This document shows positions 1 through 45,228 of a stretch of 45,228 nt of DNA, one piece after another. Position numbers and translations under genes: made by a program. The notes below the pieces were generated by a model. The model ran no database searches and was not told the DNA's origin. It saw only the letters and a program-made list of their open reading frames with translations. How positions within the stretch are numbered: the stretch's first letter is position 1; each line of letters begins with the position of its first letter. Source of the DNA: an uncultured bacterium (lineage in GTDB: Bacteria > Omnitrophota > Omnitrophia > Omnitrophales > Aquincolibacteriaceae); NCBI GenBank assembly GCA_964349955.1, contig CAYGIT010000001.1, forward strand, positions 1 to 45,228. The letters are read 5' to 3'.

Positions 1-378
1 GTCCTGGATATCCTTGAGGCGGCAGATTGTTTTATTGATCAGGTATTCGCTTTCGCCGGAGCGGTAGAGGCGGCGCGTGAGGGTGACTTCCTGGTAATCA
101 ATGGGCAGGCCGCGATCGGCATTATCGATCGTGAGTGAAACTTCGGCGAGGCCGATTTGTTTTCTTAAATCGGTCCCGTTGAAAATAACGTCTTCCATTT
201 TGGAACCGCGAAGAAGTTTTGCGCTTCTTTCGCCGAGGACCCAGCGGATGGAATCCGAAATATTGCTTTTGCCGCAGCCGTTGGGACCGACCACGCAAGT
301 GACGCCTTCATCGAAAAAAATTTCTGTTTTGTCGGCAAAAGATTTGAAGCCGAAAAGATCGAGTTTCTTAAGGCGCAT
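1..378 (-). CDS. smc: Chromosome segregation ATPase SMC, N-terminal fragment (runs off the window start)
   Basis: Own translation of the minus strand from ATG 378-376: [69 protein letters not shown]... This is the SMC head with Walker [10 protein letters not shown]. It is absent from the ORF track, which lists no ORF here. Confidence 0.85.
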
Positions 379-446
379 CACACAATAATAAACGTTTCGG
401 GACAGTTATGGAACTGAAATTTTTTGCGGGATTTTTTTTGCGGCGG

Positions 447-1694
447 TTATTCTTCAAAGGCCTTGAAGACGATGCAGGCATTGTGGCCGCCAAAGCCCAG
501 GGAATTTGAAAAAGCGACCTTGATTTTATGGCTCTGGGCCTCATTGGGGACATAATCCAGGTCGCAATCCGGGTCCGGATGTTTGTAATTGATCGTCGGA
601 GGAATCATATTGTCGCGAATGGACAAAGCACAGACAATGGCTTCCACTCCGCCGGCCGCTCCAAGCAAATGGCCGGTCATCGATTTTGTGGAACTGATTT
701 TGACTTTGCGGGCGATGGGTTCTCCCAAAGCCTTCTTGATCGCGATCGTTTCCACTTTATCATTGAGCGGGGTGGCAGTGCCGTGCGCATTGATATAATC
801 CACCTGCTCCGGCTTGATTTGGGCATCTTTCAGGGCATTGACCATGCAGCGGGCTGCCCCTTCGCCACTCGGATCGGGTGCTGTGATGTGGCTGGCATCT
901 GAAGTCATGCCATAGCCGACCATTTCACAAAGAATATTGGCCCCCCGCTTCAGGGCATGCTCCAGAGCTTCGAGAACGACAATGCCGCAGCCTTCGCCCA
1001 TCACAAACCCGCTGCGGGTTTTGTCAAAAGGACGAGATGCTGTTTCAGGCTCTTTATTATGGGTGCTTAGCGCTTTCATGGCATCAAAGCCGCCGAAACC
1101 AAGAGGAGTAATGCAGGATTCCGTTCCGCCGGCAAACATGACATCGGCTTCCCCTCTTTGAATGAGTTTAAAAGCATCTCCGATGGCATTGGCTCCGGTG
1201 GCGCAAGCGGTGGCAACGCAATTACTCGGGCCTTTGATTCCCAAAGAAATGGCAATTTGTCCGGGCGCCATATTGACGATGAGCATCGGAATAAGGAAGG
1301 GGGAAACACGGTCCGGGCCTTTTTCGAGTAAAACTTTATGCTGTTCTTCGATGACGCGCAGCCCGCCGATTCCCGAACCGACCAAAACACCGACCCGGTG
1401 GGGATCTTCGTTTTTGACCTCCATTTTTGCGTCCTTCATTGCCATGCTGGCGCAGGCAACCGCAAAATGGACAAAGCGGTCCGATTTTCGGATTTCCTTG
1501 GGCTTGAAATAAGGGGCGGGATCGAAATTCTTGACTTCGGCGGATACCTTCGAATTAAAAGGCGCACTTTCGACCTGAGTCAAGGGTCCGGTGCCACTTT
1601 TTCCTTTGAGAAACCCTTGCCAGGTTTCTTCAGCGGTGTTGGCCACCGGAGTGATCATGCCAACACCTGTAATCACTACGCGGCGGGAATTCAC
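447..1694 (-). CDS. fabF: 3-oxoacyl-ACP synthase II (KAS II)
   Basis: 415-aa ORF with RRVVITGVGMITPV N-terminus, active-site CATACATGANAIG, and HGTATPLND / SLGFGGHNA motifs. Sits directly after acpP. Confidence 0.95.
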   Translation of the reverse strand: MNSRRVVITGVGMITPVANTAEETWQGFLKGKSGTGPLTQVESAPFNSKVSAEVKNFDPAPYFKPKEIRKSDRFVHFAVACASMAMKDAKMEVKNEDPHRVGVLVGSGIGGLRVIEEQHKVLLEKGPDRVSPFLIPMLIVNMAPGQIAISLGIKGPSNCVATACATGANAIGDAFKLIQRGEADVMFAGGTESCITPLGFGGFDAMKALSTHNKEPETASRPFDKTRSGFVMGEGCGIVVLEALEHALKRGANILCEMVGYGMTSDASHITAPDPSGEGAARCMVNALKDAQIKPEQVDYINAHGTATPLNDKVETIAIKKALGEPIARKVKISSTKSMTGHLLGAAGGVEAIVCALSIRDNMIPPTINYKHPDPDCDLDYVPNEAQSHKIKVAFSNSLGFGGHNACIVFKAFEE

Positions 1695-1740
1695 AGATAA
1701 AGTTTAAATCGGCAACAACGCGTGAGAGAACCGCGAACGA

Positions 1741-1980
1741 TTATTTCGCACCTGCTTTTTCTTCGATGTAGCGGATGGCGTCCCCGACGGTCTGAATTTT
1801 TTCAGCGTCTTCATCAGGAATTTCAACGCCGAATTCTTCTTCGAGTGCCATGACGAGTTCGACGGTATCCAGAGAATCTGCCCCGAGATCATCCACAAAA
1901 GAGGCTTCGGGAACAACCTCTTCGGGTTTCACGCCGAGCTGTTCTACGATGATTTCGGTAATTTTATCCTGAACTGCCAT
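1741..1980 (-). CDS. acpP: Acyl carrier protein
   Basis: 79 aa with the [19 protein letters not shown] phosphopantetheine-attachment motif. AGGAGG Shine-Dalgarno upstream. Confidence 0.97.
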
Positions 1981-2013
1981 TGAATCCTCCTGGTTAGAAA
2001 TGCTTGATGATCA

Positions 2014-2805
2014 TTAAATCACAAGACCGCCGTCCACTACAAGAACCTGCCCCGTCATGTACCTCGAGGCGTCCGACGCTAAAAAAACTGCAACTTCCGC
2101 GATTTCCTGCGGTTCCCCCATCCGTCCCAGGGGAATTTGTTCACCTATTTTTTGCTGAAGATCCGGAGGCAACTTCCCGGTCATCCGGGTTTTAATGAAC
2201 CCGGGCGCGATGGCATTGACCCGAATATTGCGTTTCGCCAACTCTTTGGCGGCGGATTTTGTAAAAGCAATCATCCCCGCTTTTGACGCCGCGTAATTGG
2301 CTTGCCCGGCATTTCCCGTGATTCCGACAACGGAAGAAAGATTAATAATATTTCCGGATCGTTGGCGAATCATAGGCCGGGTACAGGCTTTTGTAAATAA
2401 AAAAACGCTTTTTAAATTGGTAGAAAGAACATCATCCCAGTCTTTTTCGGGCATGAGTGCCAGCAAATTATCACGAGTCGTGCCGGCATTGTTGACAAGT
2501 ATATCGACCTTTCCATACGTGTCAAGCGCTTTTTTGACAACTTCACTCACTTCATCTCCAACGATGACATTGGCTTGCGTCAAAATGTAAGAATCGTTCC
2601 TGGAGGCCTTCAAAAGGGTTTCCGTTTCCTTTAAATTTTCAAGCGAAGTGGCGGACAAAACCACCTTGGCCCCGTTTTGCGCGAATTTCAGGGCAATGGC
2701 CTGCCCGATTCCACGGCTGGCGCCGGTAACGATGGCGACTTTGCCTTCAAGGAGCGAAGTTTGGGGATTTAAAATTTGATTTTCAGGATGAGCGGTCGAG
2801 GTCAT
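2014..2805 (-). CDS. fabG: 3-oxoacyl-ACP reductase (SDR)
   Basis: 263 aa with TGASRGIGQAIA cofactor motif, NNAG, and the YAASKAG catalytic motif. ATGA overlap with the fabD stop. Confidence 0.93.
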   Translation of the reverse strand: MTSTAHPENQILNPQTSLLEGKVAIVTGASRGIGQAIALKFAQNGAKVVLSATSLENLKETETLLKASRNDSYILTQANVIVGDEVSEVVKKALDTYGKVDILVNNAGTTRDNLLALMPEKDWDDVLSTNLKSVFLFTKACTRPMIRQRSGNIINLSSVVGITGNAGQANYAASKAGMIAFTKSAAKELAKRNIRVNAIAPGFIKTRMTGKLPPDLQQKIGEQIPLGRMGEPQEIAEVAVFLASDASRYMTGQVLVVDGGLVI

Positions 2806-3746
2806 GGGTTTACCTTTGCTAGGAAAGATTCCAGTTTGTGAATGTCTTCGGTGCTGCCGCAGGATTCAACGGCCAGACCCGGCTGGCATTTGCGGGCGAG
2901 ACCTTTCAAGACTTTGCCAGGGCCGATTTCCAAAAAGGAAACGATTCCGGAAGCGGCCGCCACCGCCATGGTTTCCACCCATCGCACGGGGCTGACCAAC
3001 TGGCGGGCAAGAAGGCCGCGAATTTCTTCCGGGTTTGAAACCGGAACGGCCACCGCGTTCGGAATGAAAATGCCCTGGGGAGGATTGATCTTTATGGCTT
3101 TGAGAGCATTTTCAAGATCCGCTTTTGCCGGCATCATGAGGGAGGAGTGAAAAGCGCCACCGACTTTTAAAGGAATGGCACGTTTGGCGCCTGCGGCTTC
3201 CGCAAGCTGGCAGGCCCGCTGGATGGAATCATTCGAGCCGGACAGAACGGTTTGATCGGGGCTGTTGAGATTCGCCACATCGCAACCGGCTTCCCGGGCA
3301 ATGGATTCACAAGCCTCGCGCGGCAGCCCTATAAGGGAAGCCATGGTTCCTGCATTTTTTTGAGCGGCCTGCTCCATCGCTTCGGCGCGCTTTTGGACCA
3401 GCCGCAGCCCGTCTTCAAATGAAATGGATTTCAAGGCTGCAAGGGCGCTGAACTCTCCCAGCGAAAGCCCTGCGGCAAATGCGGGTTGAATTTCAGGAAA
3501 TTTTTCGTTAAGGACCGCATGCGCGGCAAGGCTGGCGGTAAACAAGGCCGGCTGGGCATAAAATGTCCGGGTGAGTTTTTCTTCCGGGCCCTGGAAACAA
3601 GCGTCGCGGACGGAGAATCCGAGAATGGAATCGGCCTGGTCAAAAATATGGCGGGCTGCCGGAAAGGAATCGTAAAGATCCCTGCCCATGCCGGCAAACT
3701 GCGCGCCCTGGCCTGGAAATAAAAATCCGATTTTTCCGGCTACCAT
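2802..3746 (-). CDS. fabD: Malonyl-CoA:ACP transacylase
   Basis: FLFPGQGAQ and GLSLGEFSALA motifs. The ORF is open to 3767. The ATG at 3746 (MVAGKIGFLFPGQGAQ) gives a typical N-terminus and a 7-nt overlap with the fabH stop. Confidence 0.92.
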   Translation of the reverse strand: MVAGKIGFLFPGQGAQFAGMGRDLYDSFPAARHIFDQADSILGFSVRDACFQGPEEKLTRTFYAQPALFTASLAAHAVLNEKFPEIQPAFAAGLSLGEFSALAALKSISFEDGLRLVQKRAEAMEQAAQKNAGTMASLIGLPREACESIAREAGCDVANLNSPDQTVLSGSNDSIQRACQLAEAAGAKRAIPLKVGGAFHSSLMMPAKADLENALKAIKINPPQGIFIPNAVAVPVSNPEEIRGLLARQLVSPVRWVETMAVAAASGIVSFLEIGPGKVLKGLARKCQPGLAVESCGSTEDIHKLESFLAKVNP

Positions 3747-4726
3747 TGGATTAAAGTCGAAGCCCAAGTCAGTCCCCCGCCGAAAGCAACAAGCACGACG
3801 GTGTCATTCTTTTTTATTTTTCCTGTTTTTACGGCTTCATAAAGCGCGACGGCGGTGGAAGCGCTCGACATATTTCCGTATTTTTCGACGTTGATAAAAA
3901 TTTTTTCAAGCGGCATTTCAAGGCGTTCCGCAACGGCTTGAAGGATGCGCATATTAGCCTGGTGCGGAATCAGGCAGTCAATATCCGAAATTTGAAGGCC
4001 GGCGTTTTGCACGACTTCCCGGACCGCCATATCCATAGTGCGCACCGCCACTTTAAAAACCTCGGAGCCTTGCATTTTGAGCGTATGCAATTTGGCACTG
4101 ACGGTTTCCAGCGTGGGCGGATGAGCCGAGCCGCCGCCGGGAATTTGCAGGAGTTCACCCTGCGAACCGTCGGCGCCGATCACGTTTGAAATAATCCCGT
4201 GTCCATCGGTTGACCGGGACAGAACAGCTGCGCCCGCGCCGTCTCCGAAAAGAACGCAGGTGGAGCGGTCGGTCCAATCGATGAACCCGGAAAGGACTTC
4301 GGTGCCGACGACGAGAACATTTTTATAAGTACCCGATTTAATAAAGCTGTCGGCCACAGCGACCGCATAGGGAAAACCCGCACATGCCGCGGCCAAATCG
4401 AAGGCCCCGCATTTGGCGCCTATTTTGTCCTGGATGCGGCAAGCGGTGGAGGGAAAAAACATATCCGGCGTGATGGTGGCGACAATGATGAGATCGAGCT
4501 CTTCGGGAGCCAGGCCCGCATTCGTGAGAGCCTCAAGCGCCGCGGGAATTCCAAGATCGCTGGCACTTTGATTTTTTTCGGCAATGCGGCGGGTCTGAAT
4601 GCCGGTGCGGCTCTGAATCCACTCGTCAGTGGTGTCGACCATTTTTTCAAGATCGGAATTGGTCAACACTTTTACGGGGACATAAGCCCCCAGTCCGCTT
4701 ACCTTTGTTTTAAACAGAGGATTCAC
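3740..4726 (-). CDS. fabH: 3-oxoacyl-ACP synthase III (KAS III)
   Basis: 328 aa with AACAGF active-site Cys, HQANMRI, and GGGLTWAS C-terminal motifs. Confidence 0.95.
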   Translation of the reverse strand: MNPLFKTKVSGLGAYVPVKVLTNSDLEKMVDTTDEWIQSRTGIQTRRIAEKNQSASDLGIPAALEALTNAGLAPEELDLIIVATITPDMFFPSTACRIQDKIGAKCGAFDLAAACAGFPYAVAVADSFIKSGTYKNVLVVGTEVLSGFIDWTDRSTCVLFGDGAGAAVLSRSTDGHGIISNVIGADGSQGELLQIPGGGSAHPPTLETVSAKLHTLKMQGSEVFKVAVRTMDMAVREVVQNAGLQISDIDCLIPHQANMRILQAVAERLEMPLEKIFINVEKYGNMSSASTAVALYEAVKTGKIKKNDTVVLVAFGGGLTWASTLIQW

Positions 4727-5756
4727 GAACGTTTTCTCTCGACCGGGATTGAGAGGCGCTTAAATTAGCGGTCACGCTTTCCACGATCAAGTCATTGACC
4801 TTGGTGGCCACGATGTCACTGGCCACGCGGATGGCATTGCGAATGGCGCGCGCCGATGAAATTCCATGGCTGATAATCACGGTCCCATTGACGCCCAAAA
4901 GCGGCGCCCCGCCGGCTTCTTCATAATTGGTTTCTTTACGGATGGCGGTCATGGCCGGCATGCAAAGCCATGCGCCAAGCATGCTGATGGGATTTTTTTT
5001 CAGTTCCCGCGAAAAAATGGCCACCGCGGTTTCCAGAACACTTTCGCACATTTTAAGAACAACGTTTCCCACAAATCCGTCGCAGATGATGCAATCCACT
5101 TTTCCCGTAAAAAAATCGCGGCCTTCAATGTTGCCGACAAAATTCAGCGAGGAATCGCGCAAAAGCTTGTACGCTTCCTTCAACACCTCGGTGCCTTTAC
5201 ATTCTTCTTCGCCGATATTCAAAAGCGCGACGGAAGGGCGTTTTTTCTTGAAAATACAGCGGGCATACACTTCGGCCATAAAAGCATACTGCAAAAGTTC
5301 TTCCGCCGAAGGATTCAAATTGGCCCCGACGTCCATGGCCACAGAAATTCCGTGCAAAGTGGGGGCGCCAATGGCAATTCCGGGCCGTTTGATGCCGGGA
5401 AGAAGCCCTAAATGAAGCATGCTCGCGGCGACCGCAGCGCCGGTATTGCCTGCCGTCATGACGGCATCCACCTGCCTGGTTTTGAGCAGGCCGATACATA
5501 CTGCAATCGAGGAATCTTTTTTCTTCTTGAGCGCTGAAACCGGCGAGTCCCCCATTCCGACAATTTCTGAAGCGGGGTGAATGACGATTTTTCCGCCGAG
5601 GACTTTATGGCGGTTCAGCTCGCTTTTCAGCGGCTCCGGCTGGCCGACGAGCACGATTTCCAGATTTGAAAAATCATTGGCGGCCTGCACCGCGCCCTCT
5701 ACGACCACCTGCGGGCCATAATCGCCCCCCATGCCATCGACGGCGATGCGGATCAT
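4710..5756 (-). CDS. plsX: Phosphate acyltransferase PlsX
   Basis: MIRIAVDGMGGDYGP N-terminus. The ATG at 5756 forms an ATGA overlap with the rpmF stop. The 37 codons further upstream in the track ORF overlap rpmF and are not PlsX-like. Confidence 0.93.
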   Translation of the reverse strand: MIRIAVDGMGGDYGPQVVVEGAVQAANDFSNLEIVLVGQPEPLKSELNRHKVLGGKIVIHPASEIVGMGDSPVSALKKKKDSSIAVCIGLLKTRQVDAVMTAGNTGAAVAASMLHLGLLPGIKRPGIAIGAPTLHGISVAMDVGANLNPSAEELLQYAFMAEVYARCIFKKKRPSVALLNIGEEECKGTEVLKEAYKLLRDSSLNFVGNIEGRDFFTGKVDCIICDGFVGNVVLKMCESVLETAVAIFSRELKKNPISMLGAWLCMPAMTAIRKETNYEEAGGAPLLGVNGTVIISHGISSARAIRNAIRVASDIVATKVNDLIVESVTANLSASQSRSRENVRESSV

Positions 5757-5953
5757 TTCTTTTTCTTCTTTTCTTTGACTTTTACGGTGATGACTTGTTT
5801 GCCGCGGTATTGGCCGCAGGAAGGGCAAACCCGGTGCGGAAGCTGGGCGGCGCCGCAGCTTGGGCATTTCGAGACGGACTGGATTTTGAGGAAGTCATGG
5901 GCACGCCTTAAACGCGTGCGGGTATTGGAATGACGCCTCTTTGGATTAGGCAT
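5753..5953 (-). CDS. rpmF: 50S ribosomal protein L32
   Basis: MPNPKRRHSNTRTRLRRAHD... with a CxxC...CxxC zinc ribbon. The internal ATG at 5953 was chosen over the longer track ORF. Confidence 0.93.
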   Translation of the reverse strand: MPNPKRRHSNTRTRLRRAHDFLKIQSVSKCPSCGAAQLPHRVCPSCGQYRGKQVITVKVKEKKKKK

Positions 5954-6446
5954 TGTTTTTTTTCTCCTGTTTTTTTTCCCAGAGTTGTTTGAGCTGCACG
6001 AAAGCACCTCGTGCGGGCACCGGCTTTGGGGCGCACCGGCAATTCCCTTCATTCAGGTTGATGCCGCATTGAGGGCACAACCCTTTGCAATTTTCCTGGC
6101 AAACAAAGATGATCGGGTGTTCTAAAATCAAAACTTCCCGGAGATCATCGGTGGTATCCACGAATTCTTTACCCTGAATTTCATAATAAAGCTCGAAAGG
6201 CTGTTCAAGGGTAGTGGGGATATGTTTCAGGCAACGGCCGCAAATGCGCTCGATTTCGCTGGTGAGCTGGCCTCGAAAGACAAGCGTATCCGCCCCTTTT
6301 TCGACGGTACCTTCCATGGAAAGCGGTTTGGAGTACTTCAGGTCCACAAACTCGAGGTCCAATTCCCTGGGATCGTAATCCTTTTGGACAAAAACCTCGA
6401 CGCCTTCATTATAATCCATCAGACGAAGATTCATTTCAATCATCAC
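5946..6446 (-). CDS. yceD: YceD/DUF177 family protein (23S rRNA accumulation protein)
   Basis: 166 aa with CGRCL...CQENCKGLCPQCGINLNEGNCRC Cys motifs. Conserved position directly upstream of rpmF. Confidence 0.85.
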   Translation of the reverse strand: MMIEMNLRLMDYNEGVEVFVQKDYDPRELDLEFVDLKYSKPLSMEGTVEKGADTLVFRGQLTSEIERICGRCLKHIPTTLEQPFELYYEIQGKEFVDTTDDLREVLILEHPIIFVCQENCKGLCPQCGINLNEGNCRCAPKPVPARGAFVQLKQLWEKKQEKKNNA

Positions 6447-6937
6447 AAATTTAATTTTTCCTGCAGTTTCTTTGCCACAAAATCGGGAACATATTCCGAA
6501 ACATCCCCCCGAAAGGCTGCAATTTCCTTGATCAGGCGGGAGGACAGAAAAAAATGATGTTCCGAAGGCATGAGAAAAACGGTTTCAACCTGTTTGGAAA
6601 TCTTGCGGTTGGTCAGGGCCATTTGAAACTCGTAATCAAAATCGGATGTGGCCCGGAGGCCCCGGATGATGGTACGCGCTTTGGACTGCACCGCGTATTG
6701 AACGGTGAGCCCGTCAAGCGCTTCGACCCGAACCCCCTTCAGGGAGCGGACGGCACGGCTCATAAAATCCACCCGCTCTTCCAGGGTAAAAAGAGGCTGC
6801 TTCTCGGTATTGACCGCCACCCCGACGATAATTTCGTCAAAGATCGAAAGTGCGCGCTTGATCAAATCGAGATGACCGATTGTGACCGGATCAAAGCTCC
6901 CCGGATATATAGCTCTTCGTTTCTCCATGATTGGCAT
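6443..6937 (-). CDS. coaD: Phosphopantetheine adenylyltransferase
   Basis: AIYPGSFDPVTIGHLDLIKRA nucleotidyltransferase motif, 164 aa. The start could instead be the ATG at 6928. Confidence 0.93.
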   Translation of the reverse strand: MPIMEKRRAIYPGSFDPVTIGHLDLIKRALSIFDEIIVGVAVNTEKQPLFTLEERVDFMSRAVRSLKGVRVEALDGLTVQYAVQSKARTIIRGLRATSDFDYEFQMALTNRKISKQVETVFLMPSEHHFFLSSRLIKEIAAFRGDVSEYVPDFVAKKLQEKLNL

Positions 6938-7487
6938 CGAGTCGGAACAAAAAAGAAAGGCAAGCCTGCCCGATTTTCTTGGTTCGCGCCAGTTTTAGCG
7001 TCGGAAGTGACTCGGGCAATTCTTCTTGCCTTGTATGACCCACTACAACTTGTCCAAACGGCAGGACTATACCAGATTGGTCCAGCTTGATCAATGTCTT
7101 TTTGACCCATCCTTGATCAAAAGGAGGATCAATGAATACAAGTGAAAACAAAGCCCCTTTTTTACGCAATTTATCGATCGTCAACAAGACATCCGCCTGC
7201 ATGCAAGTGGCTTTTCGCGCGAGCTCAAGGGCGGCTATATTTTCCTGAATGGTTTTAATTGCCATCGGCGATTTATCGACAAAAACGGCATCGAGGGACC
7301 CGCGGCTCAAGGCTTCAAGCCCCAGGCTCCCCGACCCGGCATAAAGGTCCAAAACGTGCTTGCCGATCACAAGGCCGCCCAAAATATTGAAAACGGTTTC
7401 TTTGGAGCGGTCCGTCATGGGACGCGTCAGGCGTGTTTTAGGAAATTTCAATTTTCGCGACTTCAATTCACCGCTAATAATTCTCAT
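6891..7487 (-). CDS. rsmD: 16S rRNA (guanine966-N2)-methyltransferase
   Basis: RIISGELKSRKLKFP...RPMTDRSKETVFNIL, LDLYAGSGSLGLEALSRG SAM motif, and IDPPF motif. Classic rsmD-coaD pairing. Confidence 0.9.
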   Translation of the reverse strand: MRIISGELKSRKLKFPKTRLTRPMTDRSKETVFNILGGLVIGKHVLDLYAGSGSLGLEALSRGSLDAVFVDKSPMAIKTIQENIAALELARKATCMQADVLLTIDKLRKKGALFSLVFIDPPFDQGWVKKTLIKLDQSGIVLPFGQVVVGHTRQEELPESLPTLKLARTKKIGQACLSFLFRLDANHGETKSYISGEL

Positions 7488-7510
7488 ACCGCTCCTTTAA
7501 CTTCTTCTTT

Positions 7511-9598
7511 TTAATACCGCAGACGAAATTCTTCAAGGTTTTTTTTAAGGCCGTCCCATTCCGGAGAATTTTGGAGCGCCTGGCTTCTCAAAAGTTCCAG
7601 GGCCTCTTGCCTCGCCTCTATCAGGATACTTTGGTCCAAAACCGGGTGAGCCAGCCGGAAAAGAGGCTCCCCGCTTTGGCGGGTCCCCCAGCAATCACCG
7701 GGCCCGCGCAGTTTTAAATCTTCTTCCGCGATCTGAAATCCGTCCTGGGTGCGGGTCATGAGTTCCAGGCGGGATTTCGCCTCGTCGGTTTTAGGCGATC
7801 CAAAGAGATAACATTCGGAGGCTTTGTCTCCCCTTCCGATTCTCCCCCGCATCTGGTGAAGCTGCGCCAGCCCGAAATGATCGGCATTTTCAATCACCAT
7901 GATCGTGGCATTGGGATTGTCGACACCGACTTCGATCACCGAGGTCGCCACCAGAACCTGGATTTCTCCGGCCCGGAACGCCTGCATGATGGGTTCGCGC
8001 TCTTCACGGGAGAGACGCCCGTGGACCAGCCCCATTTTGACTTTTGCAAAAACCCCTTTGCGTAATTTCTCGTATTCCTGGGTGGCGGCGAGAAGATCTG
8101 TTTTTTCGGTTTCTTCAACGGCCGGGAAAATGAAATAAACCTGTTCCCCTTTTTCAATCCTGGGCAGCATGGCGGCAAGAATTTTCGCCTGCTCTTTCCG
8201 GGAAGCCCAAAAAGTTTTGACCGGCTGGCGCGACGCGGGACGCTCGCGCATCAGAGAAACATCCAGGTCGGCATAAAGGGTCATGGCCAGCGTTCTCGGA
8301 ATCGGGGTGGCGGTCATGACCAATTGGTGGGGCCGCGGAGTTCTCTGAAAAAGCTGGCAGCGTTGATGGACGCCGAATTTATGCTGTTCGTCGATCACGA
8401 CAAGGGCCAGTGCCGAAAATTGCACGTCTTTTTGGAGAATAGCATGCGTGCCGACCAGAATTTGAATTTTTCCCTGCTTGAGTTCAGCCAGCAAGCGTTC
8501 TCTTTTGGCTGCCGGAGTGCTCGAAGTCAGCATCGCCACTTCCCATCCAAAAGGGGCTAAAATTTTTTGCAGTGTTCGGCCATGCTGTTCAGCCAGGATC
8601 TCGGTCGGCACCAGAATGACCGCCTGCTTTTGATTCTTTGCCGCAAGAAGAAGCCCGAAGGCTGCCACGATCGTTTTACCGGAACCCACGTCTCCTTGCA
8701 GGAGCCGGTTCATGGGAGACTCGCGCGCAAGATCTGACGCCAAATCCTGAAAAGCCTTGTCCTGGCTTTGCGTAGGCGTGAAAGGCAAGGTTTTTCGGAA
8801 ATTTTCAAGGAGCAAAGGCCCGGAAGGCAATGAAAAGCTTTGATGAAACGAGCGCATTTTTTCGATTTTCTGGAGCAAGGCCAGTTCGAAAATGAGAAAT
8901 TCATCAAAGACCAGGCGTTTTCTTGACTGGCCCTGCATTTCAAAGGAAGAAGGAAAATGCATTTCACGAACAGCTTCGTGCAGTCCCATAAGATTGTTCC
9001 GGCTGCGGAAATCTTCCGGAAGAAATTCCCGGACCGAAGTCTCGAGATGATGCTGGAGCGTGTCCCAAAGCGTGGTGCGCAAGGAGCGCTGAAACACGCC
9101 TTCGGTCAGCGGGTAGACCGGAGTGATTCGATTCGTATGGACGGACTCTTCGCTTTCATCCGAAACTTCATAGTCCGGAGAATTGATCTGAAGGCGGTTT
9201 TTATAAAGGTCCACGCGGCCAAAAAAAAGGACTTTTTGACCGATAAAGAAATGAGATTTTAGATAGGGCTGATTGAACCAAATGGCGGTGATGAATCCGG
9301 TATCATCCCCTGCAAGCACTTCGAGCAAAAGAAGGCTACGCATCCGCCGCAACACTACTTTGAGGATTTCGCATTTGACCATCGCCGTTTCGCCGGGCTT
9401 GAGTTCCCGGATTTTGCACAAATGGCTGCGGTCTTCATAGCGTCGGGGAAAAAAATAAAGAAGGTCGCGGATCGAGTGAATGCCTAGTTTTTCGAGGGCA
9501 ACCGCGCGTTTGGGGCCAATTCCCTTGAGATACCGGATCGGAGAAACCGGATTTTGGATTGGCTCCGCCAGCCCTTGATCAGGGCTTTTTAGGTTCAC
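7511..9598 (-). CDS. recG: ATP-dependent DNA helicase RecG
   Basis: 695 aa with an N-terminal wedge region, GDVGSGKT Walker A, VIDEQHKFG, and QLHQMRGRIGRG motifs. GTG start. Confidence 0.95.
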   Translation of the reverse strand: MNLKSPDQGLAEPIQNPVSPIRYLKGIGPKRAVALEKLGIHSIRDLLYFFPRRYEDRSHLCKIRELKPGETAMVKCEILKVVLRRMRSLLLLEVLAGDDTGFITAIWFNQPYLKSHFFIGQKVLFFGRVDLYKNRLQINSPDYEVSDESEESVHTNRITPVYPLTEGVFQRSLRTTLWDTLQHHLETSVREFLPEDFRSRNNLMGLHEAVREMHFPSSFEMQGQSRKRLVFDEFLIFELALLQKIEKMRSFHQSFSLPSGPLLLENFRKTLPFTPTQSQDKAFQDLASDLARESPMNRLLQGDVGSGKTIVAAFGLLLAAKNQKQAVILVPTEILAEQHGRTLQKILAPFGWEVAMLTSSTPAAKRERLLAELKQGKIQILVGTHAILQKDVQFSALALVVIDEQHKFGVHQRCQLFQRTPRPHQLVMTATPIPRTLAMTLYADLDVSLMRERPASRQPVKTFWASRKEQAKILAAMLPRIEKGEQVYFIFPAVEETEKTDLLAATQEYEKLRKGVFAKVKMGLVHGRLSREEREPIMQAFRAGEIQVLVATSVIEVGVDNPNATIMVIENADHFGLAQLHQMRGRIGRGDKASECYLFGSPKTDEAKSRLELMTRTQDGFQIAEEDLKLRGPGDCWGTRQSGEPLFRLAHPVLDQSILIEARQEALELLRSQALQNSPEWDGLKKNLEEFRLRY

Positions 9599-10034
9599 CC
9601 GTGGCCTTCACTGCTGGGCTGGGAGACGCTGCTGGAGATGCCGGAGCTGCTGGCGATTTGGCTGGAGTTGGCGCATTTGTGGAAGCCGTTTCTTTCACAA
9701 GTTTCTTTGCCTCTTCCTGGCTTTTTGCCTTTTCCAAAGCTTTTTTGAGCGTTTCCATATCAATCGGCGCCGGGTGGTGGATGCCTTCCAGAAGGCTCCG
9801 GCTCTTGCGGCTTTCTATAATATCCAGGCCGATGCAGGTGAAAAGAAAACAAATTGCCGCAATCGACGTGGCTTTGGTAAGAAAATCCGCGGCGCGCGTT
9901 CCGAAAAGGGACTGAACATTTCCGCTCGCAAAGGAAGGGCCGGTCAATCCCTGGCCGCGTCCCGCCTGAAGAAGAATTACGAGAATTAAAATCAAACAAA
10001 CAATGACATGAACCGTGATGAGTAAAATGATCAT
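9579..10034 (-). CDS. secG: Preprotein translocase subunit SecG with a long C-terminal low-complexity tail
   Basis: The N-terminal ~75 aa are typical SecG (two TM helices, LLQAGRGQGL...LFGTRAADFLTK). They are followed by ~75 aa of Lys/Glu- then Ala/Pro/Ser-rich sequence. ATGA overlap with the tpiA stop. Confidence 0.85.
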   Translation of the reverse strand: MIILLITVHVIVCLILILVILLQAGRGQGLTGPSFASGNVQSLFGTRAADFLTKATSIAAICFLFTCIGLDIIESRKSRSLLEGIHHPAPIDMETLKKALEKAKSQEEAKKLVKETASTNAPTPAKSPAAPASPAASPSPAVKATGEPKKP

Positions 10035-10810
10035 GACTGGACTCCCGCCTCCACGGCATGGACTGCCTGGGTGACAATTTGAACAAAGGATTCTGCTTTT
10101 AAGGAAGCGCCCCCGACAAGCGCGCCATCGACATTGGGTTTTTTCATCAGGTCGGCAATATTGTCCGGTTTCACGCTGCCCCCGTAAAGGATGGGAACAC
10201 GCACGGCAACATCTTCGCTGTATTTTTCTTTAAGCAAACGGCGAACATAGGATTGCATTTGTTCGGCTTGTTCAGGCGATGCTGTCTTGCCCGTGCCAAT
10301 GGCCCATACGGGCTCGTAGGCAATAACGAGTTTGACAATTTCTTCCCTGGTTAAATCTTTCAGTGAAAGATCGAATTGTTCCTTCACGACTTCAAATTGA
10401 CGCCGGGCTTCCCTCTCGGCCAGCGTTTCGCCCATGCAAAGGATGGGCACCAGGGAATATTTCAGCGCGGTTTTGACCTTTTCATTGATAAAGACATTGT
10501 CTTCCTTGAAATACTGGCGGCGCTCGGAATGCCCGAGAATCACATAGCGGCAGTCCAGGTCCTTGATCATGCCGGGTGAAATTTCACCGGTGAAAGCGCC
10601 TTCGGTTTCCGGATGCATATTTTGCGCGCCAAGCTGAATCGAACTGTCGCGCAGGACTTCAGCGACTTTGGAGAGCGCGGTAAAAGGCGGGCAAATCACT
10701 ACATTGCAATCGGACTGTTTGATTCCAGCTTTGATGGTTTGCACGAGGTTGACCGCCTCTTGGACGGTTTTGAACATTTTCCAGTTACCGACAATCATAG
10801 GTTTCTTCAT
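10031..10810 (-). CDS. tpiA: Triosephosphate isomerase
   Basis: MKKPMIVGNWKMFKT..., ILGHSERR, and IAYEPVWAIGTGKTA motifs. The ATG at 10810 was chosen. The 97 upstream codons of the track ORF overlap pgk and are not TIM-like. Confidence 0.94.
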   Translation of the reverse strand: MKKPMIVGNWKMFKTVQEAVNLVQTIKAGIKQSDCNVVICPPFTALSKVAEVLRDSSIQLGAQNMHPETEGAFTGEISPGMIKDLDCRYVILGHSERRQYFKEDNVFINEKVKTALKYSLVPILCMGETLAEREARRQFEVVKEQFDLSLKDLTREEIVKLVIAYEPVWAIGTGKTASPEQAEQMQSYVRRLLKEKYSEDVAVRVPILYGGSVKPDNIADLMKKPNVDGALVGGASLKAESFVQIVTQAVHAVEAGVQS

Positions 10811-10814
10811 TTTT

Positions 10815-12020
10815 CTACTTTCGGTTGAGCGAAGGGTTTTTATCTGCGAGCGCGGCGACACCGGGAAGCACGGTCCCCTCGAGATATTCAAGAGAAGCGC
10901 CGCCGCCTGTTGAAACATGCGACATTTTGGATTCAAGGCCGAATTGCATGACGGCTGCCGCTGTATCGCCGCCGCCGATAATAGTGGTTGCGCCGGATAA
11001 TCCTGCGACAAACGTGGCAACGTCCCGTGTTCCTTCATCAAAAGGAGGAATTTCAAAAAGGCCGAGAGGCCCGTTCCAGACAATGGTTTTGGCTTTCGCA
11101 AGGATTTCCTTGAATTGTTTGCGGCTTTGCGGGCCGATATCGAAGCCTGACCAACCGTCCGGAATATCGCCGGTCACGACTTGAGTGGGAGTGCCTCTTT
11201 CCATTTTTTGGGCAATCACGCGATCTACCGGAAGAACAATCGGCACGCCTTTGGTCTTGGATTTTTCCAGGGCTTCGCGGGCCGCGCCTTCCCCCGCCGG
11301 ATCAAATTTGGAATTCCCGATTCCGATGCCCAGAACCTTATAGAAAGTGTAGGCCATGGCACCGCCGATCAAAATGGTGTCGGTTTTATCGAGCAGATTG
11401 GAAATGAGTTTGATTTTATCGGAGACTTTCGCGCCGCCGAGAATTGCGACAAAAGGCCGGTCAGGATTCGAAATCGCTTTGTCGAAATATTCCACTTCCT
11501 TGGCCAGTAAAAAACCAGCGACGGCCGGAAGGTATTTGGCGACGCCTTCGGTTGAAGAATGGGCGCGGTGGGCCGTGCCAAACGCATCATTGACGTAGAC
11601 CTCGGCCAGAGAGGCAAGCTTTTTGGCAAAAGCAGGATCGTTTTTTTCCTCTTCCGCATGGAAGCGCAGGTTTTCGAGCAGCACGACGTCCCCGCTTTTA
11701 AGGGCCGCCACTTTTTTCTCGACTTCCGGGCCAACGCAGCCGGAAAGCAATTCCACCTTTTTCCCGAGAAGTTTGGAGAGATGATCGGCAGCGGGCTTGA
11801 GGCTGAATGCCGCTTCGGGCTTGCCTTTGGGGCGGCCCAAATGGGACATTAAAATAATTTTGGCGTTTTGAGACAGGCAATACTTGATCGTATCCAGCGA
11901 TTTCACGATACGGGCAGCGTCGGTGATCTCATTTTTTTCATTGAGCGGGACATTAAAATCCACGCGGATGAGGACGCGCTTGTCTTTAAGATTAATATCC
12001 TGGATAGTTTGTTTGTTCAT
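10815..12020 (-). CDS. pgk: Phosphoglycerate kinase
   Basis: 401 aa with [15 protein letters not shown], and GGGDTAAA / [13 protein letters not shown] motifs. Confidence 0.96.
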
Positions 12021-12029
12021 AATCGGATC

Positions 12030-12057
12030 ATTATATTGACTTTACGTTATTTTCCAA
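12030..12057 (-). promoter_or_regulatory. Candidate sigma70-type promoter for pgk (TTGGAA-16 nt-TATAAT), predicting a near-leaderless mRNA
   Basis: The minus strand reads TTGGAAaataacgtaaagtcaaTATAATgatccgattATG. The perfect -10 ends 9 nt before the pgk ATG and there is no Shine-Dalgarno sequence. Confidence 0.45.
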
Positions 12058-13704
12058 TGATTTTTTCGGATTCTCCCAAAGAGACCCCTGGCCAAACTTG
12101 ACTCCGAGGGATTTCAGGACTTCGAGGTCTTCCTCTGTTTCGATCCCTTCGGCGATAATTTCTGCACCCAGGGACCGGGCCACTTCCAGAATCCTTTTAA
12201 GGACGCGGACCAGAGAAGGATTTTTGGCAATGCCGATGACGCAACCTCTTTCGATCTTCACGATATCGGGCTCGAGCAGAATAAGGCTTTCCAGCGATCC
12301 CCGGCCGAAACCGGCATCGTCAATTGCGATCAACAGGCCGGCCTGTTTTAATTGCTTAACGGATTCGGCCAAATAGATGGCGCTTCCCATGATTTGCTGC
12401 TCGCTGATCTCCAGGCAATAGCTGCCTGGAGCCGGCGGTTGAGAAAATTCCCGGAGAAGCTTTTCCGCCGAAACTTCCACGAGAGTGGAAGGAAAAAGAT
12501 TGAGATGGTGCCGGTTTCCGGCGGGCAAAGTTAACGAAGCCGAGAGGCAACTTTTAAAACATCGAAGATCGACCTCCGTGAGAATATTATATTCCCGGCT
12601 GACACGGAAGAAATCTTCAGGAGCGGAAAATCCTGGCATATCAAAACGACTTAAAAATTCATAGCCCAGGACACGGGAATCTGTCAAAGAAAGGATGGGG
12701 TGTTTGATTGCGTGAAATTTTTCAGGCTGACGGAGGGCTTCGAAGATTCCATTTTTGATTTTGTCCTCAAAGTTCTCCCCTCCTGCTGCGTCAAAGTCGC
12801 TCGAAACACGGTTTTTTCCCATCAGTTTGCTTCGGTGAAGACCCTCATGAGTCTTCACGAGAAGTTCATCGATCGAAGTGGAGTCCGGAGAAAGATCCGT
12901 GACCCCAATGCTGGCCGTGACTTTAACTTCCTGGCCGGGCCCCAGGGGGAAAGGCGCGCCGGCGATCGCCGAACGGACCTTCTCTCCTACAAGCACTCCT
13001 TCGGCCTGCCGGGTTGACGTCAAAAGAACCATGAATTCGTCGCCGCCAATGCGAGCTGCATAATCGGTTGTACGCAAACAGGCAACGAGTCTTCGAACCG
13101 CTTCTTGAAGAACCCGGTCTCCTGCCGAATGCCCGATCGTATCATTGATGAGTTTGAAATTATCGATATCCAGGAATAACAGGATAGACCGGGTCCCTTC
13201 CCGGCGAGCGCGCTGCGACTCTCGAGAAAGAATTTCCTGGAATCCGCGCCGGTTCGGGAGCTCGGTCAGAGGATCCAGCAAGGAAATTTTTTCGAGATTT
13301 GCCTTGGTGGTCTGAAGCTCTCTGCGAATATTTGCGCGCTCAATGGCGTACCGGATCGCTCGCGACAGAGTCCCTTCGGTAAGGCTCTGCTTGACCAAAT
13401 AGTCTTGAGCTCCGTTGCGAACTGCTTCAAGAGCTGTTTTTTCCTCCAGGTAGCTCCCGGTCAAAATCACTACGGGGATATCCGGCATGGCTTTAATCAG
13501 TTCGAGGAAGGTTGAAACACCGTTGCTGTCCGGCACGTTAAGGTCACACAAGACAAGATCAATGCCCCCCATCTTGAGACGGTTCTTTGCCTCTTTGAGA
13601 TAGGTGACATTTTCGAGTTCACACTGCACACCGGAGAGTTTTTCAACCTGCTTCCGGATCAGGAAAAAATCATCCGGGTTATCCTCTAGGACAAGAATGC
13701 GCAT
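12031..13704 (-). CDS. Response regulator with REC-GGDEF-EAL domains (c-di-GMP turnover)
   Basis: MRILVLEDNPDD...LCDLNVPD receiver domain. Diguanylate cyclase RIGGDEF with an RTTD I-site 5 residues upstream. EAL-type domain (YEFLSR, LNLFPS, LEISEQ, IAIDDAGFG, EGIETEE...GQG). The ATG at 13704 was chosen; the track ORF is open to 13761, overlapping the upstream gene. Confidence 0.88.
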   Translation of the reverse strand: MRILVLEDNPDDFFLIRKQVEKLSGVQCELENVTYLKEAKNRLKMGGIDLVLCDLNVPDSNGVSTFLELIKAMPDIPVVILTGSYLEEKTALEAVRNGAQDYLVKQSLTEGTLSRAIRYAIERANIRRELQTTKANLEKISLLDPLTELPNRRGFQEILSRESQRARREGTRSILLFLDIDNFKLINDTIGHSAGDRVLQEAVRRLVACLRTTDYAARIGGDEFMVLLTSTRQAEGVLVGEKVRSAIAGAPFPLGPGQEVKVTASIGVTDLSPDSTSIDELLVKTHEGLHRSKLMGKNRVSSDFDAAGGENFEDKIKNGIFEALRQPEKFHAIKHPILSLTDSRVLGYEFLSRFDMPGFSAPEDFFRVSREYNILTEVDLRCFKSCLSASLTLPAGNRHHLNLFPSTLVEVSAEKLLREFSQPPAPGSYCLEISEQQIMGSAIYLAESVKQLKQAGLLIAIDDAGFGRGSLESLILLEPDIVKIERGCVIGIAKNPSLVRVLKRILEVARSLGAEIIAEGIETEEDLEVLKSLGVKFGQGSLWENPKKSLENNVKSI

Positions 13705-13718
13705 GAGATTTCGCTTTT

Positions 13719-14162
13719 CTAAACCGAATGAGGCTGCGGCAGACGCGCCACAAGAACCCAATAGAGTTCAAAGCGCTCGGCGAGTTGCTGGAAGGCCTGC
13801 AAACCAACGGGTTTGGTGATAAAGGAGCAGGCGCCTGCGCTATAAGATCGCGCCACATCCTCTTCCTGTTTGCTGGTGGTCAGGATGATCACAGGTAAGG
13901 ACTTGAGTTCCGGATCAGCCTTGAGCTCCTTCAACACGGTCCAGCCATCTTTTTTAGGCATATTGATATCGAGCAAAAGAAGCCCCGGACGCTCCGCATC
14001 TTTGTACTTTCCCTCGCGCCGGAGGTAGGCCATGGCCTCCTCACCATCCCTGACGACATTCAGACCATTCAGAACCTTGACGTTTTTAAACGCCTTTTGG
14101 ATCATCAGGATGTCGTCATCATTATCTTCCGCTAAAAGAATTCGAATTTTTTCTTCAGCCAT
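13719..14162 (-). CDS. Stand-alone CheY-like response regulator receiver
   Basis: 147 aa with ILLAEDNDDD, LLLLDINMPKKDG, and ILTTS...KP receiver motifs. No output domain. 8-nt overlap with the kinase gene. Confidence 0.88.
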   Translation of the reverse strand: MAEEKIRILLAEDNDDDILMIQKAFKNVKVLNGLNVVRDGEEAMAYLRREGKYKDAERPGLLLLDINMPKKDGWTVLKELKADPELKSLPVIILTTSKQEEDVARSYSAGACSFITKPVGLQAFQQLAERFELYWVLVARLPQPHSV

Positions 14163-16233
14163 TGTGTTCTTCTTTCTGATTGACTACGGAGTCTGGGTCC
14201 TCCACCGCCTCCTGTGCGGAAATGCTCACATCAAATGTAATGATAAATTCCGATCCGCCGCCCTCGCGCGGCCTTACCCAGGCTTTTCCTCCATGCCGGC
14301 GGGCCACTTCAAAGACAATTGCCAACCCGGCCCCAGTTCCCTCTACTTCACGGCCCACAGCACGCTGGAAGAGTTCGAAAATTTTTTCAGCATATTCGGG
14401 AGGCACGCCCGGACCGCGATCACTAACGACAAAACCGATCCCGGGCGAATCCCCGTCGTGGGGTTGATACGATGCAATCTGGATCTCGGGAGGGGCATCG
14501 TCTTTCCTGAACTTCAGGGCATTGCCGATGAGGTTATAAATCGCTTCAACTGCCCAAGTTTTGTCCACATAAAGGGAGGGAAATTCCTGATCCACTGTGA
14601 TCCTGGCTCCCGTTTGTTGAATCTTGTGCTCTAAACGCGCCAGAGCCTCCTGGACAATCATTTTTCCCTCGAGGCTGATCGCAGGCTTTTCGAGTTTTCG
14701 GGCCCGTGTAAGTCTCGAGATATCATCGATAAGCGTCCCCAGCCGCTGGCTGGCTTTGGTCACGCGCGCGAAAAGATCTTTTCCCTCCGGCTCCAGATTT
14801 TGAGCATGCTCTTCAGCAATCATCCCGGAAAAATTCTCAATCGCGCGCAGGGGTTCCTTAAGGTCATGGGAGGTCACGTGGAGGAGCATTTCAAGCTCCC
14901 GGTTACGGTTAAAAATTTCCTGTTCCATTTTTTTCCGGATCGTGACATCCACGATCGAAGCCAGAGTAAATAGCCCTTCCGGGGTCGTGATGGGATTTAA
15001 GCTAATCTCGATGGGGACTTCGGTGCCGTCTTTTCTCTGACCAAAGATTTCCCTGCCGGCGCCCATCGGCCGGACTTTGGGGTTTGCGGCGAAACCATGC
15101 CGGTGGCCGGGATGGTTCGCCCGGTAGCGCTCGGGAACAAGAATCTCGATTTTTTGGCCGATGAGTTCTCTGCCGGAGTAACCAAAGAGTTTCTTGATTT
15201 GGGAATTCACAAGGGTGATTTTCCCCTCCCGGCCGACCATGATCATTCCGTTGGGGGTGGCTTCAATAATGAGTTTGAGCCTTTGTTCGATTGATTTTCT
15301 CGCAAGCTCGGCCCGGCGAAAAAATCCAACGGCCAAACCAAACGCGGAAACGAAAAAAATGCTATTTGAAAATACAACCAGCGTTAATCCAAACGCCGTT
15401 CCATAGAAATCTGCTTGCTGTCCGGCAAGGTTCATCCAGCCAAAAAGAAAAGGGACCAAAATTCCGAGAGGGATCAGAGAGCGTGCCAGCACCCCGCTCA
15501 TTGCGTCACTTGTGAAAGATTCCATCAACCCGCATTCAGGACGGGCGAAGATCATCCCGGTACTTAAAATAAGGAATAACGCAGCGGAATGGATGGGCAT
15601 CTGCATGTGGCGAAGGCCGTTATGGAGAGTCTCCGCGCCATAAACGTAAGCCATGGAATTGAACAATCCGGCCAAGCTCACGATCAAAGTGAGAAACTGG
15701 GCGAACCGGATGCGATAGAACCCATGGGAAAAAAGGAGAGCTAACCCTGTCAGGAAAAAGGTAAGCGCCGTGTTCGGCGGCATACGGCCGGGAGCATGGG
15801 TGGCGGCAAGTCTCCCGGTATCTTTGAGCAACAGCTGGTCAATGCCGAGATCGCGGCCTGTTATGTATTCAAGGAGCGTGGCCATGCCAATGAGAAGAAC
15901 CAAACTTGCGCAGGCTTGTGCGATGAGGCGTGCTTGCGGAGTCCCCGGCTCTTTCGTCAAGAAAAACAGGGACACCCCCGCAAGCATGAAAGCAAAAAGT
16001 GTGTTTGCCTTTATTTTGCCGCTTGTTTGAAGAATATCCGAGAGGACTGGAACAGGAAAGTACAAACCAAGGAGGGTTACGCTGCTCACGATAATAATAA
16101 AGAGACTTGCCTTGAGCGCGAAGGACTTGCACCACGGGCGCACTCCGGTGGTTTTACTCAAGTCAATCGACGCCTTCATCGTAGGGCCCAAGGATCTCCT
16201 TAAAAATAAAAAAACGCGGGGAAATCCTAGCAT
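14155..16233 (-). CDS. Membrane sensor histidine kinase (polytopic N-domain, PAS, HisKA, HATPase)
   Basis: 692 aa. About 300 aa of multi-pass hydrophobic N-terminus, then a PAS-like segment. H-box TSHDLKEPLRAI, N-box NLIGNALKF, G-boxes DRGPG and GTGAGL. The start could instead be the ATG at 16179. Confidence 0.88.
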   Translation of the reverse strand: MLGFPRVFLFLRRSLGPTMKASIDLSKTTGVRPWCKSFALKASLFIIIVSSVTLLGLYFPVPVLSDILQTSGKIKANTLFAFMLAGVSLFFLTKEPGTPQARLIAQACASLVLLIGMATLLEYITGRDLGIDQLLLKDTGRLAATHAPGRMPPNTALTFFLTGLALLFSHGFYRIRFAQFLTLIVSLAGLFNSMAYVYGAETLHNGLRHMQMPIHSAALFLILSTGMIFARPECGLMESFTSDAMSGVLARSLIPLGILVPFLFGWMNLAGQQADFYGTAFGLTLVVFSNSIFFVSAFGLAVGFFRRAELARKSIEQRLKLIIEATPNGMIMVGREGKITLVNSQIKKLFGYSGRELIGQKIEILVPERYRANHPGHRHGFAANPKVRPMGAGREIFGQRKDGTEVPIEISLNPITTPEGLFTLASIVDVTIRKKMEQEIFNRNRELEMLLHVTSHDLKEPLRAIENFSGMIAEEHAQNLEPEGKDLFARVTKASQRLGTLIDDISRLTRARKLEKPAISLEGKMIVQEALARLEHKIQQTGARITVDQEFPSLYVDKTWAVEAIYNLIGNALKFRKDDAPPEIQIASYQPHDGDSPGIGFVVSDRGPGVPPEYAEKIFELFQRAVGREVEGTGAGLAIVFEVARRHGGKAWVRPREGGGSEFIITFDVSISAQEAVEDPDSVVNQKEEHNG

Positions 16234-16256
16234 AGATAAAAGAGACAGTAAAGAGT

Positions 16257-16640
16257 TCAGTGCCCCTGGTGATAAGGGTGATGATGAAGAATGGTCTGGG
16301 CCCGGTAAAGTTGTTCGGCGGCAATAATGGCGGCAAGTTCATGGGGTAAAGTCATGGGGCCGAAGCTCCACCGCAAGTCCGCGTTCAATGTTTTTAAATC
16401 GCTTCCGGTAAAACCGTCCGGACCGCCGATCAAAACTTGAAGTTCCCGTATCCCGGAAAGCTCCAGGGTCTGGATTTTTTTTGCCAGGCCTTCGGAATCC
16501 GGCATTTGCGCGCCGGGTCCCCGGTCGCAGATCCAGCGTTTTGTCCCCTGTCCCGGACTCCCGAAGTCTTTTCCGAGAGCGGAGGTTTTACAGGTTGTGA
16601 ATTTCGAAAGGCGGGCGGCATATTCCTGAAAAAGACTCAA
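16257..16640 (-). CDS. rlmH: 23S rRNA (pseudouridine1915-N3)-methyltransferase RlmH (SPOUT); the true start is probably further upstream
   Basis: C-terminal LIGGPDGF...WSFGPMTLPHELAAIIAAEQLYRAQTILHHHPYH is the RlmH signature. The track start is a TTG. The frame stays open to the gap stop codon and encodes the expected N-terminal strand (see finding). Confidence 0.8.
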   Translation of the reverse strand: MSLFQEYAARLSKFTTCKTSALGKDFGSPGQGTKRWICDRGPGAQMPDSEGLAKKIQTLELSGIRELQVLIGGPDGFTGSDLKTLNADLRWSFGPMTLPHELAAIIAAEQLYRAQTILHHHPYHQGH

Positions 16641-16718
16641 GGAGGCCGGAGTTTTGAATGCTTTTGAAACCGGAGCTCCCGGTTTGAGCCAAGCCAGCTT
16701 GAAATGGATGATCAGAGT

Positions 16719-17887
<1,169 letters not shown>

Positions 17888-17891
<4 letters not shown>

Positions 17892-18997
17892 GATATTTGA
17901 GTAATTTTTCCGTAGAGGTCGTGAATTTCCCGAGCCATGCGGTGAATGGAAAAGAGTTTTTCGACCATGGCCTTCCCTGTTTCGCTCATGCGGGTTCTCT
18001 CTTCTTTATTATTTAAAAGCCGTTTGATCGCGGCTGTGATGGGCTCGATGGCTTTGGGCGGAATCAGAATTCCGGTTACGCCGTCCTGAATCAGGGTATT
18101 CAAGGACCAAATGTTGGATACGATGACGGGCTTGCCGCAGGCCATGGCCTCCACAATGCTAAGCCCAAATCCTTCGCGCCAGGTGGCGGGAAACGCAAAA
18201 ATGTCGGTGGCGGCGAGGGCCTGGGTGATGTCTTTGAGGCTTCCGGTAAAGACAACATGCGATTCGAGATGAAGATGGCGGACAAGCTCTTTCAGCTCAT
18301 CGCGAAAAGGTCCGTCGCCTACGATCAATACCCGGAGCGAAGGAAATTCGGGAATCAGAAGAGGCACTGCCCGGATCAGGTATTCATGCCCCTTGTCGGC
18401 AACAAGACGGCCTATGCTTCCAATCACGGGGTCCCCGGGTTTAAAACCATAGGACAACTTTGCATCGTGGGCGTTATGCCGGGCAAAAGAGGACTGAAGT
18501 TCCTCCAAATCAACGGCGTTCGAAATGAGCCGGACCCGGCTTTCTGAAAGGCCGAAATCCCGGGTCAAGTGCTCGGCCACCCCATCGCTGATGGCAATCG
18601 CGCATTTTCCCCAGGCTGGAAGGAGGCGCCGCCCGATCCTTCTTTTATAGTAGCCGTGGCAGGTGGTGACAAAAGGAACTCCAGTCATTTTCTCCAGGCA
18701 GAAAGCCATCACTTGTGTGATCCGGGTATGGGCGTGGATCAAATCGATTTTATTTTCGAGGATGATTTTTTTAACCGCAGGCAGGTTGAAATAAATTTTA
18801 GGGTTTAATACATTTTTGGTGCGGATGGAAAGTTCGAAAGTTTTAGCCCCGTGCCCGGTAAATTCACCAGAGCAGTTTCCCCCGCTTGAAAGCACGAAGG
18901 TTTCAACCCCGAGTTTTTTGAGCGGTTTGATTAAGCGATAAATGTAAGTGGTGATTCCACCGACATTCAAATGCGTGGTCAGGTGCAGGACATTCAT
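17888..18997 (-). CDS. Glycosyltransferase family 4 (GT-B)
   Basis: 369 aa with MNVLHLTTHLNVGGITTYI N-terminus and a C-terminal FPATWREGFGLSIVEAMACGKPVI (EX7E-type) motif. Confidence 0.85.
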
Positions 18998-19929
18998 CAG
19001 GCGAAGGAAGAGCCGTGGAGAAGGCGCCGGCCTCGCGCAAAATCGGCCCCGCTCATGTCTTTTTTGCCCGCAGGCCTGAGGCTTTCGATGGCGAGAACTC
19101 CCTCGCCGGTCTGAATTTTCAAAAAAATCTTTTTATCTACGTCTGAAACCTGTCCCGGATCGAGAGAACTGCCGGAAGAACTATCAATGCGAGCCTTGAG
19201 AATCAGGATAGGGTCGCCCTGAAAAAGGGCGTAGGCTCCGGGCCAGGGCAACAAGCCGCGCACAAGACGGGAAATTTCAGCCGCCGATTTTTTCCAGTCA
19301 ATCAGGCCGTCTTCTTTCGTAAGTTTGCGCGCATACGTCGAGGCGGCTTCCGCTTGCGGCATGCGGGAAAGCGTCCTGGTTTCAATTTTCGAAAAAACGC
19401 AAGCCAGCGCTTCCCGTGAAAGCTCTGCAAGTTGAACCGAGAGAGACTCTGAATCCATTTGTTCCGTCAGAGGGATTCGTTTTTGATAAAAAATGTCGCC
19501 GGCGTCAAGCTGGGGCGTGACCTCGGCAATGGAAATTCCGGTTTCCGCATCCCCATTCAAAATCGGCCAATTCAAGGGAGAGGCTCCCCGGTATTTGGGC
19601 AGAAACGAGGGGTGAACATTCAATGAAAGCTGTTTGGGGATCGACAACCATGAAGCCGGGATGATTTTGCCATAGGAAGAGACCACAAAAAAATCCGGAT
19701 TCAGGGACTTGACCTGCGTAATCAGTGCTTCGTCTTTCAGCTTTTCCGGCGCAACAAAAGAAATTTTATTTTGCTCGCAAAAAAGGCGTACCGGCGCCGG
19801 CTGAAGTTTCAATCCCCTTCCTTTAGGGCGGTCGGGGGTGGTGATGACAAGGCCCACCGGAAAGCGGCTTGCAAGGCAGGCTTTGAGGGCTTCGATTGAA
19901 AAATCCGAGGAACCAAAGAAAACGATCAC
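18997..19929 (-). CDS. fmt: Methionyl-tRNA formyltransferase
   Basis: 310 aa with SLNVHPSFLPKYRGASPLNWPILNGD motif. GTGA overlap with the def stop. Confidence 0.94.
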   Translation of the reverse strand: MIVFFGSSDFSIEALKACLASRFPVGLVITTPDRPKGRGLKLQPAPVRLFCEQNKISFVAPEKLKDEALITQVKSLNPDFFVVSSYGKIIPASWLSIPKQLSLNVHPSFLPKYRGASPLNWPILNGDAETGISIAEVTPQLDAGDIFYQKRIPLTEQMDSESLSVQLAELSREALACVFSKIETRTLSRMPQAEAASTYARKLTKEDGLIDWKKSAAEISRLVRGLLPWPGAYALFQGDPILILKARIDSSSGSSLDPGQVSDVDKKIFLKIQTGEGVLAIESLRPAGKKDMSGADFARGRRLLHGSSFA

Positions 19930-20414
19930 AAGACCTGATACTGGGAAAGGACTTCCTGGCGTTGATTAAAATCCAGACGATCAATCAAAAGAATTCCGTC
20001 CAGATGGTCCATTTCATGCTGGATGATGCGGGCAAAGAATTCCCGCAATTCTGCCGTGATGACTTCCCCGAACCGGTCCTGATACCGCACCTTGATTTTT
20101 TTTGCCCGCAGCACTTCCCCCTGAATGCCGGGAAGGCTAAGACAACCCTCGGAGCCTAATTCCCTGCCGGAAGAATGAAGAATTTCAGGATTCACAATCA
20201 CATGCTCTTCGCCCTTTTTGACCGTAGGACAGGCAATCAGCACACGTTTCGAAACCCCGATTTGCGGCGCGGCAAGCCCCACCCCGTCTTCGACATGCAT
20301 GGTTTCGATCATGTCCTCAAAAAGCTTTTGCTCAGCCTCCCCAAACTGGGTCAGCCGCTCCGCCTTGATCTTAAGAGCCGGATTCGGATAAGTAAGAACT
20401 TTCAGAAGTGCCAT
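19926..20414 (-). CDS. def: Peptide deformylase
   Basis: 162 aa with GVGLAAPQIG, EGCLSLPG, and HEMDHLDG metal-binding motifs. Confidence 0.96.
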   Translation of the reverse strand: MALLKVLTYPNPALKIKAERLTQFGEAEQKLFEDMIETMHVEDGVGLAAPQIGVSKRVLIACPTVKKGEEHVIVNPEILHSSGRELGSEGCLSLPGIQGEVLRAKKIKVRYQDRFGEVITAELREFFARIIQHEMDHLDGILLIDRLDFNQRQEVLSQYQVL

Positions 20415-20421
20415 ACCCTAA

Positions 20422-20430
20422 ATTTTATCA
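20422..20430 (-). promoter_or_regulatory. Candidate extended -10 promoter element for def (TGaTAAAAT)
   Basis: The minus strand reads ggtaTGaTAAAATttagggtATG. The hexamer ends 7 nt before the def ATG. No Shine-Dalgarno at a functional distance. Confidence 0.35.
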
Positions 20431-20472
20431 TACCCCCGCCGCCCCCGTCATCCTCGAAAAAGGATGCTCGCT

Positions 20473-20656
20473 CTCGAAGTCGTGCAGCAGAATTTTCCGG
20501 ACTCCGGCAGACGCGCTCCAGCTTCGGCAAAAGTAAGCCCGCGGCGGGTGCGGACCCTCCGCGCTCCCCTGCGGGGCCGCGGGTTCCACACCCACCCCGG
20601 GCAACTTTTGCACGAAGCTTCCGCGCGCCCTGCCTCCGTCCGGAAAATTCTGCTGC
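20473..20656. repeat. Mosaic palindromic repeat, module A (long imperfect hairpin closed by a perfect 19-bp inverted repeat)
   Basis: gcagcagaattttccggac (20484-20502) is the exact reverse complement of gtccggaaaattctgctgc (20638-20656). The 135-nt interior continues to pair: ggcag/ctgcc, cgcgc/gcgcg, agcttcg/cgaagct, gcaaaagt/acttttgc, cccgcggc/gccgcggg. Confidence 0.85.
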
Positions 20657-20694
20657 CCCGGGCTCTTTTCTTTTTTCAAGCCCTTGGGCCGAGG

Positions 20695-20867
20695 CCGGCA
20701 AGGAGGGAAGCTTCTCCGGAGGCAGCTAACGGAACCGTCCGGAGCTCGGTCCCGCCGTTTTGTGGCGGGTCCGGACGGTGAGTTAGCAGGGAGTCGTTCG
20801 CCGCTGGAGCGAACGAACTCCCGGTGCCGCAGGGGAAGCTTCCCTCCTTGCCGGCACGACCACGACC
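20695..20867. repeat. Mosaic palindromic repeat, module B (perfect 20-bp inverted repeat enclosing two hairpins, plus a right-hand tail)
   Basis: ccggcaaggagggaagcttc (20695-20714) is the exact reverse complement of 20835-20854. The interior folds into hairpin B1 (20726-20786, apex cccgcc-gttttgt-ggcggg) and hairpin B2 (20789-20822). Positions 20757-20867 are about 93% identical to the reverse complement of 45118-45228. Confidence 0.85.
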
Positions 20868-20907
20868 TCGCGCAGTCTTTGTTGTACTAGCTGGAGAAGC
20901 GAGCGTG

Positions 20908-22962
20908 TTAGAGGATGTTGAGAGGATCGACGTCGAGGGCGTAGGCAACGTCGGAGGGTTTTTTGAGGGTGTCTATGGCTTCGCGGACGAGTTGAGTGAC
21001 GTCCTGATTGAGCGGGAGTTTGAGCATGACATGCCAGCGGAAATGGCCGCGGAGTTTATAAAATGGGAGCGGCGCAGGGCCGATGATTTCGAAAGTGAGG
21101 GAAGCCGATGACGCTTCGAATGCTTGTTTCAAGCCCTCCCGGAATTCGCGGGCGAATTTGTAGGCTTTGTTTTCGTCGTGCGAGCGGATGATGACATTGA
21201 TCAGGCGCTTGAAAGGCGGATAGCCGTATTGCTCGCGTTCTTTGGCTTCGTGCTGATAAAAATTCGGGTAATCGTGTTTTTTGGCGAAAACAATGCTGGG
21301 ATGCTCCGGAGAGAAAGTTTGAATGAAAACGCGCCCGGGATTCTTTCCCCTTCCGGCCCGGCCCGCCACCTGGGTCATCAATTGAAAGGTCCTTTCGGCG
21401 GAACGAAAATCCGGAAGGCTCAATCCGACATCGGCCAGAACTACCCCGACCAAGGTCACATGGGGGAAATCAAAACCTTTTGCGATCATCTGGGTGCCGA
21501 TCAAGATATCGATTTGCTGGTCCCGGAATTTTTTAAGGATTTCTTCATGGGACCCTTTCTTGCGCACGCTGTCGGCATCCATACGCGCGATCCGGGCCAC
21601 GGGAAAATGCGCGGCCAGTTCGCTTTCGACTTTTTCCGTGCCGAAACCGGTGAACCGCAAAAGCGGCATCCTGCATTGGCTGCAGATGGCGGAAGCTTTT
21701 TTCTGGAAGTTGCAATAATGACAAAGGAGAATATCGGATTGTTGGTGAAAAGTGAGCGAGACCTGGCAGGAAGGGCAGGATTCCACCAGGGCGCATTTGG
21801 GGCAGCTCACATGGGTTGAAAAACCCCGGCGGTTGAGCAACAGGATAGTCCCCTCTTTTTTCCTGAGATTGGTTTCGATTTCCTCGAGCAAACGCAAACT
21901 GAAAAATCCTTTTTTGCGCGGTCCGGACAAATCCTTGAGATCGATCACATGCACTTCGGGCATGTCTTTTTCGTCAATGCGGGTCGCAAGCCTCAATAAT
22001 TCAACATTTCCGATCTTCGTTTGATACATGGTTTCAAGCGAGGGGGTCGCGCTTCCCATCAGAAAAAGCGCGTTCTCCTGTTCCGCGCGCCAGGTGGCGG
22101 CGTCTCGGGCATGATATCGCGGCGTTGTTTCCTGCTTGTACGAGCCTTCATGCTCTTCATCCATAATCAAAAGCCCGAGATTAGAAACCGGCGCAAACAC
22201 GGCGGAGCGTGGTCCCAAGACCACCTGGCATTGTCCCTTTTGAATTCTTTGCCAGGCTTTGAAGCGTTCGGAGTCTGAAAGTTTGCTGTGAAGGATTTCC
22301 AGGCTCTTGCCAAAGTGGAGAATAAAAAAACGCCGGATTTGTTCGGTCAAGGCGATTTCCGGAACCAGGCAAATCGCGGACTTCCCTTTTTTAAGCACTT
22401 CCCGGATTGTGCGAATATAAAGCTCGCTTTTTCCGCTACCAGTGACGCCGTGCAGAAGAATGGGTTTGGGATGGGGATTTTCAAGAGATGGCACTATTTT
22501 TTCAAAAGCCGATTTTTGATCGGGCGATAAGGCCAGATCGACCGGCGGGATGAGCGCGTTCTCTGCTCCTTCGTCGAAGTCCTCCGCCGGCTTCTTGCCA
22601 TATTTCACCCATTTGGGCAGCGCGTTTTCAATTGCCTCGCCCCAGGAGCATCCATAATAAAGGCTGATTTTTTTGGTGAGGCCAAGAATGGTGGCGGAAA
22701 TTACCGGGGTCTCATCCAGAACGGCGGAAAGGGATTTTAATTTTCGCAATTGATTTTCATCGACGGGAGGAATTTCGGGCAAAGCCGTGACGTAGCCCAC
22801 GATCTCCCGGTTCCTGAACGGCACGCGCACCCGCGCGCCCACCCGGATTTTGGGTTGAAGTTCTTCGGGCACGGTGTACGTGAAAGGACCGGGAATCGGG
22901 AGCGGAACGGCGATTTCCGCGTAGGCACCCGCGAGAATTTTTTCAGGAGAGAAAATGGGCAT
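20908..22962 (-). CDS. priA: Primosomal protein N' (replication restart helicase PriA)
   Basis: 684 aa with HGVTGSGKSE Walker A, MDEEHE, CPKC...CPSC...CHYC...CSQC zinc-binding insertion, and GRAGRG. Confidence 0.95.
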   Translation of the reverse strand: MPIFSPEKILAGAYAEIAVPLPIPGPFTYTVPEELQPKIRVGARVRVPFRNREIVGYVTALPEIPPVDENQLRKLKSLSAVLDETPVISATILGLTKKISLYYGCSWGEAIENALPKWVKYGKKPAEDFDEGAENALIPPVDLALSPDQKSAFEKIVPSLENPHPKPILLHGVTGSGKSELYIRTIREVLKKGKSAICLVPEIALTEQIRRFFILHFGKSLEILHSKLSDSERFKAWQRIQKGQCQVVLGPRSAVFAPVSNLGLLIMDEEHEGSYKQETTPRYHARDAATWRAEQENALFLMGSATPSLETMYQTKIGNVELLRLATRIDEKDMPEVHVIDLKDLSGPRKKGFFSLRLLEEIETNLRKKEGTILLLNRRGFSTHVSCPKCALVESCPSCQVSLTFHQQSDILLCHYCNFQKKASAICSQCRMPLLRFTGFGTEKVESELAAHFPVARIARMDADSVRKKGSHEEILKKFRDQQIDILIGTQMIAKGFDFPHVTLVGVVLADVGLSLPDFRSAERTFQLMTQVAGRAGRGKNPGRVFIQTFSPEHPSIVFAKKHDYPNFYQHEAKEREQYGYPPFKRLINVIIRSHDENKAYKFAREFREGLKQAFEASSASLTFEIIGPAPLPFYKLRGHFRWHVMLKLPLNQDVTQLVREAIDTLKKPSDVAYALDVDPLNIL

Positions 22963-22967
22963 GGCGG

Positions 22968-23642
22968 TCAGGCCTGGGCATCCAGTTCGCGGCGGATCAT
23001 TTTCATGTCTTCCCAGACTTTTCTTTTTTCTCCGGGATTACGCAAAAGATAGGCAGGATGAAAGGTTGCGATAATCTTGAGCCCGTTTTTTTCATAAAAC
23101 TGGCCGCGCAATCGGGAAATCGTTGTCTCAGATTCCAGAATTGTTTGCGCCGCAAAAGTCCCAAGCGCGCAAATAATTTTGGGTCCGATCAGTTCAATTT
23201 GTTTTAAAAGATAGGGCCGGCAATTCCGGATTTCATTCGGCTGGGGCGGGCGATTGCCCGGCGGCCGGCACTTGAGCGTATTGGCGATAAAAACTTCCTC
23301 GCGCGTCAACCCGATCGATTCAATGATTTTGGTGAGAAGCTGCCCTGCCCGGCCCACAAAGGGAACTCCCTGGATGTCTTCTTCGGAACCCGGTGCTTCA
23401 CCGATAAACATGAGTTTTGCGTGAGGGCTCCCCGATCCAAAAACCACGTTTTTTCTTGTCGTGGCCAGTTCATGGCAAAGGGTACAGGCCAGGGTTTGCT
23501 CACGCAACTTGAGAAGCGCCTCAGAGGGGACAGGCAGAAAACCGCTGCCTGTCCCCTTTTCTCTGGCAGGAATATAGATTTCTTCAATGCCTTCTTCGTG
23601 GAGGGATTTTAAAAAAAGTTTGGCTTCTTTTGGGTTTCTCAT
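22968..23642 (-). CDS. udg: Uracil-DNA glycosylase, family 4
   Basis: CTLCHEL...NVVFGSG, FIGEAPGSEED, PFVGRAGQLL, and TFHPAYLLRN motifs. The ATG at 23642 was chosen; the track ORF is open to 23693, overlapping the upstream gene. Confidence 0.88.
   Translation of the reverse strand: MRNPKEAKLFLKSLHEEGIEEIYIPAREKGTGSGFLPVPSEALLKLREQTLACTLCHELATTRKNVVFGSGSPHAKLMFIGEAPGSEEDIQGVPFVGRAGQLLTKIIESIGLTREEVFIANTLKCRPPGNRPPQPNEIRNCRPYLLKQIELIGPKIICALGTFAAQTILESETTISRLRGQFYEKNGLKIIATFHPAYLLRNPGEKRKVWEDMKMIRRELDAQA
23525..23557. repeat. Small REP-like hairpin R1a (13-bp stem)
   Basis: aggggacaggcag-aaaaccg-ctgcctgtcccct. Lies in frame inside the N-terminal region of the UDG ORF (encodes GTGSGFLPVP). Confidence 0.8.
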
Positions 23643-23646
23643 GGTT

Positions 23647-24795
23647 TCAGGATGAGGGGACAGGCAGCGGTTTTCTGCCTGTCCCCTCATCAAGCACCCA
23701 ATCCACTAAATCTTTCGCGGCTTCCGGTTTGGCAAGACGCCGGATTTCTGTTTTTTTCGCTTCAAGGATTTCCGGATTATTCAGAATGGCCTGAATGATG
23801 GTTTTGAGCTGTGCCGGCTGATTCATGATGAAGGCGGCATTCCGGGATTTCAGCACGTCGGCATTGCGCGTTTCCTGGCCGGGAATCGGATCGATCACGA
23901 TCATGGGGACTTCCTTGGTCAGCGCTTCGGTGGTGGTCGAGCCGCCGGACTTTGCAATGATCAGGTCGCTGGCTTCCATGAGGTCGGCCATAAAGTCGAT
24001 AAAGCCAAAAATTTTCACAGAAAAAGGAAAGTTTTTCTTCTCGAGAATGAGTTTGAGGCCGTTATTGTTGCCGCAGACCACAAAGCATTGAATCCTGTCT
24101 TTGAACGGCGCCAGAGCATCGAGCATTTGTTCTTGGGGGCCAAGGCCGAAACTGCCGCTGGTCATCAAAAGAGTCAATCGTTCCGGAGAAAATCCCCATT
24201 TTGCGCGGATTTCATTCTTGATTCCTTTGGGCCTGAAAACAGGAGCCACCGGAATCCCGGCCGCGCGGATTCTGGATTCCGGAATTCCCCGGTGTTCAAG
24301 CTCGCGGGCGCCTTCCTCTCCCATGACCCAGTAAAGGTCCATGCCTTTCGTGACCCAGAATGTGTGGGGCAAAAAATCAGTAATGACGGCAATGACTTTT
24401 GCCGTGATCTCCCCTTTTCTGCGGGCATTGGCAAAAAATTCGGAGGAAAGAAAATGCGTGCAGAGAATCGCATCGGGTTTTTCTTTCCGGACCAGGTCCA
24501 GCAGCCGGAGCGCCATGAGGCGGTTATGAAGGCTTCGCAGAGGATGAAGCCAACGGTAAAAATTTATTTTGTCGAGAGTCTCGTAAAACCAGCCCCAGAG
24601 GCCGGGAATATTTTTAACGGCATACTGATAAACTGCCGGATAACTTTTACGGAAAAAAGCCGGCGTAAAATCAAGGGCGTCAAAAAGCTTGACCTCATGG
24701 TCCGTGAGGCCCCGTTTTTTGAATTCAGCGGCAATGACCTGGGCGACTTGCTTGTGCCCGTGGCCGGCATTGGCATAAAAGAGGAGGATTTTCAT
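23647..24795 (-). CDS. GT28-family diacylglycerol glycosyltransferase (MGDG synthase / UgtP-like)
   Basis: 382 aa with MKILLFYANAGHGHKQVAQ N-terminal motif typical of MGDG_synth-type enzymes, and a C-terminal GT28 half (AKSGGSTTTEAL). Confidence 0.8.
   Translation of the reverse strand: MKILLFYANAGHGHKQVAQVIAAEFKKRGLTDHEVKLFDALDFTPAFFRKSYPAVYQYAVKNIPGLWGWFYETLDKINFYRWLHPLRSLHNRLMALRLLDLVRKEKPDAILCTHFLSSEFFANARRKGEITAKVIAVITDFLPHTFWVTKGMDLYWVMGEEGARELEHRGIPESRIRAAGIPVAPVFRPKGIKNEIRAKWGFSPERLTLLMTSGSFGLGPQEQMLDALAPFKDRIQCFVVCGNNNGLKLILEKKNFPFSVKIFGFIDFMADLMEASDLIIAKSGGSTTTEALTKEVPMIVIDPIPGQETRNADVLKSRNAAFIMNQPAQLKTIIQAILNNPEILEAKKTEIRRLAKPEAAKDLVDWVLDEGTGRKPLPVPSS
23653..23689. repeat. Small REP-like hairpin R1b (15-bp stem), inverted copy of R1a
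   Basis: tgaggggacaggcag-cggtttt-ctgcctgtcccctca. The loop is the reverse complement of the R1a loop. It encodes the last ~13 aa of the GT28 ORF (GTGRKPLPVPSS). Confidence 0.8.
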
Positions 24796-25427
24796 CCGGC
24801 GAGAAGTTTTACCGCATCCGGAAGCCGGTTCACAATATAATCAGGCTGAAGTTCCGGAGTCAATTTTAATTCGTCCGATTTTCCATGGCCGGTGCGAACC
24901 AGGATGGTCCGGATTTTGAAACGCTTGCCGGCCTCGATATCGGTCAGTTTGTCGCCGATGAAAAAAGTTTTCTTGCGGTCAAAACGGATTCCTTTCACGG
25001 CTTTTTTGAAGAGGCCGGTCTCGGGTTTCCGGCATTTGCAGCCCGCCTGCTTGCCGTGCAGGCAAAAATAGGAGGCCCTGATTTTGATTCCCCGTTTTTT
25101 GAAAACACCCAGCATTTTTTCATGAATGTCCCACAAAGCCGGTTCCGGATAAACCCCGTCGCCGATGCCTGCCTGATTTGAAATTAAAATGATTTTATAA
25201 TCCCGCTCCGTCAGTTTTTTTAGCGCCGACAGGGCGCCTCTTTCAAACCGGAATTGCTTCCAGGTCTTGATGTAATCCCCGATCGGATCGACGTTGATGA
25301 CCCCGTCACGGTCGATAAAAACCAGGCGGTTAATTTTAGCTTTGTCATCCTGAGGCGTTCTATGCCGAAGGATCCCCGGCTTAGATCCTTCGCTTCGCTT
25401 AGGATGACAGGCTGTTTTAGTGGGCAT
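24792..25427 (-). CDS. gmhB: D-glycero-D-manno-heptose 1,7-bisphosphate phosphatase (HAD-IIIA)
   Basis: FIDRDGVIN HAD motif I, CLHGKQAGCKCRKPETG zinc/HAD motif, and IGDKLTDIEAG. The only canonical starts (25427, 25472) lie upstream of palindromic element R2, so R2 is read through. Confidence 0.82.
   Translation of the reverse strand: MPTKTACHPKRSEGSKPGILRHRTPQDDKAKINRLVFIDRDGVINVDPIGDYIKTWKQFRFERGALSALKKLTERDYKIILISNQAGIGDGVYPEPALWDIHEKMLGVFKKRGIKIRASYFCLHGKQAGCKCRKPETGLFKKAVKGIRFDRKKTFFIGDKLTDIEAGKRFKIRTILVRTGHGKSDELKLTPELQPDYIVNRLPDAVKLLAG
25344..25408. repeat. REP-like palindromic element R2 (GTCATCC-type)
   Basis: gtcatcctgagg...cgaaggatc-cccggctta-gatccttcg...cttaggatgac. Outer and inner arms are inverted repeats. 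Located at the DegT/gmhB junction. Confidence 0.75.
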
Positions 25428-26538
25428 GATAAAAATGCAAAATCGCGTCGCAAACCCGGTCCACTTCTTCATTCGTCAGTTCGGGAAACATGGGCAACGA
25501 AAGAGCTTCTCCCGAAATCTGGAGAGTGTTTTTCAAATGCTTCAGGTTGACGGGCAAGTGCTTTGCAAAAGGCTGGCGATGGACGGGAACCGCGTAGTGG
25601 AGCATGGTCGGAATTTCCTTTTGGGCCATGTGCGCGCGCAGCGCGTCACGTTTTCCGCCCGGCACCCGCACGGCAAAAAGATGATAAACGTGGCGGCGCC
25701 CTTCCCCTTCGCGAGGAAGGATGAGCGGCGTCGTTTCAAGGCGCTTGAAATAATGCGCGGCCACGCGCCGGCGGTCTTCATTGAAGGCTTCCAGATTTTT
25801 TAATTTCAAGTTCAAAATCATCGCCTGAAGGGCATCCAGACGGCTGGTCCAGCCCATTTCCTGATGGGGATCTTTTAATTCACGGCGGCCGAGATTGCGG
25901 TAATGAAGGACCAATTCCACGAGTTTCTTGTTTTTTGTCACCACCATGCCGCCGTCGCCCATGGCCCCCAGGTTTTTGGTCGGATAAAAGCTGAAACACC
26001 CCGCATCGCCGAGAGCTCCGGCTTTTTTTCCGCGGTAGAGCGCGCCATGCGCTTGGCAGGCATCCTCGATCACATGCAACTTCCGTTTTTGGGCAAGCGC
26101 GTTCAGGGCGGCCATGTCCGCGCATTGGCCAAACAGATGGACCGGGAGGATCGCCCGGGTCCGTTTCGTGAGGACTTTTTCCGCGGATTCCGGAGACAGG
26201 GTATAAGTTTCGTTATCCACGTCCGCAAAGACTGGCATCCCGCCGGCCTGCAAAATACAAAGTACGCTTGCGGAGAAAGTGAAGGACGGAACAATGACTT
26301 GATCCCCTTTTTTGATCCCCAGTGCGCGCAGTGAGAAAGTGAGTGCATCGGTTCCCGATCCTACTCCCACCGCATAGGCAGCGCCACAATAAGCGGCAAA
26401 GGCTTTTTCGAAATCCTCTACGGCCGGACCCAGCACATAGCGCCCGGAGGCCGCCGTTTGGAGCAAAAGCGCGTTTAGCTCCTCTTTTAATTTTTCGTAC
26501 TGACGTTGAAGGTCGAAATAAGGAATCGGTTTTGTCAT
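25417..26538 (-). CDS. DegT/DnrJ/EryC1/StrS-family PLP-dependent sugar aminotransferase
   Basis: 373 aa with GSGTDAL, HVIEDACQAHG, and the SFYPTKNLGAMGDGG motif carrying the PLP lysine. Confidence 0.88.
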   Translation of the reverse strand: MTKPIPYFDLQRQYEKLKEELNALLLQTAASGRYVLGPAVEDFEKAFAAYCGAAYAVGVGSGTDALTFSLRALGIKKGDQVIVPSFTFSASVLCILQAGGMPVFADVDNETYTLSPESAEKVLTKRTRAILPVHLFGQCADMAALNALAQKRKLHVIEDACQAHGALYRGKKAGALGDAGCFSFYPTKNLGAMGDGGMVVTKNKKLVELVLHYRNLGRRELKDPHQEMGWTSRLDALQAMILNLKLKNLEAFNEDRRRVAAHYFKRLETTPLILPREGEGRRHVYHLFAVRVPGGKRDALRAHMAQKEIPTMLHYAVPVHRQPFAKHLPVNLKHLKNTLQISGEALSLPMFPELTNEEVDRVCDAILHFYHAH

Positions 26539-27308
26539 TTTTTAAGTTTCATTTCACGGTATTTGGCGTAAGAAAAAAGCTGATAGAGACCATGGAACAC
26601 GGACATCAAAAATCCCATGAACCCGTATTTCCAGCCTTCTTTAAGAAAATAATTTTTCAAAAAACGGTCAATGGTCTTTCTCACGACCTTCCCCTTCTTG
26701 ACTTTGCGCCCGTCGGTGATCCATTTGTCGGCCTCAAGCGTGGTTTCGCGGTTGAATTTGCCAATCCACTGCTCAAGATTTTTACAGGAATAATGCAAAA
26801 TGTCGCCTTTTAAAATGCCGCATTTTCCGTCATAAATGGCGCGCGGATGCACGCGGGCTTCCTCATATTTAAATTTGCCTTTGCGAAAAAGCCGGGTTTT
26901 GGCCGCCGGATAATACCCGGCGCCCTGGATCCACTCCGAGCCGATGAAAGTCTTGATCGGAATCGCGTAGCAGATAAAAGCCGGGTCATTTTTTTCTGTC
27001 ATCGACTGAATTTCCCGTGCCAGTTCCGGGGTAACGCGCTCATCGGCATCCAGACTCAATACCCAGAGTTGGGTGGCCTTGTCATAAGCGAAATTCCGCT
27101 GCCGGCCTTCGATGTCCATCGCGCGTTGAAAAATTTTGTCCGTGTACCGGCGCGCGATTTCCACTGTCCGGTCGGTGCTCATGTCATCCAGCACCACGAT
27201 TTCTGCGGCCCAGGCAGCGCTCTTCAGGCAGTCCTCAAGGCGTGCTTCCTCATTTTTAGCAATGATCACAATTGAAACCGGGGCTTTGGAATCCATTCTA
27301 TTCTCCAT
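26535..27308 (-). CDS. Glycosyltransferase family 2 (LPS-core-type)
   Basis: VSIVIIAKNEE...VVLDDMSTDRT...LSLDADE GT-A motifs. The ATG at 27308 (MENRMDSK) was chosen because the longer track ORF reads through palindromic element R3. Confidence 0.82.
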   Translation of the reverse strand: MENRMDSKAPVSIVIIAKNEEARLEDCLKSAAWAAEIVVLDDMSTDRTVEIARRYTDKIFQRAMDIEGRQRNFAYDKATQLWVLSLDADERVTPELAREIQSMTEKNDPAFICYAIPIKTFIGSEWIQGAGYYPAAKTRLFRKGKFKYEEARVHPRAIYDGKCGILKGDILHYSCKNLEQWIGKFNRETTLEADKWITDGRKVKKGKVVRKTIDRFLKNYFLKEGWKYGFMGFLMSVFHGLYQLFSYAKYREMKLKK

Positions 27309-27312
27309 ATCT

Positions 27313-27396
27313 GTCATTCCCGAGAACCCTCTGCGAGGGCTGCAAAAAGACTGATCGGGAATCCAATTGGATCCTCCGGTCAAGCCGGAGGATGAC
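27313..27396. repeat. REP-like palindromic element R3 (GTCATCC-type, two sub-hairpins)
   Basis: gtcattcccga...ccctc-tgc-gaggg...tcgggaat, then atcctccgg-tcaag-ccggaggat-gac. It fills almost the entire spacer between the sugar-transferase stop (27401) and the GT2 start (27308). Confidence 0.75.
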
Positions 27397-27400
27397 AAGG

Positions 27401-28810
27401 TTAATAAGCGTTACGGTAAGCCTTGGCTGCAAAAAAAGTCATGAAAAGAATCTCAATGTCGAAAATTAACGACCAGTTTTCCATATAATAGAGATCGTAT
27501 TTCAGGCGCTCCTGAATGGAGGTATTGCCCCGGAAGCCGTTGACCTGCGCCCAACCGGTGATTCCGGATTTGATTTTGTGCCGCGTGATGTAGCGTGGGA
27601 TGGAAGCCCGGAACTGCTGGACAAAGTGCGGGCGCTCGGGACGCGGGCCGACAAGGCTCATGTTCCCGTTCAGGACATTGAAAAGTTGCGGCAATTCGTC
27701 CAGATTCGTGCGTCTCAGGAAATTTCCCATACGCGTGCGGCGATGGTCATTGGGTTTTGCCCAAACCGGCCCGGTCTCTTTTTCCGCATCCACCTTCATC
27801 GTTCGGAACTTGATAAGATTGAATAATTTTTCATCGCGCCCAACCCGCTCCTGCCGGTAAAAAACAGGTCCCCCGTCATCCAGCTTGACCAGAAGCGCGG
27901 TCAGGATTAAAACCGGCGACGAGACAAGAATTCCAATCAGGCTGACCGCCAGGTCAAAAAGCCTTTTGGCGGAGCGGTTCCAGATATCTTCGAGCGGAAG
28001 CAAACGAAAACCAAGAAGCGGGACCGCGCTGACATGCTCGACATCCACATGCCGTGTCATCATTCCGAAAAAATCCGCCACGATTTTAAAATCAATCCAT
28101 TGATCTTCGCAGAGTTCCACCAGGTCCATGGTTTCAGACCTTGAAAATCCCGTATCGACAAGAATGACGCGGTCCGGTTTCAGTTCCCGGATAAAATGTT
28201 CGGGTTGAAGGGACGAGCCGAGAATCGTCACTCCCTGGAAATGAGAACCTTGAAGGCCCGCTTTTTTTGCAAGTATCCCGATGATTTCCTGGCCATAATG
28301 GGGATTGTTTCTTGCCCACTGGATGATGATGCGGGCATTGCGGTTTGCGCCGATGATGAGAACTTTCAGGATTTTTTCCTTGTCGAGCTTGCGGCGGTAT
28401 TCCCATTGAATGAGGAGGTAGCGCGAAAGGCTGACAAGAATGACCGAAAAAAACCAGACAATGACCAGATAAATGCGGGAATAAGTAAAAGCCCGGTAGA
28501 AAAAGGTCGCAGCCATGAGAATGACGGCCGCAAAGGAAATGGCTTTGATGGCCATGAAAATCTCTTCGATCCTGCGCAAATGGCGGCTTTTCTGGTAAAG
28601 GCCGTAAGCGCGGAAGATCCATAGGTAAACGGGAAGAACGAGAAGCAGGGCCCCCGCATAGCGCTGGAAATCGGGAGCTTCTCCTGCTAACGGGACGATT
28701 CCGGCAGCAAAACGGAAAAGGTAAGCTCCCAGATAGCTGGCCGTGATCGCGAGAATGTCGAAAAAAAGCGTCAGGCGGATAAAGGGATTTTGCTTTTTAT
28801 CGTTTGGCAT
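27401..28810 (-). CDS. Polyprenyl-phosphate sugar-phosphate transferase (initiating enzyme, WbaP/EpsB-type)
   Basis: 469 aa with N-terminal TM helices and a C-terminal bacterial sugar-transferase domain (KRLFDL..., KFRTM, LDELPQLFNVLNGNMSLVGPRPERP). Confidence 0.88.
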   Translation of the reverse strand: MPNDKKQNPFIRLTLFFDILAITASYLGAYLFRFAAGIVPLAGEAPDFQRYAGALLLVLPVYLWIFRAYGLYQKSRHLRRIEEIFMAIKAISFAAVILMAATFFYRAFTYSRIYLVIVWFFSVILVSLSRYLLIQWEYRRKLDKEKILKVLIIGANRNARIIIQWARNNPHYGQEIIGILAKKAGLQGSHFQGVTILGSSLQPEHFIRELKPDRVILVDTGFSRSETMDLVELCEDQWIDFKIVADFFGMMTRHVDVEHVSAVPLLGFRLLPLEDIWNRSAKRLFDLAVSLIGILVSSPVLILTALLVKLDDGGPVFYRQERVGRDEKLFNLIKFRTMKVDAEKETGPVWAKPNDHRRTRMGNFLRRTNLDELPQLFNVLNGNMSLVGPRPERPHFVQQFRASIPRYITRHKIKSGITGWAQVNGFRGNTSIQERLKYDLYYMENWSLIFDIEILFMTFFAAKAYRNAY

Positions 28811-29927
28811 GGGCCCCCGAAAGGCATTCGGCGATCAAATCAGACAACTGTTTTTTAAAGCATTCTTTGCTGAAGGGCATCATGAGGGAAGAGATTTTAT
28901 CACGGCTGAAACTTTTTTGCTCGAATTCCAGAACGGCCTGCCCGAGAGCCTCCGGAGTCTGTTCCTGAAAGAAAACTCCGGTCTTGACGCTTTCCAGGGC
29001 GCCGCCTTTGCCAAAGGCGATCACGGGTGTTCCGCAGGCCTGGGCTTCGAGCGGCACAATTCCAAAATCTTCTTCGGTGGGAAAAATAAGGGCCTTCGCG
29101 CCGGCATAAAGTTTTTGAAGTTCAAGGTTTGAAAGGCCACCGAGAAATGAGATTTTTTCACTCGTGCGAAGTTTTTTGTATCGCTGGGCCATGGGCCCCC
29201 CTCCGGCAATCAGGAGGCGGCGATCCAGCGAGTTGAAAGCTTCAATCACGAGGTCCACCCGCTTGTACGGGACAAAAGCGGAAACCACGAGGTAATAAGG
29301 TTCCCCTTCCGGTTTTTGAGCGGAGCATTGGTAAGTTTGCGTGTCCAGCGGAGGGTAAAGGACAAAGGAATTACGGCCGTAAAAATTCTGAATCCGGTTT
29401 TGCACATTCACTGAATTGGCAATAAAGAAATCGACCTTTCGATTGGATTGCAGGTCCTGATTTTTTAAAGTTTTAAAAAATAAACGGGCCAGGAAGCGCA
29501 AGGGCGCGGCCATGGAACCGAAATATTCTTTTTCATAACCCCACAGGTAGCGCATAGGCGTATGGCAATAGCAAATATGCATAGCACCGGGCGGAATTTT
29601 AATGCCTTTGGCCACGCAATGAGAACTGGAAATGACTAAATCTGCCGATTCAACCTGAATGGATTCCGCCGCCGCGGGCAAAAGCGGAAGAAGCCACCGG
29701 TAAATTTTACGAATGCCGGGAATATTCCGGAGAAAGGAACTTTTGATTTTCATGCGCTGCAGGGCCGGGCTTAATTTTTTCCGGTCGAAAAACAGGGTGT
29801 AAATCACGGCTTCCGGAAAAAGTTCGGCCATGGCCTCCAGGACTTTTTCTCCGCCGCGCATGTGGATTAGCCAGTCGTGGACGAGCACGACTTTGAGGCT
29901 TTTGAAATCTTTCAGTTCAGTTTCCAT
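28797..29927 (-). CDS. Glycosyltransferase family 4
   Basis: 376 aa, KVVLVHDWLIHMRGGEKVLE N-terminus and FPTEEDFGIVPLEAQACGTPVIA C-terminal GT-B motif. Confidence 0.85.
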   Translation of the reverse strand: METELKDFKSLKVVLVHDWLIHMRGGEKVLEAMAELFPEAVIYTLFFDRKKLSPALQRMKIKSSFLRNIPGIRKIYRWLLPLLPAAAESIQVESADLVISSSHCVAKGIKIPPGAMHICYCHTPMRYLWGYEKEYFGSMAAPLRFLARLFFKTLKNQDLQSNRKVDFFIANSVNVQNRIQNFYGRNSFVLYPPLDTQTYQCSAQKPEGEPYYLVVSAFVPYKRVDLVIEAFNSLDRRLLIAGGGPMAQRYKKLRTSEKISFLGGLSNLELQKLYAGAKALIFPTEEDFGIVPLEAQACGTPVIAFGKGGALESVKTGVFFQEQTPEALGQAVLEFEQKSFSRDKISSLMMPFSKECFKKQLSDLIAECLSGAHAKR

Positions 29928-30996
29928 TTAAAACCCGGTTGTAAATTTCGTGAGTTTTTTGGGCCATGGAATCCCAGGAAAAAAGCGCGGCGCGGGCATT
30001 CCCTTTCAGGATCAATTCCCGGCGCAATGCCGGATTTGTTTCGATTTGGCGCATCGCTTGGCCCATGGCTTCATCATCGTGCGGTTGGACCAGCAGGGCC
30101 GCCTCCCCCGCAATTTCAGGAATGGCGGAAGTCCGGCAAGCGATCACAGGAAGCCCGCAGGCCATGGCTTCCAGCAAAGTCAGTCCGAAGCCTTCATAGA
30201 GCGAGGGATGCACCAGTGCCAGGGCGGCATTGTACAAAGTCACAAGGTCCTCCCCCTCCGCATAGGGAATATAATGAATGCCGTTGCCCGTTTTGAGTTG
30301 GGCAAGCTCCTTGAATTGGGGCCGGTACCGGCGGTCTTTTTTTCCCACGATGACCAGAGAGGCCTGGAGCATCCCCTCTTTCTTTGCTTTCCGGAAAACA
30401 CGGAGCAGCGCATGGACGTTTTTATGCGGCTTGAGATTCCCGACCGTGAGAAAAAAAGATTCAGGTAACTCGTATTTTTTGCGGACCGCCCGGATTTTTT
30501 CCGGGTCCTGGAGCGCACGGAAATGCGCGCCCACGCCTTCGTAAATAACTGAGATTTTTTCCGGGGAAGCGCGGAAATAGCGGACCAGGTCTTCTTTGGT
30601 TTTTTCCGAAACCGTGAGGATATGATCGGCCGTGGTGACGCAGCGCCGGAGCATGAAACCGGCATAGGCGGCCTGAAGCGGTGTGAAAAAATCCTTGCGA
30701 AAAATCCAGTGAATCAGGTCATGAATGGTGACCACCAGGCGGGTCTTGCCTTTGAATACCGGAATATTGTAATGCGGGGAATGCCAGAGCTTGCATTGAG
30801 CCAGGCGGGACGGATATTGAAATTGCTCGGCGAGGGAATAAATGGAGGCGGAAAACTCAGAAGTCCCAGCACCGAACGGCTGGAATTCACCGGCCGGGAT
30901 TTTTAGATGGGAGAGGCCCTCCAAAAGGCCCTGGAGATAAGTTCCGATTCCGGAATGGTGAAGCATGCGCGTGTCAATGCCAATGCGGTATTTCAT
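29917..30996 (-). CDS. Glycosyltransferase family 4
   Basis: MKYRIGIDTRMLHHSGIGTY N-terminus and HPSLYEGFGLTLLEAMACGLPVIA motif. The ATG at 30996 abuts the GT9 stop at 30993-30995. Confidence 0.85.
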   Translation of the reverse strand: MKYRIGIDTRMLHHSGIGTYLQGLLEGLSHLKIPAGEFQPFGAGTSEFSASIYSLAEQFQYPSRLAQCKLWHSPHYNIPVFKGKTRLVVTIHDLIHWIFRKDFFTPLQAAYAGFMLRRCVTTADHILTVSEKTKEDLVRYFRASPEKISVIYEGVGAHFRALQDPEKIRAVRKKYELPESFFLTVGNLKPHKNVHALLRVFRKAKKEGMLQASLVIVGKKDRRYRPQFKELAQLKTGNGIHYIPYAEGEDLVTLYNAALALVHPSLYEGFGLTLLEAMACGLPVIACRTSAIPEIAGEAALLVQPHDDEAMGQAMRQIETNPALRRELILKGNARAALFSWDSMAQKTHEIYNRVLNGN

Positions 30997-32138
30997 GCGA
31001 GCCGCACTCTTTGAAGGACTTCTTCCACGCTGATTTTTTCCATGCAATCATGATGTTTGAGCGGACATTCGCGCGCTTCACAGGGCGAGCATGGCACTTC
31101 ATGGTGCATGAGTTGAAGGAATTTGGACCACGGGTGCCAGACCGCGGCCTCATTCGTGCCGCTGAAAAGAACGATCATGGGAATCCCCTGCGCCGCGGCG
31201 AGATGAGAAGGGCCGGAATCATTGCCGATAAAAAGCTGGCACATATCCAAAAGAACAGGCAGGTCTTCGAGTTTTGTCTTCCCTCTCAAATCAATCAGTT
31301 TAGAATCGGAAATTTCAAAGCTCAAGAGTTTCTTTTCCGCTTCGGTTCCGATCAAGAGAACATTTCCGAGATTTTCCTCGAGAATTTTTCCGATGAGAAC
31401 CTTGAATTTTATCGCCGGCCAGCGTTTGGAAGCGTAGCCGGCTCCCGGATGAATGACGATGCGGCGGACGGAATTTTCCGGCAAAAAAGATTTCAATGAA
31501 TTGAGGACTTGAAGTTGGCGGGCGTCCGGATAAGAAAAGGGTTTGTTTTCCGCTTCCCCGCGGATTCCAAGCGGCTCCAGTAATTTTATATTCAGAAGCA
31601 CCTGGTGAAGGGAAGGCGAATAGGGCCCGCAATGTGTGAGCAGAAATCCGCCGCCCGTGATTCCATAGGCAAAGCGTTGAGGGATTCCGGCCCAGGCCAT
31701 GAGGAGAATAATGCGCAAATCCCCGCGAAAATCAATCGCAAGATCATAAGCATTGGATTTGAGAACGCGAAGAATCCTCAAGGCTTCCCTCCATGGATTC
31801 CCAAAGCCCGCATTCGGAGAAAACCATGAGGGGTTCATGATAATCCGCTCATGAATTTCGCCACCGTCTTCAAAAAGCGATGCGGCGCCGCACGATACCA
31901 AAAGATCGATTTGCGCTTGCGGAAATTTTTTTTTCAAAAGAGCGATGGCAGGACGGGTCATGGCGAGATCGCCCAAATGATCCAGCCGAATGACGAGAAT
32001 TTTTTTGATTTTTTCCGTATCAATAGGTTTACGGAAATGGTTGGGAATGAAAAAAAGGCATGCCCCTGCCGCATCAAAAAGGGCGGCTAAAAGCCTTTTG
32101 GCTTTATGCCGGAAAACATAGCGAGGCAGGAAGGGCAC
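30993..32138 (-). CDS. Glycosyltransferase family 9 (heptosyltransferase-like)
   Basis: ILVIRLDHLGDLAMTRPA and FIGNDSGPSHLAAAQGIPMIVLF GT9 motifs. The start is uncertain. The track ORF is open to 32261 but would overlap the DUF5989 gene by about 100 nt. The GTG at 32138 avoids the overlap. Confidence 0.8.
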   Translation of the reverse strand: MPFLPRYVFRHKAKRLLAALFDAAGACLFFIPNHFRKPIDTEKIKKILVIRLDHLGDLAMTRPAIALLKKKFPQAQIDLLVSCGAASLFEDGGEIHERIIMNPSWFSPNAGFGNPWREALRILRVLKSNAYDLAIDFRGDLRIILLMAWAGIPQRFAYGITGGGFLLTHCGPYSPSLHQVLLNIKLLEPLGIRGEAENKPFSYPDARQLQVLNSLKSFLPENSVRRIVIHPGAGYASKRWPAIKFKVLIGKILEENLGNVLLIGTEAEKKLLSFEISDSKLIDLRGKTKLEDLPVLLDMCQLFIGNDSGPSHLAAAQGIPMIVLFSGTNEAAVWHPWSKFLQLMHHEVPCSPCEARECPLKHHDCMEKISVEEVLQRVRLA

Positions 32139-32158
32139 GGGGAAGACAGGCGCCGCTG

Positions 32159-32317
32159 CTAAAACAGCGTATAAATAAAAGGCGCGACCGCCGAGCTTTC
32201 GGTGAGAACGATCAGCGCGCCCAGCAGTACCAGGACCACGATAATGGGCATGAGCCACCATTTTTTGCGGACTTTTAAAAAATCCCAGAATTCCCTGAAA
32301 ATCGAAAGCTTTCCCAT
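32159..32317 (-). CDS. DUF5989-family small membrane protein
   Basis: 52 aa, MGKLSIFREFWDFLKVRKKWWLMPIIVVLVLLGALIVLTESSAVAPFIYTLF. It has the characteristic ...APFIYTLF C-terminus and is the usual partner of SxtJ and carbamoyltransferase genes. Confidence 0.75.
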   Translation of the reverse strand: MGKLSIFREFWDFLKVRKKWWLMPIIVVLVLLGALIVLTESSAVAPFIYTLF

Positions 32318-32330
32318 TGTTTCTCCTTGA

Positions 32331-32759
32331 TCAGTATTGCCGTTCGTAATACTCTTTTTCGGTTTTGGTTTTGACCGGGTTCCAACCGGTAGAATCCGGT
32401 TTTCGGAAAGTAAGGTCCATATGTTTTTTGCCAAGCAGCCGGCTGATGATGGCCAGCGGTGAAAGAACAAGAAAAAACAGGACGGTCAAAATCACGCGGC
32501 TCATGACAAACCCCATCAGGACCGCGATCGTCATCCAGGCTTTCTGCAGGGGCTGAAGGGTCATGGGCAGCAACAAACCGAAGGCAAAGAAAGTTCCTGA
32601 AAGAGCGGCGGCCCAAAGAAAAGGCCGGTGGCGCCAAAAAAGCAAGCCGCCGAGAATCCCGAAAAAACAGCCCATCACGATTCCGAATTCGCGAAGTTCC
32701 TTTTTTCCGCTTTTGATTTTTTTGATTTCGTCGAGAATCTTCATGTCAGTCCAGCTCAT
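32331..32759 (-). CDS. SxtJ-family membrane protein
   Basis: 142 aa with KELREFGIVMG followed by three hydrophobic helices. Sits immediately downstream of the carbamoyltransferase, as in other SxtJ loci. Confidence 0.7.
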   Translation of the reverse strand: MSWTDMKILDEIKKIKSGKKELREFGIVMGCFFGILGGLLFWRHRPFLWAAALSGTFFAFGLLLPMTLQPLQKAWMTIAVLMGFVMSRVILTVLFFLVLSPLAIISRLLGKKHMDLTFRKPDSTGWNPVKTKTEKEYYERQY

Positions 32760-34560
32760 ATTCTTGATGCCAGTTCGTGTCTTTCTCGAGCGGCTTTTGG
32801 CCGGTTTTGTCGATTAAGTAATTTCCCACGATCAGGTAGTCCATATTCGTTCGCATGAAGCATTTATAGGCATGCTCGGGCGTGCAGACCACGGGTTCCC
32901 CACGCACGTTAAAAGAAGTGTTGATGATCACGGGGCATGCATATTTCTGGTCAAATTTTTGCAGAAGCTTGTAATAAAGCGGATGGTCCTCCGAATCCAC
33001 GGTTTGAACGCGGGCCGAATAATCCACGTGAGTGATGGCGGGCAAACTTGACCGGGGCACGTTCAATTTTTCGAGGCCGAAAAGTTTTTCTTCTTCGGCT
33101 GTCATGGAACGGCGGATTTTTTCTTTGACCGGCGCTACGAGCAGCATGTACGGGCTTTCGGCATCCATTTCGAAATAGTCGTTCACCTTTTCTTTGAGGA
33201 CCGAAGGCGCAAACGGGCGGAAACTTTCCCGGAATTTGATTTTCAGATTCATGGTTTCCTGCATTTTGGACGACCGCGCGTCTCCGAGAATAGAACGGCT
33301 GCCAAGAGCTCGCGGGCCGAATTCCATTTTCCCCTGGAACCAGCCGATGACTTTTTCCTGCGCAATCAGGTCGGCAATTTTTTCCGGAATTTCTTCATCC
33401 GTTAAACGGGTATAAGGGATGCTTTGTTTTTTAAGAAAATCTTCGATTTCATTTCCTGCAAAAGAAGGGCCAAGATAAGAGCCTTGCATGGCGTCACGCG
33501 CCGGGGCTTTGCGCGGATTGCCGAGATATTGATACCAGGTAAAAAGGGCAGCGCCGAGCGCTCCGCCCGCATCGCCTGCTGCGGGCTGAATCCATAATTT
33601 TTCAAACGGGCCTTCCCGCAGAATGCGGCCATTGGCCACGCAATTCAGCGCCACTCCCCCGGCAAGGCATAGATTTTTTTGCCCGGTCTGGCGATGGATG
33701 TGGTGCGCGATTTTCAGCATGACTTCTTCGGTGACTTCCTGCACGGACCGGGCCAGGTCCATATCGCGCTGGGTGAGTTTCGCTTCCGGTTTCCGGCGCG
33801 GGCCGCCGAATAAACGGTCGAATTTTCTGTTGGTCATTTTCAGGCCCGCGCAAAAATCAAAATAGGCCATGTTCAGGCGAAACGATCCGTCTTCCTTCAA
33901 ATCCATCAATTCTTTGAGAATCAAATCCTTGTATTTGGGTTCCCCATAGGGCGCAAGCCCCATGACTTTGTATTCCCCGGAATTGACTTTAAAGCCGGTG
34001 TAATAAGTAAAGGCCGAGTAAAGAAGGCCGAGCGAGTGCGGAAAGAGGATTTCCGACAAAAGATCAAGCTGATTGCCCTTCCCCACCCCGAAACTGGTAG
34101 TGGCCCATTCGCCCACGCCGTCGGCAGTCAAAACTGCCGCTTCCTGGAAAGGCGAAGGGAAAAAGGCGGAAGCAGCATGGGACTGATGATGCTCGGTGAA
34201 AATGACCTTCCCCTTGAAATCAAGCGTATCGATGATTTCCTGCTTGATCCAGAGTTTTTGTTTGATCCACAGAGGCATGGCCTTGACAAACGAGCGGATG
34301 CCATACGGAGCATAAGTCATGGCGGTTTCGAGAATGCGCTCGAATTTAATAAAGGGTTTTTCGTAAAAGGCGACATAATCCAGTTCTTGCGCCGTGATGC
34401 CGCCGGTCTTGAGGCAAAATTCAATGGCCTTCATCGGGAAAGCCGCATCATGCTTTTTACGGGTGAAACGCTCTTCCTGGGCAGCAGCAATGATTTTGCC
34501 GTCGTCAATCAGACAGGCGGCAGAGTCATGATAGAAAGCGGAAAGGCCAAGAATTTTCAT
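32746..34560 (-). CDS. Carbamoyltransferase (NodU/CmcH family)
   Basis: 604 aa, MKILGLSAFYHDSAACLI N-terminus, LAGGVALNCVANG, and a C-terminal TSFNVRGEPVVCTPEHA motif. Confidence 0.9.
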   Translation of the reverse strand: MKILGLSAFYHDSAACLIDDGKIIAAAQEERFTRKKHDAAFPMKAIEFCLKTGGITAQELDYVAFYEKPFIKFERILETAMTYAPYGIRSFVKAMPLWIKQKLWIKQEIIDTLDFKGKVIFTEHHQSHAASAFFPSPFQEAAVLTADGVGEWATTSFGVGKGNQLDLLSEILFPHSLGLLYSAFTYYTGFKVNSGEYKVMGLAPYGEPKYKDLILKELMDLKEDGSFRLNMAYFDFCAGLKMTNRKFDRLFGGPRRKPEAKLTQRDMDLARSVQEVTEEVMLKIAHHIHRQTGQKNLCLAGGVALNCVANGRILREGPFEKLWIQPAAGDAGGALGAALFTWYQYLGNPRKAPARDAMQGSYLGPSFAGNEIEDFLKKQSIPYTRLTDEEIPEKIADLIAQEKVIGWFQGKMEFGPRALGSRSILGDARSSKMQETMNLKIKFRESFRPFAPSVLKEKVNDYFEMDAESPYMLLVAPVKEKIRRSMTAEEEKLFGLEKLNVPRSSLPAITHVDYSARVQTVDSEDHPLYYKLLQKFDQKYACPVIINTSFNVRGEPVVCTPEHAYKCFMRTNMDYLIVGNYLIDKTGQKPLEKDTNWHQEYELD

Positions 34561-34602
34561 ATTGAAGGTCTCTATGGATAAAGGGCTCTAAAACAAAGAG
34601 TT

Positions 34603-34631
34603 AGGATACAAGTTTCAGAAGCGATGATCAA
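34603..34631 (-). promoter_or_regulatory. Candidate sigma70-type promoter for the carbamoyltransferase operon (TTGATC-17 nt-TATCCT)
   Basis: The minus strand reads TTGATCatcgcttctgaaacttgTATCCT, about 40 nt upstream of the ATG at 34560 and just downstream of repeat copy 3. Confidence 0.3.
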
Positions 34632-34666
34632 GCAGTTTCGAATGGCGACATCGCTTCGCGGATCAA

Positions 34667-34755
34667 GGTCGTGCCCGTGCCGTCAAGGAGGGAAGCTTCT
34701 GGACTTGCCAGCACGAGCACGGCCGAGCCGTCCGGAAAATTCTGCTGCACGACCC
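34667..34755. repeat. Mosaic palindromic repeat, copy 3 (collapsed hairpin plus 23-nt terminal motif)
   Basis: 34667-34699 matches 30/33 to the reverse complement of 20835-20867. 34704-34755 matches about 49/52 to the reverse complement of 45088-45139. It contains gtccggaaaattctgctgcacga at 34730-34752. Confidence 0.85.
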
Positions 34756-34771
34756 TGTCCCGCAGTTAGAG

Positions 34772-35998
34772 CTACGACCCGGCAGTTTGTAAATGGCGCT
34801 GCGATAAATAAGCGGCCTGGAGGCCCAGGAGATACCAGAAAGTCATGGCGGCTTGTTCATTATGGAGGACCGTGTCGATCAGGGCAAAAACGAGAAAACC
34901 CAGGAGGGCACTTAGTAGTCCCAAAGGAAGAAGCTCTTTCCCGGGCGCGGTGTTGCGCTTTTGGGCGAGGCGTTTGAAACTCCACAGGAATTGACCGCTC
35001 AAGAAGGCAAGAAATAATAAAAGGCCCGGCAATCCGGTTTCTGCGGCAAGCTGCAAGTAGCCGTTATGGGCATAATAATTCCGGACACGCCAGTTTTTCG
35101 TGGTGTCATAACGCTGGTGTGCAACTGCATAGGTATTGATCCCGGTTCCGGTCAAAGGTTTTGCGCGAATGACCGAAACCGCGCGGTCCCACAAGTAATA
35201 GCGTTCCACCAGCGATTGTTCCTTGCGCTCCGCGTCGAGATGAATAAATGTGCTTTTGGGAAGCGCGCGAAAAAGAGTGACGGCGAGGATCATGCCCAAA
35301 AGCAGCAAACGCCAATTTTTAAAATAGAAAAGCAGAAAGACAAAACTCGTGCCAAAAGCAAGCATGGCGCCACGGGATTTCGTGAAGTAAAGAACCACGC
35401 TGCCGGAAAGAAATAAAAAAAAGAGAATGCCCGAAAGCCAGGCCGGGTATTTCAGTTTCCAGGCGCGTTGCGCAATCATCAGGGCAACCGGCAATGTCAA
35501 AATCAAATAGCAGCCCAGAAGCCCGTAGGTTTTGAAGGAAGCGCTCAACCTTATCCCCGACCCGGAATATTGGGCCGCAATATGGCGCAGAAAATCTTTG
35601 CCTAGCCATGCCTGCCAGGCTGCATCCAGGATGGTGAGCGCCAGCATTGCGATAAAAAGGTTTTCCCATTTTTTCAGATCCCCGGCCCGGAAACTATCCG
35701 CGGCGATGAGAAAAATCATGCTTTGCTGGGCAATCTTGAAAATACCCCGGAAGCTTTGAGGGCGGGCTTCCGACCAGAACCAGGAAAGAATGCACCAGCC
35801 CATAAATGCCGCCAAAATGAAAAGAAGGGCTTTGGGTGTTTCCACCTGCCAGGATTTGCGGCTGATTTTCCAGCCCAGCCAGAAGAGAAGGGCGGCGACA
35901 AATGAAATTTCCGACAGCGCGGAAGAAAAGGAAAACGAGGCCCAAAGCACAAGCAAACCGAGGACGGTTCCTTTTCTGAAAAAATCGGGTTCAGGCAT
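34772..35998 (-). CDS. O-antigen ligase / Wzy_C-domain polytopic membrane protein
   Basis: About 10 predicted TM segments and the YYAHNGYLQLAAETGLPGLLLF Wzy_C signature. The ORF is open to 36052. The ATG at 35998 gives an 8-nt overlap with the upstream GT2 stop. Confidence 0.8.
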   Translation of the reverse strand: MPEPDFFRKGTVLGLLVLWASFSFSSALSEISFVAALLFWLGWKISRKSWQVETPKALLFILAAFMGWCILSWFWSEARPQSFRGIFKIAQQSMIFLIAADSFRAGDLKKWENLFIAMLALTILDAAWQAWLGKDFLRHIAAQYSGSGIRLSASFKTYGLLGCYLILTLPVALMIAQRAWKLKYPAWLSGILFFLFLSGSVVLYFTKSRGAMLAFGTSFVFLLFYFKNWRLLLLGMILAVTLFRALPKSTFIHLDAERKEQSLVERYYLWDRAVSVIRAKPLTGTGINTYAVAHQRYDTTKNWRVRNYYAHNGYLQLAAETGLPGLLLFLAFLSGQFLWSFKRLAQKRNTAPGKELLPLGLLSALLGFLVFALIDTVLHNEQAAMTFWYLLGLQAAYLSQRHLQTAGS

Positions 35999-36881
35999 AG
36001 GAAGCTCGGGAATCCCTCTTTTGATTTGATTTGCGATGTTGAAGGGCCTCAAAAAAACCTTTCATGAGCGCTGTTTTCCCGCGCAAAAGCGAAAAGACGA
36101 TCCGGAAAGGAAGAAAAAAAAGATGAGAAATCCAGAAGCGAAATCCTGAAAAATTTTTCCACATGAAAAGAAAACGGTTTCGCTGGGCCAATACCTGGAT
36201 TTTTTCTTCCCCAAATTTTTTTTTAAAACTGGCCTGGCCGAGATGGTAGACAATGCTCGTGGGTTCATAGCAAAGCTTCCAGCCCCGGCGGGCGGCCCGG
36301 AGGCAAAGATCCACGTCTTCGTAGATCCCCGGCTGAAAGCGGTCGTCATAGCCTCCCAAAGCAAGAAATTTTTCCCTCGAAAACGCTCCGAATCCGGAAG
36401 AATAGGTTTCCGATGCTGTCCCCGCTTCCCTTTCATAACCCGGGTAGCGCGTATCGGACGAGAAAAGCCCCCACCGGATCGCTGCCCGGTTGCGTCCCGC
36501 TTCAATGCGCTTGCCGTCAAAACTCATGACCTGCGGGGAAACGAGAAAAGTTCCGGGATCTTTGGCGAATCTTTCGACCAGAGGATCCACGAATCCGGGA
36601 TCCACCCGGATGTCATTGTTGAGAAGAATGACGACCGGCTCTGATATCTGGGGAAGATAATCGTTGTAAGAGCAAAGCACCCGGTTTTGGGGAGCATACA
36701 CAATTATAGCTTCCGGGAAGTGAGAAGCGGCATAGGCAAGCCCTTGATCCGTGCTTCCATTGTCCAAAAGCGTTATCTTCGTTCGAGATGCTGCCCGTTT
36801 GGCGGCTTCGGCAATGCCGGGAAGGCACTGCGGCAAAAGGTCTTCTCCATTGTAATTTAAAATCACAATACGAACTTCCAT
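35991..36881 (-). CDS. Glycosyltransferase family 2
   Basis: 296 aa with VRIVILNYNGEDLL...LLDNGSTD...LLNNDIRV GT-A motifs. Confidence 0.85.
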   Translation of the reverse strand: MEVRIVILNYNGEDLLPQCLPGIAEAAKRAASRTKITLLDNGSTDQGLAYAASHFPEAIIVYAPQNRVLCSYNDYLPQISEPVVILLNNDIRVDPGFVDPLVERFAKDPGTFLVSPQVMSFDGKRIEAGRNRAAIRWGLFSSDTRYPGYEREAGTASETYSSGFGAFSREKFLALGGYDDRFQPGIYEDVDLCLRAARRGWKLCYEPTSIVYHLGQASFKKKFGEEKIQVLAQRNRFLFMWKNFSGFRFWISHLFFLPFRIVFSLLRGKTALMKGFFEALQHRKSNQKRDSRASYA

Positions 36882-36903
36882 GCGAATTTCCTATTAAACT
36901 GGC

Positions 36904-36932
36904 TTGACAAGGCTTGGGTATTCCGTTATTTT
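36904..36932 (+). promoter_or_regulatory. Candidate sigma70-type promoter for the single plus-strand gene (TTGACA-17 nt-TATTTT)
   Basis: ggcTTGACAaggcttgggtattccgtTATTTTtgccctGTG. The -10 ends 6 nt before the GTG start at 36939. No Shine-Dalgarno sequence. Confidence 0.4.
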
Positions 36933-36938
36933 TGCCCT

Positions 36939-37715
36939 GTGGAACAAGAACCTCAAATCAGTTTTATTATCCCGGTTTTCAATGAAGAATTCAACATCCG
37001 CGGTGTTTTCCGGGATCTCTATGTGGTTTTGCGCCTCCATCCCGAATGGAGCGCGGAAGTGATCGTCGTCGAAGACGGCAGTTCGGACAACACGCTCCAG
37101 GTCATCCACGAACTCTGCCGCGCCTATCCCGAAACCCGCCTCATTGTGCATGAAAAGAACCAGGGTTACAATCGTTCCATGCGTGACGGCATGGCCCAGG
37201 CGCACGGAAAATATTTAATGTACATCGGCGCGGATGAAGAGTTTGACTGCTCCGAAGTGCCCTCGTTTGTCGAGCCGCTTCTCGCGGAAGGGCCGAAACA
37301 CGCAGACCTTGTACTGGGGGTTCGCTGGCAGCGCAATGCTTACCAACTTCACCGGTTTTTCCTTTCTGTGGTGTATATCTTTTTCCTGAATTTTATTTTT
37401 AAAATGCGCATCAATGATTACAACTGGTCGCAGGCCTGGCGCCGGGATCTGATTGAGAAAATCCAGCTGGAATCCAGGTCACTTTTCATGCTTCCGGAAA
37501 TCATCATCAAAGCCCATGATTTGGGTTACACCATCAAGGAAGTGCCTTCCAATCACCGCGGGCGCCGCACCGGGCGTTCGTCCCTGAATTTCAAAATCAT
37601 GTCGCATGCGTTGTGGGATGCTTTATGTTTCCGGCGCAAGAGGAATCCGCCTTCTTTTTCCGGCGGAAGGAGGATTAAAAAAGCTGATCTTACGGGAGCA
37701 GCGGGCGATATTTGA
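36939..37715 (+). CDS. Glycosyltransferase family 2, polyprenyl-phosphate sugar synthase-like (DPM1/Ppm1-type)
   Basis: 258 aa with ISFIIPVFNEE...VVEDGSSDNT...GADEE GT-A motifs. GTG start. The only plus-strand gene in the window. Confidence 0.8.
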   Translation: MEQEPQISFIIPVFNEEFNIRGVFRDLYVVLRLHPEWSAEVIVVEDGSSDNTLQVIHELCRAYPETRLIVHEKNQGYNRSMRDGMAQAHGKYLMYIGADEEFDCSEVPSFVEPLLAEGPKHADLVLGVRWQRNAYQLHRFFLSVVYIFFLNFIFKMRINDYNWSQAWRRDLIEKIQLESRSLFMLPEIIIKAHDLGYTIKEVPSNHRGRRTGRSSLNFKIMSHALWDALCFRRKRNPPSFSGGRRIKKADLTGAAGDI

Positions 37716-38439
37716 GAATGCCTGCGTGATGCATTAAATAGCGGAAAAGCACGCCCAGCGTTTTTATGCCATAAATAAAGGAAGTTTTGAAGTTCACCGA
37801 GGAAGCCTCGGTGAAATATTTGGTGGAAATCGAAATTTCTCCGACCCTCATTTTAAATTCGGCGGCCTGAACGAGAACCTGTGTATCAAAAACAAAATCA
37901 TTGGAGTTGCGCAGGAAAGGAATGGTTTCGAGAAAATGGCGGCTGTAGGCCCGATAGCCGGTATGGTATTCGGAAAGTTTTTGGCCAAGAGTCCAATTCT
38001 CCAGGGTCGTCAGGAAAATATTCGAAAAGTATTTCCAGAGTGGCATCCCCCCTTTTAAGGCATTTTGCCGGTAAAACATCCGGGACCCCAGCATCACATC
38101 GGCTTCGCCTTTTAAAATCGGCTCGATGATCGGCTTTAAAAAGGACGGATCGTATTGACCGTCAGGATGAAGCATGACCACCACGTCGGCTCCCCGTTCC
38201 AGAGCTTCCTTATAGCAAGTTTTCTGATTGCCACCGTACCCCAGATTATGGCGGTGCCGCAAGCTTACAATGCCTAATTCTTGAGCGCGGGTATAGGTGT
38301 CGTCGCGGCTTGCATCATCCACGAGAATAATTTCGTCCACGACATCATGCGGAATGCGCTCATAGGTTTCTTTCAGGGTTTTGGCCGCATTGTAGGCGGG
38401 CATGACCACCGTGATTTTTTTCTTCAGGGTTTCGGACAT
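37690..38439 (-). CDS. Glycosyltransferase family 2, polyprenyl-phosphate sugar synthase-like
   Basis: 249 aa with ITVVMPAYNAAKTL...LVDDASRDDT...HPDGQYDP motifs. The 3' end overlaps the convergent plus-strand GT2 by 26 nt. Confidence 0.82.
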   Translation of the reverse strand: MSETLKKKITVVMPAYNAAKTLKETYERIPHDVVDEIILVDDASRDDTYTRAQELGIVSLRHRHNLGYGGNQKTCYKEALERGADVVVMLHPDGQYDPSFLKPIIEPILKGEADVMLGSRMFYRQNALKGGMPLWKYFSNIFLTTLENWTLGQKLSEYHTGYRAYSRHFLETIPFLRNSNDFVFDTQVLVQAAEFKMRVGEISISTKYFTEASSVNFKTSFIYGIKTLGVLFRYLMHHAGILKYRPLLP

Positions 38440-39930
38440 TTACTTCTTCCTCCGAAAAAGAAAACGTTTTGAATCTTGTAATACAAGCTCATAACCGGGA
38501 GAGTCTTTCAAACTTTGGATTTTTGCGTCAAAATAGGCGGAATCCATCGGATAGGGATTGACAGTCCGGTCGATCAGGTAGTAATCGGCGCTCACATACT
38601 TCAGATGCGCCCGATGACTTGGAAGTTCAAAAGGCCCCGCAAAAAAATAATTTTGCTTGCGGTACCCCACGTATGGAAGCAAATGCCCATGCGTCACCAA
38701 GTTCGTGTCCGGCGGCACTTTTTTCGCCCAACGGATGGAAGCCAGGGTTTCCGCCGTCACTTTTTCCGTCCGGTAATTGCCGCCGTTCAGTCCCAATAAA
38801 AGAAGCATAACGCCCCAGAGCACCCATTCCCTTCTTTTCGAAGGCAGCTTCACCATTAACCGGGAGACGCCGGAGACAAAAGCAATGAAAACAAAGGGAA
38901 TGACGGGACCCGCATATGCGAGAATTTCGGGCTCCGACTCGCTGCGAGAACCGAAATTGCTCAAATCCCCTTTGAGCAGCGTATTGCCGGTCCAGGGCAT
39001 GAAAACCCGCGTCGTAAAAATGGAATAGGCTACTGCCATCAAAACGGTCAGCGCTCCGTGAAAAATCGCGGTTCGCTTGCCGGTTTTTGGAGAAAGGAAC
39101 AGCACCCAAACGCCAACCGCGGAAAAATAAAGAAAGGAATCCTCCTTGACCAAAAGCCCCAGGCCAAGGGCCAAATAATAGAAGAACCACTGGCCTTTGA
39201 TCGCAGAAGCCACGGTCCAAAAAATGAAAAGCGGGTAGAAAATTTCCGGGCAGAAATTCATTTGCAACACATTCTGGAGATAGCGGTAATTCAAATAGAG
39301 AATGGCGGTAAAAAGCGCAGGCAGGCTTTCCCGGAATTTTTCTTTGGCGAAGATATAGAGAGGAAAAACCGAAAGCGCTCCGATCACGCCATGGCTCAAG
39401 ACCAGCAGCCAAGGGCTTTGAAAAATTTTCCAAAAGGGCGCAAAGAGAAACAGGATATTATTGACATGGTAATAGTTGTGCAGGAGTCCCGTGAAATGAA
39501 TGTGGCCATGAAAGTAGTAATAGAGCATATAATCGAAAAAGCTGAACGGCAGAAAATTGATTTCGACCGCAAGGTACTCGCTCACCTGCTGCCAGGTAAA
39601 AAGCAGTGCGGCCACCCCGAACACGACCCAAACGGAATAAGGCTTTGCCGCGAAACCTTCCGCCGCCCTTTTGAAGTCCAGGAGGCTTTTTCTTCCGCCT
39701 TCCGGCCGTAATGCCAGCCAGCCCGAGAAAAACACCATCGAAAGCACAAAGGGCGTGCGCAGGTTTTTGAGTTTGAGCGCATGGCCTGCCAGGCGCGGCG
39801 GAAATCCCGTCAGGATGCAATAGCCCATAAAAAGAAGGTCGAGCAGAAGCGCGAGCAATAGCATCCGGTTGACGAATAAAAGAAAGACTGGAGCTTTTCG
39901 GTTTTGGAGACGCGAAGTGGAAGAATTCAT
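38440..39930 (-). CDS. Polytopic membrane protein, DUF2079-like (putative GT-C-type glycosyltransferase)
   Basis: 496 aa with more than 10 hydrophobic segments in the N-terminal two-thirds and a soluble C-terminal domain. The family call is from memory of DUF2079 architecture and is unverified. Confidence 0.6.
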   Translation of the reverse strand: MNSSTSRLQNRKAPVFLLFVNRMLLLALLLDLLFMGYCILTGFPPRLAGHALKLKNLRTPFVLSMVFFSGWLALRPEGGRKSLLDFKRAAEGFAAKPYSVWVVFGVAALLFTWQQVSEYLAVEINFLPFSFFDYMLYYYFHGHIHFTGLLHNYYHVNNILFLFAPFWKIFQSPWLLVLSHGVIGALSVFPLYIFAKEKFRESLPALFTAILYLNYRYLQNVLQMNFCPEIFYPLFIFWTVASAIKGQWFFYYLALGLGLLVKEDSFLYFSAVGVWVLFLSPKTGKRTAIFHGALTVLMAVAYSIFTTRVFMPWTGNTLLKGDLSNFGSRSESEPEILAYAGPVIPFVFIAFVSGVSRLMVKLPSKRREWVLWGVMLLLLGLNGGNYRTEKVTAETLASIRWAKKVPPDTNLVTHGHLLPYVGYRKQNYFFAGPFELPSHRAHLKYVSADYYLIDRTVNPYPMDSAYFDAKIQSLKDSPGYELVLQDSKRFLFRRKK

Positions 39931-39934
39931 CGCC

Positions 39935-41062
39935 TTAGTTTGCTTTCACACTCAAAATTTTTTTCAAAATCATCACGGTCCGTTCCGCGCTATGGCCGTC
40001 CCCGTAGGGATTTGTTGCAGCAATCATGGCTTTGTGGGCTTTGGGAAACATCAGGAGTTTCCGGGTTTCGCGCTCGATTCTCTTGGGGTCGGTGCCCACG
40101 AGTTTTGCCACGCCGGCCTGCACGCCTTCCGGCCTTTCGGTGACCCGGCGTAACACGAGCACCGGCTTTTGAAACGACGGCGCTTCTTCCTGGATTCCTC
40201 CGGAATCGGTCAAAATAAAATAAGCCCGCTCCATAATCCAGCAGGTTTCCTCGTAGGTCAAGGGGCGAATCAGATGAATTCTTTCCTGCCCGCTCAAAAT
40301 GGCCCGCGCGGGATGCTGCACATTCGGGTTCAGATGCACGGGGTAAACAATTTCCGTTTCGGGGAAATCCCGGATGATCTTTTTCAGCGCCTTAAAAATA
40401 TTTTCAAGCCCGCGGCCGAAACTTTCGCGACGGTGGGCGGTCACGAAAAGAATTTTACGGTTCAGGTTCAAATTCCGGAAAACCGGATATTTGATTTTGA
40501 TGAGCGGGCGGGCAAGCCGCACAGTGTCAACAATGGTATTGCCGGTTTCGAAAATGGAACGCGAAGCAATTCCTTCGCGGACAAGGTTACGTGTGGCGGT
40601 GGCCGTGGGCGTCAAATGATAGTCGGCCACGCGCGAGAGCAGCCGGCGGTTCATTTCTTCCGGAAAAGGCTGGTACTTATCCCGGGTTCTCAGTCCGGCC
40701 TCCAGATGGATCACCGGGATTTTGGCGTAAAATCCGGCAATGCCGGCCATAAGCGCGGTCGACGTATCTCCCTGGACCATGAGAATATCCGGTTTTATTT
40801 TTCTGATCCATCCTCCGAAATGATGAAGGACTCCTGCGCTCAAAGCTTCAAGGGTTTGATTTGGCGTCATGAGTTCCAGGTTTGCATGGATTTTGATTTT
40901 AAAAAGGCGGATGACTTGTTCGAGCATTTTGCGGTGTTGGCCGGTCAAACAGACAACACTGAGCAGGCCCGGTGTTTTTTCGATTTCCTTGATGACGGGC
41001 ACAAATTTCAAAGCTTCAGGGCGGGTTCCAAACGCGATGAGCACTTTTCTTGGCTTATGCAC
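39935..41062 (-). CDS. wecB: UDP-N-acetylglucosamine 2-epimerase (non-hydrolysing)
   Basis: 375 aa with KVLIAFGTRPEALKFVPV, VQGDTSTALM, and TDSGGIQEEAPSFQKPVLVLR motifs. Confidence 0.92.
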   Translation of the reverse strand: MHKPRKVLIAFGTRPEALKFVPVIKEIEKTPGLLSVVCLTGQHRKMLEQVIRLFKIKIHANLELMTPNQTLEALSAGVLHHFGGWIRKIKPDILMVQGDTSTALMAGIAGFYAKIPVIHLEAGLRTRDKYQPFPEEMNRRLLSRVADYHLTPTATATRNLVREGIASRSIFETGNTIVDTVRLARPLIKIKYPVFRNLNLNRKILFVTAHRRESFGRGLENIFKALKKIIRDFPETEIVYPVHLNPNVQHPARAILSGQERIHLIRPLTYEETCWIMERAYFILTDSGGIQEEAPSFQKPVLVLRRVTERPEGVQAGVAKLVGTDPKRIERETRKLLMFPKAHKAMIAATNPYGDGHSAERTVMILKKILSVKAN

Positions 41063-42104
41063 GTTTCAATCCCAGCGTTTCGTAGAGGCGGATGGTTTTA
41101 AGGGCCATGAGGTCCCAGGTGAAATTTTCTTTCAGAAAATTTTGCAGTCCGGAAGTCTTGGGGGCCTCGAGCGCCGCAAAGATTTTTTTCCGGATATCGG
41201 AAATACTCCCAGGGTTCGCATAAGACGCGTACTCGCGAAAATATTCCCGCGTGGACCCTTCGCGGGTAATCACAAGCCGGGCGCCGGCGAGTCCGGCCTC
41301 GAGCGCCGCCAGGCCCGGAGTTTCAAACCAGGACGGCAAGGCAAATACCGAGCAGGCGGTGAAGGCGGACCGGAGTTCTTCCGAATCGGGCTGCAAATGG
41401 CCCACGAAATGCATGCTCGCATCCGCTTCGGCACGGCATTGCTGGGCATAGTTTTCATGCCAGGAGACCGCGCTTCCGGCAAGCACAAGCGGAATTCCGC
41501 TTCCCTTCAAGGCCCGGATTAAATGAAGCTGGTTTTTGCGCGGCTCGATTCTTCCTGCCATGAGGACGAAATCCTTGAGTCCGGATTTTTGGGTGAAAAG
41601 TCCGGGCGAAGCCTGCGCGTACCAAGGGTCGGCTCCGTAATAAATGGTATGAATGCGTTCTCGCGGAATCAGAAAATAACGATGGATTTGATCCCCTTCC
41701 ATGGCCGAGCCCGCGATGATCGCGTCGGCCAGGCGCATCATCTTTTTACGGGCCGAGTGAATCTGCGGAAAAAAACTTTTGGCGGCCTGGCGCAGGATGG
41801 AAAGCGCGCGGTCCCGGAAACCGTAAGCAATGGAAAGCGTGCTTTGCCAGTTGTACCAGATAATGGGGCTGTGCACGATTTTCACGCCTTTTGACTTTGC
41901 GGTTTCCATCAGGCCAAGCGCTTCTTTCACGGATCCGAAAACATGCAGGATGTCGCCCTGCTGGAATTTGTCATTCCACATGTCGAAGAGCTTGACCGGG
42001 ACCCCGTATTTTTCGAGGTATTGCTTTGTTTTCAAAAGCAGGATTTCTCCTCCGCCGGGATTTTGAAAGGCGGACGGATAAACGTAGAAATAGAGACGGC
42101 TCAC
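41055..42104 (-). CDS. Glycosyltransferase family 4
   Basis: (M)SRLYFYVYPSAFQNPGGGEI N-terminus and LPSWFETPGLAALEAGLAGARLV motif. The GTG at 42104 forms a GTGA overlap with the upstream stop. The track ORF is open to 42197. Confidence 0.82.
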   Translation of the reverse strand: MSRLYFYVYPSAFQNPGGGEILLLKTKQYLEKYGVPVKLFDMWNDKFQQGDILHVFGSVKEALGLMETAKSKGVKIVHSPIIWYNWQSTLSIAYGFRDRALSILRQAAKSFFPQIHSARKKMMRLADAIIAGSAMEGDQIHRYFLIPRERIHTIYYGADPWYAQASPGLFTQKSGLKDFVLMAGRIEPRKNQLHLIRALKGSGIPLVLAGSAVSWHENYAQQCRAEADASMHFVGHLQPDSEELRSAFTACSVFALPSWFETPGLAALEAGLAGARLVITREGSTREYFREYASYANPGSISDIRKKIFAALEAPKTSGLQNFLKENFTWDLMALKTIRLYETLGLKRA

Positions 42105-43531
42105 AGGGCCCTCCGGGGATCCTGCAAAGCCGCAAGGACCATCCAGACCGTGATCCAGGCCGAGAACTGGACAAAATAGGTTTCCATGAAGGAGCAAAAA
42201 AGCCAGGTAAGGAAAGCGGCATAAGATCCTAGGCGAAGAAAAAAGAAACGGGAATCCTCCCGGGGGTCACGAAGCCGCTCCAGCATGAGTGAAAGCAAAT
42301 CACGGCAAAATTTTGCCATGAGGAGCAATCCCGAAAAACCTGTGGCCGCGAGAACGCAAAAATAAAGACCGTGAAAATCCGTCACGGACCGGAGAAAACC
42401 GGTTCCCAAAAGAGGGTGTGCCCGCAGGATATCCTTGAGCGCATACATTTGGCGCAATCGCAAAATGCCGAGAAAACCGAAATTTTGGGTATCCGCCAGC
42501 GTGTATTGCCAGTATTTCCAGTCAAAAAGCCGCGGGATTTCTTCAAAGCGTTTCCCGACCATTTCAAAGGAACGGCCTAAAATCAAAAGCAAAGCAATTG
42601 CCAGAAGGATAAAATGAAAAGCATCTCTCCTGCGGATCCGGAAACGGTCCGGAGCGGGAAGATACCGGAATCCAAGGTTCAAAAAAACAGCAAAACTGAT
42701 CAGGAAACTAAACCATGCGGTGCGGGAGCAGGAAGCAATCATGGTCCCGAGGAGAATAAAAAGGAAAAATCCCTGGATCCATTTCAACTTCCGGTCGTTT
42801 TCGGCAAGGAAAAGGCCCAGCGCATAAAAAGAAGTAAAAGCGCACAGGATTCCGAGGTGGTTATTATGGAACAAAGGCAGATCGAGAAAATCCGTATGAA
42901 CAATCGTATTTTGAAAAGCCAAAATTGCCTGGGCAACGACGCCAAGAATAAATAGCAAAATGCTCCGCTTGAGAATTTCCGGATTCGCGGAAGGGCCGGT
43001 GAGTTCATTTTTTATTCCCATCAGATAAAATAGGGCCAGCATAATAAAAAAAACATTGATGGTAATCCTCAAGGCCTGGAATGGCGCATGCAAACGGAAA
43101 AAATTAAAAACCCCGATTCCCAGGAGGAGCAACACAGGATAAAGGGGTTTGCTTTGGGGGATTCCCTGCCGGAAAAGTTTCAAGGGATTGCGATTAACCG
43201 CATGGGCGGCCACGGACAGGAGAAATGCCAGTTGAAAATGTTTCAGGGAAAAAATCAAACTTTTTGAGAAAAAACCGGCCGGTTGAAACCAGGCGGCAAA
43301 GAAGAACAGGGCATAAAAGGAAAATCGAAGATCGATTAAAAAAAACATGCACAGGAAAGCCCATCCGGCCGCGGCAATCCAAAGCCCTTGCCCGGCAAGC
43401 AAAGTCGCCGCCAGGGATACCGCAAACAAGACAGAGAGAAAGAAAGATTTTTGGCCGGACTGCTCGATCATTTCTTCCTTAACTGGAGGTTGAAAGAGAT
43501 TCGATTTGGGGGCGATGGCGGTCTCGGTCAT
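42101..43531 (-). CDS. Wzy/O-antigen-polymerase-like polytopic membrane protein
   Basis: 476 aa with about 11 hydrophobic segments and a Wzy_C-like loop (SRTAWFSF... and FHGLYFCVLAATGFSGLLL). The start could instead be the ATG at 43471. Confidence 0.72.
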   Translation of the reverse strand: MTETAIAPKSNLFQPPVKEEMIEQSGQKSFFLSVLFAVSLAATLLAGQGLWIAAAGWAFLCMFFLIDLRFSFYALFFFAAWFQPAGFFSKSLIFSLKHFQLAFLLSVAAHAVNRNPLKLFRQGIPQSKPLYPVLLLLGIGVFNFFRLHAPFQALRITINVFFIMLALFYLMGIKNELTGPSANPEILKRSILLFILGVVAQAILAFQNTIVHTDFLDLPLFHNNHLGILCAFTSFYALGLFLAENDRKLKWIQGFFLFILLGTMIASCSRTAWFSFLISFAVFLNLGFRYLPAPDRFRIRRRDAFHFILLAIALLLILGRSFEMVGKRFEEIPRLFDWKYWQYTLADTQNFGFLGILRLRQMYALKDILRAHPLLGTGFLRSVTDFHGLYFCVLAATGFSGLLLMAKFCRDLLSLMLERLRDPREDSRFFFLRLGSYAAFLTWLFCSFMETYFVQFSAWITVWMVLAALQDPRRAL

Positions 43532-45062
43532 AGAACCCCGTATAGTAATGCCGATTGGGGAAAAATGGAATCAGTTTTGTATTGTCATTACCCCTGTCAT
43601 GGGCATAAACAACCGGGGCGTCCAGGAAGGGGCTGTTGCGAATACTATCGTCGGGAGCCATGACCAGGCTGTCGCCCAAAAAGCCCTTGAGAAAGACAAG
43701 GGCCGGGAGTTTGGAGTTTTTTTCAGCGGCATCATACAGGGCCCGGCGCTCTCCGGTGATTTGATGATAAAAAGTAAAATGGCGGATTAAAAGCGGAATC
43801 GTGGCAAGGGCCGAAAAGACAAGCGCGCCTGAAATCATTTTCCGGATTTTCAGGGCCGAAGATTTCCAGGTTTGGACAAGGCAGAAACTGACAAATAAAA
43901 TCGAAAAGGGATAGGCTTCATAATAGTACCGCGGACCGTATTGATTTCCGCCCCAGGAATAATAAAGCATATACCCGGCTGCAAGGAACACAATACTTGC
44001 CCGGAGGCAAAAATCCCGGGAACTGACAGGCCGGCGGATAAACGCGGTGAAAAGAAAAAACAAAATCCAGCCCGGCGGCGTCCAATCAATGAGATAAAAA
44101 ATCCGCTGCACGAGGTATTGCAGTGCCAGCGCCGGAGGATAGCCCGCAATGAATCCCAGTTTTTCATGGGAATGAAGGTAATGATTGGGCGGATTCCAGA
44201 AACGCCCGGTCAAAAGATGATTGTAAAAAAGCTGCAACCCGAGAAGCAAGAAAACAAGGACGCTAAAAACCTTAAAGGGAAATTTGTTTTTTCCCCTGTT
44301 TTTCAGTGTTTGAATGAAAAACTGAAAGACCAGCGGCGCGCTCATGGCCGCAGCGGTCAGATAGCGCGTACCCAAGGCATATCCCAAAGCAAGGCCGGCC
44401 ACGGCAGCCCAAATCCACTTTCCGGTTTCTTCGAGGCGGAGCATGGCGCTCCAGAAAAGCAGGATCAAAAGCAAACATAAATTATGAGAATAATAGGCTG
44501 CGCCGGTCATGAGGAAAAACGGGCTGATGACGAGAAAAACCGAGGCCAGCAAAGCGGTTGAAAAACCGTATGTTTTCCGTCCGCTGTCAAAAAAGAAGGC
44601 CATTGAAACCGCCGTAATCCAGGGATTGAGGACATCCTTGAGGTGGAGCTTGAGACCGAGCGCCCAAACCAGCGGCCACCCCGGAGGATAGACGCTGAAC
44701 CACTTGTCCCCGATGGCTCCGATATGCACGGTTTCAAAAAACGCTTGCAGCGGATGCGGCCGGGCCCAGAATTTTCCGGCCTCCAGGCATTGCGCGAAAA
44801 AAAAGCAGGAATGCTCATCCGCAGAATTCATGAAGGAAAGCAATACCTTCCGGTTGATCGCAATGAGAATCCCGGCAAGCAACAGAATCAGAAAAAGCAC
44901 GGTGAGCCGGGCATGCATTTTAAAAAAACGTATCCCCCGCTCCAGCCATCCCGGCCAGGCATCCGGCAACAAAAGTCCAACCAAAAGCCCAAGCAGCGGC
45001 ATGGTCTGCAGAAAAAAAGTTTGAGTCTCAATAAAAAGACGAAAGGGCGGATGAAAGGCCAT
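43479..45062 (-). CDS. GT-C-fold glycosyltransferase, PMT/ArnT-like (family 39/83-type)
   Basis: About 527 aa, polytopic. The first-loop acidic motif NSADEHSCFFFAQ resembles the PMT/ArnT DE motif, and there is a soluble C-terminal domain. The ATG at 45062 (MAFHPPF) was chosen because the 27 upstream codons are encoded by repeat copy 4. Confidence 0.75.
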   Translation of the reverse strand: MAFHPPFRLFIETQTFFLQTMPLLGLLVGLLLPDAWPGWLERGIRFFKMHARLTVLFLILLLAGILIAINRKVLLSFMNSADEHSCFFFAQCLEAGKFWARPHPLQAFFETVHIGAIGDKWFSVYPPGWPLVWALGLKLHLKDVLNPWITAVSMAFFFDSGRKTYGFSTALLASVFLVISPFFLMTGAAYYSHNLCLLLILLFWSAMLRLEETGKWIWAAVAGLALGYALGTRYLTAAAMSAPLVFQFFIQTLKNRGKNKFPFKVFSVLVFLLLGLQLFYNHLLTGRFWNPPNHYLHSHEKLGFIAGYPPALALQYLVQRIFYLIDWTPPGWILFFLFTAFIRRPVSSRDFCLRASIVFLAAGYMLYYSWGGNQYGPRYYYEAYPFSILFVSFCLVQTWKSSALKIRKMISGALVFSALATIPLLIRHFTFYHQITGERRALYDAAEKNSKLPALVFLKGFLGDSLVMAPDDSIRNSPFLDAPVVYAHDRGNDNTKLIPFFPNRHYYTGFYDRDRHRPQIESLSTSS

Positions 45063-45081
45063 GGCTAATTCCGTCTCATTT

Positions 45082-45228
45082 CTCGAGGTTCGTGCAGCAG
45101 AATTTTCCGGACGGCTCGGTCGTGCTCGTGCTGGCAAGGCCAAAAGCTTCCCCTGCGGTACCGGGAGTTCGTCCGCTCCAGCGGCGAACGACTCCCTGCT
45201 AACTCACCGTCCGGACCCGCCACAAAAC
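45082..45228. repeat. Mosaic palindromic repeat, copy 4 (inverted, truncated by the window end)
   Basis: tcgtgcagcagaattttccggac (45090-45112) is identical to 20480-20502. The reverse complement of 45118-45228 matches 20757-20867 at about 103/111 positions. The window ends inside the apical loop of hairpin B1. Confidence 0.85.

Follow-up and report, generated by a model that had tools for sequence, protein, structure and literature searches.

The priA–def spacer of an uncultured Omnitrophota-like bacterium and its probable place in an interspersed palindromic repeat family

The enlarged spacer between priA and def

The window analysed here is a whole contig of 45,228 nt. On its minus strand lie three genes recognised by their Pfam domains: priA (20908-22962), def (19926-20414) and fmt (18997-19929). 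The spacer between priA and def (20415-20907) is 493 nt long, making it the largest non-coding gap in the window, and its GC content is 64% compared with 51% for the window as a whole. The first-pass annotation had singled out this spacer as long and GC-rich, at a junction that is normally tight, and both observations hold. Among three related genomes, in which PriA is 64–68% identical and the order UDG-priA-def-fmt-GT4-GAPDH is kept, the priA–def spacers measure only 51, 33 and 72 nt. Further, BLAST found no match to the extra sequence in ~90 kb from these three genomes. Since the relatives' spacers are short and lack the element, some 390 nt of the spacer (20479-20868) represent a lineage-specific insertion.

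Remnants of the native spacer persist on either side of this insertion, with 64 nt on the def side (20415-20478) and 39 nt on the priA side (20869-20907). The former carries a sigma-70-like promoter candidate for def on the minus strand (20422-20451; ATGACG-18-TAAAAT, with TG ahead of the -10 hexamer), which therefore sits outside the element. It is the sole promoter-like site found, against 0.1 expected. Its -35 hexamer is overlapped by a small hairpin (~20445-20469), which had been listed earlier as a feature but which is at chance level when compared with shuffled sequences (z -1.0 to -1.7). The short spacers of the relatives, read by eye, likewise finish in -10-like A/T-rich motifs just upstream of def.

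Anatomy and folding of the composite element

The complete composite, copy 1 (20479-20868, ~390 nt), was delimited by repeat and BLAST maps, by its folds and by its absence from the relatives' orthologous spacer. It is bounded by GTCGTGC ... GCACGAC(CACGACC), termini that are provisional in that they are drawn from two complete copies only. Within these bounds are two palindromic modules. The left arm of module A (20484-20510) contains the perfect core GCAGCAGAATTTTCCGGAC at 20484-20502, and the right arm (20630-20656) is an inverted copy of it that also matches 45094-45114 at 100%. These 27-nt arms are 89% complementary and pair perfectly over 19 nt (20484-20502 / 20638-20656), the same inverted repeat and coordinates that had been given for the closure of this module. 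Between them lies interior X (20511-20629), present in copy 1 only. It had been described as continuing to pair through further helices, and several helices do appear in the fold, but they form a single long, imperfect, rod-like hairpin and not a branched structure.

A conserved, T-rich linker of 37 nt, CCCGGGCTCTTTTCTTTTTTCAAGCCCTTGGGCCGAG (20657-20693, plus strand), leads from module A to module B. The left arm of module B, GCCGGCAAGGAGGGAAGCTTC (20694-20714), ends in the self-complementary octamer GAAGCTTC, and its right arm is GAAGCTTCCCTCCTTGCCGGC (20835-20855), which has a 91% match to 34666-34699. The two form a perfect 21-mer inverted repeat (20694-20714 / 20835-20855), one pair longer than first reported, within arms of 31 nt that are 90% complementary (20694-20724 / 20825-20855). 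They enclose the 120-nt insert Y (20715-20834), which has GAAGCTTC on both flanks and consists of a stem extension and two hairpins; the Y shape proposed earlier for this module thus reappears in the folds as a three-way junction. Beyond the right arm, the outer extension ACGACCACGACCT (20856-20868) forms the right terminus of the composite; copy 2 has it too, as does the E unit of copy 3 (there GGTCGTGSTCGTGC). By our own estimate, a perfect inverted repeat of at least 19 bp within 200 nt would be expected by chance ~3e-5 times per 45 kb.

Folding of both strands, as the first-pass annotation had suggested, showed each to be far more stable than shuffled sequence, with z close to -15. The minimum free energy of 20479-20868 as RNA is -261.8 kcal/mol on the plus strand (z -14.9, 100 shuffles) and -278.4 kcal/mol on the minus strand (z -14.6, 100 shuffles), and 0/100 shuffles folded as well as the element. 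G-U pairs number only 1–3 among the 66–73 pairs of each module, the stems being almost pure Watson-Crick on both strands. The Rfam scan proposed at the same time found no known family. No covariance model reached its gathering score in the window, copy 3 had no Rfam match, and relaxed thresholds recovered only generic long-hairpin miRNA models (18–28 bits, against cut-offs of 65–200). ARAGORN reported no tRNA or tmRNA. An intrinsic terminator was rejected, as no terminator-like site was found on either strand. CRISPR or tandem repeats were dismissed for want of periodic direct repeats, and a replication origin or terminus was rejected because GC skew, at the scale of the window, shows no switch at 20.6 kb. 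An integron attC site and a retron were also considered; no R/L core motifs were seen in the sequence, and neither an integrase nor a reverse transcriptase is encoded nearby.

Further copies and their mosaic relations

The search for other copies that had been recommended, applied to the window, recovered two by BLAST, at 34667-34754 and from 45088 onward. Copy 2 (34667-34754, minus strand) is an 88-nt short form in inverted orientation, consisting of an A-left arm and a hybrid B'/B hairpin without interior, and it occupies a 211-nt gap between Wzy_C and carbamoyltransferase genes. Over its left 67 nt it matches copy 3 (94% identity) and over its right 34 nt it matches copy 1 (91% identity), with the two parts meeting at a single GAAGCTTC. 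A contig of a different sample carries copy 2 without any change, and two other assemblies cross it intact. Copy 3 (45088-45228, plus strand) is a long form that begins 86 nt upstream of a PMT_2-family gene start at 45002. It is cut by the end of the window, and runs on for at least 277 nt in contig L028 (1-418, minus strand). All of the three largest non-coding gaps in the window contain this family. Its three loci are found within 45.5 kb, have different neighbouring genes and include both orientations, one copy being truncated. Contigs from other samples were checked for insertion polymorphism and showed none, copies 1 and 2 having the same or nearly the same sequence in all samples recovered.

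The copies are related as mosaics. Their arms and the T-rich linker are 94–100% identical, while their interiors are swapped, inverted or deleted. A 19-24-mer of the A arm occurs four times in the window with 100% identity, its left form recurring at 34730-34753 (minus strand) and 45090-45112 (plus strand). Copies 1 and 3 share a co-linear block of 96 nt (20632-20727) that is 96.9% identical and includes the linker, together with an inverted block of 177 nt at 91%. Part of module B, 111 nt long, reappears inverted at 45118-45228 with 93% identity. The B-left arm recurs in the second B module of copy 3 and, in hybrid form, in copy 2. Between the A arms, the interior of copy 3 differs from X.

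Insert Y recurs in copy 3 almost unchanged (116/120). There it is enclosed by diverged B' arms and, with respect to the A arm, points the other way. Its orientation with respect to its own asymmetric outer extension is the same in copies 1 and 3, and therefore the whole E unit has been inverted, not the interior alone. The arms of the two E units differ at 11/42 positions, compared with 4/120 in the insert (Fisher p = 7e-5), and all five of the stem pairs that changed were altered on both sides with pairing kept. As a pattern in the sequence, this uneven divergence is in keeping with Y being a young insert and the two hairpin variants around it being older. A further insert of copy 3, Z, shares ends of 13 nt and 12 nt with Y and has the same flanking GAAGCTTC. 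The cores of Y and Z are unrelated (66% and 49% GC), and the two inserts are alike in layout, each having a closing stem and two hairpins, with different sequences. Read from these copies, the full-length unit apparently opens with a GTCGT left terminus and the A arm, followed by an interior and the inverted A arm. After the T-rich linker comes the B arm, which ends in GAAGCTTC; next is an insert whose ends are conserved (TCCGGAGGCAGCT ... GGTGCCGCAGGR), and the unit closes with the inverted B arm and the right terminus ACGACCACGACC. Other palindromic families are present in the same genome.

A scan for the A-arm 19-mer gave 14 single matches in GTDB genomes and 10 in JGI metagenomes. All were set aside as members, as they lie in unrelated sequence, mostly evident coding regions, and similarity ends a few nt past the 19-mer. 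These are chance or codon-driven matches. There were 0 matches in viral contigs, and BLAST against plasmids and phages gave only borderline matches of 34–46 nt. The six-frame translation of the element has no protein homologue, and its 105-aa ORF has none among 1.84 billion representatives. On these grounds a degraded gene or small protein was rejected. Pfam detected no transposase, RAYT, integrase, reverse transcriptase or site-specific recombinase in the ~53 kb examined (the window and an 8-kb extension). A full-text literature search found no paper joining Omnitroph and miniature inverted-repeat. No described family had come to mind at first sight of the sequence, and the searches agree in identifying none.

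Interpretation and proposed origin

We consider it likely that the priA–def spacer holds one member of an interspersed family of non-coding palindromic repeats, lineage-specific and of the MITE/BIME/BOX-like kind. Copies of the family are dispersed and differ by modules that have been swapped, inverted or deleted; relatives lack it at this site, and nothing recognisable is encoded in it. The element is most likely selfish DNA of a familiar kind, whose mobility we infer, rather than a new RNA gene. The first-pass annotation had offered both a mobile mosaic and a structured RNA transcribed with priA and def. The former is borne out by the additional copies, the shuffled modules, the site empty in three relatives and the breaks in assemblies; the latter is not favoured, given strands that fold equally, few G-U pairs, no Rfam match and interiors that differ.

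Nevertheless, a structured non-coding or cis-regulatory RNA family, transcribed with its flanking genes and having functional closing stems and three-way junctions, would explain the extremely stable folds, the five closing-stem pairs that changed on both sides and still pair, and the common layout of Y and Z despite their different sequences. The minus strand, which is the mRNA sense for priA and def, also folds slightly better (-278 vs -262 kcal/mol). We regard this as improbable, because the same structure forms on both strands almost without G-U pairs, Rfam is silent even at relaxed thresholds, copies lie in both orientations relative to flanking minus-strand genes, interiors have been exchanged or lost, the two sequences compared give no covariation at all in their interior helices, and relatives lack the element. 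Recruitment by the host is another reading to which we give little credence. Here the repeat would serve mainly to uncouple priA from def, as a transcriptional insulator or as a place where mRNA is processed or stabilised, and would have spread because it was useful, as proposed for REP/BIME. The location between co-directional genes that are nearly contiguous in relatives is in keeping with such a role, as are def's own promoter-like site just past the insert and, on the plus strand, an A hairpin followed by the conserved T-rich tract; REP/BIME and BOX sequences are reported to influence mRNA stability and expression (PMC3184786, PMC3049150). However, that tract lies on the strand antisense to priA and def, and neither strand has an intrinsic-terminator-like site. 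Placement is also inconsistent: copy 3 is found upstream of a gene, and copy 2 has the opposite orientation and separates other genes. Relatives, too, manage without the element.

Invertons, in which a recombinase would act at the 19-31-bp inverted arms and flip the 100-135-bp interiors, suit the geometry of inverted repeats around short segments and the reversal of Y against the A arm between copies 1 and 3. ENA contigs, moreover, stop precisely where the B arms have their inner borders (20715 and 20825). The reading is very improbable nonetheless. Y is constant in orientation with respect to its own outer extension, the entire E unit having been inverted; the candidate segments contain no promoter-like site; the region encodes no site-specific recombinase; and all assemblies, comprising the ENA contigs and the window, have a single orientation, an observation at assembly level that leaves room for a minor orientation. 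Contigs from at least three other assemblies also stop at arm borders or within elements, which is expected of repeats. Such failures to cross the element, in a metagenome-assembled contig, might instead point to a chimeric or fold-back join of repeat-containing reads. We find this scarcely credible, since two independent ENA contigs overlapping by 111 nt rebuild exactly the arrangement of the window, other samples partly reproduce the spacer in contigs of 99.6–100% identity, and copy 2 is intact in two other assemblies.

Under the preferred reading of a mobile repeat family, spread would have occurred at the DNA level, with an enzyme from another part of the genome acting in trans to mobilise the copies. 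Simple palindromes may have existed first, with inserts X, Y and Z then entering at their centres; the target in B-type hairpins would be AAGCTT, with GAAGCTTC duplicated, and in the A hairpin probably TCCGGA. The candidate 'empty' A and B hairpin forms are GCAGCAGAATTTTCCGGAAAATTCTGCTGC and ...GGAGGGAAGCTTCCCTCC.... The short copy 2 could then derive from a long form via deletion between two GAAGCTTC repeats. As GAAGCTTC is self-complementary, the 'duplication' that flanks Y and Z could be a simple stem extension, and not a footprint of transposition. The compensated stem changes would also be expected from selection on a functional hairpin. This counts against the mobile-repeat reading, as do the small number of copies collected (three, one of them truncated), the lack of a target-site duplication around copies 1 and 2, the negative Pfam result for a transposase in the ~53 kb, the failure to see insertion polymorphism, and a GC-richness unlike that of typical prokaryotic MITEs. 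A bolder proposal has two forms. X, Y and Z might be small hairpin elements that integrate site-specifically at the exact centre of short palindromes atop hairpin repeats (AAGCTT with GAAGCTTC duplication; TCCGGA), repeated integration generating 'Russian-doll' palindromes, or else the three-way-junction layout of Y and Z might mark a functional RNA or ssDNA fold. We hold this to be unlikely, but, if apex integration were true, Omnitrophota would possess an undescribed machinery that directs mobilisation to hairpin apices.

The priA–def intercistronic RNA would now contain two hairpins, of about -117 and -141 kcal/mol, which could stop read-through or be cleaved by double-strand RNases. Because def keeps a promoter-like site just outside the insert, the insertion was presumably tolerated. 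The locus is a small natural experiment, in which very stable hairpins have been placed between two essential, formerly adjacent genes. The element accounts both for the anomalous 493-nt gap in a normally tight priA-def-fmt cluster and for the fragmentation of this organism's assemblies at these points, and it cautions annotators against calling ORFs or RNA genes in these GC-rich spacers. It also puts on record a family of interspersed palindromic repeats in an uncultivated Omnitrophota-like lineage. The signature of nested insertion, namely inserts that are young, have ends in common and sit at the palindromic centre of hairpins that are older and diverged, is a lead if it holds genome-wide.

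Comparison with known repeat families

Miniature inverted-repeat elements are defined as, among other properties, non-coding and shorter than 500 bp, and typical prokaryotic MITEs are AT-rich (PMC10969869). Copy 1 (~390 nt) and copy 2 (88 nt) fall within this size and have no protein homologues. Terminal inverted repeats of MITEs are ~4–30 bp; here, copies 1 and 2 end in GTCGTGC / GCACGAC (7–8 bp), and the module arms span 19–31 bp. In common with Chunjie of Geobacter, Nezha of cyanobacteria and Correia/NEMIS of Neisseria, the element combines inverted termini and stable stem-loops with dispersed, near-identical copies (PMC10969869, PMC3184786). Filled and empty sites among relatives, represented here by three loci within 45.5 kb and a site empty in three relatives, and tolerated insertion within an operon are further shared traits (PMC10969869, PMC3184786). 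The element departs from MITEs in its terminal repeats of just 7–8 bp, in being GC-rich rather than AT-rich, in having no known parent IS and in lacking a target-site duplication. No direct repeat flanks copy 1 (CTCTCGAA on one side, CGCGCAGT on the other) or copy 2 (GGATCAA and CTGTCCC). A pattern of terminal inverted repeats plus duplication is found only at the inner inserts Y and Z, with the self-complementary GAAGCTTC on both sides and a target that is itself palindromic.

The REP/BIME sequences of enterobacteria and pseudomonads are built from many copies of an imperfect, GC-rich palindrome of ~20–40 nt. Units of the present family are instead hairpins of 160–180 nt, with complex interiors and arms of 19–31 bp that are not self-palindromic, as opposed to palindromes of ~35 nt, and no sequence similarity was found. 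Both are nonetheless GC-rich, extragenic and palindromic, and both are mosaics of inverted units with conserved linkers, seen here as the inverted A and B arm pairs and the 37-nt linker common to copies 1 and 3. BIMEs and the element also lie between genes of an operon and have no classic target-site duplication, and BIMEs are reported to affect mRNA stability (PMC3184786). REPINs, which are inverted REP doublets mobilised by RAYT, offer a related parallel. The present family differs from them: neither its A nor its B arm is itself a small palindrome, its arms are separated by variable spacers of 100–200 nt, and no RAYT was seen in the region examined. In each case, however, two inverted, conserved copies of ~20 nt produce one long hairpin and evolve as a within-genome family (PMC3116915).

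Streptococcus BOX elements (boxA-boxB(n)-boxC) belong to another phylum. Their variation lies in tandem boxB modules, whereas hairpin interiors are swapped or nested in the GC-rich element described here. BOX also has reported TIRs and TSDs linked to an IS, a link not found for the element. The resemblance is in modular construction, with conserved terminal modules that pair and internal modules that vary, in sizes from below 100 to several hundred nt, in having several of their reading frames open, and in residence at transcribed intergenic sites (PMC3049150). As a general kind, BIME, BOX and MITE sequences are well known, and a specialist would be little surprised by the element.

Two palindromic modules in the priA-def spacer

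Every gene near the priA-def spacer is carried on the minus strand, including those assigned by Pfam to PriA (20908-22962), peptide deformylase (def, 19926-20414) and Met-tRNA formyltransferase (fmt, 18997-19929). At 493 nt, the spacer (20415-20907) is exceeded by no other non-coding gap in the window, and its GC content is 64%, against a window mean of 51%. A repeat finder and folds of both strands bear out the two large inverted-repeat modules described in the first-pass annotation. The 27-nt arms of module A (20484-20510 / 20630-20656) are 89% complementary and include a perfect 19-mer; in module B (20694-20724 / 20825-20855) the 31-nt arms are 90% complementary and include a perfect 21-mer. 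The whole element (20479-20868) folds at an MFE of -261.8 kcal/mol on the plus strand (z -14.9) and -278.4 kcal/mol on the minus strand (z -14.6), and 0 of 100 shuffles came near the native energy. Module A forms a single long rod-like hairpin. Module B has a closing stem followed by a three-way junction bearing two hairpins, as had been proposed for its Y-shaped interior. A small hairpin also claimed at about 20445-20469 proved to be at chance level (z -1.0 to -1.7).

The rest of the spacer amounts to 39 + 64 = 103 nt. Its def-proximal remnant holds the region's sole sigma-70-like site (minus strand, 20451 to 20422, ATGACG-18-TAAAAT, with TG upstream), and def is probably served by its own promoter. 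No intrinsic terminator is predicted at the element, and any priA-def read-through transcript would contain a pair of hairpins, at about -117 and -141 kcal/mol. GC skew gives no hint of a replication origin or terminus at this site.

PriA has its closest homologues at 59-68% identity; those named belong to Candidatus Omnitrophota/Omnitrophica MAGs, and the phylum is assigned on this basis. Three relatives keep the order UDG-priA-def-fmt-GT4-GAPDH with short priA-def spacers: 51 nt in L034 (PriA 68% identical to that of the window), 33 nt in L035 (65%) and 72 nt in L037 (65%). A BLAST comparison with about 90 kb of sequence from the three detected nothing of the element. Judged from these sequences, the priA-def insertion is lineage-specific.

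Copies and mosaic anatomy of the family

The spacer element belongs to a repeat family and is not the one-off duplication that the first-pass annotation had allowed for: the window holds two more loci, at 34667-34754 (copy 2) and from 45088 (copy 3). In a window-wide repeat search, the A-arm 24-mer GTCGTGCAGCAGAATTTTCCGGAC (20479-20502) recurs inverted at 34730-34753, and its last 23 nt recur in direct orientation at 45090-45112. The B arm with its outer extension is found again at 34666-34699, and a 111-nt stretch of module B (20757-20867) reappears in inverted form at 45118-45228, 93% identical up to the point where the window stops. The copy sites coincide exactly with the window's three largest non-coding gaps.

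Copy 1 (20479-20868, plus orientation) reads GTCGT, A-left, the rod-forming interior X, A-right, a 37-nt T-rich linker, B-left, the 120-nt insert Y, B-right and ACGACCACGACC; B-left ends and B-right starts with GAAGCTTC. Copy 3, extended 277 nt past the window end by L028, a contig of the same organism from another assembly, shares both A arms with copy 1. Between them is a different interior (the E unit), made up of outer extension GGTCGTGCTCGTGC, a variant B arm (B'), Y and a second B' arm, reversed in orientation relative to the A arm. After A-right come the same linker and B-left as in copy 1 (a 96-nt block, 96.9% identical) and then an insert, Z. Z and Y have their first 13 nt and 12 nt at the opposite end in common; their cores are unrelated (GC 49% in Z, 66% in Y).

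The inverted copy 2 (34667-34754) is short, at 88 nt, and folds only weakly (z about -2); two other assemblies contain it without any difference. Its first 67 nt are 94% identical to copy 3 (A-left and B'-left arm) and its last 34 nt are 91% identical to copy 1 (B-right arm and terminus), the two parts overlapping at one GAAGCTTC. We infer that copy 2 is what a deletion between two GAAGCTTC of a long form would leave.

Searches further afield gave little. Scans with the 19-mer returned only chance matches in unrelated genomic and metagenomic sequence, mostly in evident coding regions, and none in viral contigs. Against plasmids and phages, BLAST produced nothing beyond borderline matches of 34-46 nt, and looking in protein space for spurious ORFs that might lie over further copies yielded none. 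GTCGTGCAGCAGAATTTTCCGGAC is identical in unrelated MAGs (Alphaproteobacteria, Acidoferrales) at L011 ~4063-4090, L016 ~3102-3129 and L026 ~762-789, where TAC comes next and the stretch would read ...VVQQNFPDY if coding; we judge this a coincidence aided by codon constraints. Within a PMT_2-family coding region of the window, 44767-44789 holds an A-arm-like stretch of 18-23 nt (CAGAATTTTCCGGCCTCC, 91-94% identical), which is probably due to chance (BLAST E = 0.018).

The longest contig on record for the exact PriA protein measures 45,228 bp; the window is thus an entire MAG contig, and its right end falls inside copy 3. Other assemblies of the organism (ENA ERZ27247820 and ERZ27247830; Logan ERR3094295) also break in the elements or at their borders. 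Their contigs are 99.6-100% identical over the parts covered, and a 111-nt overlap of two ENA contigs rebuilds the window arrangement. The sequence is therefore real rather than chimeric. Contig ends were compared across L001, L028, L029, L032, L033, L040 and window ends 1 and 45228. Within the same population, contigs from MEGAHIT and Logan stop at arm borders (20508, 20623, 20715, 20825/20826, 34722 and 45122), and the Logan contig L040 stops inside a palindromic element of L039, from the same genome. These repeats are a main cause of assembly breakage in this organism.

DNA palindromes and a probable route of spread

The first-pass annotation had left open a dedicated structured RNA or a mobile mosaic. 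Evolved RNAs usually show a strand preference. Here, both strands of each module fold about equally, with 1-3 G-U among 66-73 pairs, which points to a DNA-level constraint. Copies occur in both orientations relative to the minus-strand neighbouring genes, and no tRNA or tmRNA was found. No Rfam family is represented: nothing reached the gathering score, and relaxed thresholds gave generic long-hairpin miRNA models only. A dedicated RNA is thus not favoured. Selection on a hairpin is possible from the two E units compared, in which five closing-stem pairs have changed on both sides and still pair, the interior helices being invariant. The arms of these units differ at 11/42 positions and the insert at 4/120 (Fisher p = 7e-5), and the simplest reading is that near-identical Y inserts occupy two palindromes, B and B', which are older and had diverged beforehand. 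Such a history would explain the apparent compensation in the stem without RNA selection. The mobile mosaic gains support from the dispersed modular copies and their absence in relatives: the element is a dispersed, modular, non-coding palindromic family without presence in those relatives.

Most likely, this mosaic family spreads as DNA, trans-mobilised by an enzyme encoded elsewhere, and inner inserts with common ends (TCCGGAGGCAGCT ... GGTGCCGCAGGR) integrated into simple palindromes, at their midpoints. The ends of X are related (CTCCGG..CAG). Y and Z are flanked on both sides by GAAGCTTC, and the interior-less hairpin of copy 2 has one GAAGCTTC, at its apex. This pattern resembles an 8-bp target duplication, a likeness that is suggestive only, because the octamer is self-complementary. 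The composite termini are inverted repeats of just 7-8 bp (GTCGTGC / GCACGAC). No target-site duplication was found around the whole composite, nor any transposase in the approximately 53 kb examined. As a less likely alternative, the nesting of inserts at hairpin apices may be the product of a targeting mechanism not described before.

Other palindromes and comparison with known systems

Other palindromes occur in this genome. Perfect, mutually inverted 34-nt hairpins (GGGGACAGGCAG-AAAACCG-CTGCCTGTCCCC) lie 97 nt apart at 23524-23557 and 23655-23688 (also 23642-23700), and by analogy look like a REPIN-type doublet. Both are in frame within coding sequence: one forms the C-terminal tail of an MGDG-synthase-like gene (...GTGRKPLPVPSS*), and the other falls within a variable linker near the N-terminus encoded by the UDG-family gene (...GTGSGFLPVP...), where the sequence in relatives is unrelated. 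The longest ORF of the latter has a TTG start at 23693 and a 47-nt overlap with the upstream gene (window 23640-23693); a start at the ATG at 23642-23640 (MRNPKEAKLF...) is more likely, since it matches the N-termini of relatives in alignment.

A third palindromic element (L039 17235-17379) lies about 7.6 kb past the window's left end, flanked by a PF02660 (G3P_acyltransf) gene and by a large gene that gives faint hits to HTH domains. It has 31-nt arms, a fold z of -8.0 and no Rfam match; a 17-mer of its core gave chance matches in viral contigs. The interior core (CGGAAAAACAATCAGCGCC..TTGCCGAG..GAGGAGATC..[variable hairpin]..AGCTCYGARCGAGGCGGCGCGTTTTG) is kept in a different gene context in another Omnitrophota species (PriA 65% identical; L035 13745-13915, L036 ~4992-5162), and the two species diverge in the closing stem and in the apical hairpin. 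This element could represent a structured motif, RNA or DNA, that has been conserved. In L035 it adjoins a further module with 36-nt arms (13573-13724, 78% complementary), which lies in a 424-nt fmt-GT4 gap (whole-gap fold z -5.6). Related genomes thus harbour intergenic palindromes of their own, at other junctions in this gene cluster.

Among described elements, BIMEs are GC-rich mosaics of inverted palindromic units with conserved linkers between them, BOX elements are modular composites whose end modules pair, and MITEs include Chunjie, which inserted into an operon and left it undisrupted (PMC3184786, PMC3049150, PMC10969869, our sources for this comparison). The element described here resembles all three in kind. 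However, it differs from MITEs in being a composite without target-site duplication and in being GC-rich rather than AT-rich, its units are far larger than REPs, and, unlike REPs, BIMEs and MITEs, it has no IS or RAYT partner in the approximately 53 kb examined. Because the defining features of BIMEs, BOX elements and MITEs are seen only in part, we treat it as a family that is new but of a known kind, outside any named family. It is a neat case of a new family of palindromic repeats, from a phylum that has been little studied.

Follow-up and report, generated by a model that had tools for sequence, protein, structure and literature searches.

Short repeats of the kind described here are already known as MITE, BIME and BOX elements. 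Correia elements (CREE/NEMIS) of Neisseria are a MITE family in which a single interior is bounded by 26-bp termini and the duplicated target is TA, and their inverted ends have been shown to act at the RNA level, in the manner of an RNase III-type site, a stabiliser or part of a terminator. The window, meaning the whole 45,228-nt stretch of DNA that was analysed, is contig 1 of a metagenome-assembled genome (MAG) of an uncultured Omnitrophota bacterium (2.64 Mb, 249 contigs, 91% complete). It contains copies of a sequence motif, hereafter M, that had been predicted to mark the ends of a repeat family and to be a protein recognition site. We conclude with high confidence that M is the terminal and junction module of lineage-specific, non-coding mosaic repeats of the MITE/BIME type.

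The exact 23-mer GTCCGGAAAATTCTGCTGCACGA was present in the window in the three copies originally predicted (Table 1), whereas none was expected (100 shuffles). A fourth copy at 20638-20660 (+) was also found, as a 20/23 match rather than the 19/23 match claimed: its first 19 bases were identical to the 23-mer and three of the last four differed. The proposed common outer flank, ctcgaRg, was likewise recovered (ctcgaag-tcgt at 20473 and ctcgagg-ttcgt at 45082). M was defined as the 19-base core GTCCGGAAAATTCTGCTGC of the 23-mer, which is often followed by ACGA. Copies were not confined to the window. With up to three mismatches, the 23-mer gave 25 matches in the genome versus 0 for the reversed control, and the 19-mer was found in 23 exact copies and five copies with one or two changes (0–1 matches for reversed controls). 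The description of M as a terminal motif of a repeat family therefore held genome-wide, as a motif of both ends and junctions. Every copy was located within one of 28 repeat islands of 61–625 bp each (5.0 kb in total). All but one of the islands lay between genes according to rough gene calls, and the open reading frames across them were overlapping and spurious only. Nineteen of the 28 islands abutted contig ends, which indicates that this repeat family breaks the assembly.

In 40 relatives, M was not multi-copy, and only isolated matches with one or two mismatches were detected, coding-like by eye. In 596 Gb of genomes, the exact 19-mer was found once in each of 14 records from unrelated lineages, and in a metagenome collection on ten contigs, again with a single match per record. 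Judged from these sequence comparisons, the invariant 19-mer is specific to this genome, and a degenerate homologue is present in the sister genus g8 of the same family (see below). Further resemblances were considered and rejected. Similarity to SRP RNA (GUCCGGAAGGAAGCAGC) was limited to eight common bases and was taken as coincidence, and the sigma-54 and IHF consensus sites misfitted by eye in both spacing and sequence.

At all loci compared, the element interior was located 5' of M, with M read as GTCCGG.... The basic unit consisted of an outer module (O), a reverse M (M'), a palindromic module (A, X or a short X), a forward M and an inverted outer module (O'). Extra units, composed of a T-rich linker, an X module and a forward M, were appended to the basic unit, so that arrays hold both inverted and direct M copies. 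The resulting array grammar was O-M'-{A|X}-M-(T-X-M)n-O'. The window island at 20466-20905 followed the order O, M', A, M, T, X2, decayed M, O', and the X2 region at the contig end was 93% complementary to 20757-20867 (inverted repeat I1). Contig 103 (C103) carried four M copies with three modules and C37 three M copies with two modules; in both, M was present as direct repeats. Inverted M pairs were observed at 20484-20510/20630-20656 (27 nt, 89%), C15:23771/23856 and C222:1947/2114, whereas the copy at 34730 was unpaired. Further copies of module A were located on C222, C98, C237 and C41. The tip of module A (GGTCCCTCCGCNTTCCCCTGCGGGGCCGCGG) also recurred in a genome of another genus (G006; L077, L083) within a different palindrome of approximately 300 nt, so palindrome tips seem to be exchangeable modules.

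Table 1. Repeat modules in the window, with positions, strands and local context.
Feature	Position	Strand	Remarks
Outer module O (GCTCGCTCTCGAAG; consensus CTYGAGMAAYGAGC on motif strand)	20466..20479	-	Outermost conserved part, adjoins def promoter region
M, exact 23-mer (19-mer core 20484-20502)	20480..20502	-	Left inverted terminus of module A
Module A, long imperfect palindrome, tip CCCTCCGCGCTCCCCTGCGGGGCCGCGG	20503..20637	.	Fold; M-side arm homologous to g8 subterminal region
M, exact 19-mer core	20638..20656	+	Right terminus of module A, joint to T-rich linker
T-rich linker (cccgggctcttttcttttttcaagcccttgggccgag)	20657..20693	+	Joins M(+) to next X; recurs after M in C37, C41, C103, C174, C222
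Module X, subtype X2	20694..20855	+	Closing stem, junction, two hairpins; covariance-model match 20697-20852, 165 bits
Array right end: stem extension and linker	20856-20874	+	Within 20856..20905
Decayed M (gtctttgttgtacta)	20875-20889	+	Array right end
Inverted O module (gctggagaagcgagc)	20890-20904	+	Island end 2-3 nt from priA stop codon
Short X element, internally deleted, stem halves only	34666..34729	+	No M on left side
M, exact 23-mer, solitary terminal copy	34730..34752	+	19 nt from stop codon of Wzy_C-like gene (34772-36052)
Outer module O (ctcatttctcgaggt)	45075..45089	-	13 nt from ATG (45062) of PMT_2-like gene
M, exact 23-mer	45090..45112	-	Exact match
Linker, stem and X2 module	45113..45228	-	Ends at contig end; covariance-model match 45133-45228, truncated

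M is a discrete module whose inner neighbours were of at least four kinds, as were its outer ones. By hand tally, the inner neighbours were the left arm of A (about six copies), the right arm of A (three), the X stem extension (about 16) and the left end of X (three). The outer neighbours, also tallied by hand, were O (13–14), the T-rich linker (six), an ACGCCC-type sequence (seven) and another module (one); the six M copies followed by T-rich linkers were internal joints. Inverted O modules were present at both ends of C37 and of C1:20466-20904, and no O without an adjacent M was found in the genome. An empty target in the form of a perfect palindrome of two O halves (GCTCGTTGCTCGAGCAACGAGC) with CTCGAG duplication was considered and discarded, since no genome site matched it with up to four mismatches.

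M had further been predicted to be more constrained than the interior of the modules. Its information content was 1.92 bits per position compared with 0.41 inside and 0.15 outside, in a sample that was selected by the motif and is therefore biased. Because of this bias, ends were located instead via the neighbouring stems and A arms, which yielded a neighbour-anchored set of 40 module ends, five of which were linker joints while the other 35 were scored for M. M was carried by 25 of these 35 ends (20 exact, five with one to four changes); at the remaining ten it was wrecked (at least eight changes) or absent, as at 20875-20889 and in C14, C17 and C58. Divergence from the consensus was 2.3% for M (25 M-bearing ends) versus 5.4% for the stem anchors (all 40 ends), and the linker between M and the stem anchors varied in sequence and length. 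M is thus an all-or-none module, invariant beside a hypervariable linker. The predicted constraint stood far above that of the adjacent linker, but relative to the neighbouring stems the difference was only about two-fold, and part of the invariance may stem from recent spread alone. M was non-palindromic and without covariation, unlike every X stem. Together with the unpaired copies, the lack of covariation favours recognition of the sequence over pairing. The core CGTCCGGA, claimed to recur inside the modules, did occur more often than expected (nine versus 1.8 occurrences), but these occurrences were otherwise explained: three were M preceded by C, three were the P3 stem of an X subtype and three were coding. 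Since other X copies carried CTTTGAA/TTCAAAG in P3, CGTCCGGA there reflects stem covariation rather than conservation of a site.

A similarity search of the relatives with DNA gave weak matches to the interior of X, which had the same architecture but different stem sequences. RNAalifold analysis of 11 copies from five genomes predicted 53 pairs, and compensatory changes were seen at 40 of these. The same copies were used to build a covariance model, which detected X in 33 of the 96 genomes compared within the order; a single genome carried up to 30 copies, and E-values went down to 1e-39 among the matches listed. In 96 distinct X copies, 96.5% of cells paired, and all 53 pairs showed double changes. 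None of 500 shuffles reached the observed values, and sliding the partners abolished the signal. G-U pairs outnumbered A-C mismatches (111 versus 36), which indicates that one strand is the folded one. The orientation of X relative to flanking genes was unbiased, with eight copies in the same and eight in the opposite orientation based on crude ORF calls. The whole window was without a match in Rfam 15 at gathering thresholds, and permissive Rfam scans (20400-20950 and the G034 copy) gave chance-level hairpin matches only. X is a strongly covarying fold with a strand-specific signature in a third of the order's genomes that is nameless in Rfam.

The outer parts of X elements differed between lineages. 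Each X copy of genome G089 had its own closing stem, with no common terminus, and X copies of genomes G034 and G030 had lineage-specific outer layers. Two solitary X1-type copies (G000:C8:3273-3426 and C19:9481-9592) likewise had their own closing stems, without M, O or linker. The closing stem of the C8 copy (GGCCGGAAACTTCTCCTGC) was M-like with three mismatches, and closing stems in G008 and G034 were also M-like, a hint that M was derived from a strand of an ancestral closing stem.

The spacer between priA and def (20415-20907) was approximately 493 nt long in this genome compared with 14–67 nt in six relatives with conserved priA-def order, which identifies the island as an insertion specific to this lineage. 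No target-site duplication was found at eight complete islands; the longest common flank word was 4–6 nt, equal to the null level. Nor was there a conserved target dinucleotide at the outer edge of the copies in this genome, a feature raised in the original prediction. No arrangement of a reverse M, a gene and a forward M, as in an autonomous element, was detected in the assembly. The assembly had no PF01609 match and no tblastn match to an IS1634-like transposase. As the assembly is 91% complete, absence of an autonomous element is not proven.

In genus g8 (genomes G065 and G007), X formed the tip of a 330–400-nt palindrome. From outside to inside, the g8 elements consisted of a direct repeat, a tip (CTGGTAATTCCCGG...), a block (CAGAATTTCCC.../...GGAAAATTCTGC), a stretch resembling the A arm, and X. 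The A arm with M (GGAGCGCGTCTGCCGGAGTCCGGAAAATTCTGCTGCG) aligned with g8 GGAGCGCG-CTTCAGGATGCCGGAAAATTCTGCTCCG with a score of 41–42 compared with a shuffle maximum of 26, and local alignments of the A arm and M with the best g8 ends had z = 12–14. The M-homologous block was located 33–36 nt inside the g8 element ends. In five g8 copies (L187, L188, L189, L193 and L194), perfect direct repeats of 10–13 bp abutted the tips, and the g8 tip matched CTAGTGATTCCCG, the left end of a G007 gene for an IS1634-family transposase (L196, G007:C27; 553 aa, NF033559 E = 1.7e-111). Target duplications of variable length have been reported for IS1634 and IS1549 (PMC2266710). The duplications and the IS-matching tips indicate that the g8 elements are transposon-borne. 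Behind its left tip, the IS1634-like element of G007 was devoid of an M-like block, which places M in the cargo palindrome and means that it is not a proven transposase site. The g8-type tip CTGGTAATTCCCGG was absent from the genome studied here.

Four Y1_Tnp genes (PF01797, RAYT/IS200-like) were present in the genome (C51:3976-4314, C188:1043-1366, C52:11215-11550 and C52:14857-15195), each flanked by its own short repeats. A second repeat family, of GTCATCC...GGATGAC hairpins (TGTCATCCTGAGCGAAGCGAAGGATCT), had 49 copies genome-wide with up to three mismatches. Loci of this type included 25344-25408, 27313-27396 and 20445-20469 in the window and G000:C51:2900-3100, beside the Y1_Tnp gene of contig 51. 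This family resembles CGTC-tagged, Ssn-related motifs (PMC11893778). The window also contained a perfect 34-nt inverted pair (GAGGGGACAGGCAGAAAACCGCTGCCTGTCCCCT; 23524-23557/23655-23688), 97 nt apart and REPIN-like, at a two-gene junction.

M kept its sequence, was non-palindromic and free of covariation, occurred in solo and direct copies, and had a terminal homologue in g8, which makes recognition by a protein the most economical reading. To that extent the predicted protein recognition site stands, although not in the two forms proposed for it, a RAYT cleavage guide and a regulator operator. We hold it at about even confidence that M is a DNA sequence read by a mobilising or recombining protein, as a subterminal binding block and not a cleavage tip. 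Such a protein would mobilise or recombine the elements, and candidate readers are a transposase of a subterminal site or an accessory DNA-bending factor. Propagation or homogenisation would then be limited to copies with intact M, and ends without M would decay freely.

A role in RNA, where the inverted M pair would form a perfect 19–25 bp duplex at the base of a hairpin and serve like the Correia ends as an RNase III-type site, stabiliser or part of a terminator, is unlikely. It agrees with the stable fold of the 433-nt window island (z = -13.4), in which the M pair closes module A, with the T run within 20 nt after nine of 28 forward M copies (hand tally) and with the strand-specific fold of the X core indicated by its G-U excess. 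A duplex, however, requires pairing and not a fixed sequence, whereas M was invariant while true stems covaried, and M was also solitary and in direct repeats. X showed no orientation bias, in the window the T run and priA/def transcription are on opposite strands, and a terminator scan of 20300-21000 found none. Without any dedicated protein, M could be a stretch of identity for recombination or gene conversion that shuffles the modules and becomes homogenised itself by concerted evolution. The variety of neighbours around the same M (at least four types on either side), the hypervariable inner linkers, the direct M copies in the C103 and C37 arrays and the state of M copies, either perfect or wrecked, would all fit, but M, at 19 bp, is a short substrate for homologous recombination to be efficient. 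Moreover, the longer and equally conserved stems would be better substrates and yet were not junctions, and a second genus has retained the block in the corresponding relative position; overall, we regard this explanation as rather unlikely. It is quite unlikely that M is the recognition and crossover site of an integron-like, site-specific system that strings modules A, X1 and X2 together, in which X would be a strand-specific functional element of single-stranded DNA or RNA across the order. If true, this would make M the hallmark of a new class of modular repeat assembly guided by a protein, rather than the end of a decayed MITE.

The RAYT form of the original prediction, in which M is a REP-like site for a RAYT (Y1) or for another single-strand nuclease such as an Ssn-type GIY-YIG, was not borne out, and we consider it improbable. 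The genome does encode the four Y1_Tnp proteins, single-stranded DNA would be in keeping with the X fold, strand-specific regardless of gene orientation, and three window copies read CGTCC..., comparable to CGTC-tagged REPs and the NTS motif (PMC11893778). However, the C before M was present in some copies only, M had neither its own REP-type hairpin nor an internal dyad, and the Y1 genes were flanked by other repeats, with no M or island nearby. Equally, M did not hold up as an operator or promoter element of downstream genes (def, the PMT_2-like gene and others), for which we see very little probability. Two window copies are indeed located 65 and 27 nt upstream of first genes (def and the PMT_2-like gene, respectively), as had been noted, and several further terminal copies face gene starts. 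Nevertheless, the island borders faced about 17 gene starts and about 12 gene ends (hand tally, rough gene calls), six M copies were internal joints, and the neighbours were unrelated housekeeping genes. The sole sigma-70-like site upstream of def (20451-20422) was outside the element, and M was confined to a single lineage at genus level, although the genes themselves occur universally. Most likely, M is not a gene regulator, and such motifs should not be annotated as operators of adjacent genes.

Under the preferred reading of M as a sequence read by a mobilising or recombining protein, the 19-mer is a defined bait for the protein that moves or organises structured Omnitrophota repeats. Learning the identity of this reader could show whether the repeats are selfish DNA, a host-recruited structure, or both. 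M also gives access to a repeat family that interrupts the assembly of this genome and has widened operon junctions that are normally tight.

Compared with known systems, an architecture that combines layered termini containing one near-invariant 19-mer with exchangeable structured tips and a core that covaries across the order is undescribed in the literature searched. As in MITEs, the elements were short, non-coding, dispersed and multi-copy, with terminal inverted repeats; target-site duplication and a cognate autonomous element were not found in this genome. As in BIME- and BOX-type repeats, defined modules were arranged in variable order and number between fixed boundary modules. Like Correia elements, the repeats are short, non-coding and multi-copy, are found in intergenic spacers beside the starts and ends of genes, and form a long hairpin through pairing of their conserved inverted termini. 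They differ in their longer, layered termini (O, M and stem extensions), swappable interiors, arrays and lack of an observed duplication. The g8 elements, as derivatives of IS1634-family IS/MITEs, hold homologues of M and the A arm, whereas the copies in this genome are without the 14-nt tip, duplications and an IS1634-like gene. With BIMEs and REP/REPIN-RAYT systems, the family shares a conserved unit in alternating orientation, linker motifs, an intergenic and lineage-specific distribution and the presence of Y1 genes. Unlike REP/REPIN-RAYT systems, M is no palindrome and has no GTAG/CGTC-tagged hairpin, and the Y1 genes are beside a different repeat. BOX elements of Streptococcus pneumoniae (boxA-boxB(n)-boxC) likewise have fixed ends and variable internal modules and are non-coding with no known transposase. 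The likeness to BOX is one of architecture, whereas X is a 150-nt multi-helix fold conserved across the order.
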